Part shown: positions 1 through 64,000 of the stretch, one piece after another
Layout of the letters: each line of letters begins with the position of its first letter
Position numbering within the stretch: the first letter of the stretch is position 1
Assembly (NCBI RefSeq): GCF_006345805.1
Contig: NC_043003.1
Span: 23,870,001-23,934,000, forward strand
Direction of reading: 5' to 3'
DNA from: Octopus sinensis
Taxonomy: Eukaryota
DNA length: 64,000 bases
Position numbers and translations under genes: made by a program
The notes under the pieces: generated by a model
The model's database searches: none
What the model saw: the letters and a program-made list of their open reading frames with translations, nothing else
What the model was told of the DNA's origin: nothing

Positions 1-48
1 TAAAGGACGAGACGTTCCCAAGAATACTTCTAGACGTCGAAAGAAATC

Positions 49-125
<77 letters not shown>

Positions 126-140
126 TATAGATAGATAGAG

Positions 141-220
<80 letters not shown>
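49..220. repeat. (AGAT)n tetranucleotide microsatellite
   Basis: Nearly perfect AGAT run; it explains the YLSI-repeat ORFs in the track. Confidence 0.97.
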
Positions 221-224
<4 letters not shown>

Positions 225-368
225 TGAATATACATTATATATGTATGCATCAATATATGTCCATTGGACATATACTTGTGTGTGTGCGTGCGCGTGTGTG
301 TGTATACATATATGTATGTGTATACGCATATTTGTAGGTATACAAATATGAGCGCAGGTACAAATATA

Positions 369-757
369 GGCGCAGGAGTGGCTATGTTGTAAGTAGCATG
401 CTAACCAATCACATGGTTTTGAGTTCAGTCCTACTGCATAGCACCTTTGGAAAGTGTCTTCTACTATAGCCTCGGGCCGACCAGAGCCTTTTGAATGAAT
501 TTGCTAGACAGAAATTTAAGGGAGCCCGTTGTATGTGTGTGTTTGTGTGTGTGTATTTGTGTGTCTGTATTTGTTCCCCAACCAGCGCCTGACAATCGAT
601 GCTGGTGTGTCTACGTCCACGTAAGCTAGCGGTTCTGTAGAACGACTCGATATAATATGTACTAGGCTTACAAAGAATAAGTCCTTGGGCGATTTGCTCG
701 ACTAAAGGCGGTAGTCCTGCGTGGCCACAGCCAAATGACCGAAAAGTAAAAGAATAA
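369..757 (+). mobile_element. tRNA-derived SINE, family A (diverged full-length copy)
   Basis: Head GGCGCAGGAGTGGCT...GAGTTCAGTCC (A/B-box-like), body ...AAGTGTCTTCTACTATAGCCTCGGGCCGACC..., tail GGCGGT...TGGCCACAGCCAAATGACCGAAAAGTAAAAGAA. Colinear with the copy at 35890-36294. Confidence 0.88.
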
Positions 758-787
758 CAGAATATATATATATGTATAACTATAGGT

Positions 788-820
<33 letters not shown>

Positions 821-1639
821 GCTGCTATAACCGGTAATTCTCGGGTGTAAAGATGTTCTATTGAAACGCCTTATATAAGAAAGCAATTTCGTTTTAACTG
901 CCACAAAAGCTGTATTTTCCGTCACGGAAAAGTACAAAAGAGCTGTCAGCTGGAGGAGGGAGACATTGTAGGTGGTTGGTGGGAGAGGTTTTCGGAGATT
1001 GGCGAGAACGATTGTTGGAGGTTGGTTATTGAGGTTATATAAATACATGAATGAAGTGTTTGAAGAAAGTGCAGTTATAACGTTCACACTTACTGATGGT
1101 CGCTCTCAGTAACTGCCTTTAAATTACGGAGCTCTTGTTTTTATAGCTATCGAAAAGCAACCAGAAGGATAGACATATTGTTGAGAACAAATGATTTCGT
1201 TGGAAGTGTGTTATCTCCATTCCAGCCAGTGGTGGCCTAGAAGAGGTTAGAAGGGTCATGCGGCAAGGACATCATTCTGCTTTGCGAAGGCATCTATGAA
1301 ATGTATAACTGCTGTCATTCACAGAAAAAACTATCGTTTCACTGTGAGAAAAGCGCTGTTGAAGTGTTAAGTGGAATTTGGCAATCGAGGATCGCATCCA
1401 CGCTGTCTGCGTGAAGCCACTACAAATAGGTTATGGAATATAAAATTAATCTACTGTCATGGAAAGTGTGTACCTGTAAAAATGCAGATTCATCGGCGTA
1501 ATGGGCATTCAAAAAAGTATGTATAGAAATGCATGAATGAACTAATTAACGTTTAAGATTCAAATCAAGGAATAGCAATAATAATGTTTTGCAGTTCAAA
1601 ACTGTGAGTAGTGAAAATCAAATATTGATCACTTCACTA

Positions 1640-2137
1640 AAATCTGGAGGTGGTATGGGTTATTTCCCTTGGGTTGTTGGAATAAAATATTAGTAATATG
1701 TAGTAGATACAGGGATGCATTGGAGCCCTAAAATCGATTTTTTTTCAATAACCTAAGTATTTCACGAGATTTCCAGACATGAGTTCTACTTACGTACCAA
1801 ATAAAGTGATATTGACTGCAAAAATTACAAAAAAATCAATATTCAAAGTAATCGAACATAAACAATGAAATGGATTATTTCTGTTGAGCGTTTAAAAAAA
1901 TATTGTGCAGATGCTATGGGTTATTTCCCTTGGTTATCAAAAAAGTTAGTTATATGAGGTAGATATAAAGGTCTCATCCAAGGACCGTATTATACATTTT
2001 TCAACAATCTAAATATGTCACGAGTTCTACTCACGTGTCAAGTTTCATTTAAATCAATAAAAGATGGAGGAGTTAGCTAACAACATACCGAGTTAGCTAA
2101 CAACGAACACATACCGATTTTCCACATATGTAGTAGA
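1640..2137 (-). mobile_element. Helitron-like non-autonomous element, 5' portion with internal diverged duplication
   Basis: Minus strand starts A|TCTACTACATATGTGG, the same 5' end as 46048. Internal duplicate blocks TATGGGTTATTTCCCTTGG...GAGTTCTACT at about 1653 and 1915. No 3' CTAG or hairpin found. Confidence 0.5.
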
Positions 2138-3792
2138 TATATATATATTTATGTATACATTCATACGTACATACATACATACTTACATATATACATACAT
2201 GCATTATGTATTATACCGTAAACACACACGCACACACACACGCACAAACACACACGCGCACAAACACACACACGCACAAACACACACACGCACAAACACA
2301 CACACGCACAAACACACACACACGCACAAACACACACACGCACACACACTCTTTTGCCACTAACTAACATTAAGACCATTTGTTGAGGCAAAAATATACG
2401 AAGAAGGGTAATTTGAAGCGATCTATGTCGGAAAAAGAGATATATTTATATCTTAATGGTACATCTTCTATGCAATCTCAAGAAACCTTCTATTTAAATA
2501 GATGCAAATGAAAGAATGATGTCGGTACCGAAATATATTCATAAATCATAACCGAATGTTTCCGATAACACGGAAAGCAAATGGAACGGTAGACTGTGTT
2601 TTCTGAAATATCTAAAATGACGTCTAAACAAAGTGACTTTGTATTTAATTTTTGCACCTTACTCAAGGTCGAAAAAGTTTTACATAGCAGTTGGTCTTAG
2701 AGAACCACCAAGCGATGCATCAAAGTATTTATAAATTGCCATCAATTGATTGTCAGCATTAAATTACTATGTGTGTGTGTGTGTGTTTTTTTTTATATAT
2801 GTGTATATATACATATATATATTTATATATACATTTATATATATATATATATATATATATTGGTTTATATATATATATATATACGAATTGGAACAGTCAC
2901 AAAGAGTGACAGGCGTGAAGAGGACAAAAATTAAGTGGCCGAAAGCAAATGACGCAGCGAGTTCTTCTATATATGGTTGAAGACCAAAACTGGGTTTAAA
3001 GTCGTAACATGCCGGCAGGAAAATAACATCACTAGGTGAGACAAGCTTGGCGGCCTGTCCGAACACCCTCTAAGAGAATGTACTGATTTTGTGCACCCCG
3101 ACTGATTCTGTTGACTCTGGTGTATTCCCGAGTTCCATTTTCCTTCCATACGCTTCATTCTATCCACGTAAGACTTTCCAACGTCTTCAGCAATATTGAG
3201 TAATGCAAATATAACCACTCATTATTCTTCTCTTTTCTTCCCTCACCCTCTCTGTTCTATTTTACCGACGCTTATCGAAGCTTACTGACCTCACATAACA
3301 TCCAGTCTGGAAAATTCAATATACTGCTCGCTACTCTTTTCATCCATCGTAGCTTCCCTACCATCACAGGATTTTCTCTAGCCACGACGTCCAGACTTTA
3401 TAGTCTAGAACCTACTCCTTCTTGTATTCTTTGCCTGTGTTCTCCTTTCAGCCATTCTACTCCTAACTGCCAAAAACATTAATGGCATGACATCAATCTT
3501 ATCGGCCCCGAAAGGGCCAAGGTGACAGCTCATTTCTTTAGGCCAACTTTAATGAAAAGATGCATTAGTAGATCTTTAAGTAAGAATATTGACATGTTCT
3601 ATTGTGACTATGTTTATACTATGACCTATTGAAGGTAGAATTCCCAGCAAGATCATCTTTACTCTTTCATCCATCTGTGGTTGATATCATAATTAACATC
3701 TAAGAACTTGGCCAGATTAAAATGCCTCACTCTCCATCACATACGTAGCCTTATAACCTTGTGAGAAATGAATTTCTCTTAGTATTAGGGCT

Positions 3793-3946
3793 CTTCTTCT
3801 TCTTCTTCTTCTTCTTCTTCTCTTCTTCTTCTTCTTCTTCTTCTTCTTCTTCTTCTTCTTCTGCTTCTTCTTCTTCTTCTTCATCATTTTCCTCTTCTCT
3901 TCCTCTTCTTCTTATTATTATTTTCATAGTAGTAGTAGTGGTATTG

Positions 3947-3986
<40 letters not shown>

Positions 3987-3987
3987 C

Positions 3988-4052
<65 letters not shown>
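3793..4052. repeat. Compound (TTC)n / (TAG)n microsatellite
   Basis: Direct reading; source of the poly-F/S/V ORF. Confidence 0.95.
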
Positions 4053-4054
<2 letters not shown>

Positions 4055-5448
4055 AGCTTACATTGAACTATTGTTTAGTACATGCATTTGAGTTTATATT
4101 AGATAGAGTACTCGAATGCTTTAGTAATTATCAATCCCGACCACAATCGCATTAGGTCCGTTAATCTATATTGACATTACATATTTATTATCGATATGAT
4201 TAAGTAGAAATTTTGAGTCACAGTAATTTGAAAACCGGAAATTAATGCTTTTGCATCTCCGAAATATTTGGCAGCAGAAATAACAACATGTTTCCAATAA
4301 ATTTTCTCCAGGAATGCATCAATATAGATAATATGTATGGTCGAAATGGAATCATTATAATCCTGGCATGATATTCGTGTCAGTTATGAGTACAGATCAA
4401 ATGCAAAGTTTCCAATAATTCATTTGTGTATGCTAGGAAACCAATTTACAACATCTGTTACATGGAATTTGCCAGTTGCTCGATAAATAAGCTATCTTTC
4501 GTTAGAAATCTCGAAGAAATCAGTAATACAGACATTATAAAAAAAATTATCGTGCATCAATGACCTTTATATACTTAAACGATATACTATTTAAATCTCA
4601 TATTTGATCCAGTTCTCATTCTACAACTGTAAGTTCTGTATCTATAAAAGCTGTAGCATTTCAATTATCAAGTAACGTCTAGTTTTCGATCTATATTTCT
4701 GTCCACTCTGGTAACATACGATGGCAAAATATGAAAACTGAAATTTAAATCGATTGTGCTAACGAGGTGTTTACGTTTGATTCGATGTCTTTCGGATAAC
4801 ATTGGAAAACAAATTCACCATGTGAAATTGGTAGATGAGACGCACTTGCCTATTCTAATCAGAACTTTATGTTTACTACGCACAAAAAACGAAGCAGCCT
4901 TCTTTTCGCATTTGCATTATTATATAAGCATAGTCTTGAAAGTAGCAGAAGTTTTCACCATATTTCTATAGAACGGCTGTCGACGTATCAATAAGTAAAG
5001 TTATATTCATACAGAAGTATAATATCGATTTATTTTATTACTTAAGAAAATTGAAAACAGAAAATATTTCTAGATATCGTTGATGTCAGTAAATCTTAAT
5101 ATAGAGAACATTTTAAAATGCTATTTTTACCCACCGGAAAGGAGGAGGATAACCTTGAAAGGACATAGCGCCTCTAGTACAACTGTCTCTGTTCATCAGT
5201 CCATTAAATGTTCAAGATGAAAGATACGTTATTTCTTAATGATTTCGCAGTATAATAGAAAATAATGGAAAACAATGTATCATTAGCGATTTGAGAATTA
5301 ATACTGATATTACTCCAAACGACTACTCGGAATTGGCTGATATAAATTAAATCATATCAATAGCATCCAACAATAAATTGAAGCTTTCCTTCAGAATATT
5401 CTAGTACCTAATATTTCTGTTATATATATATATATATATATGTACACG

Positions 5449-5528
<80 letters not shown>

Positions 5529-6573
5529 CATATTTGTTTTTCCTTTTTATTACTCTGTTTTGTCCCTACTTATTTCCGGTCCTGTTTTTTTTTTATATGT
5601 TTGTTTCAAGACGTCAACTTTAATTCATTTCCATTCCAGAATAGTTTCTTAATGCTTGCAACTTTTTTTTTCTTTCCTTCTCAGCTTCAAACAAAGAAAA
5701 CTAGTAACAAATAAAAGAAATGAGTTTTACCAGTTTTAGTTGCAATCATATCAACGCTAGCAAATACATGCTAACCCTGACCTTTTCCTTAATAATATCT
5801 GACGGGTGAAATTCTATATTTGCTAAATTATGGAAAAAATGAAATAAAAATAAAATAAAGCAATTAAACGAAATCAGAACTCGTGAAAATTGTTTGGGAT
5901 ACTTTGTATAAAAATTGATATTATTGATTTTATTTCTTATACAAGATTCTTTTAATATTTATATATTTGTTTTAAGATTGTCTGACAAATCAATAAATAT
6001 TTGACTGCCGACAATAATCTCATCAAAGGCGATAAGAGTTTCTTCTTAAGTGATATGTTATGTACACCAATATTCATACAACAAAAGTATTATAAATTTA
6101 GTAGTGATCATATTATTATTTTTTTTTTTACTTACTAATATCATTTGGTTTACTTTGTATTTGTCTCTTAATTTACGTATTCGCCAAATATTAACCTTTT
6201 AGGCGATGTAGACTTACCGAGGATGTTTTCTGTATTTCACGATAATACAATAGTGTCTGTTCACTTCTTCATCGAAGGATATCAACAACTCGTATTTGGA
6301 CTATATTTCTATTGGAAAAGAAAAAAGAAAACTGCTGTTATTCTTTCCCAGTATTTGATACTTAAGTAAATAAACAATTATATTCTATAATTATTTACAT
6401 AAAATTATATATATACATCGTACATACACAAATATATACATATATATATATATGTATATATATATAATATATATATATTATATATATATATATGTGTGTG
6501 TGTGTATGTATGTATGTATGTATATATATATATATATATAATATATATATATATGTGTGTGTGTGTATGTATG

Positions 6574-6616
<43 letters not shown>

Positions 6617-6670
6617 GTATGTATATATATATATATATAATATATATATATATTATATATATATATATAT

Positions 6671-6702
<32 letters not shown>

Positions 6703-6910
6703 GTTAATCCAAACATGAAAACAAAAAGAGAAAACACAACAACGCGAGGACGTGGAACAAGTATAGCGTTATTGGACGCTCAGGAAAGGAAAGAAAGAAG
6801 GAGGATTTAACGTTCGAGCGAAGCTCTTCGTCAGAAACATAGGAAAAGGAAAGATCCAAGGAAGGGAAGACGGAGGAAAAAAATTGCCAACGATACACAC
6901 GCGGTCACAT
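6703..6910 (-). mobile_element. ~200-bp Penelope-like (pLTR-type) repeat carrying a minimal hammerhead motif
   Basis: Colinear with 27200-27403 and partly with 31573-31683. Minus strand reads GTTT-CTGACGA-A-GAGC-TTC-GCTC-GAA-CGTT-AAAT (6805-6838). Abuts (TA)n. Confidence 0.7.
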
Positions 6911-7615
6911 ATGTATGTATGTATGTATGTATGTATGCAGGTAGGTAGATAGATAAGTAGGTAGGTAGGTAGGTATTTACGCACGTACTTCCGTACATAA
7001 GTATGTATGTATATTCATATGAATATATGTAATTATTTATGAGTTCTGAATTATCTCGCAGGCAAATGAAAGAGGAGATTCAAAGGGTCCAACATTGTGT
7101 ATGACTATTTTACAAGGTATCCCTCTGTTCCTTTTATTTATATGAAGTTAATATAGAGATTTGTGAAGAAACGAAGGTGAACATGATGTCGTTCGTTCCC
7201 ATGATCGCTAACCGAGTCGTCCTGTCGTTAAACACGCTCCAACCACGATCTTCCCATAGTATATATTGTACATAATACCATGTTATCCTATGTGCCTTTA
7301 CACATCTATATCACAGATAGAGCAAGAATTATGCACGATTTGCATAACTTTGAGAGATTAACCTCGTATAAAAAGGGATTGTCACGATTGGTTTGCATTT
7401 AGTCCATAGTTTGTATGAGCCGGAGCTAAACAACTAAAACAACACTGTAAAAATATTAAACATACAACATTATATTCACAATAGACATTATCATAGTTTT
7501 ATGACTCTCACTGAACATCACTTCAGGCAAATATCTTCAGCTATATCACCGAGTCGACTAATACCCAGCGACATGGCTGGGGTATTTTGGGGATGAACAA
7601 GTAGTGTATATACAC

Positions 7616-7890
7616 AGGGCGTTCGAGTGAAATTTGACGATTTGTTATGGATGTCTCCTTTTTTTCCAGGAAAAGTTTGATGTAATGCTGAACAATCAAC
7701 GGCGTTTAGAGCATAAAGATAAAAGTTGTAACTGACATTAAGCTATCTAAAATGAAGGTCTAGACGCCGTCTGAATATAGGAAAAGAGTTACTTGCATAA
7801 TGATGATTAATCCCAGGTATCAAAATGCTGACATCGTGACTGCTGCTCAATGCTCTGTGAACAACTTAGAGGCTGTAAGACGTGGAATGA
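7616..7890 (+). mobile_element. Degenerate Tc1/mariner-like 5' fragment
   Basis: CAGGG-type start near a TA run, then a broken reading MK..TPSEYRKRV...NADIVTAAQCSVN resembling a transposase N-terminal HTH. Confidence 0.35.
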
Positions 7891-8064
7891 TTAATTATTG
7901 TGAAAACCAAGGTCTCCGAAACTGTGATGGACTTTGACTCTGTCCCTAGTTAGAGTGACATAATGCATTTAGGCTCGACCAAAACAGCTATCTTACGCGG
8001 CTAGAGACTGGGGAAAACCTGGCTGTGGAGAGTTACTGCACATATAAAGGGCAGCAGGATCCTT

Positions 8065-8610
8065 ATTTCCTTACTGCCTACAAGGGGCTACATACAGAGG
8101 GGACAAACAAGGACAGACAAACGGATTAAGTCGATTATATCGACCCCAGTGCGTAATTGGTACTTATTTGATCGACCCCGAAAGGATGAAAGGCAAAGTC
8201 GACCTCGGCGAAATTTGAACGCAGAGAGTAACGGCAGACGAAATACCTATTTCTTTACTACCCACAAGGACAGATAAACGGATTAAGTCGATTATATCGA
8301 CCCCAGGGCGTAACTGGTACTTATTTGATCGACCCCGAAAGGATGAAAGGCAAAGTCAACCTCGGCGAAATTTGAACTCAGAACGTAACGACAGACGAAA
8401 TACCTGTTTCTTTACTACCCACAAGGACAGATAAACGGATTAAGTCGATTATATCGACCCCAGTGCGTAACTGGTACTTATTTAATCGACCCCGAAAGGA
8501 TGAAAGGCAAAGTCGACCGCGGCGGAATTTGAACTCAGAATGTAGCGGCAGACGAAATAACGATAATGATTTCACCCGGCGCGCTAACGTTTCCGCCAGC
8601 TCGTCACCTT
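8065..8610 (-). mobile_element. Head-to-tail trimer of tRNA-derived SINE family B (Meta-domain-like core)
   Basis: Three copies of ...GATTAAGTCGATTATATCGACCCCAG...ATCGACCCCGAAAGGATGAAAGGCAAAGTCGACC...AATTTGAAC...CAGACGAAATA. Junctions at 8247/8248 and 8404/8405 (157-bp period). Only the last unit keeps the A-box head. Confidence 0.9.
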
Positions 8611-9012
8611 ACTTCAAAGAAAATAATGAATCAAATCTCCACGTATCAATACTTCATGCTGAAGGTGTACTCTAATATATATTTTATTTAGCAACAGTTT
8701 CAAAAATGATCGTTTACGAAACATCAACACGAACAGCAACAACAACTGGAGTTTTATAAACGTGAAAGAAAATAAATACATGTTATGCAAGAATAACTTA
8801 TATTCAGTTACAACTTTTTCTTAGAAACGCATTAACTTATTTATGAAAATGGTAGGCGTTATAGTTATATTCTAATCAGTCTTTGCGTGGTTGAAGGAAC
8901 AAACACACGTATACCGATTTATATATACCATCGTTTAAAATAATATATGATATAATGGAAATAATATTATACGTTTCTAATAATAAATGTACACACACAC
9001 ACACACACACAC

Positions 9013-9056
<44 letters not shown>

Positions 9057-9810
9057 ATATTATTGTACAATATTATTAAAATGTGTGTAAACTATATTTG
9101 AATGTGTGTGGTTATATATATGCACAAGTACACAGACATATACACACAGACATATACGTATATATATATACATATATGTTATATTTTCACGCACAAACAC
9201 ATACACGCACACATATATACATATATATGTATATATATCTATGTATATGTATTAATATGTAATATATACATGAATATACATATATGTGTGTGCGTAGATA
9301 TCTATACACACACGTCTATGCGTGTTTGCACAATAGTAGACGTGTAGATGACATTTAAGCACGGCTGTGTAGCTTCTTGATTGAGTCAATTCTTCTTATA
9401 ACAATCAGTTTAATCAACACAGCGTTCGCCATCGCAACTGGAATAATCTGGTGACGTATATATATGTTTTCCTGAATAACATTTACAACAGGCTACCTTA
9501 TGTAAGAAGTGGGCTACTTCATATATTAGGTTCGGGTCCTATCTGAAGCTTATTTTTTATAGTTTCATTATAGTCAAGTAAGAGGTCAATTGTAGTCTAA
9601 CTTTTTGTGCCTGATAGTATGCTTCGCTTTTCAATACATACCTTACATTTCTTTTGCTTTTACAGTTATTTACACTTTTAGTGCTGTTAACTTTCCAATT
9701 GCGGTCGTACTTGAGTCCCGCGTTCAAATGTGCTAGTTGAACATATCAACTCGTGTCTGCCATTCGTTTCACTTTGATACGTGCTTTTACCAATCATAAT
9801 TTATCAAATA

Positions 9811-10210
9811 CTAGTAGTATCGCCCGGCGTTGCTCGGATTTGTAAGGGAAATAACTATATAAGCCTTTTTAGAGAGTTATAGCCAAAAAATAGCAAAACA
9901 AATGCATTAAAAATGGAAAAAAATTATGGTAAATTTTTTTTTAAATCGTTGACACATCGTAGACATTTTTAGAGAGTTACTTCCCTTATATAATAGTGAC
10001 AAAAATGCATTAAAATCGAAACAAAATGATGGTAAATTATTTTTAAAATCGTAGACTCATCGTAGACGCGCGCTAATACCCAGAAGGGCTCGATATGAAT
10101 CACGACTATAAGATACCCGCTTTTGGTTACACTGCACCGCAAAATGTGGGAGTAGTTAGGAATCTAAATCGTAGGAGACAGACACACAACTTCACTTTTA
10201 TATATAAAGA
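9811..10210 (-). mobile_element. Complete non-autonomous Helitron (400 bp)
   Basis: Minus strand 5' A|TCTTTATATATAAAAG ... GC-rich hairpin CCGAGCAACGCCGGG ... CTAG|T. Inserted between A and T with no TSD. Internal ~100-120 bp tandem duplication. Confidence 0.85.
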
Positions 10211-10215
10211 TAATG

Positions 10216-10428
10216 CGGCGAGCAGGCAGAATCGTTAACACGCCGAGAAAGACGCTTAGCGGCATTTATTCCGTCTTTACGTTCTGAGTTCAAATTCAGG
10301 AGAGGTCGACTCTGCCTTTCATCCTTCAAGAACGATAAATAAGTATCAGTTGAATGCTGAAGTCGATGTAACCGTCTTAGCCCCTTTCCCGAAAACGCTG
10401 ACCGTGTGCCAAAATTTGTAACCATCAA
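10216..10428 (+). mobile_element. SINE family B (diverged)
   Basis: GCGGCGAGCAGGCAGAATCGTTAACACG...GAGTTCAAATTC...GCCTTTCATCCTT...GATAAATAAGTATCAG...CCAAAATTTGTAACC. Confidence 0.82.
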
Positions 10429-10550
10429 ATTTGTTTTCTTCGTTTTATACAGGTTTTATACAGGTGAAGATAAACTTGGATGTGGATACGGATATAAACG
10501 TATAAATACACAAACACAAATAAACACACACACACACGCACGCACGCACG

Positions 10551-10594
<44 letters not shown>

Positions 10595-10820
10595 GATATA
10601 TATACGACATGCTTCTGCATAGTTTCCACCTTCAGTCTTGAATCTTAGGATATGGCAAGAACATGCAAGTTATAAACTTCCATGTAGAGGGATCGAGCCT
10701 CGAACCATGTACATGCAAAGCTAATTAATTTCATCACAAAAATTTGCTCACACGTATACAAATACACAAATATATATAGATATGTTGAGTTCTATTGGCC
10801 TATTAACATCGTCAAAAGTT

Positions 10821-10889
<69 letters not shown>

Positions 10890-10939
10890 GTGTCATCAGG
10901 TGTCTTAGGAATGAGAACCCATGTTCAAAATTTCTCCAA

Positions 10940-10985
10940 GACACCTGATGAAGGCTTGAGGGTATATGATCCGAAACGTTGTGTT
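10940..10985 (+). ncRNA. Minimal hammerhead ribozyme motif in a short Penelope-like repeat (10893-11040)
   Basis: ACAC-CTGATGA-A-GG...CC-GAAA-C-GTT-GTGT. Stem I ACAC/GTGT, intact core, palindromic AACGTT in place of stem III, GUU cleavage triplet; stem II is weak. Confidence 0.68.
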
Positions 10986-12777
10986 AATAACAAACAAGAT
11001 GAGGACAAATATCCATCAAATGTAGATAATGTATATATCAGTTGAATAATGTTAAAACATGGTCTGGTTTTCGTGTTTTTCATTATGGTATTTACAGAAA
11101 TATCATATTTTTTTACAATGCTGGAGTATGTTAATCTTTAAAAAGAGATATTTTTTAATGTTCAGAAAGTTCAACTATCGCTTTCATACGCTCATAGTAA
11201 TCGTCAGATTTAAAAATATATTTTACTGACTGTTTGAAAATTGTTGTAAAATGACTGACTTCGTTTTCTACCTTTTAGGAAGCTCCAACAAACCTAATCA
11301 TTGGAGTACAACTTTGACCAATCCGCATGCAGCTTAAACGTCACGGTTTGCCGCGTGCACCGATATAACTGGCGTAAACACTAACTTTGATCTATTAGCT
11401 TGCGGTTTACATGTTTTATGAGTGAGCAAACTTAGTTGATTTCGATCCTTATATTTCAGTTGGTGGGAGACTTCTGTAATTGGTTTATATTTTTATGTTA
11501 AAGATATTTTTTAATCCACATCATTAACTGTTAGTTATATTTATGGATTAGACTTGCCAACCACACTACTTATATATGTGCGTGTGTGTGTGTCTGTGCG
11601 TGCGTGTGCGTGTGTGGGTGTGTGCGTGTGTGTGTGCGTGAGTGTGTATGTGCCCGCAATAACCGTGCATAACATTATTGCACCAGCAGTCGGTTTCACC
11701 CGCGCTTGCATCTACATGTTCAATGCTCACAGCAACGCCCACCTATTCAACTGGGCATGAGGTAGTTGCACAGCGAGTTATTGCACAATCTCACAGACTC
11801 TCTCCACATGTCTGGCTTCATCCAATAACAAGGCAGGAGAAGATATCGAGTCGTAGGCTCAAGAATATGGGTGTGTCGTGATCTCAAGCACAACCAAAAG
11901 ATCCCCTTCCATATCTGATTTTATATTAGAGTGACCATCTTCTATATACATACATCTCTATATATAAAACTGAAATGCGTTTTTACCGCTTGGTTCGCTT
12001 TCAATGCCACTACATCCCGTCCGATTCGCTCAAAAATTTACAGGTACATGTAGAATGAGGTGACGATGCGCGTGGGCTACCTTACAAATCCCTATCTTAA
12101 AAGGTGTGGTTGCTAGGGACCATCTTCCTACCTCACCCTATTTCCTCCAGTACTCTGTCACTCCTCTTCATTTGACAATGCAACTACCGTTATTTAATGT
12201 AAAGTTCCTCAAATCACTCTGTAGCTATTTACTCTCTTCCAAGAACATTTTCACTCACTCTATCTCTTACCTTCCTATACATTTACTCATGTATCTCTCA
12301 GCGTTCATGGACAGTAACAAATATTACTCGCCATCCCCATCGCCATCGCATTCTATTGTCTACCTGTCAAAACACACACACGCACACACATATATTCATA
12401 TATCTAATATTATATTTTTATTTTTATGTTTTTGTTTTTGTTTTTTTACTGTTTCATTTCCCTAGTAGTGGTTTTATCTCTAATTTAATTTCTACAGCGT
12501 GCACAACACACAACACACACACACACACCTATATGTAGCCCCAGTACACCCGAATGAAATCGGGTTCTCTTCATCAAAATGTGAAAAGGGGTCTACAATT
12601 ATCATCGCCACAACTTATGTATGTCTTCCTCACTCACTCACTCTTTTTCCTAATGATAATTATCATCGCCACCACCAACACCACCAACACACAATCTGGA
12701 CAATCTTTCTCTTATAACAAATCATGTTTACATTGCAACGACGTCTGCCACCTCCGCCGTCTCTATTTATTCTGCAA

Positions 12778-12971
12778 ATGACCAGAACTCGGGAAACTTA
12801 GTTTAGTGTTCTATGGTCTATGACCAGAACTCGGGAAACTTGGTTGAGTGTTCTATGGTCTATGACCAGAACTCGGGAAACTTGCTTGACTGTTCTATGG
12901 TCTATGACCAGAAATCGGGAAACTTGGTTCAGTGTTCTATGCTCTATGACCAGAACTTGGGAAACTTGGTT
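12778..12971. repeat. 42-bp minisatellite, ~4.6 copies
   Basis: ATGACCAGAACTCGGGAAACTTGGTTGAGTGTTCTATGGTCT starting at 12778, 12820, 12862, 12904 and 12946. Confidence 0.95.
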
Positions 12972-13660
12972 GTGTCCTCATCTTATAAAATGTGGCCCCA
13001 GTAGACCCAAATTAAATCGGGTTATATTAACCAAAAGGTGAAAAGGGGTATAAATGGGGCTGGAAGGGGATTAAAATTTAAAGGAGCGGGTGTTTAGCAA
13101 TTCTCTGTTACATCAAGCTAAAAAATTTGCTCCAGCCTTTTAATCGCCAATGTGTTGCCGTCCATGATGAAGAAGTTTTCAATGCTTGCCATCGTGAGTC
13201 TAATGTCGTGAGAAAGAATCAAGTCAAAACTTGGTTTTTAGGGATTTTCTTTACATCAAGTTCAAACTTTTACGCCAGCCGTTGAACTGTCAATACGTTG
13301 CTGTCCGTCGTTAAGAAATGCCAGCCATGGTGACTCTACTATCTTCAAATTCTATCCCTTCAAACTTGGTTTCCAATATTTTATTATTTTTATTCAGCTC
13401 GCAAGTTCGTCTGTCCCTTTTAATGTTAGTGTTTTTTTGTCTGTCTTCAAGCAGACCTTTCCTTTGTAACTGCCTGATATTTATGATTGATCTTTCTAAA
13501 TATTTTATTTCTCAACTTACTCAAGATCTTCTGTTGTTTATAAATGGGAGAGAGATACATAAAGATAGAGAGTAAGAGAAAGCGAGGGAGAGTCCGAGAG
13601 AAAGGAAGAGTAAGAGAGTGGGAAAGTGAGAGAGAAAGGAGAAAGAAACAAATAGGGAGA

Positions 13661-13970
13661 ATCATCATCATCATCATCATCATCGTTTAACGTCCGTTTT
13701 CCGTGCTAGCACGGGTTGGACAGTTTGACAGGGGAAGCCAGGAGGCTGCACCAGGCTCCAGTCTGATCTGGCAGTGTTTCGACAGGTGGATGCCCTTCCT
13801 AACGCCAACCACTCTGTGAGCGTAGTGGGTGCATTTTTCGTGCCGCCTGCACAGGTGCCAGGGGGGCTGGCAGCGGACACGATCGGTTGGTGCTTTTTAC
13901 GTGCCACCAGCACAGAAGCCAGTCAAGGCGGCGCTGCAATCCGCCACGTTCGGATGGTGCTTTTACGTGC
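13661..13970 (-). mobile_element. 5'-truncated SINE with RTE-like body/tail and (GAT)n terminus
   Basis: Minus strand GGTTGGCGTTAGGAAGGGCATCCA...GGAAAACGGACGTTAAACGATGATGATG; internal repeats of GGTGCTTTTTACGTGC. Confidence 0.7.
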
Positions 13971-14037
13971 TGAAAGGAAGCAACAGAAAGTAACAACCAT
14001 ACTCTTACCCGCGCGTAGAGCGGGTCACCTTCAGCTA

Positions 14038-14116
<79 letters not shown>

Positions 14117-14492
14117 TGTGCATGTGTGTATGTGTGTGCACACGCGCGTGTGTGTGTGTAAATATTATTGCCTGTCGAAGCCTACGATACGGGCCCATAG
14201 AATCCATTTCAATTTGGTATCTAATAATTTTGAATGGCTGGCAAGTCTAATTTATAAATTGGCTTAGAGTAAACTTCTTGTTTCTTTTCTTTTCTTTTTT
14301 TTTCGTTGAAGGGATTAAATGACTTCTTCAATTGGACAGTATATTGCATTAATTCCGTGGTAGCTGCTCAAAAGTAATTTTTGGCTCTAAGCTCATTAAA
14401 ATAAAATACATCTCAAATATTGGAGTGGATGGTAATTGCCTAGATAAGGAACGATTATTAATAATCACATTATTATTATCATTATTATATTA

Positions 14493-14541
<49 letters not shown>

Positions 14542-14574
14542 TTTTTTATTATTATTATTATTATCATTGTCATT

Positions 14575-15045
<471 letters not shown>

Positions 15046-15051
15046 TATTAT

Positions 15052-15605
15052 TGAGTGAGAAAGCAGTGCATGTCATCAAAGTAACACTGGCGTAAATTAT
15101 ACGAAGCCCAATATGCCCATTATGACTACCTGTCTGATAAAGGTACACAAAGCACATGCATCACAACCATGTGTGTGCGACATGGTAATCTCATATCAAG
15201 ATAAACAGCACATGACCTTTCAGGTGGAGCCCAGGTAGAATTTTCTTCTGGTCCAGTAGCCCATCCCACTCAAAAGGTCCCTGAATAAGAGTTGTTTAAG
15301 GATGTTGAACGAAACACCAATGTTTCCAGATGTGAATTATTCAAACTCCAAGGAATCCCTCTCAACAAATGGCTATGATGCTCCCCCACTATTTCTGCCC
15401 ATGATCAAAGATGCACATATCGTCAGCCACTAAGAGACATGCTCAACTGGTTAAGGTCAAACAACTGAGAGGCAAATCTGTTGTTTTTTTTTTAGCAGAA
15501 TATTTGTTGTAGCCCAGCTTTTACACCAAGACAAAACAATGCACATAACACTTCCAATTAAGATCAGATGCCACGAGAGCCATTGCTTGGTACTGCAACA
15601 GGGCA

Positions 15606-15606
<1 letters not shown>
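15052..15606. mobile_element. ~555-bp non-coding interspersed repeat in (ATT)n, copy 1
   Basis: Colinear over its whole length with 16804-17359; both flanks are (ATT)n. Confidence 0.85.
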
Positions 15607-15655
<49 letters not shown>

Positions 15656-15689
15656 TATTATTATTATTACTATTATTATTATTATTATT

Positions 15690-15725
<36 letters not shown>

Positions 15726-15842
15726 TTCACCATCACCATCATCATCATCACTATCACCATCACCATCACAATCATCATCATCATCATCCTCATCATCATC
15801 ATCATCATCATCATCATTATCATCATTATATCATTATTATCA

Positions 15843-15879
<37 letters not shown>

Positions 15880-15948
15880 CATTATTATTATTATTATTAT
15901 GACCATCACCATCATCATCATCACTATCACCATCACCATCACCATCAC

Positions 15949-16008
<60 letters not shown>

Positions 16009-16037
16009 TATCATCATTATTATCATTATTATCATCA

Positions 16038-16129
<92 letters not shown>

Positions 16130-16160
16130 GTTATTGTTATTGTTGTTGTTGTTGTTGTTA
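15607..16160. repeat. Compound (ATT)n/(ATC)n/(ACC)n/(GTT)n trinucleotide array
   Basis: Direct reading. Confidence 0.95.
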
Positions 16161-16364
16161 TTTTCCAGTTGAATTGCACTTTTTTCCATGTTCCGACCGG
16201 ATCTCAACCAGGAACCTAATGCAGATATATATTAGATGGAGAAAAACTTCCTGAGAATGTCGGCGTTTGGATGTTGGTTCCTCAGTATTACTGATAGTTG
16301 TATCACGCACAATAAAAAGATCTGTGAAGACTTATTATTATTATTATCATGATTATTATTATAT

Positions 16365-16660
16365 GTTCGACTTTGGCTTTTTATTTGTAAAAGTTTACTC
16401 CAAGTCTCACTCAGGGACCTCAAGAGACAAGTTAGAAATTCAAGTGGGTGTTATGACTAGGGTGCAATATATTTGGTTTTCCACAAATTATTATTCTAGA
16501 GAATGTTCAAGAAATCTGTTTGCTTTAATATTTGGGATTACATAGACAGTATTTCATGTAGGTCATGGGCAGTTCTCATAAATGCTATTTTTAAAATTTC
16601 TGCCATTTTTTTTTTATTTCCTGGTATCTGAGCTAGGTAGCAATCAGTCCCTTTTGCTAT
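16365..16660 (-). mobile_element. R4/Dong-clade 3' fragment 2
   Basis: MIAKGTDCYLAQIPGN..MAEILKIAFMRTAHDLHEILSM*, homologous to the fragment 1 C-terminus but with a different 3' UTR. Confidence 0.72.
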
Positions 16661-16661
16661 G

Positions 16662-16695
<34 letters not shown>

Positions 16696-16721
16696 ACCCC
16701 ACCACCACCACCACCGCCACT

Positions 16722-16752
<31 letters not shown>

Positions 16753-16803
16753 TCATCAGCATCATCATCATCATCATTATTATTATATTATTATTATTAT
16801 ATA

Positions 16804-17359
16804 TGAGTGAGAGAGCAGTTCATGCCATCAAAGTGACACTGGGGTAAAATATACGAAACCCAATATACCCATCATGACTACCCGTCTGATAAAGGTACAC
16901 CAGGCACATGCATCACAACCATATGTGCGCGACATGGTGATCTCATATCAAGATAAACAGCACATGACCTTGCAGGTGGGGCCCAGTTAGAATTTTCTTC
17001 TGGTTGAGTAGCCCATCCCGCTCAACGGTCCCTGAATAAGGGTTGTTTAAGGATGTTGAAAGAACCACCCATGTTTCCAGAGGTGAACTATTCAAACCCC
17101 AAAGAATCCCTCTCAACACATGGCTATGATGCTCCCCCACTACTTCTGCTCGTGATCAGAGATGCACATATCGTCAGCCACTAAGGGACATTCTCAACTG
17201 GTTATGGTCAAACAACTGACAAGCAAATCTGTGGTATTGAGCAGAATATTTGCTGTAGCCCATCTTTTATACCAAGACAAAACAATGTACATGATAACAC
17301 TTCCAATCAGTTAAGATCAGAAGCCATGAGAGCCACTGCCTGGTACTGCATCAGGGCAT
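16804..17359. mobile_element. ~555-bp non-coding interspersed repeat in (ATT)n, copy 2
   Basis: Same as 15052-15606; followed by a 24-bp re-duplication (AAAACAATGTACATGATAACACTT) before (ATT)n. Confidence 0.85.
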
Positions 17360-17382
17360 AAAAACAATGTACATGATAACAC

Positions 17383-17451
<69 letters not shown>

Positions 17452-17453
<2 letters not shown>

Positions 17454-17743
17454 ATGCAAATTCACAGCTTACTTTGCTGAGTAAGATGGAAAGTATCAGC
17501 AGTCACAGCCAGCAGACCAAGGTGACACTTATTTACCTGGTCATGCTTCAAGAATACTGTAAAGAATTCTCGCAGTTGCAAGCGATGTTGATTTTTGTAG
17601 GTGTTCTACCTTCACACTTGCACCAATCTTTTCCAGCCATTGTTGATACTTGAAAGGTGATACTTCAAAGTGCACCAGTTACTATTTGTATCACGTCTAC
17701 TTTCTTTATTGACCTCAACCTTCGTATTTGACCACAAACTTCG
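17452..17743 (-). mobile_element. R4/Dong-clade 3' fragment 3
   Basis: Broken reading SIKKVDVIQIVTGAL...QQWLEKIGASVKVEHLQKSTSLATARILYSILEA*, between (TAA)n arrays. Confidence 0.72.
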
Positions 17744-17748
17744 TATTA

Positions 17749-17793
<45 letters not shown>

Positions 17794-17794
17794 T

Positions 17795-18155
17795 TTTTTT
17801 TTCTTCTTTCAAATTTGCTTCCATTTCTTGCCGAGTGTCTACCCGACTCCTAGGGCAAAGAAACTCATAGTATACATTGGTAGGCCATTAAACCAAACTC
17901 AATAGTTCGTTCATTTTTTATTATTTTTTTTTTAAATTATATTAAAATACATGAGCAGCAACAGTTCTCACATCGACAATGCTCTTCTCAATACGTGTGA
18001 TGTACCAGTTAAGACAATCTTTTGCACTTCGTGCAGGGATGGTAAGCCAGGGATCATTCTCATATAATTTTCGGTTCCCTTCTTGATCATTCCTAATGCT
18101 CCTACGATCACTTGTATTGTAACCACCTTGAGATGCCACATTTTCTCAATTTCTT
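17795..18155 (-). mobile_element. R4/Dong-clade 3' fragment 4
   Basis: EIEKMWHLKVVTIQVIVGALGMIKKGTENYMRMIPGLPSLHEVQKIVLTGTSHVLRRALSM*; its 3' tip recurs at 23910-23951. Confidence 0.85.
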
Positions 18156-18166
18156 TATTATTATTA

Positions 18167-18266
<100 letters not shown>

Positions 18267-19026
18267 GCATACAGTAGCCACCATAAATGGAATAATTGGT
18301 AAAATTTAACTGGAATATTTATAACATACTGGTGATAAATTGTAAAATCTTAACAATAGTCGTAACCAAGATTAATTTAATGAGATATATTGATTCATAT
18401 TTATATGCAAAATAATTCAATATGATAAAATGCACTTTAGATCTGAAAATAAATTTCATATTGATAACCTAGTTTGTAGCTTGCTGGCAGGTGAAAGAAT
18501 AGAGATTAACTAGCAAACAGTAACAATAACAAAATACTGCGAGATTGTTCAATTTATATGTCAGCAAATTTGCTTTATACACTCCGTGGAGTAGCATATT
18601 CCTTATAGAGATATGTGGTATATTCACATACCTGCATTGAAGCTAGCGGAAATCATTACGAAAGGTCATGTATCATAAACGTAATACCACGGGTCGAAAC
18701 GATCAGGTTTCTTGTGCTCCCGGCTGACATCTTGCAGTTGTGGAAGGAAATAAGTGACAGCAAACGGAGGTGTGTGCAGTGACGTGAATAGACAAGCAAT
18801 TTAGCCAGTACGCATTGGGTGATGTTTACGTCATATTTTCTTCTAGATATTTCATCCTACCTAACTTATTTTTATTCAAATGAATGCCGATCATCTATTT
18901 GTTTTTCGTATTTTACACATTGTATTTTTTTGTATACCATCTGCATTTAAATACATATGTTCTTTATCCCCCCCCATCCTTTTTTGTCATCCGGCGTCCG
19001 TTGTCTCCACTTACACACACACACAC

Positions 19027-19075
<49 letters not shown>

Positions 19076-19118
19076 CGTATGTATATGTGTTCATGTATGT
19101 ATGTATATGTATGAATAC

Positions 19119-19157
<39 letters not shown>

Positions 19158-19171
19158 CATATATACATACG

Positions 19172-19216
<45 letters not shown>

Positions 19217-19221
19217 TGTGC

Positions 19222-19276
<55 letters not shown>

Positions 19277-19284
19277 TTTTATAA

Positions 19285-20290
19285 CCTTCTATACTTTGGA
19301 TATATAGATTTCACGAAGCGGAGATAGATACAACTGTCTTCACACGTCGTATTTCGAGTTACTCCATTCAACACGATACTCCAATAAATACAAACTCTCA
19401 ACGATCTCAACAACGTCGTACGACTTCTGTTGTCACAACCGATACGCTACTGTTTATAAGAGTTAGGCTGGTCATCATCCTTTTTTACTAAATTCAAACA
19501 CTCCCAGCCAATATTGAACAGGAAACATTTCTCACTGACAATTTTCGATAACAATTTAATTGGTTCACCGAAACAAATTTCACATGGTTTATTGGCAGAA
19601 TGCAGTAACAGTACTTTTCGTGTTTGTCAGGGGATAATTTTCTTAAAAGTAGTCGTAACTTTCCATTGTCCATCCAATCTTTGTATTCCTATTTAAAGAT
19701 TTCTTTATATCTTCGGAAATATGCAGAAAAAGTAATACCATCATCCGGATTATAAGAAAATTCCGCAATTGCGTTTGCTACGCTCTCTGGCGAGAACGTA
19801 ACCTGAAATAATTTTGAACTTCAACACTAATTCCAGTAACTGTTGTTGTTGTTATTACAGTTGTTGTTGTTGTTGTTGTAATTCCTGCTGTAACTGTTGT
19901 TGCTTTTGTTGCAGTGGCAACTGCATCTTAGAAGCTAGTAATTCTTCCGTGTTAACTAATTTTTCTTTGATTTTGTATCAAAACAAAATGTTAATATCCG
20001 ACGTAAGCTTTGGATAAACTCCTCGCCACTTTTATTTCCTTCTATACGTTTGATATACAGATTTCACGGGGATAGACACAGCAGTCTTCAAACGATATAC
20101 TTCCAATAACTAAACATGATACTCCAATAAATACAAATTCTCAACGATCTCAAGAACTTCCTACGAGTTCCACGAACTTTCAACAACTCTTCCAACTTCT
20201 CTCGTCTCAGCCAATACACTATACTTTATAAGAATTAGGCTAGTTCATTCTTCCAACCTCACATGGGTGTTAATGACTCACACCTCAACA
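19285..20290 (-). mobile_element. Internally deleted Gypsy-type LTR retrotransposon (5' LTR, PBS, gag N-terminus, partial 3' LTR)
   Basis: Direct repeats at about 19285-19480 and 20036-20250. The 5' LTR starts TG at 20290 and PBS-like TGGCGAGGAG lies at about 20018-20027. Gag-like reading FSPESVANAIAEFSYNPDDGITFSAYFRRYKEIF...KLRLLLRKL...HEKYCYCILP...WECLNLVKKDDD. Confidence 0.78.
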
Positions 20291-20568
20291 TATGCACATA
20301 TATACTTTAATAGAATATACATGTATATGCGTATACCCAGAGGTATATACACGTATCTGTATATACATATGTACATAGCTATCTATGTATCTATGTGTAT
20401 ATGAATCGATCTATGAATCAATAAATCTAGCTAGCTATTTATTTTTGTATGTGGATGTGTGCTATAGTGTGTGTGTGTGTGTTTGTTTGATAGTGCGTGT
20501 GGATGTGTGGATGTATATGCATATGCAGATATCTGTCTGTCTCTCTATACACACACACACGCACACAC

Positions 20569-20614
<46 letters not shown>

Positions 20615-21042
20615 GTATGTGTATGTGTGTGTGTGCGTGTGTAATTGTAGCTGCCAATAATAATAATGTACCGTGAATAATAAAGAGTACCATTTCCTTA
20701 ATAATTCTCTGTATGAGAAAACAGTTGGTAATAGAAACACGTGCATGTATATCAAAGAAGTCTAATGTTATTGTAATTAATTTAAACGGTTCAATTAAAC
20801 ATTTACTCTACACCACGTCTCTAATCGGTGGTAACGTGTAAATAATATATAAATGAGATGAAGTGCAGCAGTGCCCATTATATGAACCATACGAACAAAA
20901 TGTGGAAAATATATCACATAATACATCGCTGAACAGCTGCGTATTTCGATAACTGTAAACCGACTCATCAGCTGTTTTTGACTGTAGCTAGTAAAGCTGA
21001 CATCCATATGATATATAATAAATGTTGACATCACTAAGCACT

Positions 21043-21078
<36 letters not shown>

Positions 21079-21339
21079 CGAACGATGGACAAGGAAATGA
21101 AGATAGCACATCATACAACAACGGGGAAAATTATCTACATTATAAATGTTTTCTGCTGAGAAATATGAATTCGGCAACAGAATTTTTAGTGATGCTAATG
21201 CGATATTTAGTCACTGACAAAGCACAGCGATATAGTAAACTTGTGTTCTTTGGAGTTATAGCTGTGTTAATGTAACTCACGAAAAGAATATCTAATACAC
21301 ACACCCACACACAAACACGCACACAGGCACAAATATACA

Positions 21340-21543
21340 TGAGTGTGCTGAAAAGTTTCTAGTTTTGGGTAGAAGAAAATACAACAGGATCAGTTAATTA
21401 TGATTTTATTCAACATATTCTCCTCATTATTGCAGCAGCAGTCCTTCGTGTTTTTTTTTAGTTCTGTAAACGAACTCGGAAGTTTGGGCCTCCAACCAGG
21501 CTTTTTGTAATATTCTTAAAGCCAAGGACTTTTCAGTCACTCA
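21340..21543. mobile_element. Mariner-type MITE, copy 1
   Basis: TIRs GAGTGTGCTGAAAAGTTTCTAGTTT / AAAGCCAAGGACTTTTCAGTCACTC; interior colinear with 30637-30852. Confidence 0.7.
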
Positions 21544-22464
21544 CCATCCTGTGAGGTCACAAACAGGAGAATAACGCCTGAAATCGACTTTGAGTCCAAC
21601 TTCATTTTTAATAGATCTATATTTCATTTTAGCTTATATGATAGATCCCGACGACAGGAATCTATCCATGTTAGTTATATGTCGTTTTTTCCTCTTATCA
21701 TTTCGGTACTCGGAAAAATAAGTATTCGCTGAGCACTGGGGTCGATGTAATCAACTTCTCTCCCCTGTGGATTTGATGTCTTTCTACTAAATTTGGAAAC
21801 CAATATTGCAAAATGTATGATTCAATTCAGTATTTAAGTATCTTCCAATGACCTACCTCATATTCATAGAAGCCACTATATCGTAATAGATATCATTCAC
21901 ACATGGCAGTGTGTGTATAATATTCTTAAGATCAATATTTACTCACTAGGCTTTGTTACTAATTCATTTTTCTAACAAATTTGATGATGTTTATACATTT
22001 TTAGATTGGGCACCTCCTAAGCTACATTTCGAACTACAAAATTTGAAATTTTGTTCAGTAGAAAATAATTTAAGATCTCAAATATGTTAGGTCAATAAGA
22101 GGGGAATAACGCCTGAAATCGGCTGCAGTGGTAGACACGCGACGCTGTATACATACTTTCGTATACACACACACACACGCACACACACACACACATTCAG
22201 ACAAACACATACACAGATGCACATACACATAAGTAACTTTTAAAACGCACATGAAGGGAAACAAATATAAGTGTGACAAATACGTAGCTTCAAGGAGAGA
22301 GGAGGTAAGTTGACAGTTGATAAGTAGACTGTTTTCTGCTATCCATCGTAAATAACACTCACACACATATACTCACGCATACATACATACATACATCTCT
22401 CTCTCTCTCTCCATCTATATATATATAATATATTATAATATATATATATATATATATATAGGAC

Positions 22465-22670
22465 GCCATGATAGATCGTTAGCTCCTACACGCATTTTTT
22501 TCTCTTCTCGTTTCTCACCTTGTTTTTTATCTGTGTATCTTCTGTCGAAGAGCGTAGGCTCGAAACGTAAAATACTTTTTCTATTTCTATTCTGAGCTCT
22601 ATACTAATACCTTTGTTTGTTTGTACTCCACCTGCCTTCGTCTTTTGTTTATTTTCGTAAACATTCCCGT
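22465..22670 (+). mobile_element. ~200-bp Penelope-like repeat with hammerhead motif (22535-22575)
   Basis: GTATCTT-CTGTCGA-A-GAGC-GTAG-GCTC-GAAA-C-GTA-AAATAC (one core substitution); flanked on both sides by (TA)n. Confidence 0.65.
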
Positions 22671-22686
22671 TATATATATATATTAT

Positions 22687-22753
<67 letters not shown>

Positions 22754-22989
22754 CATTTGTACATACATACATACATACATACATACATACATACATACAC
22801 GCTTATTGCAGAAAAATGTTACTGAGGTTTCAAGTTTAATCACTTACACCTAAGCAGAAAACAGGATTTAGAATCTGGTGATTTCTGGTGGGAAGGCTCT
22901 GAGCTTATGCTGCAATTAAAAATCCTTCCGTCTATGCTTTGAGGCCTGAGTTTCTCAGCCATTGTTAGGATTTTGCTTTGTCTATTCCT

Positions 22990-23850
22990 TTTCTGTTTAG
23001 CTTAACCTAATATTTACCATGAAGGGGCTTTTATTGCCAACGTTTTATCATGATACGTTACTGTTCCAGTTTTAGTTTGGATTTCAGTTATAGATTTTGC
23101 CGTTTCTTCTTTCTCTTCACATTTGTTAGGTGCTATAACTTCCTATTTGAATTTTTCAGCTTTCTTAAAGACAAAAAATCATTTTTCAGTGGCTATTTGT
23201 ATCAGTTTCCTTGCTTTTGAAGTAGATATTTAATCCTATGGGGGCTATTTTGTAATTGTTTTCTCGCTGTACAAAGATACGTTGTATGTATAACCGTTCT
23301 ATGTCACATTTTGGGTGGTTAATCCTAAATACTGTCATTATTTTTCTTGTTTTCCTGTCTATCTTGATTAGTTCATTTAGAGTCCAGTTAAGAATATTGC
23401 AACGGTAAATTATAACTGGGACGGCTAATGTGTTGATACTTCTTATCTTGCTTTTGGCATTGAGATCGTTTTTCAGCTTTAATTCAACACGACTCTAGTA
23501 TTCCTCTCTTATCTTTTCTTTCATTTGTGTGTATTGTATATAGTTCATTGATTCCTAGATATTTGTATGTCTGGCTTTGGTCTAATTCTCTTATTTCATT
23601 TGCTTTATCTAGTGTTATGCTGTTACTCTTAACTAATTTCGTCTTTTCAGGGTTGTTTTGACACATTTTTCTAAGCCAAATTTAATGTTTATTTCTTCGG
23701 TAAATCTGTGTATTGTCTGTAGTAATGTTGCCAGCTGCTTATCATTTGTTGTATATAGTTTTAGATCATACCTATACAAGAGATGGTTGATTGTTTTGTC
23801 GTAACGGTTGGATCCATATCCATTTCAGTTTATCACGTAAGATAAAGGTG
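22990..23850 (-). pseudogene. Degenerate R4/Dong-clade reverse transcriptase/thumb fragment
   Basis: NKTINHLLY(R)YDLKLYTTNDKQL..LLQTIHRFTEEINIKFGLEKC, TYKYLGINE, INTLAVPVIIY..NILNWTLNELIKIDRKTRKIMT...HPKCDIERLY; several stops and frameshifts. Confidence 0.82.
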
Positions 23851-23950
23851 TAAGTGCCAAATTATTTTTACTATTATTTTTACTATTATTATTATTATTA
23901 TTATTATTACTTTTTTTTTTCTTCTTTCAAATTTGCTTCCATTTCTTGCC

Positions 23951-24014
<64 letters not shown>

Positions 24015-24574
24015 GTGTTCTTATTTTCTTCTACTTTCCTGTTTTATTCCATTTTATTTTTATTTTTTTGTAAATTTTTATTCATCCGTCACCATCTTCC
24101 TCTATTTCTCAATTTTCATTTAAGTTTTTGCTTTCTATCCGTATTTTGTTTATATTTGTTTATATTTGTTTTGTTCTTTTAATGTAATTTTATTTATTAC
24201 ATTAATGTTTTTTCTTCTTTTCCGTTTCCTTCTCTTCCTGTTTTCCCCTTCATTTTCATTTTTCCTTCTTGAATAGTTTCGGAAATTCTTCTCATCCTCC
24301 TTTCATTTCATCTCTTCTTGTCTGCTAATATATTGTTCCTTTCTTTATTTCGCTTCACTTGTTTCTTTGATAAATTTTCTTTCATAAATTCCTTGGGTGT
24401 ATTTCTCCATTACAATTTATGTTCCATTTTCAAGCCACCCAGGGTGAACATTATCTTTCCTAATTCCAGTGTCAATGAATTAAGATACCACCAGTCAAGT
24501 ACTAAGGTCAACATATTTGTTTAAGCACATTACCGTAAAGGTATCCAATTCTACCGATTAAAAGACATTTAATA

Positions 24575-24768
24575 TTGGTTTCAAATTCTGGTACAAGACC
24601 AATAATCCAAGGAAAGGGTTTAAATCGATTACATCGATCCCAGTGTTCATGTGCTACTTATTCTATCGTACCCCTCGGTGGACATTACACTCAGAACGTC
24701 AAGGCGGACGAAATGCCACTAAGCATTTTGCTCGATATGTTAGCGATTATCCCAGGCCGCCGTCTTAC
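24575..24768 (-). mobile_element. SINE family B (diverged)
   Basis: GGTTTCAAATTCTGGTACAAG...TCGATTACATCGATCCCAGTG...CTCAGAACGT...GACGAAATGCCACTAAGCATTT. Confidence 0.72.
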
Positions 24769-25145
24769 ATTGGCAAGAAAATGGACGAAATATACCGGAA
24801 AAGGAGATTTATAGGGAAAAATAAAAGTTGAGTGAGTTCTAATAGGTATTTAATTTATAGGTAGATCATTAGGATAAGTGAAATAGTAGATGCTTAAATT
24901 TGATTTAATATTAGTAATGCTAGACGAAAGGAAGGCCTGTGGAGGACAGATTAACCGAAGAAAGGAGAGAAAAAGAGAATACTGCTGTTAATAATCTATA
25001 AATTATTTATATTTGAGTTCGTTGTACACGGGTTTGATATTAATAAAAATAGAAATAGATGTTATGTTAATAGCACTAAAGAGTAAGAAACTAGGATGAG
25101 AATATATCGATGTTCCAGTTAAGAACGTCTTAGTATCATTGTAAT

Positions 25146-25325
25146 TCGGCAGAATCTTTAGCACGCCAGACAAAATTCTTAGCGGCATTTCGTCTGTCTT
25201 TAAGTTCTGAGTTCAAATTCCGCTGAAGTCGGCTTTGCTTTTCATCCTTTCAGGGTTCAATAAAATAAGTACCATTTAAGCACTGGGATCGATGTAATCG
25301 TCTTACCTCCTCCTACGAACTTCCT
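25146..25325 (+). mobile_element. SINE family B
   Basis: GGCAGAATCTTTAGCACGCC...GAGTTCAAATTCCG...TTTCATCCTTTC...AAATAAGTACC...CACTGGGATCGATGTAATCG. Confidence 0.8.
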
Positions 25326-26875
25326 TTGGCAATCATATAATTAGGATATTTAGGTCTTCAAAGATTCCGATGATTCGGATGGTGAATGAGAGTGCATCTG
25401 AAATCAATGAAAAACGGAAACACCACCACCAACAAAAGCATCAACCCAAATCAACAACAACTAGTTTATTATGATTCTGGAGTGGAATCAAGTTAGATAA
25501 CGCAGATCTAACTGATCAAAGAATTTTGTTACACCCAGTATGTGAAAAATTCTATATACTGTTCACTTGTCAGTTAATAAGAGCTAAACTAATCCACACT
25601 TCACGGGGCCGTTCAAGGATTTGGACCTGGAGATCTCCATTTCCAGCGACTTCGAGGGCCACCTCCCAGTGGTGTCGGGCGTCAATGAAGAGCCCTTGAC
25701 TACAACAAGACGACCAAAGTTTTTTTCTTTTTCCAAGGTCTGGGGTCTCCCGCCCCTAAGCCCTAGACCATTATCTAATCACCCTTACCCGTCTTGTTGC
25801 TTAACAACAACAACAACAACTACTTTACGGGTACGTTAAAAGTGTTTGTTTCGTTTATTTCCATACTAAACTACGTTGTAAAATACATTTGTCTCCTAAA
25901 TTTAGACAACACTATGTGCATAAACATCCCTTCATGAACATATTGTATAGAATGACATGATGTTTACATCTATTTATCGTATAAAGGGGAAGCTGATTTC
26001 TATACATAAATATTGTGTAATACAATATAGGCTTAGTTATAATGTACAATTTTTGTGTAGTATGACATTAAGAGTTTAGTAAAACAAGCGGAAATAAAAC
26101 AATTACCTCAATAATTGAAAATGCACGACACTGGTAGTGTAGTTTAATGTTACTTCACTGTCTCACATCAATTCCCACAGGTCCGAGACTGTCTTGCAGA
26201 TATCCGACTTGATTCAATAGCTAGCATTCATGTACTAAGTTCAAAATAAATCAAAGTCTACCGAGATTGCTGGCTTTAATATGAGAAACAATAAATTTAC
26301 GCTGGCTTTATATCGATTTTGGAGGCCCCAAAAATATATTATGGGGAACTCTCGAACTCTCTCTCTCTGGCAGACTAAATGATCAAATATCTTATATCTT
26401 TATGTGTAGCTCTCCCAATTTCTATATTTTTTCTTCCTCTCTGTCTGCCTGTCAAACACATTTTCTCTCTCTATCGCTAACTTTCTCTTTCTCTTTTTAT
26501 GTTTATATACATGTGTGTGAGTGTGTGTCTTTGTGTGTATAAGAAATCAGCTATGCTTGTATCCAACTTTTAGATTATCCAATAAGCTTGAGTCAATATA
26601 AAGACACAAAAACATTATGGAGACCAGTACTAGTAATTATGGAGACCAGTACTAGTAATTCGACCTCCCGATATTGTCCCAGTGTATATTGTTGGATGTA
26701 CCTCCGTTTTGTGTTAAAGGTAGTTGAACATCTGAGTGGGTTCTCATGTCGATCAGCTAGTCAGTCTTGAAACTGACAGCGGAATACATCTGTATTCGTA
26801 TATTACTGTGCATGCGTGTGTATGTCTATGTTTATTCATGTATACATATACGTACACATGAATGTATATATAAAT

Positions 26876-26943
<68 letters not shown>

Positions 26944-26981
26944 GAAAGCAGGTAGTTAGTTAAGTAGGTAGGTAGCTAGAC

Positions 26982-27138
26982 AACCGGTGTCGGTGTATTT
27001 AAGTCCTCGTAACCTAGCAAAGGTAATTGAGAGAATAAGCACTAGGTTTAAGTAAAAGAACCATTGGGTCGATTTATTCGAATAAATATCATTCAAGGCG
27101 GTGCCTCAGAATGATCGCAGGCAAATGACTGAAACTAG
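26982..27138 (+). mobile_element. SINE family A, 3' half
   Basis: ACAACCGGTGTCGGTGT...AGAATAAGCACTAGG...GGCGGTGCCTCAGAATGATCGCAGGCAAATGACTGAAAC. Confidence 0.7.
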
Positions 27139-27160
27139 TTTAGGATAATATATATATATT

Positions 27161-27199
<39 letters not shown>

Positions 27200-27202
<3 letters not shown>

Positions 27203-27403
27203 TAATACAAAGATGAAAGCACAAAAAACAAAACAACGCGAGGACGTGGAACAAATATAGTATTATTGGACGTTCAGGAAAGAAGGAAAGAAGGAGGGTT
27301 TAAAGTTTCGAGCGGAGCTCTTCATCGGAAACATAGGAGAAGGAAAGATCCAGAGAAGGGAAGAGAGAGGAAAAAAATCGGCAACGGTACACACGTGGTC
27401 ACG
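27200..27403 (-). mobile_element. ~200-bp Penelope-like repeat with hammerhead motif (27298-27332)
   Basis: Homologous to 6703-6910; minus strand GTTT-CCGATGA-A-GAGC-TCC-GCTC-GAAA-C-TTT-AAAC. Confidence 0.7.
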
Positions 27404-27444
27404 TGCATGGAAACACACCGATATTCACAGATATGGGTGTAAGA

Positions 27445-27965
27445 TTGTGTATTGATCAAAAAGTTCCCGGATTAGATCTGTAGCGCACGAACAAATTGCA
27501 GTACAGGGCTGCGTACACAATAGTAGCTAGCAGAGACGTTCATGAGATAGTGTACCGAGCGACAATGCAATCTTTATTTCGCAAGATATGAAAGTTGTGT
27601 TTTATGGTGACTGGTATACTGTAGTCTGCGATTTTGTCACTAATAGGAACTAATTTCACGTTAAACTTTAAAAATCTGCTCTAGAGACATTCAGCATATT
27701 TGGGTATGCTTGTGACAACTTGCAAATGGGTCGTACGCAATGGCTGAGTGTCATAAGCGCTGCTAAAGCAGAAGAACATCACTAGAAGACGATGAACGAT
27801 ATGGATGACCTTCCATGAGCGGAAATGTGGTATTGTGCATCGCAAATTTGTCCCCCAGGTTTAGAGCGTCTATCGAGAGTTATACTGCGACGTTTTAAAG
27901 CGAGTGAGGACATTCGGCGAAAGCGACCTGATCTATGGAGCGCGAAAATTGGTTTCTTCATCAAG
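27445..27965 (+). mobile_element. Internally deleted mariner relic
   Basis: TIR-like TTGATCAAAAAGTTCCCGGA; readings MGRTQ...RRTSLEDDERYG*PS and YCDVLKR..EDIRRKRPDLWSAK are typical of mariner transposases. Confidence 0.75.
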
Positions 27966-28141
27966 CTCTCAGCACTAGTGACATTAACGCCAAATTGACA
28001 TAGGTAGCAGAAACGGCTGTTAGCAATGTCAGTGCTTTGAATTAAAAAAAGATAATAACCGATAGTAATCAATTGGTTTTTAATCAAAAATTTTCTCAAT
28101 TTTCCTACTTAATTATATATAAATAAATATATATATATATA

Positions 28142-28173
<32 letters not shown>

Positions 28174-28498
28174 GGGTGCTCAGCATGGCTCTAGTCAGCT
28201 GATTGAATCAAATAAAAGAATATATATATCGTTGCATATCAAAATATGTAAATAGATTACTATGATTGAACGAGTGCATCAAGTAAATGTGACAGAAACA
28301 TCCAAGATTAATCGGAAATTTTTCTTATATATCTCTGTTAAGATGAATTCTATATCCGATTATTATATATGCATCCAAATGCATATATATGAATATTTAT
28401 CTTATGCAAATTGGTCAGCATTGCCACATACATGTAGACTGGGAAACGAGGTAGAACCAAACAGTATAGTGTTAACTATTGAAAGACAGGGTATGGAA

Positions 28499-28530
<32 letters not shown>

Positions 28531-28699
28531 GGGAGAGGCAAACAAAGCGAGCGAGAGCGAGAGAGGGAGGAGGAGGAAGATATATGGTGGAAGTGTGTTC
28601 TTTATTATATTTTTCTTCTCTATTCAAGTTCTCATTTACAACAGCCTGAATTGTGTGTGCTTTTGTAATGTCCGTGCCTGCTGGGGTTGTGTATGAACG

Positions 28700-28789
<90 letters not shown>

Positions 28790-28861
28790 TGCATATATAA
28801 GCATATACATACGTAACTACATATGCATACGCACACATATATGTGTATATATATACATACA

Positions 28862-28907
<46 letters not shown>

Positions 28908-28989
28908 CGTAATATAATATATATAATGAATAATATATACATATATATATCTGTATACAAATGTATGTGTATATATGTATACATATATG

Positions 28990-29024
<35 letters not shown>

Positions 29025-29397
29025 GTGTACGGATATGTGCTTGTCTATGTAATTTGTAAATTTACATACAAGTCTGTGTGTATGTATGTGATTGTGTGTG
29101 TATGCGTGTCTGTGAGTGTGAGTACGTGTATTCTCGGCGTGTTCTTAAGCCTGCTAGACTTTGTAGTTTATCCTGCTTAAATAGCCATATTTTACATAAA
29201 TATGCTAATAAATATCTACTACACTCGTTTGTGTATAGCGTTCGCACATAAAGAGACACAACCAGCCAAATATACATTGGCACACACACTTACTCACACA
29301 TGGAGACTCACAGACACTCTCCCACATACGGAATTTCATAATCGGAAATATACCTGTACGCATAAGTATAGATATATGTTGTGGTCTGTATGTATAT

Positions 29398-29464
<67 letters not shown>

Positions 29465-29934
29465 ATGTGAGTATGTGTGTGGTTGTGTGTGTTGATATAT
29501 ATATATATTATATATATATGTGTATGTGTGTATGTATATACGTATGTATGTATATGTAGTATGTTATGTATGTATGTATGTATGTATGTATGTATGTATG
29601 TATGTATGTATGTATGTATGTATGTATGTATGTCCGTGTGTGTGAGTGTCTGTAGTAGTTTGTAGTCTGTAGCTAAAGTAGTTGAATGATCTATCCTGCA
29701 GAAAATGTGGTAGAGTAATCTCCCTTTAATAAATTTCTGTAATCATCTACGTCATCATAAGAAGTAATTATTAATTATTCAAAAAGTTTCGCGTTCCTCT
29801 TGGAAGTTTCTAGAATGCTCTTTACTTCTTAGTTGACTAGACTCTGAGCCATTCACGTCGATGTTATGCCTGTCTATTTCTCTACGCCACATGACGGAAA
29901 ACCATTTAGCCCTATACAAGGACAGATCAATAAG

Positions 29935-30200
29935 TATGCTGATTGTTGCCATAGTAACAAAGCTAAAACACACAGAGTAAAGCCGCTTGACACAGATAGA
30001 CGGTGAACTCTGTTGTACATGCACACTAAGTTTTAACATTCTATCTCACTTCCGTTGTTTACAGCAGTGCTTCAAATGAACGTGTGTAGCGTGTGCTCGT
30101 CGGATTGACCATGTCAGTGACCGTTGAGCAGAGAATCTGCATCAAACTTTGCCAAAAGCTTCGTGATAGCTGCTCAGAGGCCTACGCAAAGATTTCAAAA
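29935..30200 (+). mobile_element. Mariner 5' fragment
   Basis: MSVTVEQRICIKLCQKLRDSCSEAYAKI (from 30111) matches the mariner N-terminal EQRxxIKFCxKLG motif. Confidence 0.65.
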
Positions 30201-30571
30201 TCTTCTCATCATTCTCAACAGAATCATGGACATCTTTGCCAACTGAAACCCGAGTGTCTTTTTGGTCAGCTGAAAGGTTTCACACTAACTTGGCAGACAC
30301 ATCACATACCCAAATTTTCAGTGATAATGGATTGAACTGAAATGTGTGTTACGTGGAGGCGCATGGCTTAAGAAAACACTTATATTTTTATTTATATATT
30401 TATATATGTGTGTGTTCCCAGATAGATAGATACATACATACATACATACATACCATACATACATACATACAAGCATACAAACATCCATACATGATATGTA
30501 ATATATATATGGAAATATATATGTCAATATATTTGATATAATCCACGAATGTTACTGGGTGTGTGTGTGTA

Positions 30572-30607
<36 letters not shown>

Positions 30608-30636
30608 CGCGCGCGTGTGTGCATATTTACATTTAT

Positions 30637-30852
30637 ACCAGGGGTACGGAAATGTCCTCAGCTTTGAGTAAAAGGAAATACAGGATGATCAGTTGATTAA
30701 TGATTTTATTCAACATAATCCTCTCTTAGATTCATAAACTTATTGCAGTGGTTCTTCAGTTCTTCTAACCATTGCAAAACGACTTGGAAGTGTTGATCTC
30801 CGACCAGTCCTTTCGGAATACCTTAAAACCAGGGCCTTTTCAGCCTCCCCTA
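30637..30852. mobile_element. Mariner-type MITE, copy 2
   Basis: Colinear with 21340-21543; degenerate TIRs flanked by TA. Confidence 0.65.
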
Positions 30853-30882
30853 TTATATATATATATATATATATAATATATA

Positions 30883-30937
<55 letters not shown>

Positions 30938-31180
30938 GATACATGCATATATGGGTACAGGGCATTACAAACGGGAAAAACGAGTGAAATACGTAAACAA
31001 CGATAGAGGTAAAATGATGCAAAACTGGACAAGTAAACACAGGGAGATGACCCTTTACGAATTATCGGCTATCTATCTACTCCTCATTTCGAGCATTTAA
31101 CGACAATATGAATCTCCAAAGACAGTCGATTCCATAAATTGTAAAATAAAATTCAGGATTTATGGAGGGTCAAAGTTGTG

Positions 31181-31223
<43 letters not shown>

Positions 31224-31248
31224 CAAAAATTATCAATTGATAATTAAG

Positions 31249-31572
31249 GGTGCTAACAGGTAGTACCCGCATGCTAAATATAGTAGTCAAAATGACCAAA
31301 CCACAAGTTTTCACTTAAGCAGAAAGGTGAAAGAGTGCAAATGAATAAAAATACTAAGACCCTGTACCAATGACGAAAATAATCGAAAATTTTAAAAGTC
31401 AGACATACCCGTATCACTGTGATTTCGAACTTTGAGAAATAGTCTCACTTCATCCTCCACGAGTCTTTAGTTTTTATTCATTTGCACGCTTTTACCTTTG
31501 TGTTTAAATGAAAATTTCTCGTTTGGCCATTTTGACTTCTATATTTAGCATGCCGTACTGCCTGTTAGTACT
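31249..31572. repeat. Long imperfect inverted repeat (~110-bp arms, ~100-bp spacer)
   Basis: GTGCTAACAGGTAGTAC..GCATGCTAAATATAG.AGTCAAAATGACCAAAC...GTGCAAATGAATAAAAA versus its reverse complement at 31461-31572. Confidence 0.85.
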
Positions 31573-32772
31573 GTTAAACCCTCTTTCTTCCCTTCTTAAC
31601 TGAGCGTCCAATAATACTTTATTTGTTCCACGTCCTCCGTTTGTTGTTTTTTTGTTTTTTGTGTTTTCTTGTTTGGATTAACTATATATATATATATACA
31701 TATATATACACATATACACATCTGAGTGTGTTTGTAAGTATATGTGTCATATCATATGCAGTTTAAAATACACTGTTTTATTGTTCTTCAAACACTTGCC
31801 GCTGTCAATTACGTATTCCAAGTTATTTTTGTTTGTTATAAATACGTGCGTTTGTGTTCGTGCATGCATGTACATGTTCTTTTTGTGTATACACAATCAC
31901 ATAAAACATGGCGTCCTTTCTGGAAGACAAATTAGCAGTGCACTTTCGTTGACAACTTCCTTGATAAGGCGTACAAACATACTCTATAACAGTTGCTATA
32001 TTGTAAGAATATGAATAAGCAAATTTTACAAAAGTGTCTGTATTCAGTATTCTGTTCTTCGAGAAATTTTTACTAAAACAACCAACATATTTAAACCTTG
32101 CACGTATTACACCCAGTCCATCGAAAGATAGAGTTTCAATAGTGACACGTGACCCCGAGAAATATCAATTAAATATCTCTAAATTAAAAACCTATTATCT
32201 TAGAAAGGAACTCTTAAATATTTTACTCAAAGATACATAAAAACTGTAACAAAATATGAGGCTTAGTTACGTTTCTATAACTTTTATTCATAGGACATCT
32301 TAACTCGAACGTAATGAAAACGTAAAACTCCAATAAATATATATTTCATCACGCTTTGCTGTTCACAAACAGTTAAACAACAAGTATCTCATATACACAG
32401 ACAAGTATGCATACATACACGTTTGTATGTATGTATGTATGTATGTATGTATGTATGTACGTATGTATAGACAAGAATTCATATCAAACTAGTACTAGAT
32501 GCTGCCAACTACCTAGAACTCACAAGAGTAAAAAAAAAGGGAGAAAGAGAGAGAGAGACAGAAAAAAAGGAAAATATCCCTTGCATTTGGAAACTATGAA
32601 AATATTAAAAATAATATTTCATTTAATTTTTCCACAATATAATTTTTTCCCACGTTTTACTGTAAGTTGAAGAAGTCGCAAAAGTTGAAACCGGTACTAA
32701 AATGTTCTTTATGATAAAATTATTTTAACATTTTCTACCTTGTCTTATTCTCCTCATATATATATATATATC

Positions 32773-32805
<33 letters not shown>

Positions 32806-32905
32806 CACACACACAAATATATGCATATATATACATACACAAATATACATGCATACATTCATACACACATACACACACACACATATGTATATATATATCT
32901 ATATG

Positions 32906-32962
<57 letters not shown>

Positions 32963-33544
32963 CATATAATGACTGTAGTAAACAAGAGAGTTTATCTTAT
33001 ATCTAGAGCTATTTCACCACATCTGTCGCGTAACTATAGTAACAATATGATAGCGGAAACGAATACGTTATCGCAATAATTGTAACAATACTCAACGTCA
33101 GCAACTTCGGATATATTATGACAATTTATTCACCGATGTCTTACAATATTTTATAAAAGATACCTTGAAGACAAAATTCAAGGTATATATTGATATTGCT
33201 AATTATACAACAGTAACAAATATATTCCTTTAGCGGTGTCAAAGGCAGGTGCAACTTACTTCAATTAATAGTCCGAGACAAAGAAAAGTCTACTGCTGCA
33301 CTATAGTGAAATATGGATATATGTGTGTGTGGTTGTTTGTCGGAGTGTATGTGTGTGTGCGTGTGTGTGTGTGTGTGTGTGTATGCATGTATGTGTTCAT
33401 ATATACATACATATATACATGCACACACATTTTGATACCATTTAGCAGCGAGAGGATGGCGCCAATTTTTTCGAATCCTGAAAACGTGGATTAGATAGAT
33501 AATATCATACCTAATACATATATATATATATTCTTTTAGTCTTG

Positions 33545-33743
33545 CTTTGTCTCTACGTTCCATTCACCTGACTACAGCCATGCTGGAGCACCATCTTAGA
33601 AGGTTCTAGTCGAAGACATCGACCCTTAGAAGGTTTTGGCCGAAGAAATCGACTAGCATCAGTTGTCAAATGATGGTGGGGGTGAGGAGAAACGCATACA
33701 CAAACAAACGCACACATAAAGATATACAAATATATATATATAT

Positions 33744-33785
<42 letters not shown>

Positions 33786-33950
33786 CATACGACAGGCTTC
33801 TTTCGGTTTCCGTCTAGCATGTGCACTCACGGCTGTGGTTGGTCCGAGGTTATAGCAGAAGACACTTGCTGAATGCGCCAAGCAGTGGGTCTGAAAACTC
33901 GACTAAGTGGTTTGGAAACAAGTTTCCCTCCACACAGCCATGCCTGCACC
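33545..33950 (-). mobile_element. SINE family A (old, diverged)
   Basis: GCCATGCTGGAGCACCA tail; ACGACAGGCTTCTTTCGGTTTCCGTCTA...GCAGAAGACACTTG...CACACAGCCATGCCTGCACC head. Confidence 0.75.
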
Positions 33951-34319
33951 TATCCACACAGCTTCGCCCGTGACTATCCACATAACTACGCCTGTTTCAG
34001 TCACTAGACTGCGACAATTCTGGTGCAATGCCTTGAAGAGTTTTGGTCGAAAAAATCTAGTGCATTTAAAAAAAAAGCCTGGTAAAAATTCTATATATTT
34101 TTCTTTTTTGGCGAACTGGCAAAATTATATATATATACATATATATGTGTATATATTTAAAGAACTGAATTGGATTTTAAATGTTCGTAACACCTGTTTC
34201 GAGAGCGCTTTTTCGTTGATGAATAGACCGATTACCGCTTTCATTAGGTGAGTTTAAACTTGAGTAGGAAGAGATTGCGAGTGATCCGCTTGTTACTCAT
34301 CGTCTAAGGGAGTATATAC

Positions 34320-34381
<62 letters not shown>

Positions 34382-35061
34382 CGATGGAATAGTTTTGAAA
34401 TAAAGTATTACTGTTGGTTCGTTCGATTACTCACTTCTTAACCCCGTACCTGAGAATGGCTGCAAACCAAAGAATGAAACGTGCATAATAAAAGTCATTT
34501 AAATATATATATACTTGCGCATATGTTTGGTGACTGTGTATGATTTGTATAATTTAAAGAAGAATTAAGAACGATATTGTGATACACATAAGTACATGCG
34601 CACACCGAGATACGCATGCAAACACATTATAACATACACATATACATAGGCGCACATAAATTATTCTGTTTTCCGATTATTTCTATGGCATCATGAATCG
34701 ACCATTATTTACTCAATAAACAAAGCCGTAATTTTACAGCTAAAAAATATTCGTCCAACAAATGAAATACTGTATTAATTTATAATCTATTTTCCGTTAT
34801 ATCAGTTGTTTGTTTTCTCTTTTCGGTAATTGAAAACGTAAAATTTTAATTTTGTCTCCATACTTGAATATCAAATCCCTATGCCAAACGTAATTTCCTA
34901 ACAAAAGCTAAGTAGACTTTTAATAACTCTATCGAAGCTAGGCTCTTAGTGAGCATATATATTTTCTGCGATTCAATGGAAGGATAAATTTATATTATGA
35001 TAAAATGTTTCTAAATTGTTTCAATAAAAACAGCGTGTTACGTATTCATTCGGTATGTATG

Positions 35062-35120
<59 letters not shown>

Positions 35121-35299
35121 GTATGGATGGATGGATGGATGGATGTATGTATACCTGTATGTACTCACTTACCCGCACGCACACACCTACACATACTGGC
35201 GCACACACACACTTATATGTATATACACAAACATAAATATAAACATCTCTATAGTTTTAATAATTGCTTTTATATGTATGTAAATACTACATGTCGTAC

Positions 35300-35352
<53 letters not shown>

Positions 35353-35532
35353 GTATGTATGTATGTATATATGTATGTATGTATGTATGTAGATATCAAA
35401 ACAAGCAATAAGGATATCCTGAGGTAATGCAGTACAATCGTTTCATGCAACTCTATTTAATTGAACAATGCAATCATTGCATCAATATAAAATGCGGAGA
35501 AATCTTCAGCTGCATAAAGAAATACACACACA

Positions 35533-35587
<55 letters not shown>

Positions 35588-35889
35588 CTGGATGACCAAA
35601 AGTACATTTACAGTTATTCAATCTCATTCGTATTCCTATATTAACAGTTTAGATCTTAAATATAAAAAATATGAAACCATTATTCTATGGTAATTTAGTT
35701 AATTGTAAGATAGAAATTTAAACGTAATAAAATGTTTTAAAAGAAATTTAAAGTACGTCGGTGATACCTGTAAACCTACTTTTCGACCACCCTTTATATA
35801 TATATGTATATTCGGAGGAGAGAGTGTTTCATTAACATCAAACAGTCACTCTTTTCAGCTTAGTACGTGTATGTATGTATGTACGTATA

Positions 35890-36294
35890 CTCTTTACTCT
35901 TTTACTCTTTTACTTGTTTCAGTCATTTGACTGCGGCCATGCTGGAGCACCGCCTTTAGTGGAGCAACTCGACCCCGGGACTTATTCTTTTTGTAAGCCC
36001 AGTACTTATTCTATCGGTCTCTTTTTGCCGTACCGCTAAGTGACGGGGACGTAAACACACCAGCATCGGTTGTCAAGCAATGCTAGGGGAACAAACACAG
36101 ACACACAAACACACACACATACATATATATACGACAGGCTTCTTTCAGTTTCCGTCTACCAAATCCACTCACAAGGCATTGGTCGGCCCGAGGCTATAGC
36201 AGAAGACACTTGCCCAAGATGCCACGCAGTGGGACTGAACCCGGAACCATGTGGTTGGTTAGCAAGCTACTTACCACACAGCCACCCCTGCGCC
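35890..36294 (-). mobile_element. SINE family A, best-preserved copy
   Basis: Minus strand GGCGCAGGGGTGGCTGTGTGG...CCGGGTTCAGTCCC (A/B boxes) ... GGCGGTGCTCCAGCATGGCCGCAGTCAAATGACTGAAAC(AAGTAAAAGAGTAAAAGAG); inserted in a (TATG)n tract. Confidence 0.92.
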
Positions 36295-39033
36295 ATACAT
36301 ACGTATGTATGTATGTATGTATGTATATTTGTAAGCCTCTATGTTTGTTCTCTTCTACTTTTAAATATTTAATTTTTTCTCTGATACAAAGCTTTGCCGT
36401 TAGAAGGTAGACAACATAAACAATTTTATACTTTAAGCCTGAGAAAAGTCTTGCATATCTTTACTATCACACCTCCAAATTGTATGTGTTCGTACAGCGC
36501 GAGGTTTTTGATTGATTTCTTTTTCTAAAAATCCCTAGTTAATCTAGGTTACCGTAGCTTACCCAGATTATGATTCAGACACTCATAAAACCAAGTGCAC
36601 CAATTATTATTTCCATAAACGTGAATGCATAATCTGGATGTAGAATATGCAGGTTTCGAAGTGGTTGTGTATGCTCATTTTCTTCCTCTTCGATTTTCTT
36701 AGAAATATTCATATCACCGAGATAGTTGGTCTCTATGACGGCACATACTTTTTCTTATTCTTTCCTAAACTACAATATCCATCCTGTTGTGTTTACATTT
36801 AACAAAAGTTTTGATGGGAATGTTGTACCAGTATTCCTTATTTTGATATTTGTATATGCATTCAATAAGAAGAGGTTTCCCTATGTGTATACCTGGACAG
36901 TGTGGATGTATGTACGTATATATGTTTGTATGTTTGCATGTACAGGTAATTGAAGTTGACTCATTTTCCGCAATGCTCTTAACTTTTGCACATCTTTTTC
37001 CGCGGTGCATTTCTTTCGTTTAGAGTCCATGAAAATAAGTACTGGTTGAGGAATGGATCCGATGTAATCGATCTCATCTCCTCTGGCTTATTGTGATTAA
37101 TTGAAAAGTATTTCCACTATTCAAAAAAGAACTAAACCAATATATCTACAAGCTCTAGTTTGTTGAGCGACCTAACATATTACCAATACTATAGGACACA
37201 TTAACAAATTATATTTTTCATTTATGTTTTAAAACAGGAAGTTTTATACAAATCAACTCAACTAATGTGGACTAAACGGTAGAATACACGGTAAAAAAAA
37301 AGACAACAGCAGTTATTTGTGTTTACTGACAAAATATGAATCATTAAATTTACTTTACTCTCTACATTCATTTTGTGGTTCGCTAAAACTGTGTCAATGC
37401 TTTGTTTTACTAAATATTGTCCCCTTTTTGTTATCATATATCTATTTGAATACACTTTGTGTTATTCAGTCAATTTGGAAAATGATGAAGAAATTGGTGA
37501 AAAAACTTTGTTAAGCTGGGATTTGCTACTTAAATTTCGACGAAATTTTGCTGAAAGGCTTTAATTTAGATCACTTTCCAAGCAGGAAGCTTGTGTTAAA
37601 TAACCAGCAGCAGTCTCAGGTGGATTTGTATCAAACGGGGTTATATTCTAGTCACTTGAGCAATAAATTTTCCTTGAATCTCAGGCTTGTTTCATACACA
37701 GAACACATCATCGCAACATATTTTACAGAATACATTGAAACATATCAGTATATGTTAACTTTAAAATACGAATTGAGCAAGCGATAATGTAGTCACATTT
37801 TTCCGTATGAGATGTTTAGTTTACTTTCTGTTGAACACAAAATTAAGCAGATTAATAAAAGAAAATAATTAAATTCTCTTAAATCAAATTATAATTTCTT
37901 ATTGGAATAAAGTATATTAAAATTCACGTGTGTGCATAATAAATTTCACTTAAAACTAATATTGTTCGAGTTAATACATATTGAAACAGTATATAATTTT
38001 AGACAACTTAATTTGATTTCAGTCTCTTTTCTTTAAACTGTTCTCCAAAAGCGGCAACAGTATTCGCATTTTTGACCAGTAAATTGTCTGGAATTTCCAA
38101 TTCTGAGTTACGATTTGTCACCCCTTCGAGGACCGAGTGAATATTTGATACTGTAAATTGGGAGAAAATAAATAAAAATACACAAGTGAAAGTTTAATGG
38201 CTACAAAACCAAGGCAACAGACATAGTCTTGAATATCTGACATCCTTACAACACTGTGTAAGCATTGTAACAGTGTTGTCGTTGCAAGCTTTTGATTTAT
38301 AATTGCACACCGATCAGGAAATAGAAAGTTTAATGGTTGTTAATCACATAGTACAACAATACTGTTCTATTTTCTTCGACAGTATAGCGTAATGAAGACT
38401 CAAACTTTTCAAATAAATAAAATTAAAGAATGACTATCGTGTGAGCCAACGTAATAAAGACAATAGATACGTCGTTATATTAGAACTAAGGCGATGGCAC
38501 CTCTATATCATAATGGCAGGCGAAGAACCTAATTACTACTTTACAGTTGGCGTCATAGTGACAAAACAGGATGTCTTAATTTTCTATATTCATACACAGT
38601 GGCTGCTTTGAGTTATAACACGCCGAATTGCATATAATATATAAAATACTTTGTTTCTGTATTAAACGAGTAATAGACAATTTCAATCGAAAACAAGTCT
38701 TAAGTTCACGGCACACACACACACTAAATACACGCACGAACGCATACACTCACACATACGTGTGTGTGTCTGAATGTCTGTCTGTTATATTCGTGTAACA
38801 TCGTCTGTTTTTCTGTCCTTGTTTCGTATACATTCGATCCTTTTTCCAAGAAATCTAATGCTCGTAGCTTAGTTTTTCCTTGGGGCTGGCCAGATTGGAG
38901 CAATCACAAGATTAATCAGTCGAAATTGCGAGGATGATCCGGTTCTTGACTGAAGATTAGAGGCTTCGAATGACCCGTCCATGTTTTTGTATCGTCTATT
39001 TGAATGTTTTGCGTTCTTGTCCCATTTTGTATT

Positions 39034-39064
<31 letters not shown>

Positions 39065-39270
39065 ATATATGTAGGTATGTATGTATGTGTATGAAATTCT
39101 GAATTATGTTCACAGACTCCCAGTACAACCATTGCGGATCACCGAGGGTTTGCGGACCCGAGGTTGGGAACCGCTGATGTATGAAGATAGTTATTTTAAA
39201 TTGCACCATGACTTTATGGACACCCCGTAAGTGTGTGGGGGTGTATCAGTGCGTGCGTGCGCGCGTCATT

Positions 39271-39317
<47 letters not shown>

Positions 39318-39473
39318 GGGACTATAACTCCAAACTTACAGGGAAAAATTCAATTTAGTATTAAATCAAATTTCACAATATAAATATATAATATATACAT
39401 GCATACACACATAGGTACATGTATATATATATATATCTATATATGTATACATATATATATATATAATATATAT

Positions 39474-39533
<60 letters not shown>

Positions 39534-40094
39534 TGGTGTGTATGTGCGTGCGTGTGTGTACATATATACGTATAAGTTGTATGCAAATATATATCTATCA
39601 ATATGTGTATATTTATATGTGCACATGTGTGTGTGTGTTCCTGTGTATATATGCGTATGCGTTTGTATTCTAATGTGAAAGTTATAAAATACATTAGAAA
39701 TGTTTTTTTATATAGTGTAAATAATCCTAAAGAGCACAACTTAGTGGCGAAAGCAGAAGTAGACTGTTGACGTTTGTCACAATAAACACAGACAAACGCT
39801 CGCGCACAGACACATTCACACACACATACTCATACTCACATTGGTACACACACTTGTACACACACTCGTACACACAGACATCATTCTTTCATTTCATAGT
39901 GCAATGTTACACATTGTCTTGAATATTGCTCGGTCTTGATATACACCGCCTTCTTTGTCATGCGCTATAAAATCTACTACAGTTAGTCCTTCGTTCACAA
40001 TTGTGTTTTTCTTAACCCTTTGGCATTCAAATTTTTCTTTCAATACTCATAATACGCATTCACTTACATTGTTTTTAATTAATCATACATTAAT

Positions 40095-40387
40095 TTGTTG
40101 TTTGTTCCTCCTCGAGACACGCCTGGATCTTAAGCGCCGGTTTCCCGGTTTCCTTGACGTATAGGTTCCCCACCTGGATGGGATGCCTGTCCGTCGCAGT
40201 TGAGCTGGTGAGAGAAAGTTGTGGCGAAAGAGCCAGCAGAGGTTCGCTATTACCTTCTGCCGGAGCCGCGTGGAGCTTAGGTGTTTCGCTCGTAAATACA
40301 AACATCGCCCGCTCTGATCTGATGTTCGAACCTGCGATCCCTCCACTGCGAGTCCGCTGCTCTAACCACTAGGCCATGTGCCTCCAC
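40095..40387 (-). mobile_element. tRNA-derived SINE family C (V-domain-like segment)
   Basis: A box TGGCCTAGTGG, B box GGTTCGAAC, segment CTGCGACGGACAGGCATCCCATCCAGG, (AAC)-rich tail. Confidence 0.8.
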
Positions 40388-41765
40388 TGCATTAATTTGT
40401 AGCTTCAAGATTTTGACAATGTGATTGTCTACATTTAGAGGGACATTGTGTATGTGTAAGAAGCCAAATCCGGCTGTTTAGAACATAAAACAAGAAGATT
40501 CGGACGTAATATGGCCTTTTTAAATTTTGAAAGGATTCTCCACAAGTGTTTGTGAAGTAAAACGTGCTACTGGTTTGTGGCAAGTGTAACAAATTTATCT
40601 GAACTTTTTTTCCCCTATTTCCGGTTGATGATTGTTATCCAAATTTCTAATGTCATTGATCCCCTTTAGCCAACCAATACAGGGAAATCTCCTTTGGTAG
40701 TCATTCATGAATGTATGCACCTTCCTACGTGTGGTCTTCGTAATGCCCATAATTCTTCCATACAATTCCGATTAGTGTAGAAGACCTGCTGGTAACGTGC
40801 ATGTACTTCCACAATCACATCAAGAATCTTCTTTCTTTCTTTTTTCTATATTGTCGTGTTTATTTTTCTTTCTGCCCATGGCATTTTAATATCTAAATAT
40901 TAATGAAGTTCTAAGAATAGCCTATGTTATTTTCTCTGAATAAAATTAAATTATAATGCTATATTTTTGTATTTATTTGCACTGAATGATTCAATTTATT
41001 CGTGTATACGTGAGTGTGTGTGTGTATATGTATATACCTCTCTCCATCTACCTATTTATCTCTCTCACTCTCAGTCTTACTATATATTTATATATATATG
41101 GGTGTGCGTGTGTACATACACACATACTTATAAACATATATATATATATACAGAGCTAGAGGTAGATATATAGATCTACATATATACATATATATATACA
41201 TATGCTTAAAATATAGAGGCATATAAATATATATATATATATAAATACATACATATATATGTATATAAACACATATATATATATATATATATATGTATAT
41301 AAATACATATATATATGTATATATATATAAACATGTATGTATATATGTATGTATGTACAATAACCAAGCATTTCCGTTATACAAAGATTATTTTTACAGC
41401 AGAAACAATTAAGTACATACATTTTCGGTTTTGTTTCCGATTGCAGTATAGTCCTAATAAAATTTTGCCAATATCATTGTTCAAGTTTTGTTTGACAATT
41501 GAAGTGAAACTCAGTGGAACCAAATGTGAATATATGGCTAAAAATATATATTCTAATACTCTGCTAACAGTAGATGTTCATGTATTTGCAATACACACAC
41601 ATACACAAAGGCAAATATATAGATATGTGTGATTTCATATGTAAGTAGGTATATATGCATGTACACACACACACACATGCACACACACACAGACAAGTAT
41701 ACACACAAGCACATACACACACACACTAACACACATATATCTGGCAAGTAAGTAAACAGGTTCAG

Positions 41766-42062
41766 CCGTAGCTCTGTGGTGCTTGCTTCCAAACTATATT
41801 GTTCCAGGTTCAGTCCTTCTTCGCGACAACTTGAGCAAGTTTCTTCTACTATAGCTTCCAGTCGGCCAGAGCTTTGTGAGTGGATTTCGTAGAGGGAAAC
41901 TGAAAGAAGCCCTTCATATATATATTTATATATCGATTTGTGTGTGTGTCTTTGGGTCTGTGTTTTTATCCCGCACTACATGACAACCGGTACTGGTGGG
42001 GTTCGGCAAAGGATTCGATAGAATAAGTGGCAGGCTGTAGAAAATAATAAGTACTGGGTGTA
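41766..42062 (+). mobile_element. SINE family A (diverged)
   Basis: GCTCTGTGG...GGTTCAGTCC...TCTTCTACTATAGC...GTGAGTGGATTTCGTAGAGGGAAACTGAAAGAAGCCC. Confidence 0.75.
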
Positions 42063-42247
42063 CGTGTTTGTAGACATACATACATACATACATACATGCA
42101 TACATACATATATGCATGCATACATACATACATATATACATACATGTATATCTATATGTATACATAGAAAACAAACCATATTTTCAAACGGAATGTAGTA
42201 ACTTGAACGTATTGAACATATATAGCGTGATTATACGTGCATGTGTG

Positions 42248-42278
<31 letters not shown>

Positions 42279-42675
42279 AGTGCCTTGTACTCTCACCCGA
42301 CTATATAGTCTTCGAGTTTAGAAACAAATATAATATCAACAGAAAATTTCCAGTTTCTACATATCCAACATATAATCGGTGTTATAAAGCCATATTAATG
42401 TGAAGAGTAGTACATGCAAAATTAAAGAGCTAAATACTGTGTATATTTGAAATTAGAACAAGTCGTTTTGTGTTTGGTGGCAGGTGATCTTTGAAATATA
42501 ATTCGGAATGAGTAATGTGTTAAAAGAAATGTCTGTGAGGAATTATATTTCTGAATATACAAGTATACACGTATATCAATATTTTATTAATTATTTTATA
42601 TCTCATGATGACGGATATCCTCAACACTACATGGCACAGTGTGTGCGTGGTTATATATATATATATATATATATA

Positions 42676-42981
42676 GCGTGACTTAGTGGTTAGGGCATTC
42701 GGCTCACGATTGTAAGGTCGTTAGTTCGATTCCCAGCGACGCGTTGTGTCCTAGTGCTAGACACATTATTTCACGTTGCCCCAGTCCACTCAGCTGGCAA
42801 AAAATGAGTTGTACCTGTATTTTAAAGGGCCGACTTTGTCACACTCTGTGTAACGCTGAATCTGCCTTATAACTACGTTAGGGGTGCACGTGTCTGTGGA
42901 TTGCACGTTAATTTCACGAGCAGGCTGTTCCGTTGATCGTATCAGCTGGGACCCTCGTCGTCGTAACCGACGGTGTGCTCC
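42676..42981 (+). mobile_element. tRNA-derived SINE family D
   Basis: A box TGACTTAGTGG, B box AGTTCGATTCC, then TTGTGTCC...GACACATTATTTCACGTTGCCCCAGTCCACTCAGCTG. Confidence 0.78.
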
Positions 42982-44769
42982 TTAATTTTTTTATATACCC
43001 GTGTGACGCTCTCTCTCTCTCTCTTACACTCTCTCTCTCTCTCTCTTGCCTTCATTCTTTCCCCTTTTTTCTCTCGCCCTGTCACTTCTATTCTAGCCTT
43101 TCTACATACTCCTTTTCTCTCCCTACCTCTTTTATTCCGAGCCTTTCTTCTTCCCCTTCATCCCTTTCCTGTTTTTTACTCTATCGCTCCCTCTACCTGC
43201 TCTTTTCTCCTCTGCTTGCTGCTGTCATGTGACCAGCGGTCAGTTCCCTTTTTTTTCCCTTTCTTAGACTAGTCCCGTAGCCAAGTAGTCGCAAATTCTC
43301 TGTCTCTCCGTTCTCCATCCTTCAAGACATTTAATTTTCTAAGCGTTATGCACTAATCCTTGGCCTCCAAGGCCGTATTTTGTTCGACTATTTGCCCTGG
43401 TCCACCGTCCTAAATCACACTATGTGTCGTTTGCTTGCTTTGTTCTGTTTTCTTTGCAGTTATCCCTAATTCTACGTAAGAAAATTTCTTGCGTGCACCG
43501 CCAATCGGGAAGCACCCAAGCTTAGCGTTAAAGGCTCGAAACTGAATATTACTATCTGATGAAGAATTACGGAACTTCTGTTTGTTTTCCGTTCGTTTTT
43601 ACATTACGTCGTTTGTTTATACGGGGGGGGGGTACTATAAGATGAAAGAGAGGGTCAAATTCTCCTTTACGAGAGAGAACTGTTTGAGGGTTTGTATCTT
43701 ATCTTTTGTTTGTTCTTCTGGTCAAGAGTTGTCTTTCCTATGAATGTAAGATTTTATTTTCCATATTTCCATAAAATCCACATGTGTGCGTACGTATTTA
43801 TGCTAGTGTATGTGATTTTCTCTGCGTGTGTGTGTGTGAGTCTGTATGTGTGTCTTGTGTGTGTGTGTGTGCATGTGCGTGTGTGTGTGCATGTGCGTGT
43901 TTGTGTGTGTGAGTGAATGAGTGTGTGTGTTTGTGTGGGTGTGCACATGCTTCACATTAATTGATGCTAGGGATCTCAAATCACTTTTGGAGTTAATTAT
44001 CTTCATTTCAAATCAGCGTTTGCTGGATCTTAGAGAAAAAAACTTATAGAAAAATTGCATTAGTGCTACAGCTCTCACTTCGCCATTGGATATTATACGT
44101 TTCTTTTCATCACCAAAACTGACGAATGCTTTGAGAGATGATGTGGGAGATTTTGATGGGGTTCATACATTTATGAAAGCATTAGCAGTATATGTGAATT
44201 AAAATTACTTTAAATGAAATTAAGCCATTGTCAAAATTTATTATGAAAATTAAAATCACCTCGATATAGGCCAACAAGGGAGCTGATATGAAGGTACTTC
44301 AAAATACAACTTATTAAGAGAAGAGAAAAGAATAGTTCACGTTCGAGTGTCAATTCGTATTTGACAGAAATAATTTTTGACGCAGTGATGTAAGATTAGG
44401 ATTCCACTGCGATGTGACGTCTGGGTAGCGCTATGCTCTGACGTCACGAGTACTACCAACGCAATTAGTTTTGAGTGAAAGCCTCTTATTAACTCATCAT
44501 AATTTCACAAGCTCACGCAAAAGCATTAGATTAATTAATTAACTTGAATTATCATCTATATACGCGACGTTTATTGATCCGCTACAGGTGGTTTATGGCA
44601 GTCTTCAAAACTTCTATTTGAATTTATGAAAGTTTCATGTCGTACCCACGTATTACAAAACATTTCATACATGTTCAAATCAGTCCTAGCTCTAGCGATA
44701 GATAAACTAAAGGAAACATTGTTTCGGAAAAGCTCGTATTAAAATGAACATATATATATATATTTAGAT

Positions 44770-45438
44770 TATATATATTATTATCATTATTATATATTTA
44801 TCACTGTATAAAAATAACTTTCGCATTCGCCTTTCCTCTGTAACTTATCAAGTTTCCGAGTTTGTTTACAAAATATTATATGTAATTCTCGACAGTTATA
44901 TTATCTGTGCATCGATTTAACTGAAAATTATGGGTAAGTATTCAGGCTCAATTGCAAGGAACCATATTAGCGTTGATTTGTGGGTTCGATTCCAGCCGGG
45001 AATTAGCTCATCCTTTTTCAGTAAGTTATTTAGTTAAATGTTGCTTTAATCGGAGTATATATATATTATTATTATTATGATGATATATCATTGTATAGTT
45101 ATTGTATAAAAGTGACCTTCGCAGTCGCTTTTCTTCTGTAACTTATCAAGTTTCCGAGTTTGTTTACAAAATATTATATGTAATTCCCGACAGTTATATT
45201 ATCTGTGCATCGATTTAACTGAAAATTTATGGGTAAGTATTCAGGCTCAATTGCAAGGAACCATATTAGCGTTGATTTGTGGGTTGGATTCCAGCCAGGA
45301 ATTAGCTCATCCTTTTTCAGTAAGTTATTTAGTTAAATGTTGCTTTAATCGGAGTATATATATATATATTATTATTATTATGATATATTATTGTATAGTT
45401 ATTGTATAAAAATGACTTTCGTAGTCGCTTTTCCTCCG
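44770..45438. repeat. Recent ~298-bp tandem duplication (~2.2 copies)
   Basis: CTGTAACTTATCAAG at 44838 and 45136; near-identical units joined at AT-rich or (TA)n spacers. Confidence 0.92.
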
Positions 45439-46047
45439 TATATAAATATATATATGTATGTATATGAACATATCTATGTATATGAATATATCTATTATGC
45501 TTACGTATTCATTTTGAAAGATTTCTGATGCAAAATCGTGTGTAGAAACATATATTGTTATATGACGGAATGAAGACCCGAGGAATGGAGAGTTGCTGAA
45601 GGGGACACAGGCTGTGAGACGAAGAGTGCAAAACATTACATCCCGAAATATATATATATATGCATATATATACCACTCCCATTTACACATTTGCACTACG
45701 ACACCCTTAATATATGTATATCATTGAAAAGTCTGTCTGTATTGGTGTCTAGGAAGTAGACCTTATTGAGGGGCAGACGAGAACGACTGATGCGCATTTC
45801 GCCTTTGCAGTCTGACATGAAATCGGATCGTCCTACATTTCCACATATGCAGCAAGTTTCAAAATTTGACATGACTATTAAAGCACTATTCAGTCGTATG
45901 GTATAAGAAACAGAAGATACATTGATAAATATTTTGTTTCTATATTTTACTTCAATCTTACTTTACTTTGTCCGTAAATTATACATTCAGAACCATTATG
46001 TCCTAAGTATTATTCCATGCATTCATTTAACACCATATATATATACA

Positions 46048-46118
46048 TCTACTACATATGTGAGAAATTCTGTCTGTAGGTGTGTTTGTGGAGTTGTTAG
46101 CTACCTCCTCCTACACCC
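46048..46118 (+). mobile_element. Helitron-like 5' end fragment
   Basis: A|TCTACTACATATGTG...GTTGTTAGCTACCTCCTCC resembles the reverse complement of 2066-2137. Confidence 0.5.
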
Positions 46119-46870
46119 TCCTCTCTGTGTGTTTTCGTTTGTGTGTGTGTGTATGTGTGTGTGTTTGTGTGTGTATCACCGTCTGATAATGGTAAGTACT
46201 CAACAATATATAAGTGTTGTGTATCGACAAAAGAGCTGAAACGTCAGACAAAATAAAGTATTATACATGTACTCCCTCCGGTTTATTCAAATATCCATTG
46301 CCCAGCCAAATCTTTAGCTTTTTTAGCAATGTAAGAAATCAATAATAGAGAAAATAAAATATTTTCATCTAAAGAATACGCTTGCCCTTGCCAGCAATTA
46401 TTTTTGTTATTGAATAAAAATAAAAGGTGATAAATTCATTCTCATACAGTAATATATTTAATAACATTTGAACGTCAGTTTTGAGACGACTGCATTAAAT
46501 ATGAGTGCAAGACACTTTATTTCGACTACTAACTGGATAATAACAACACACCTGCATAATAAGACAGACAAGTCGTTTATAATTCGTCTATAATTTACTC
46601 CACTTACAAAGAACCAATATATTTCACTGTTCCTCGTTGTTATAAATTGTTCATCTATATTTATTCCGGCAAGAGACATCGCTATGGTTTTCAAATAAAT
46701 CTACATATAACTACATTCTGTATATACGAGTGTGTGCTTGTGTATTTATATGTGCGTGTGTGTCTTTGTGTATTTGTGTGTATAATATTTATTACATATA
46801 TGTATACATGTGAATTTATATATATTTATAGATTTACATACTTCTTATATATCTAATATATCTAATATAT

Positions 46871-46911
<41 letters not shown>

Positions 46912-46912
<1 letters not shown>

Positions 46913-47192
46913 CCTCGAGTCCGTTGGTCATAAATAACCATGGGTGCCTCTAAGGGGTTCTCCTCCGAGGTACAACCTAGAGTTGTTTAATGGAAGACCA
47001 GTATTCGCCCATACATGCCAGTCAAGGTAAAGTTAAATGCCGATACAGCTTGGCACCTGTGACGTCGCTGAGTGAACTGGAGTAGTACATGAAATAAAGT
47101 GTCTGCTCAAGAACTCAACACGCAGCCCGGTCCGTTAATCGAACTTACAATCTCACGAGCGTAAGCTCGACAACTGAGCTATGCTGCTTCAC
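46912..47192 (-). mobile_element. Diverged tRNA-derived SINE (family E)
   Basis: Minus strand GAAGCAGCATAGCTCAGTTG...AGTTCGATT head, GTGTTGAGTTCTTGAGCAGACACTTTATTTCA core, ...CCATGGTTATTTATGACCAACGGACTCGAGG tail. Confidence 0.55.
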
Positions 47193-48730
47193 ACACACAC
47201 ACACACACACACACATATTGTTTTATATGCAGAAATTTGTTGTGTTTTGAAGCTGTTCGAAACTTAAGATTTTAGGTTGTGTCACACAGTGCGATAAATA
47301 GAAGAAATGTTTTATACTATAGCCCTGAGGAAATTTGTCAAATGGTAAATTCATTATTGTTCTCAATAGTTGCATTCTAGAATTTCTGGCCTCGACCAAT
47401 GATGCTTCTTACTACTTTGCTATTTTCTAAAATGTTTTAAATTATAATTCTCTTTACATCTAGGATATATTATAGCTGCGTGTTACATAGAGAAAAGTGA
47501 TTAGCCGGGCATGTAATTACTGTGTGATTATGCAGTGTGATTTCAAAAGTAGGGGAGAAATAACCATGTTTAAAAAAATCTTTTAATTATTTCAGTTGGT
47601 ACACTCTGGCAATTATCTTTTTAACGTAAGTAATGTTAATATTACATTGCTATTAGATATATTCTTTCTCTTCACTTCCATAATGTATGTAACAATATTT
47701 GATTATGTTCCTGCATGTTAAATACAAACAAACAATACACCACACTTGTTTTGTTTTCTTCAAAAGGGAAACAATGATCTCCATGACATGGATGTGCTTT
47801 TCAATACACATAAACGTAATAGATTTACGATGATATTGTGTTTAATAACAAACAATAGCCGTATCAAAAATGCATCGAAGTATGTGTGTGGTGTGTGTGT
47901 GTCTCTCTCTCTCTCTCTCTCGCTCTCTGTTCTCTCTATCTCTCTCTCTCTCTGTATATATTTATTGACTGTATTTAGGCAGTAGCTTTTCGTTGTTTTC
48001 TAAATGCAACTTCTTTGACGTAATTTCGTTTCATTTTGTAGCTATATATATATATCGGATCCGACAGGGAGAGTCGTGTATCGTCTTTGCTCTGTTTAAA
48101 AAAGCAGAAAGTGTGCATAAATCGGTGAAATAATCTACTGAAAGTCACAAATTCAACTCATAAAGCCCACTACAACACTTCGGCTACAAATATATTAATC
48201 AAAAACGTAATATATTTTGCCTGAAGCCAAACACAGTAATAATTTTTTCTTTTCACCGAAAACGCACATGGTGGAAAAAAATCCACTGTAGAAGGAAAAA
48301 GAAACATCTCCTGGAAAATAACCACGAAAAAAAACCACGAAAAATCCAGACAACATCGTTGGATTAAGTATCACTTTCATCTCTATTTCATATTTTGTTT
48401 ATTATCCTATTTTATATAACTTAAGCCCACATCCCGTTAAAGTTTACGATCGCATTTTTTGTTTGTTTACATTTCAATAACTGTCTCGAACTTGGCTTCA
48501 AAATTAAATAACCCTTTCTTCACATTTAAAAATATATATATTTTAATATATTTCACTCATTTTCTTTCTTTTTTTTCACCTTCCTTCTCTCCCCGTCGGT
48601 GTATATGTGTATGTGTGTGCACGTGTATGTATGTGGTGTGCGTGTATGTATATATGTATGCGTATATATGCATGGACGTGAACTTTCACGAACTTTATAT
48701 AGATAAATAATCTTTCCCCTTTGTTACCTC

Positions 48731-49385
48731 TTTCAGATACTCCATCTTCTAATTAGCCTTAAGATTAAATAACGTTTAATACTGTTTATTGTTAATAATT
48801 TTTCAGATACTCTATCTTCTAATTAGCCTTAAGAATAAACAACGTTATTACCCACACTTTAACATCTAATTTTTTACCCACACTCTAATATCTTTCTAAT
48901 TAGCCTTTTTACCCACATTTAAAATTTGTTAATATATTTTCAGATACTCTATCCTCTGATTAGCCTTAAGATTAAATAACGTTTTTACCCACACTTAAAT
49001 TTTTCACCCACACTTTAATATATTTTTGAATACTCTACCTTCTAATTAGCCTCAAGATTAAATAACGATTATTACCCACACTTAATTATAATTGTAATAT
49101 TGTTAACATACATTTTTCAGATACTCTATCCTCTAATTAGCCTTAAGATTAAATAACGTTTTTACCCACACTTTAATATATTTTTGAATACTCTACCTTC
49201 TAATTAGCCCCAAGATTAAATAACGATTATTACCCACACTTTAATATAATTGTAATATTGTTAACATATTTTCAGATACTCTATCTCCTAATTAGCCTAA
49301 GATTAAATAACGTTTTTACCCACAAACTTTAATATTGTTAATATTAATAATACTCTATCCTATAATTAGCCTTAATATTAAATAT
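48731..49385 (+). repeat. Tandem array of ~9 units (about 60-90 bp spacing) immediately 5' of LINE ORF1
   Basis: Core ATACTCTATCCTCTAATTAGCCTTAAGATTAAATAACG...TTACCCACAC; units start at about 48734, 48804, 48881 (partial), 48941, 49028, 49118, 49186, 49273 and 49349. Confidence 0.93.
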
Positions 49386-49443
49386 CTTCTTGTCTTCTCT
49401 CGAACATAGTTAAATAGATAAACAAATAGACACATCATCCAGC

Positions 49444-50411
49444 ATGTCCAGAGCATGGAGACCTGACGAGCTGGATTTATTCGTACAAGCATGGGAGTGC
49501 GCCGGCGGAGATAGCTCTAGCGAGGTGATTGCGGCTGCGCTGAAAAGCAGAGGCTACAAGAGGACAGCGGCTCAGATGGAGCGAAAGAGACGGGAATTCG
49601 TGCGCTCATATGCGCTTGTACGGTCGCACATTGGCGCATTTGATGCCATCTTTGAGAACGAGCGGGGCAAAGATGACAAGAATGGAGACGATGAAAGAAG
49701 TCACCCCCACCTGGTGGATGCCCGGGAGGAGGTTTTGAATGAGAAACCTGCCCGGGAAGTGAACCCAGGTGCAAGTTCTCCAACCGGCACGGCAGCAAAG
49801 GCCATGGAGACGGAGAACCCGGTGAAGAGGTAGAGAGGGAGGAGGAAGAACTAAAAGAAGGGCTGGTAGAGCTAAAGGAAAAGCTCAAGCAGGACCAAAG
49901 GGTGTGAAAAAACCAGGAATAGAAGTGGAACCGAAAAAGATGGAAACGGACAGCGCACACGGGTGTGTAGGTTCTACCTGAGAGGTTCCTGCTGGCATGG
50001 AAAGGAAGGTGCAGGCTGCCGCTTTGCACATCGGGGACCCTGCCACAGAGACACGAGGCAGATGGACAAACCATCAACACAAGGAAAAGGATGGACCACG
50101 CACCACTTGCCCCAAAGCGGAGGTACGCAGATGTTGTGCGTGCCACAAACCACCAACATGATGTTGTCGAAAGGGCAGCTGCTGAGCAACAATCTTTTTT
50201 GTGCATGGCACAAAAGATTGTACAGCAGCTGACCTGGCTTCATCAAACCCAAGCCCGCAGGTGGGACTACCCACTATACACCAGACCACCACCACAGCAA
50301 CAGACCCAGGATGGACACCACCGGCAACAACGTACACCTCACCTCGATGCTCCTACTGAACATCAGAGGACTGCAAACAACTCAGTAACAGGACAAAAAT
50401 CCCGTTCCTGA
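49444..50411 (+). pseudogene. LINE ORF1 (frame-disrupted): trihelix/Myb-SANT-like domain, acidic coiled coil, CCCH zinc finger
   Basis: MSRAWRPDELDLFVQAWE...EVIAAALKSRGYKRTAAQMERKRREFVRSY; shifted frame EEVEREEEELKEGLVELKEKLKQ; CRFYLRGSCWHGKEGAGCRFAH (C-x7-C-x8-C-x3-H); YADVV motif. Confidence 0.75.
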
Positions 50412-53292
50412 GAGATTTTGTTGCATGCAATCAAGCCTTATGCATAGCACTAACGGCAACGCACCTGAAACCGGATATAGCAGATGCGGAGTTACACATA
50501 CCACAGTATGCTGTACTACGGACCGACAGGAGAAAGGAGTCATGGAGGTTGTTGCTATGTACATCCGTGAGGACCTCACACCCCAGGTCCTCTTGTCATA
50601 CTCAAACTCGGTGTGTGACACACTAATTGTACATATTAGGCAACTTGATGTAGTTGTGTGTGCTACATATCGCCCTCCAGATGCCCCAAGCCATGTGGGC
50701 AAGTTTGAAGACTGCCTTATAAAAATAGAATAAGTTCTAACCACATTAGAACAACACATAAGTGTACTTCTTATGGGAAACTTCAATCTGCCAAATGCCA
50801 GATGACCCGAGGGCCTTTCTCTCCCAAGAATGACAAGATGTGAACGAGGACAGGCGAGGTCCCTCCTGAACCTCATCAACACCCTGTACATGGAGCAGGT
50901 AATACTCCAACCAACCAGGGCAGGTAACACACTGGATCTCTGCTTCACAAATGATATGGATCTCATCCATAATGTGAAAGTGACACCGACACTACTCTCG
51001 GATCACAACATGATAGAGCTGACCATGTACGGGCCAAAAGAGAGCACAGACATGCAGCCTACAAGAAACCCAGAATCTTTCCAGCTTGAACTACCATAAG
51101 GCAAACTGGAAACAATTGAGAAAGAGATCCTCAAACAAAACTGGCCTAAATGTCTCTCCTCGCCAGACATCGACGTGAAACTTCAACAATTCATGTCTGT
51201 AATGCAAGCCATATGCTACAAATATGTCCCAGAGAGAAAGGCCACTGTACACAAGAACCAAAATCCCCAGAGAGAGGAAAATTCTAATGAGACGGCGTAC
51301 AAAATTTTCAAATCGCCTAAACAAACAGATTGAAAGCAGTGAAAAGTCCCGCCTAAAAATAAAACTGTGGAAATCGAAAAATGTCTGAAACTCTCCCATG
51401 AAAAGGAAAGAGCAGACAAAGAAGCCTGGGCTATAGACAACATAAAATCTAACCCCAGAGCTTTCTACAGTTATGCCAAAGAAACAGCTACGGTGCACTG
51501 TAGAATAGGGCCACTCCTCGACAAGGATGGCACACTTACAGGAAAACCAATGAGGTTAAGTGAAATACTGAATGAGCAATTCAAGAGTGTTTTCACTCCA
51601 CCCCTTGGGCATCTCCAAATCACCAATCCAACTGACTTTTTTACTACTGCAGATATAAAATCAGAGGCGGCGACGATAGATTACATCGATATAAAGGAAG
51701 ACGATGTAATCAAGGCTATAGATGAAATGAAAACAGACTCAGCTATTGGCCCGATGGATTCCCGGCAATCCTCCTAAAAGCATGTAAGAGAGTCCTAGCA
51801 AGACCACTGCAGTTCCTCTTTCAGAGCTTCCTTGCAGCTGGCAAACTTCCAGAAAACTGAAGGAAGGTAAAATATGCCCCATTCATAAAGGAGGTAGCAG
51901 AGCGGAAGCCAAGAACATATAGACCTATCTCTCTGACCTCACACATCAGCAAGGTCATGGAACAATAGTCAGAAGGAAGCTGATCACCTTCCTTGAAGAA
52001 AATGACTTGCTGCCCGACACCCAACATGGTTTCCGACGAGGGAGAGGCTGTTTAACTCAGCTCCTACAACACTATGACTGGGTGCTGAAACGGCTGCTCA
52101 ACCACTCAAATGTGGAAGTGATATATCTCGACTTTGCAAAGGCCTTTGATAAAGTCGATCATGGAATGATATGTCACAAACTGCGTGATCTCAACATAGT
52201 TGGAAAACTGGGAGAATGGCTTCATGACTTTCTGAAAGATAGAAGTCAGGTGGTAGTGGCCAATGGGGCCACTTCCATTAACACGCAAATAGTGAGCGGT
52301 GTTCCGCAGGGCACTGTCTGGGACCACTACTGTTCAAATGGCCCTCTCAGACATGCCCTCAGCCACGCAGAGAGCCACGATCACAAGTTATGCAGATGAT
52401 ACAAAAGTTTCACAAGCAATACAGAACCCTGAGGACACTAAACACCTGCAATGTGAGCTAGACAAAATATATAAGTGGGCCGAAAAGAATAGCATGCAGT
52501 TCAATGCTGAAAAGTTTCAAGCTCTATACTATCAGCATGCAAAACTAAATGCAATACCCAATGAATACACTGGACCCGGAGGAATAGCAATCCAGAGGCA
52601 CAATCAGTGCGTGACCTAGGTATTTACATGAGTGATGACGCGACCTTTCGTGTACATGTTGCTAATTGGCAATGAAATGTAGACGACTGGCCGGATGGAT
52701 CCTCAGAACCTTTAGGACAAGAGAACAAGAAACATGATGGTCCTCTGGAGGACACTTGTCCTAAGCCACTTTGAATACTGCTCTCAGTTATGGTCACCAT
52801 CCAGTGTCAAGTTGATCACAGAGCTCGAAGCGATCCAACGTAGCTACACGAAGAAGATAGCCTCTATGCAGAATGTAAGCTACTGGGAAAGACTCAGGAA
52901 ATTAAAATTATATTCCCTGGAGCGTAGGCGGGAAAGATATGCCATAGTATATTCTGGAAGATCCTGGAGGGAAGTGTCCTTACTTTGGCATCGAGAGTTA
53001 CGCAAATGCCAGAACTGGGCGCCACTGCGTGGTGCCTAGGACTCCAAACTTGCCATCAAGATGTAGGACAAGATTCTGTGATAGCCTGGGCTTCCGAGGC
53101 CCACAGCTCTTCAATATCTCCCGAAGAACCTGAGAGACCTGCATGGGGTGGATACAGATGTCTTTAAAATGAAGCGGATCTCTTCCTGTCAGGTGTCCCA
53201 GATGAACCAACTTCACGGCAGGAGGGGAGATGATGGCAGCTGCATCGAACTCTCTCATGCACCAAATAGCAGTTGCTAGAAAGCCTTCATGA
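50311..53292 (+). pseudogene. LINE ORF2 (frame-disrupted): apurinic endonuclease plus reverse transcriptase
   Basis: APE: LLLNIRGL, HLKPDIADAELHIPQY, YRPPD, LLMGNFNLP, PTRAGNTLDLCFTN, LSDHNMI. RT: YRPISLTS, QHGFRRGRGCLTQLL, YLDFAKAFDKVDH, SGVPQG, YADDTK. C-terminus: EYCSQLWSP, YWERLRKLKLYSLERRR. Confidence 0.95.
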
Positions 53293-53476
53293 AGTGAAAC
53301 CAAGTAGCAAACACCAAATGGCGGTGCCCCAGCATGGCCACAGCTCATAAGCTGAAACTGGAAAAATCAAAATCAAAATCAAATCAAATCAAAATCAAAT
53401 CATGTTTTACGGTTTCCACATTTGAGGTTCGATCTTTCTTCATGATGCATACAACGCCGCCGATCTTTCCACATGT

Positions 53477-53625
53477 AGGCGCAGGGGTGGCTGTGTGATA
53501 AGAAGCTTGCTTCCGAACCACATGTTTCCGCGTGGCAACTTGGGCAAGTATTTTCTGCTATACCCTAGGTCCGATCAATGTCTTGAGGGTGGATTTCGTA
53601 GGACAAAACTGAAACAAGCCCACCA
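53477..53625 (+). mobile_element. SINE family A, 5' portion
   Basis: AGGCGCAGGGGTGGCTGTGTGATAAGAAGCTTGC...TTGGGCAAGTATTTTCTGCTATA...AAACTGAAACAAGCCC. Confidence 0.75.
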
Positions 53626-54312
53626 TATATATATATATAAACATGTGTGTGTGTGTTTTTATGTGTGCGCGTATGTGTGTATGTGTGTGTGTGTGTGTGT
53701 ATGTGTATGAATAAATGAAATAATAATGAAATACTTTATTTGCAAGATGTAACTATGTATAATTATCGCCGAGGAGAGAAAACATAACTTAACATTCGTT
53801 TTATTTTTATTTCATTATTATTTATCATTATTATTTCATTTTTATTTTGCATTTGTTTATTCGCAACTCTTTATTCGTTATTCGTAACTTTTATTCGTAA
53901 TTTTTACTCCAACTTTTTTCTCTTTAATTTCTTTCCTTAAATGTTTATTCCTTGAATTTTTATTCCTTAAATTTTTACTCCTTAAATTTTTAATTTTCAG
54001 TTATCATTTTTATTCATTATTTGTATTTCTATTTCTATGTATATGTTGAGAAGATTATACTGAAGATATAGACTATCATGGAGGTATATAAGAGGTAGAG
54101 GTAGCGAAAAATGGTGAGGAATCCAGACCTGAAGATTGGGAGTGTGTCGACCCGATTAAGAACTGAAACTAGATATCTCGTATCATATCAATACTGACGT
54201 ACTTTCATGAAACACGTGTAGTCTATAAACGGAAAATACGGAATTCAGAATAATATAGTTAGTATGAGATTTGATATTTAACATTTTATGGAGTGTCGGG
54301 TATAATATCTGT

Positions 54313-54370
<58 letters not shown>

Positions 54371-55000
54371 TATATATATATATACATACATACATACATA
54401 TATACATACATACATACATGTACCTCAATATTTGTAAATGCATACGTGCATATGTATGTTTACTAAGATAGATAAAGATATACATACATATATGTATATA
54501 TAGACACACATGTATACATACATTCATACATACATACATTGAAGCCAAAAAGCTTCGACCCATTAACCAATATGCCATACCATCAAGGTACAAAACAACT
54601 CTACATAGCATCCCTAACAGCGATGTTGAAAGCAACACAGTGGAATATCTATTTGCACATCAACCCGTCTTTTAACATAATTGAATGTAGGTAGTTTATA
54701 GTATATGGCGATTTGGACACGGCTGGAATTTTTATAACGAAATGTGTTCGCGTAGAAATATAACAGATCGGTTTAGACTCATCAACCTTATATCTTTCTC
54801 TCTTTCTCTGCCACCTTCTCTCCGCCTGTCTCCCTCTCCTCCAAATTCTCAGTAATGAAAATATTCTACTACTCTTTAGAGGCCACTCAACATTATTATT
54901 AATATTTTTTTCAACCAACAATTTACTGTTCTGTTAGATACAGGAAATCTCACATTTGTTCAGAAAAAGATAATAAAACATATGCGCTCGTTAAATATAT

Positions 55001-55048
<48 letters not shown>

Positions 55049-55795
55049 GGTATACACGTATGTTTATATATATGTATATATACATGCATATATATATATA
55101 TATATACTAAAGTATGTATGTATACACACGCGTACGTATATACATATATATATACACATGAATGTATGTACATACATATATGTATATTTAAACGTGTGTG
55201 TGTATATACTTATAGCATATATATATATCTATATAGCTATATATAGCTATATATATATATAGAAAAGTATGTATATACACACACACATATGTATATACAT
55301 ATATATATATATATATATATACATATAATATATATATACATATATATATATATACATGAATGTATGTACACACATATATGTATATATAAACGTGTGTCTG
55401 TATATATTTATAGCTATATATGTATATATGTGTGTGTGTGTGTGTGTGTGTATAGTTTTATTTATATACATAAATGTGTGTGTATAAGTGAGCGCGTCTG
55501 TAAAATATATATATGTGTGTGTGTGTGTGTTTGATTGTACATGTGTGTGTGTGTTCATTGTGTGGTTATGTGTAGGTGTGTAAATGTGTCAATACCAATA
55601 TTCTTGTGAAATTTTCAATAATTTCTTTCATTATTTTACAGCATCAAATCTACTTCCCACACACATACACGAAGCCGAAGGCACCATTGAATATAAAAGA
55701 TTTTTCCCCCTCTTAACACCTATGTGTATATATTAACACATTCTTGTGTATATATATATGTATATACGTACGCGTGTGTATACATACATACTTTA

Positions 55796-55834
<39 letters not shown>

Positions 55835-56377
55835 TGTATATATACATATATATAAAAACGTTAATGTGTTAGCGATGTGATGACAGATCTGAAACGTATC
55901 CATAGCAGATTTTATATAAACCTTCTCTCACTGCCATGTATAACGTTTAATTGATACGCCTTGATAAAATTTGTCGTGTCTTCTATGAAACGCTTATGTA
56001 GCAAGGTTAGACTTCCCTATATGTATGTTTAAGTTCTATTTTTAACTTGTTGGTCTCTTCCCGTCAGAAAGATGTCGGTTTCAAATGGGATCAAACAAAA
56101 AAAAAAACCTTTTCCAGAGTTTTTTGCGTAACCTGCGGAAGTTGAGGTAAAAAGTAGCAAAATGCATGTATATTTCCCCTGTGCGTGTGTTGTGTGTGTG
56201 AAGTAATTATTGATGGGATGATCTGCTTCAGGTTTTAGGCCTTGTGTTGCGCGTGAATAGGAGATTCAGTGTGTTATCTGCGTGCGTTGCGTCCTATACG
56301 TGTGGACATGAGTATAGATATCTGCATTCAGTAGCGTATTATCTAGAGTTGCTTTGTGAATATATAAATATATATAT

Positions 56378-56427
<50 letters not shown>

Positions 56428-56519
56428 TTATATATATATATATATATATAATAGAAATAGGTTTCAAGAGAAAAGACTACACGTGGTATAAATAAGGGGA
56501 AAGTAGGAAGAATGTAAAG

Positions 56520-57684
56520 ACTTTTTAAATCTGGTGTAGTATTTCGGTTAACATACTTAATGTTTGTATGTCTATTTGCTTTGCTCGTTTCATGCTATCA
56601 TTTATTAATGATGTTGGGTAATGTCTCCTGATTAGTGTTGATTTACGTTCAAGGTGTCTTCGTTCACGATTATTGGTATCTGAAACTTTTCGCTAGGTTA
56701 TAAGGTATATTAATTTTTATGTGTTTGGGTTAACATGATTTGAATAATAGGTATTGTTTTGAATCTGTGGGTTTATAGATGTCCGTTTCGGTGTGGTTAT
56801 TGGTTATTTTAATTAGGATGTCAAGAATGGAAGTTTTTTATTGTTGTATTCCATTGTGAATTGTATATTGCTATTGATATTGCCGATCATTATTTTGAAA
56901 TCGACGAGTTTGTCCATGCTGTTGTTCCAAAGTAGGAAGCAATCATTTAAGTATCTCTTCCAGTTCTCCTTAAAATAGCAATGCAAACGAGGTACCGCAT
57001 TTTGAAATGATAATTGGTATATTTTAAGTTCTATATAACCCATTACAACGTTCGAAATCACTGGGGCAGCTCGAGTTCCCATTACTATTCCACATTTGTC
57101 GATAGTAAACTATATCGAACATGGCATAGTTGTTCTGTAGGATAAATTTCACTGCTGCAATTATGACGTTATGTTTGATGTCTCGTGGGATCTCTTCTTG
57201 GTATTTTTCTAGCTAGAAAGTAATTGCTTCTATACAAAAATCGTGTGGGATATTAGCGTACAAATTTACCACATCGAATGATACTAACAGGGTTCCTTCA
57301 TTTATTGTTTTCGGGACGTGTTTAGAATGTCTAAATCATCCGTGATGAAGCTTATCACATATTTTTTAAATGGTTTAAGATGTCGAGGCAATAGCTCAAA
57401 CGGTGGGTTTCACAAGCAGGCTCAGCACTGCTGGGTCTTAGATTGAGGTCAGTAGTGGGAGGAACATTAATGTATAGGCTTGGAAAATGTTTGCAAGCTT
57501 TACTAATATGTGGATTTCTGTGTATTTTAGGTAATCCGTAGAATAGACATTGTCTGCATTTAAAAATGGATAAATAGTCAATTTCTGTTTTAGTGAGGCC
57601 CTTCCCATGTATTGGAAGTAAGAAGGATATGTTTTTAAAGTTCTTTAAGTGTTATAGTGCTCTATCTTCTCATAGTAAATATAG
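56520..57684 (-). pseudogene. Penelope-like reverse transcriptase and thumb (inverted 5' half, degenerate)
   Basis: FYGLPKIH, LLVSFDVVNLYANIPHD, FILQNNY, MGTRAAP..SNVVMG, WKRYLNDCF, IQFTMEY..KLPFL, YKPTDSKQYL, YPTSLIND. Confidence 0.9.
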
Positions 57685-58220
57685 TTTTCCACACACAACC
57701 ATAGAAATAATGAGACCTTCAACCTCATCATCCGAAACCTACCCATTCTCACTGGAGATAAAGCAATGAACAACATTTTAGGCTTACACAAAATTATCAA
57801 GAACAAAACGCGACCGATATCATCGAAAAAATATTAAGCAGCGAAAGACTATATCCATTAACAACGGCACCAAAAGTGTAAAATGCGGGTGGCTTAACTG
57901 TGGCACATGCCCCTACCTTTTGAAAGGTACAGAGTTTCACCTTCAAGTTTCTCCTGCACCTTTGAAAACTGCTATTACCTCCTTAGGGTGCAGAAATTAC
58001 TAAATAGACCAAACAGGTATGCCATTCCGACGAAGAACAACACTTCAAAAAGAACAATTCCGCTACGCACAATATATACAGGTCAGTGGGTGCATAGGAA
58101 GATGTGCTAGGAACCTTAAACCGAAATTCCTAATTTTCTCTTTTTATCAATGTTCACAGAACACCTCTGTACAGTAAATAGGCAAATTTCATTATTAAAT
58201 ATTATCCACTACTCAACATG
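57685..58220 (+). pseudogene. Penelope-like linker and GIY-YIG endonuclease region (degenerate)
   Basis: STHNHRNNETFNLIIRNLPIL...KIIK, KCGWLNCGTCPYL Cys motif, FSCTFEN, terminal FIIKYYPLLN. The GIY and YIG cores themselves are eroded. Confidence 0.72.
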
Positions 58221-58649
58221 AACACCCAGCTTAATATAGGACACTACTTACCAGACTAATACCAATAATCTCCATAGATACCATACACCATTCATATTCC
58301 AGTATTTATAACTAACTTAATTGTAACACTTTAAGAACTCCTTACATACATTGTATGTAATCTTTTCACTCGGGTACTATTAGACCGAACAACGTTTGGA
58401 AATCGGTGTACATTTAAAGTCAGAGATCAGCTCTGACGATACCGATATTACATTGAATCTCTATACTGATTCATAATAATGATTTTTATACTTCATAATT
58501 CCCCCTCAAATAATCTAATTGTATGTATATATCTTCGCTTTTCTTAAACAGCCTTTATTTTTTATATCTAATGTGTATTTTTGTTTTCTTTTTACTCCCC
58601 CCCCTATATATATATATATACATACATACATACATATATTCATATATAT

Positions 58650-58712
<63 letters not shown>

Positions 58713-59520
58713 CACCACACATTCTCTTACATGCAGGTACAAATATACACGTACGCTTATACATAGCTGTTTAAAATGTTGACTGTCTCCATTTAATGTA
58801 GAGCCCTATAGCTTAAAGCAAAATGCGCGAAAGCTGTTAAAGCATTTTTAGTGTGTATACGGAGTTGTAACATAATTACAGAAGAGCATGTATATATATA
58901 TATATATATATATACATACATATATATACACAGACACACACGCACATATATACATATATATATACAGTGTATATATGTATGTGTATATATTCATATGTAC
59001 ATATAAATGGATGTATACACACATCCATATATTCATACAAACACACTTACGCACGCGCGCACGCGCAAACGCAAACATACATCAGATGTATTTACATATC
59101 TATTCTAGTCTGTACGCATATGTGGTTATTCGGGTATGTGTGTGTTTGCCCGCCTCCGCCCGCTCACCTGGTGTCCATTCTATATGTGGGATTTTTACCG
59201 CTGGATTTACGTTTCCAATACACAGATTCGTTAAGATCATTCCAATTTCATTTAGTTAATTATCTGGCATTAATTACAAATTGATTTAATGCTAAGCATG
59301 CTCATTCAATTATCTTCAGTGTATAGAACCCATGTGACTGTCTTCGTGATTTTTCAATGTTTATTATTGGAATATTCTTCACTGAAGCGAAAATATTTTC
59401 GTAAACAATGTACAAAATTTGCAGAATGAAATAAAAACAAAATTGAGTATGTATACATGTATCCATATATACTCCATATCGAGTATGCAACCCCCAAAAA
59501 TCTCTCATAAAATATGACAG

Positions 59521-59555
<35 letters not shown>

Positions 59556-59639
59556 AGGTCCCGGGTTGATTCGGGGTTAACCACAGTAAATAAGATACTC
59601 AATACATAGCAGAGTAAAATTAATTTATTATATAGAAGG

Positions 59640-59690
59640 AGCTTCTACAGGACTAGAACTGTTTCATTCAAGAGAAATCATCAGGAAGCT
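59640..59690 (-). ncRNA. Type I hammerhead ribozyme motif with intact core
   Basis: AGCTTC-CTGATGA-T-TTC-TCTT-GAA-T-GAA-ACAG-TTCTAGTC-CTGT-A-GAAGCT. Stem I 6 bp, stem II 3 bp plus a U.U pair, stem III 4 bp, GUA cleavage triplet. Confidence 0.75.
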
Positions 59691-59965
59691 AGTTAACAAG
59701 AATTGTTTTGGCATTTATACATTTAGGCAGGTTTAAAGGGGTGGTGGTGGGGGACTTTTTGGGGGTAGGCATAGCGCAAAAATATCATACTTAGGGGAGT
59801 GGTCGAGGAGTCAGTGGTAAAGTAGATAAAAGAATAAATTAAAGAATGAAAAAAGAATAAAAAAAATAAATAGAAGAATAGAGTTTTAGGTAAATAAGGA
59901 GACTCTCACTTATACATATACACATATGTATATATATACACACACACTCACATATACATACACAC

Positions 59966-60012
<47 letters not shown>

Positions 60013-60324
60013 TACATGTATATATACACACACGCGCCCACACATACATATACATGCACACACATACACACATACACACACATATATACATACACATATG
60101 TCCATATATACACATATATATTATATATATATATATATATACATATGTGTACCTATACATACCTACACATACACACATATACATACACTACAAACCCATT
60201 CCCTTATTTTAATTTTATTATTATTTTCATTTATTACTTTTTTAGCTTTGACCGCGGTCAGAAGCATCTTGGCTATCGTATATATCATATCGAAACTAAC
60301 TATGACTTAACTATCCTCTCACAC

Positions 60325-60378
60325 CGTCTCCGATGAAGGGATATAATTAATGAATATCATAGAAACCGCTGTATGACC
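60325..60378 (+). ncRNA. Degenerate hammerhead motif
   Basis: GTCT-CCGATGA-AGG-GATAT...ATATC-ATA-GAAAC-CGCT-GTA-TGAC; one core change and a weak stem I. Confidence 0.4.
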
Positions 60379-60502
60379 TTCTATCTATAAATGCTCTAAT
60401 ATCTACACAGCCTTGGTTTTTTTATATTATTAAGCAAAAAATTCTTACATATATGTATATATATATATGTGTGTGTGTGTAAGAATATATATATATATAT
60501 AA

Positions 60503-60780
60503 TAACAGGCCCTGCCCTACTTAACATTGTCCCGAAAGAGATCAAAGAGGAAAAGGATCCCATCAACTTTAAACGGAGTCTGGATAGATTCCTTCAAAGA
60601 ATACCAGATAAGCCACCCATAATTGGATACAACTCGCCCAACAAAAACTCACTACTTGAATGGACCATAAACAGACTTGACTTAAACAGGATTCAAATAA
60701 TCCTATCAGGTGGTGCTATTAAGTTAGACATGGCCTGGACCAATCTTTAATCGAAACATATCTAAGTTTATCTAAGTTTA
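60503..60780 (+). mobile_element. 5'-truncated 3' end of a related CR1/L2-group LINE
   Basis: GPALLNIVPKEIK..DPINFKRSLDRFLQRIPDKP...NSLL aligns to the ORF2 C-terminus at 53.1-53.3 kb; tail GGTGGTGC...CATGGCC...GAAAC plus (TATCTAAGTT)x2. Confidence 0.8.
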
Positions 60781-61525
60781 TATATGTAAGAATATATATA
60801 CGTGAGAGATTATCAAGAATCGTGAATCTAGGATGTTTTAGCTGCACCTGTAGTTATAAAGCAATAGACACCCTAAAAATATTCTACACACACATACACA
60901 CACATTCATATTATGGGATTAATCACTAAATTAAAATTTTGACTCTCTTCTAATATGTGTATCCATTCCATCTTTCTTCTCCTATCCCGTATGTATCTCT
61001 TCACGTCCATGTAGCATTTACTATGAGATTTAGGTTGGTTAAAACATTTTTGTGACACATTTTAACCTCTAAAGTCAAATTCACTACAGTTAAAGCGGAG
61101 AAAAGAATTCTCACTTATATTTATAGTTGTAAAAACACCATATTTGCCCATTGTCGGAATACCAGAAGCGGCTCTTCTAACTCTCTAGCCGTTTCTAGTC
61201 CCGACTAATGGAAACATTGGGCAGATGTGTTATTTCACGCATATTAACATAAGAGACAATTTTCCTCCATGGTTCCTATTGTAAGTTTGCCATTGGAACT
61301 TGAAATATATATCAAACTTATTGTAAGTAAGCTGAAGATCACCTATCCCTAAACACTTTAGCGCTGATACAGTTGAATTCTTTAATATTTTGATTAATGC
61401 CTGTCCTCCTAACACATTACCATTCAGGGTTATATTGAACAAATCAAATAAATCGAACGAATCGAAGCCAGTACACACAAACACACACACACACACATAC
61501 ACACACATACATCCACACACACACA

Positions 61526-61597
<72 letters not shown>

Positions 61598-63145
61598 ATA
61601 TAATATATATTATATATATATATTAAGTCTGGTAGATATTCTATCGATTTTCTGTATCGAATCGTCAGGTTGCAGCCAGATAACTTAATCTAAACCTGTT
61701 ATCAAGCGTTGGTAGGCAACCACAAACACAATGACACAGACAAATACACCCATAAAAGTGCACACATGCAAATACATATATACAATGAGAATCCACACAT
61801 CTTCTCTCGACCAAACTCACTCACAAAGCAAAAGTTGTTCCAGAGCGATAATGAAAAAACAAAGTTTTGGCTCAGTGTACCTGAACATGAATCCACAAGG
61901 AGATGAACGAAGTTCTCTTAACCACGCATCTATTAAGACTAAGTATACATACATACATACATATATACATACATACCTCATAAATACAAACATACATACA
62001 AATCTACACAAAATCTTTCAGACAAGAATGAATACGCTGACTTGGCAGGAAACCTGTGGTTTATTGATTGCCTAAACTCTATGTATAAACTTTACACAAT
62101 CTGACACAATCAATACTTCCGAGACCGTTACGAATCCCAAAAGGTATGTTCGTTATGAATACGTAAATGATGTTGGGAGCGAAGGGTATGTTCTAAACTC
62201 AAATAAATAAATAAAACTCCGCTTTATGAAATTAAAGGGAAATCACCACTGAATCTTGTGTCGGTATGTCTTGATTATAGAAAGACGTTTACATCTATTC
62301 TAGAACCATGTTTGTTGGAAACAATGCAGTTGGCAAATGTAGCTGCTGTTCTAATTGCTGCCATTGAAAAGTTCACAAAGACTTAGTCAATAATCGCCAA
62401 TGTTATAACTGAATGCAGAATGATCGTGTCCAACGTTATACAGTCGTTTAAAAGGAATATTCTCTGGAGACATTCCGCTTTTATTTTTGGCACCAAATTC
62501 ACTGTCATTTCTTTGACAAAAGTTCAGTTGTTATCTGTTAAATCCTACAACTGCAAGAGACATTAATGTAACGCAATTTCTTTGCCGACAACATAAAGAT
62601 CTATTTTCTATATGTTTACAATGCTGAGAAACGCCTGTATTTGTTAACGACATTTTCAGCGGATTTCGGCAAGGAATTTAATGAAAAGAAATCGTATTTG
62701 GTTATTGAAAGTAGAAACACCCTTTACGGGACATAAACTACTTTTACATTCATAGTTTCTACTTCCTACATTCCAAATAATAGTGCAACAAATATTCAAG
62801 TATTGATGAAAATGTATCATACAAATGTGCTATGAAAAAAGACAAAACATCGAATGTGTACTACAATATATCTGAAATGTTTATGCCAGAATTTCCTTTT
62901 CACAGCAGGACAAAAATCTCGCCTTGGTTTTGAAATTCAAAAAGGAACAAATCTATATAATTTGTTGGTGAAATACTCTTAAAACACCACGCAATCAGTT
63001 TTGTCGCATAACTTTAATGAAAATATAATTCTTTCCCAATTTTCGTGCGATTTCAGCCAATCTGATCGTAGCGGCAAATCGATTATATCTACTGCAGTGT
63101 TTAGTTCGAACTTATTTTGGCGACCCTGTAAATATAAATGAGAAA

Positions 63146-63246
63146 GGCGAACTTGGCGAAATTTGAACTCAAAGCTTTAAGATCAAGAAGAAATAATTCT
63201 AAACAGTTTGTCCAATGCGCTGACCATTCTGCCAGCTTACCACCTT
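63146..63246 (-). mobile_element. SINE family B head fragment
   Basis: GGCGAAATTTGAACTCA...GCGCTGACCATTCTGCCAGCTTACCACC. Confidence 0.6.
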
Positions 63247-64000
63247 TATCGGCAGCCAGAGATAAATGTCAATAGCCACTTCCTTTCGACACGGCCATTC
63301 TATAGATACTAAGACAATAGTCTACGCTTTCATTAGGAAAATCCTTTAAGTACATACATGCGTTCATACATATGCAGGTAATACATTTCCACTAAAAGAA
63401 TATTGATCGAACTCACCAGTCAATTCTTTCCTTTGTGCATATTCAACATTTCTGGACAGCAACAGCATTTAACTGTCGTGCAAATATGAAGATTTCTTAC
63501 ACCGAAATATAGATAAAATATAATTGTGGCTAACTGCTTCTGAAGCTATAGATTCCTTACTGAGATCATATAGATTTACATATTATTTTACCTTGATTAT
63601 TAATAAAAGACGTCAGTGCTTTAATAGTAATCTCGAAACGCTGGAGTATGATCAGTTAACACGTGCATTTCGAAAGTTCAAATTGTAATCAGACTTGCGC
63701 TAATAAATCTCACCATGTAATGCTTTAATTTTGTCTGTTTATGAATTCAATGGAGCCTGTTACTTTGCTAATAGTTATTCCTTTCATTGGATTGAAACTT
63801 AAACAAAACCATAATATAGACATAACCACATGCTTTAACATATCTCTAGGTCTCACAAAACACTTGATGCTTTTGGGTTGTTATTAAACCCTACATGGAC
63901 TCGAGTTGAGAAGAACTATACTCAAGGGTTTATATACGTAACCACCCCATGCTTTTATTCATCTTATCAGATCAGTGACTAATTGTCAACATGTGAAACG

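What the first reader, a model, noticed from the sequence alone, without database searches (positions are those of the whole stretch)
48731..50411. LINE whose ORF1 looks like a trihelix DNA-binding protein, directly behind a tandem array of GT-box-like motifs: candidate self-regulating module
Seen: the array ends about 60 bp before the ORF1 ATG. It contains eight exact TTACCCACA (minus strand TGTGGGTAA[A/T]) plus one variant, and a TAATTAGCC core in almost every unit. Seen: ORF1 begins W-x3-E-x2-L...IAAALKSRGYKRTAAQMERK. Established: this resembles the Myb/SANT-like trihelix family (Myb_DNA-bind_4/GT-1 type, IAxxLxxxGYxRTxxQCxxK), and plant trihelix factors bind GGT(A/T)A(A/T)-type GT elements. 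CR1/L2 ORF1s typically carry PHD, RRM, esterase or CCHC modules. Inference: the element may encode a transcription-factor-like protein that binds multimerised sites in its own 5' promoter array, with the CCCH finger binding RNA. I cannot establish novelty without a database search.
Basis: partly seen in the sequence, partly recalled or inferred. Interest (0 to 1): 0.8.

Follow-up and report, generated by a model that had tools for sequence, protein, structure and literature searches.

The report
Octopus retrotransposons carry Myb-like domain
This is a broken copy of a common jumping-gene family, likely from an octopus, whose first protein carries a predicted Myb-type three-helix domain and a zinc finger, an apparently undescribed pairing, but the repeat array in front of the gene likely is a recent, fast-changing stretch of the leader rather than that protein's binding site.

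Summary
A 9-unit array with 8 exact TTACCCACA ends about 60 bp before the ORF1 ATG of an APE-RT LINE (48055-53402). It precedes ORF1 in 19 of 19 other top copies. The ORF1 N-terminus is Myb/SANT-like: Pfam PF13837 scores 21.8 bits (below cutoff 27), AlphaFold gives three helices, and the top fold matches are Myb/trihelix domains. Many sister LINE copies pass the Pfam cutoff. A CCCH-type finger follows, and the Myb region is under purifying selection. The self-regulation idea is poorly supported. The array lies about 680 bp inside the 5' UTR, behind a conserved DPE-like 5' end. Sister subfamilies with 93-98% identical ORF2 and similar helix 3 carry unrelated arrays or none. Two copies with the array-type helix 3 end in the other UTR type. 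With the same helix 3, only 36 of 153 units of subfamily A2 keep the motif. Verdict: a new ORF1 architecture (Myb/SANT + CCCH) in octopod CR1-like LINEs, not found in my literature searches (Repbase and Dfam not searchable). DNA binding is untested.

The parts
48055..53402 (+). Near-full-length non-LTR retrotransposon (APE-RT LINE, CR1-like), subfamily A1; this copy is broken by frameshifts
   Evidence: 5' homology with other copies begins at 48043-48055 and 3' homology ends at 53380-53400; 27 indels vs natural copy L045
48055..48370 (+). Conserved 5'-terminal segment, likely the core internal promoter: CGTG (DPE-like) at 48075-48078 and TAAGTA at 48365-48370
   Evidence: CGTG, GCTCTG and TAAGTA are invariant in 11 of 11 aligned 5' ends spanning subfamilies with different arrays; CGTG DPE in LINE promoters per PMC4748587 passages; promoter activity untested
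48371..48730 (+). Non-array, pyrimidine-rich 5' UTR segment
   Evidence: Shared with A1 copies at 90-96% identity
48731..49385 (+). Tandem array in the 5' UTR: 9 units of 60-91 bp, core TAATTAGCC, 8 TTACCCACA
   Evidence: present before ORF1 in 19 of 19 other loci returned (3-20 cores within 1.5 kb)
49444..50359 (+). ORF1 (302 aa in unbroken natural copies; here broken by five small indels)
   Evidence: Unbroken 298-303 aa ORF1 in L041, L043, L045, L046, L047, L054, L059, L060; breaks
49444..49653 (+). Myb/SANT-like three-helix domain (ORF1 aa 1-70)
   Evidence: PF13837 E 2.5e-4, 21.8 bits; AF2 pLDDT 87.9 with helices 7-23, 25-35, 42-78; VIA Z 7.7 to RAD and LUX Myb, 7.4 to GT-1
49966..50031 (+). 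CCCH-type zinc finger, C-x7-C-x8-C-x3-H
   Evidence: Pfam Torus E 3.7e-4 and zf-CCCH E 0.0045, both below cutoff; conserved in families A, E, F, H, I
50118..50240 (+). Conserved C-terminal ORF1 segment (RRYADVV...SFLCMAQKIVQQLTW), the most constrained part; possible oligomerisation helix (inferred)
   Evidence: dN 0.02-0.04 vs dS 0.14-0.36 against L111 and L152
50311..53292 (+). ORF2: apurinic endonuclease + reverse transcriptase, overlapping the end of ORF1; broken here
   Evidence: Natural unbroken ORF2 in L053: RVT_1 E 8e-31, Exo_endo_phos_2 E 5.5e-12, no other Pfam domain
53293..53402 (+). 3' UTR and (AAAATC)n tail (53363-53402)

Best explanation
The window holds a broken copy of a multi-copy LINE whose ORF1 has a predicted Myb/SANT-like three-helix domain, a CCCH finger and a conserved C-terminal segment; the protein likely packages the element's RNA and likely uses the Myb domain as a loosely specific DNA or chromatin grip, while the array is likely a recent tandem amplification of one older 5' UTR segment and not the domain's dedicated site. 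Shown: the anatomy, the array in other copies, the same ORF1 design in at least nine LINE families of this genome, purifying selection on the Myb region, and wholesale turnover of the 5' UTR repeats. Inferred: host factors start transcription at the conserved 5' end (DPE-like CGTG), about 680 bp upstream of the array. Also inferred: the CCCH finger binds RNA, and the Myb domain fills the slot that PHD fingers fill in other CR1/L2 ORF1s, tethering the particle to chromatin. The 5' cassette (UTR plus Myb-coding start) is likely exchanged by recombination onto a shared ORF2, as mouse L1 does with its 5' UTR.
For: Domain: PF13837 E 2.5e-4; 17 of 27 aligned relatives hit PF13837 at E<=0.05, best 1e-8. 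The top 9 VIA rows are Myb, GARP, trihelix, TEAD, SANT or Zeste domains. Breadth: 20 of 20 fetched PF13837 loci (L091-L110, picked from the multi-copy groups among 150 scored matches) lie next to a related LINE ORF2. Selection vs L041: Myb dN/dS 0.13/0.43 (L111) and 0.21/1.18 (L152); linker 0.10/0.21 and 0.30/0.40. Array turnover: L113, L116, L125 carry CT-rich 85-133 bp units and L139 a 42-bp unit. TTACCCACA count is 0 in 5 of 5 A3 and 6 of 6 E copies with a readable UTR boundary, and 1 in L124, which holds the unit as a single copy. It is 0 in 20 of 20 further loci, 7 of them re-fetches and some truncated. Same helix 3, different content: 67 of 101 A1 units vs 36 of 153 A2 units carry the motif. 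L156 has the same helix 2/3 as L159 (14 motifs) but a CT-type UTR end. Gradient: copies 93-98% identical in most ORF2 bins are only 70-83% identical in the first 110 nt of ORF1. Proteins sharing the family C CCCH cluster have a PHD hit upstream (P0150, E 5.5e-4).
Against: No binding, expression or localisation data. Subfamily A scores below the Pfam cutoff, Foldseek found nothing at E<=0.001, and VIA Z under 8 can reflect a common helical arrangement. The array-bearing subfamilies do share a helix-3 variant (TAAQMERKR) that differs from the CT-array subfamilies (TI/VAQIERKK). That fits protein-site co-evolution, though it is one event. L121 and L156 are 5'-truncated (about 100 and 140 bp of UTR), so an upstream site is not excluded. 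P0150's link to a LINE was not shown. The chromatin-tether role has no direct support.
Confidence: 0.58

Rival explanations
1. Self-regulation through the array: ORF1p binds the multimerised TGTGGGTAA sites in its own 5' UTR and represses or activates the element.
For: The array precedes ORF1 in 19 of 19 other top copies. The fold resembles GT-1 and other DNA-binding Myb domains. Array-bearing subfamilies share one helix-3 variant. The UTR and Myb-coding region diverge together as a 5' cassette. Harbinger Myb-like proteins bind their own element's ends (PMC9392472 passages).
Against: The array is about 680 bp inside the UTR. It is absent from sister subfamilies with near-identical ORF2. The motif is lost from 117 of 153 A2 units and has a recurring TTATCCACA variant. 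Families B, C and D have the domain with short UTRs and no large array. The GT consensus GRWAAW (recalled) occurs 7.9 times per kb across the window anyway, against 19.8 per kb in the array.
Confidence: 0.1
2. Self-regulation at the true promoter: the domain is sequence-specific but reads a word in the conserved 5'-terminal 320 bp, not the array.
For: Helix 3 (R-T/S-x-x-Q-I/M/V-E-R-K-K/R-x-E) is conserved across families A, E, F and I. The 5' segment keeps invariant blocks across A1-A5 and E. The domain is basic in 5 of 6 families (pI 9.0-10.5).
Against: Family F keeps helix 3 but its 5' end looks unrelated (L182). The conserved blocks resemble host core-promoter words (DPE; ETS and YY1 recalled). 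No binding data.
Confidence: 0.14
3. The domain does not touch DNA. It is a SANT-like protein-interaction or RNA-binding module that builds the particle or recruits ORF2p or host chromatin factors.
For: It lacks the helix-2 and helix-3 tryptophans of host trihelix proteins L061, L062 and L065. SANT domains of DNAJC2, DMAP1 and MTA1 rank close to the DNA-binding matches. Family D's domain is neutral (pI 7.0).
Against: A basic, conserved helix 3 is what a DNA-binding Myb would keep, and most of the top fold matches are DNA-binding domains.
Confidence: 0.13
4. The array lies in a 5' UTR intron, and its units are duplicated splice acceptors.
For: Units begin TTTTCAG|ATACTC, and unrelated arrays in sister subfamilies also carry pyrimidine tract plus YAG. 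Families B, C, D and F have GTAAGTA or GTGAGTA donor-like words near their 5' ends.
Against: In A and E the matching word is TTAAGTA or ATAAGTA, with no GT. No genomic copy joins this point to an array unit: 0 matches against 119 matches for the upstream marker. None was found for family C either (no denominator).
Confidence: 0.05

Closest known systems
CR1/L2 (Jockey superfamily) LINEs and their ORF1 types I-V (Metcalfe and Casane 2014, PMC4120745)
   Same: Two ORFs, APE + RT with no other Pfam domain, short-repeat 3' tail, modular ORF1
   Different: Its Table 1 lists PHD, RRM, CCHC, Tnp22, esterase and zf/lz only; 'myb', 'sant' and 'ccch' occur 0 times in the main text. Same zero counts in the 2026 vertebrate CR1-group survey PMC13343379.
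PIF/Harbinger Myb-like (SANT-Myb-trihelix) protein and MSANTD genes (PMC9392472)
   Same: A mobile element encoding a trihelix domain of the Myb_DNA-bind_4 type
   Different: Harbinger is a DNA transposon whose Myb protein binds the element's ends and recruits the transposase. Here the domain is in a retrotransposon ORF1 with a CCCH finger, and the two core tryptophans are missing.
Mouse L1 5' UTR monomers and 5' replacement (PMC3600994 abstract; monomers in the listing)
   Same: Tandem repeats in the 5' UTR and frequent exchange of the 5' end between families sharing ORF2
   Different: Mouse monomers are the promoter at the 5' tip (recalled). Here the array is internal, behind a conserved unique 5' end.
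HTH_1-containing ORF1 of Coccomyxa L1/Zepp (PMC5203782)
   Same: A helix-turn-helix module reported in a LINE ORF1
   Different: LysR-type HTH hit in an algal L1, no CCCH; 'myb' and 'ccch' occur 0 times in that paper's main text
Plant GT-1 trihelix factors
   Same: Three-helix fold with a long third helix (VIA Z 7.4, 75 aligned, rmsd 7.1, 15% identity)
   Different: Tied with RAD, LUX, ARR1, TEAD4 and Zeste, which bind other words (recalled), so the match does not predict GT-box specificity

Membership tests
APE-type non-LTR retrotransposon | ORF2 with APE and RT | tested here: met
   on natural copy L053
APE-type non-LTR retrotransposon | Dispersed copies, 5' truncation, simple-repeat 3' tail | tested here: met
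   547 candidates; truncated copies and (AATC)n or (AAAATC)n tails
CR1 group / CR1 clade | RT groups with reference CR1-group elements | not testable with these tools
   No Repbase or Dfam references held; the tree has only unnamed relatives and one Argonauta protein. The CR1-like label rests on architecture and recalled C-terminal motifs.
Myb_DNA-bind_4 / trihelix domain (PF13837) | Pfam score at or above 27 bits | tested here: not met
   21.8 bits at best for subfamily A; many sister-family copies exceed 27 in the genome search, family B protein 27.0
Myb_DNA-bind_4 / trihelix domain (PF13837) | Three-helix Myb/SANT fold with long third helix | tested here: met
   AF2 with alignment pLDDT 87.9 and single sequence 81.6; VIA top rows. 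Predicted only; Z under 8.
Myb_DNA-bind_4 / trihelix domain (PF13837) | Core tryptophans in helices 1, 2 and 3 | tested here: not met
   W5 kept; helix-2 W is V/I and helix-3 W is R/K in clade A, L/I in B, C, D
GT-element-binding trihelix factor | Sequence-specific binding to GT boxes | not testable with these tools
   Needs EMSA or SELEX; comparative evidence argues against a fixed pairing
CCCH zinc finger (PF00642) | C-x8-C-x5-C-x3-H spacing or Pfam cutoff | tested here: inconclusive
   Four ligands conserved but spacing C-x7-C-x8-C-x3-H; 16.7-17.3 bits vs cutoff 20.5
L1-type terminal monomer promoter | Array forms the 5' end of the element | tested here: not met
   About 680 bp of conserved sequence precedes it

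The most novel reading that the evidence does not exclude
Octopod LINEs captured a trihelix transcription-factor domain into ORF1. Each subfamily carries a matched 5' cassette, a UTR plus a Myb variant that reads it, and these cassettes are swapped onto a shared ORF2. That would be a retrotransposon controlling its own transcription through ORF1p.
Probability: 0.2. Interest if true: 0.8.

Novelty: new variant of a known kind. Interest (0 to 1): 0.48.

Why it matters
LINE ORF1 proteins are known as RNA chaperones with PHD, RRM, CCHC or esterase modules. A Myb/SANT + CCCH ORF1, kept under purifying selection on two RT lineages only about 43% identical, adds a type to that list. It also gives a small, foldable domain with which to ask whether an ORF1 protein touches DNA or chromatin directly. 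If it proved sequence-specific for its own 5' UTR, it would be a rare case of transcriptional self-control by a LINE, acting on hundreds of genomic sites. The array alone is ordinary 5' UTR turnover.

Tried and rejected
Full-length ORF1 in the search for homologous proteins: 0 of 1902 candidates at E<=0.001. ESM Atlas: no usable hit for the whole protein; for aa 1-80 only leads under 0.9, several in Myb_DNA-bind_3/4 clusters. PDB sequence searches gave nothing meaningful. Foldseek had no match at E<=0.001. hhalign of A1 to host trihelix L062 gave E 0.006, probability 6%. Expression: no RNA holder listed on record, and no reads were laid, so expression and splicing are untested. Spliced-copy probes gave 0 matches. 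A metagenome scan for outgroup elements with their ORF1 gave 1 locus, 3' part only, so the outgroup ORF1 state rests on unlinked proteins P0148 and P0150. No target-site duplication was evident at this copy. Earlier findings: none by sequence or words. Rejected: the array as a satellite unrelated to the LINE and as the 5' tip. Also rejected: (TA)n targeting as evidence for a Myb role, since target choice in APE LINEs is usually set by ORF2 (recalled) and a SINE beside L060 is also flanked by (TA)n. Rows dropped: from the RT tree, 7 of 40 genome loci with no RT match or one under 170 aa; in dN/dS, L115's C-terminus is frameshifted and ignored.

Full report
OBSERVATION. The array (48731-49385) has nine ATTAGCC cores, eight exact TTACCCACA and one variant, and ends about 60 bp before the ATG at 49444. 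Downstream are endonuclease and RT fragments and an (AAAATC)n tail at 53363-53402. This copy differs from natural copy L045 by 52 substitutions in 3880 aligned bases and 27 small indels.

THE ELEMENT. A search of the own genome with the ORF1 start gave 547 candidates, 40 scored and 20 returned as loci. All 19 loci other than the window have 3-20 array cores within 1.5 kb before the ATG. Among 20 full-length fetches, 8 have an unbroken 298-303 aa ORF1 and L053 has an unbroken ORF2, so no repair was needed. ORF2 is APE + RT only. Homology upstream runs to about 48043-48055, so the 5' UTR is about 1.39 kb and the array begins about 680 bp into it. In 11 aligned 5' ends, CGTG about 20-30 nt from the end, GCTCTG and TAAGTA are invariant. 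A CGTG downstream promoter element is described for insect and trypanosome LINE promoters (PMC4748587, passages). That the promoter core lies here is inference. The genome is likely an octopod's: 4 of 10 Myb-domain relatives looked up carry names, all Octopus, and the only species-named hit among the 120 ORF2 relatives listed is Argonauta at 62%.

THE DOMAIN. aa 1-75 hit PF13837 at E 2.5e-4, 21.8 bits, under the 27-bit cutoff. AlphaFold2 gives three helices with a 27-row alignment (pLDDT 87.9) and without one (81.6). Foldseek has no significant hit, but its top rows include several Myb/SANT domains. VIA ranks RAD (Z 7.7), LUX (7.7), ARR1 (7.5), GT-1 (7.4), TEAD4 (7.2), DNAJC2 SANT (7.0) and Zeste (6.8) first. 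These are tied and under 8, so the fold fits but says nothing on specificity. Compared with host trihelix proteins, only the helix-1 tryptophan is kept. A phmmer search of 1.84 billion representatives found 22 hits at E<=0.001.

IT IS A CLADE-WIDE TRAIT. A genome search with PF13837 scored 150 matches, most over the cutoff. The top five have no LINE ORF2 nearby and look like host genes, but all 20 loci fetched from the multi-copy groups sit next to a related ORF2. Families B, C and D have Myb plus CCCH-like fingers, RT 40-44% identical to A, and 5' UTRs of about 330-600 nt with no large array; two C copies have a two-copy duplication of about 47 bp (part's output was cut). Families E, F, G, H and I are closer to A. 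The RT tree puts A, E, F, H and I with the Argonauta protein in one clade (100/100) and B, C, D in another (100/100). The domain was therefore either ancestral to both or moved between them. Between subfamilies the Myb region shows dN/dS of about 0.2-0.3 against 0.5-0.75 for the linker (L111, L152). Database proteins that share family C's CCCH cluster have a PHD hit (P0150) or a PHD-like cysteine pattern by eye (P0148) upstream instead. This suggests a PHD-to-Myb swap, but their LINE context was not shown.

TESTING THE PAIRING. (1) A3 copies, 73-76% identical over the first 80 aa and 95-98% in most ORF2 bins, carry CT-rich arrays of 85-133 bp; E carries a 42-bp array. TTACCCACA is absent from 5 of 5 A3 and 6 of 6 E copies with a readable UTR boundary, and from 20 of 20 more loci, 7 of them re-fetches and some truncated. 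(2) L124 holds the unit once with the older helix 3, and L125 holds a decayed version, so the array is an amplification of an older single segment. (3) With the same helix 3, 67 of 101 A1 units but only 36 of 153 A2 units carry the motif. (4) L156 and L121 have the array-type helix 3 with a CT-type UTR end, though both are truncated. In favour of pairing: all array-bearing subfamilies share TAAQMERKR against TI/VAQIERKK in A3, and the UTR and Myb-coding start diverge together (70-83% identity vs 93-98% in most ORF2 bins). That gradient is also what 5' replacement by recombination gives, as in mouse L1 (PMC3600994, abstract).

MECHANISM. Most likely, host factors transcribe the element from the conserved 5' end. 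ORF1p would then bind the RNA through the CCCH finger and basic linker and oligomerise through the constrained C-terminal segment. The Myb domain would give loose DNA or chromatin contact. The array would be tolerated or used by host factors; its TAATTA core resembles a homeodomain site (recalled). All of these steps are inferred. Rivals are scored in their sections.

LITERATURE. Searches combining ORF1 with Myb, Myb-like, SANT or CCCH and LINE, CR1, non-LTR or octopus listed no paper describing such an ORF1; I saw only the listings of those hits. Read as passages: PMC11203168, PMC10294476, PMC9392472, PMC4748587, PMC13343379, PMC5203782. For PMC4120745 I read passages plus part 2 of 6, including Table 1. 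For PMC3600994 I read the abstract. No supplements were opened; the domain tables of PMC5203782 and the element list of PMC4120745 could bear on novelty. Repbase, Dfam and most subscription papers were not searchable.

VERDICT. Observation confirmed; domain call supported; the self-regulating array is unlikely on comparative grounds but untested. New variant of a known kind, interest 0.48.

Noticed in passing
window 48365-48370; L093, L099, L110, L182 5' UTRs: A 5' splice-site-like word sits a few hundred bases into the 5' UTR in the six families examined: GTAAGTA or GTGAGTA in B, C, D, F, but ATAAGTA or TTAAGTA in A and E. It could be a U1-binding site that cannot splice (speculation). No spliced genomic copies were found.
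   Followed up: partly
3' flanks of L041-L060, L111-L130, L180-L199: 22 of 34 copies with a readable tail have (TA)3 within 16 nt of it, against 9% of random 16-mers in the window. 5' junctions are also often (TA)n.
   Followed up: partly
window 53323-53362 vs 35951 (-) and 33592 (-): The LINE's 3' end (GGTGCYCCAGCATGGC...GAAAC) is shared with two short repeats in the window that look like SINEs, suggesting this clade mobilises them.
   Followed up: no
L182 5' end; L116, L198, L195 5' ends: Family F begins with CAAGATGGCG (YY1-like, recalled) and several A and E subfamilies with CTTCCGG (ETS-like, recalled), hinting at different host factors.
   Followed up: no
L195, L196 vs L045: These copies are about 58% identical in the Myb region (aa) but 92-96% identical in most of ORF2 (nt), a clear mosaic.
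   Followed up: partly
L063, L064 (G000:C11304): Two non-LINE Myb_DNA-bind_4 ORFs are the host sequences closest to the B, C and D domains (E 1.7e-7 to 4e-5 in a small pairwise set); possible kin of the donor.
   Followed up: partly
L044: An insertion of about 1.7 kb splits this copy at the ORF1/ORF2 junction.
   Followed up: no
window 8107-8559, 44805-45440, 12778-12972: Other tandem repeats: 157-bp x2.9 (SINE-like), 299-bp x2.1, 42-bp x4.6.
   Followed up: no
window 56813-58110: Minus-strand ORF fragments at 56813-57651 and plus-strand fragments at 57782-58110 look like decayed Penelope-like RT/GIY-YIG pieces (by eye).
   Followed up: no
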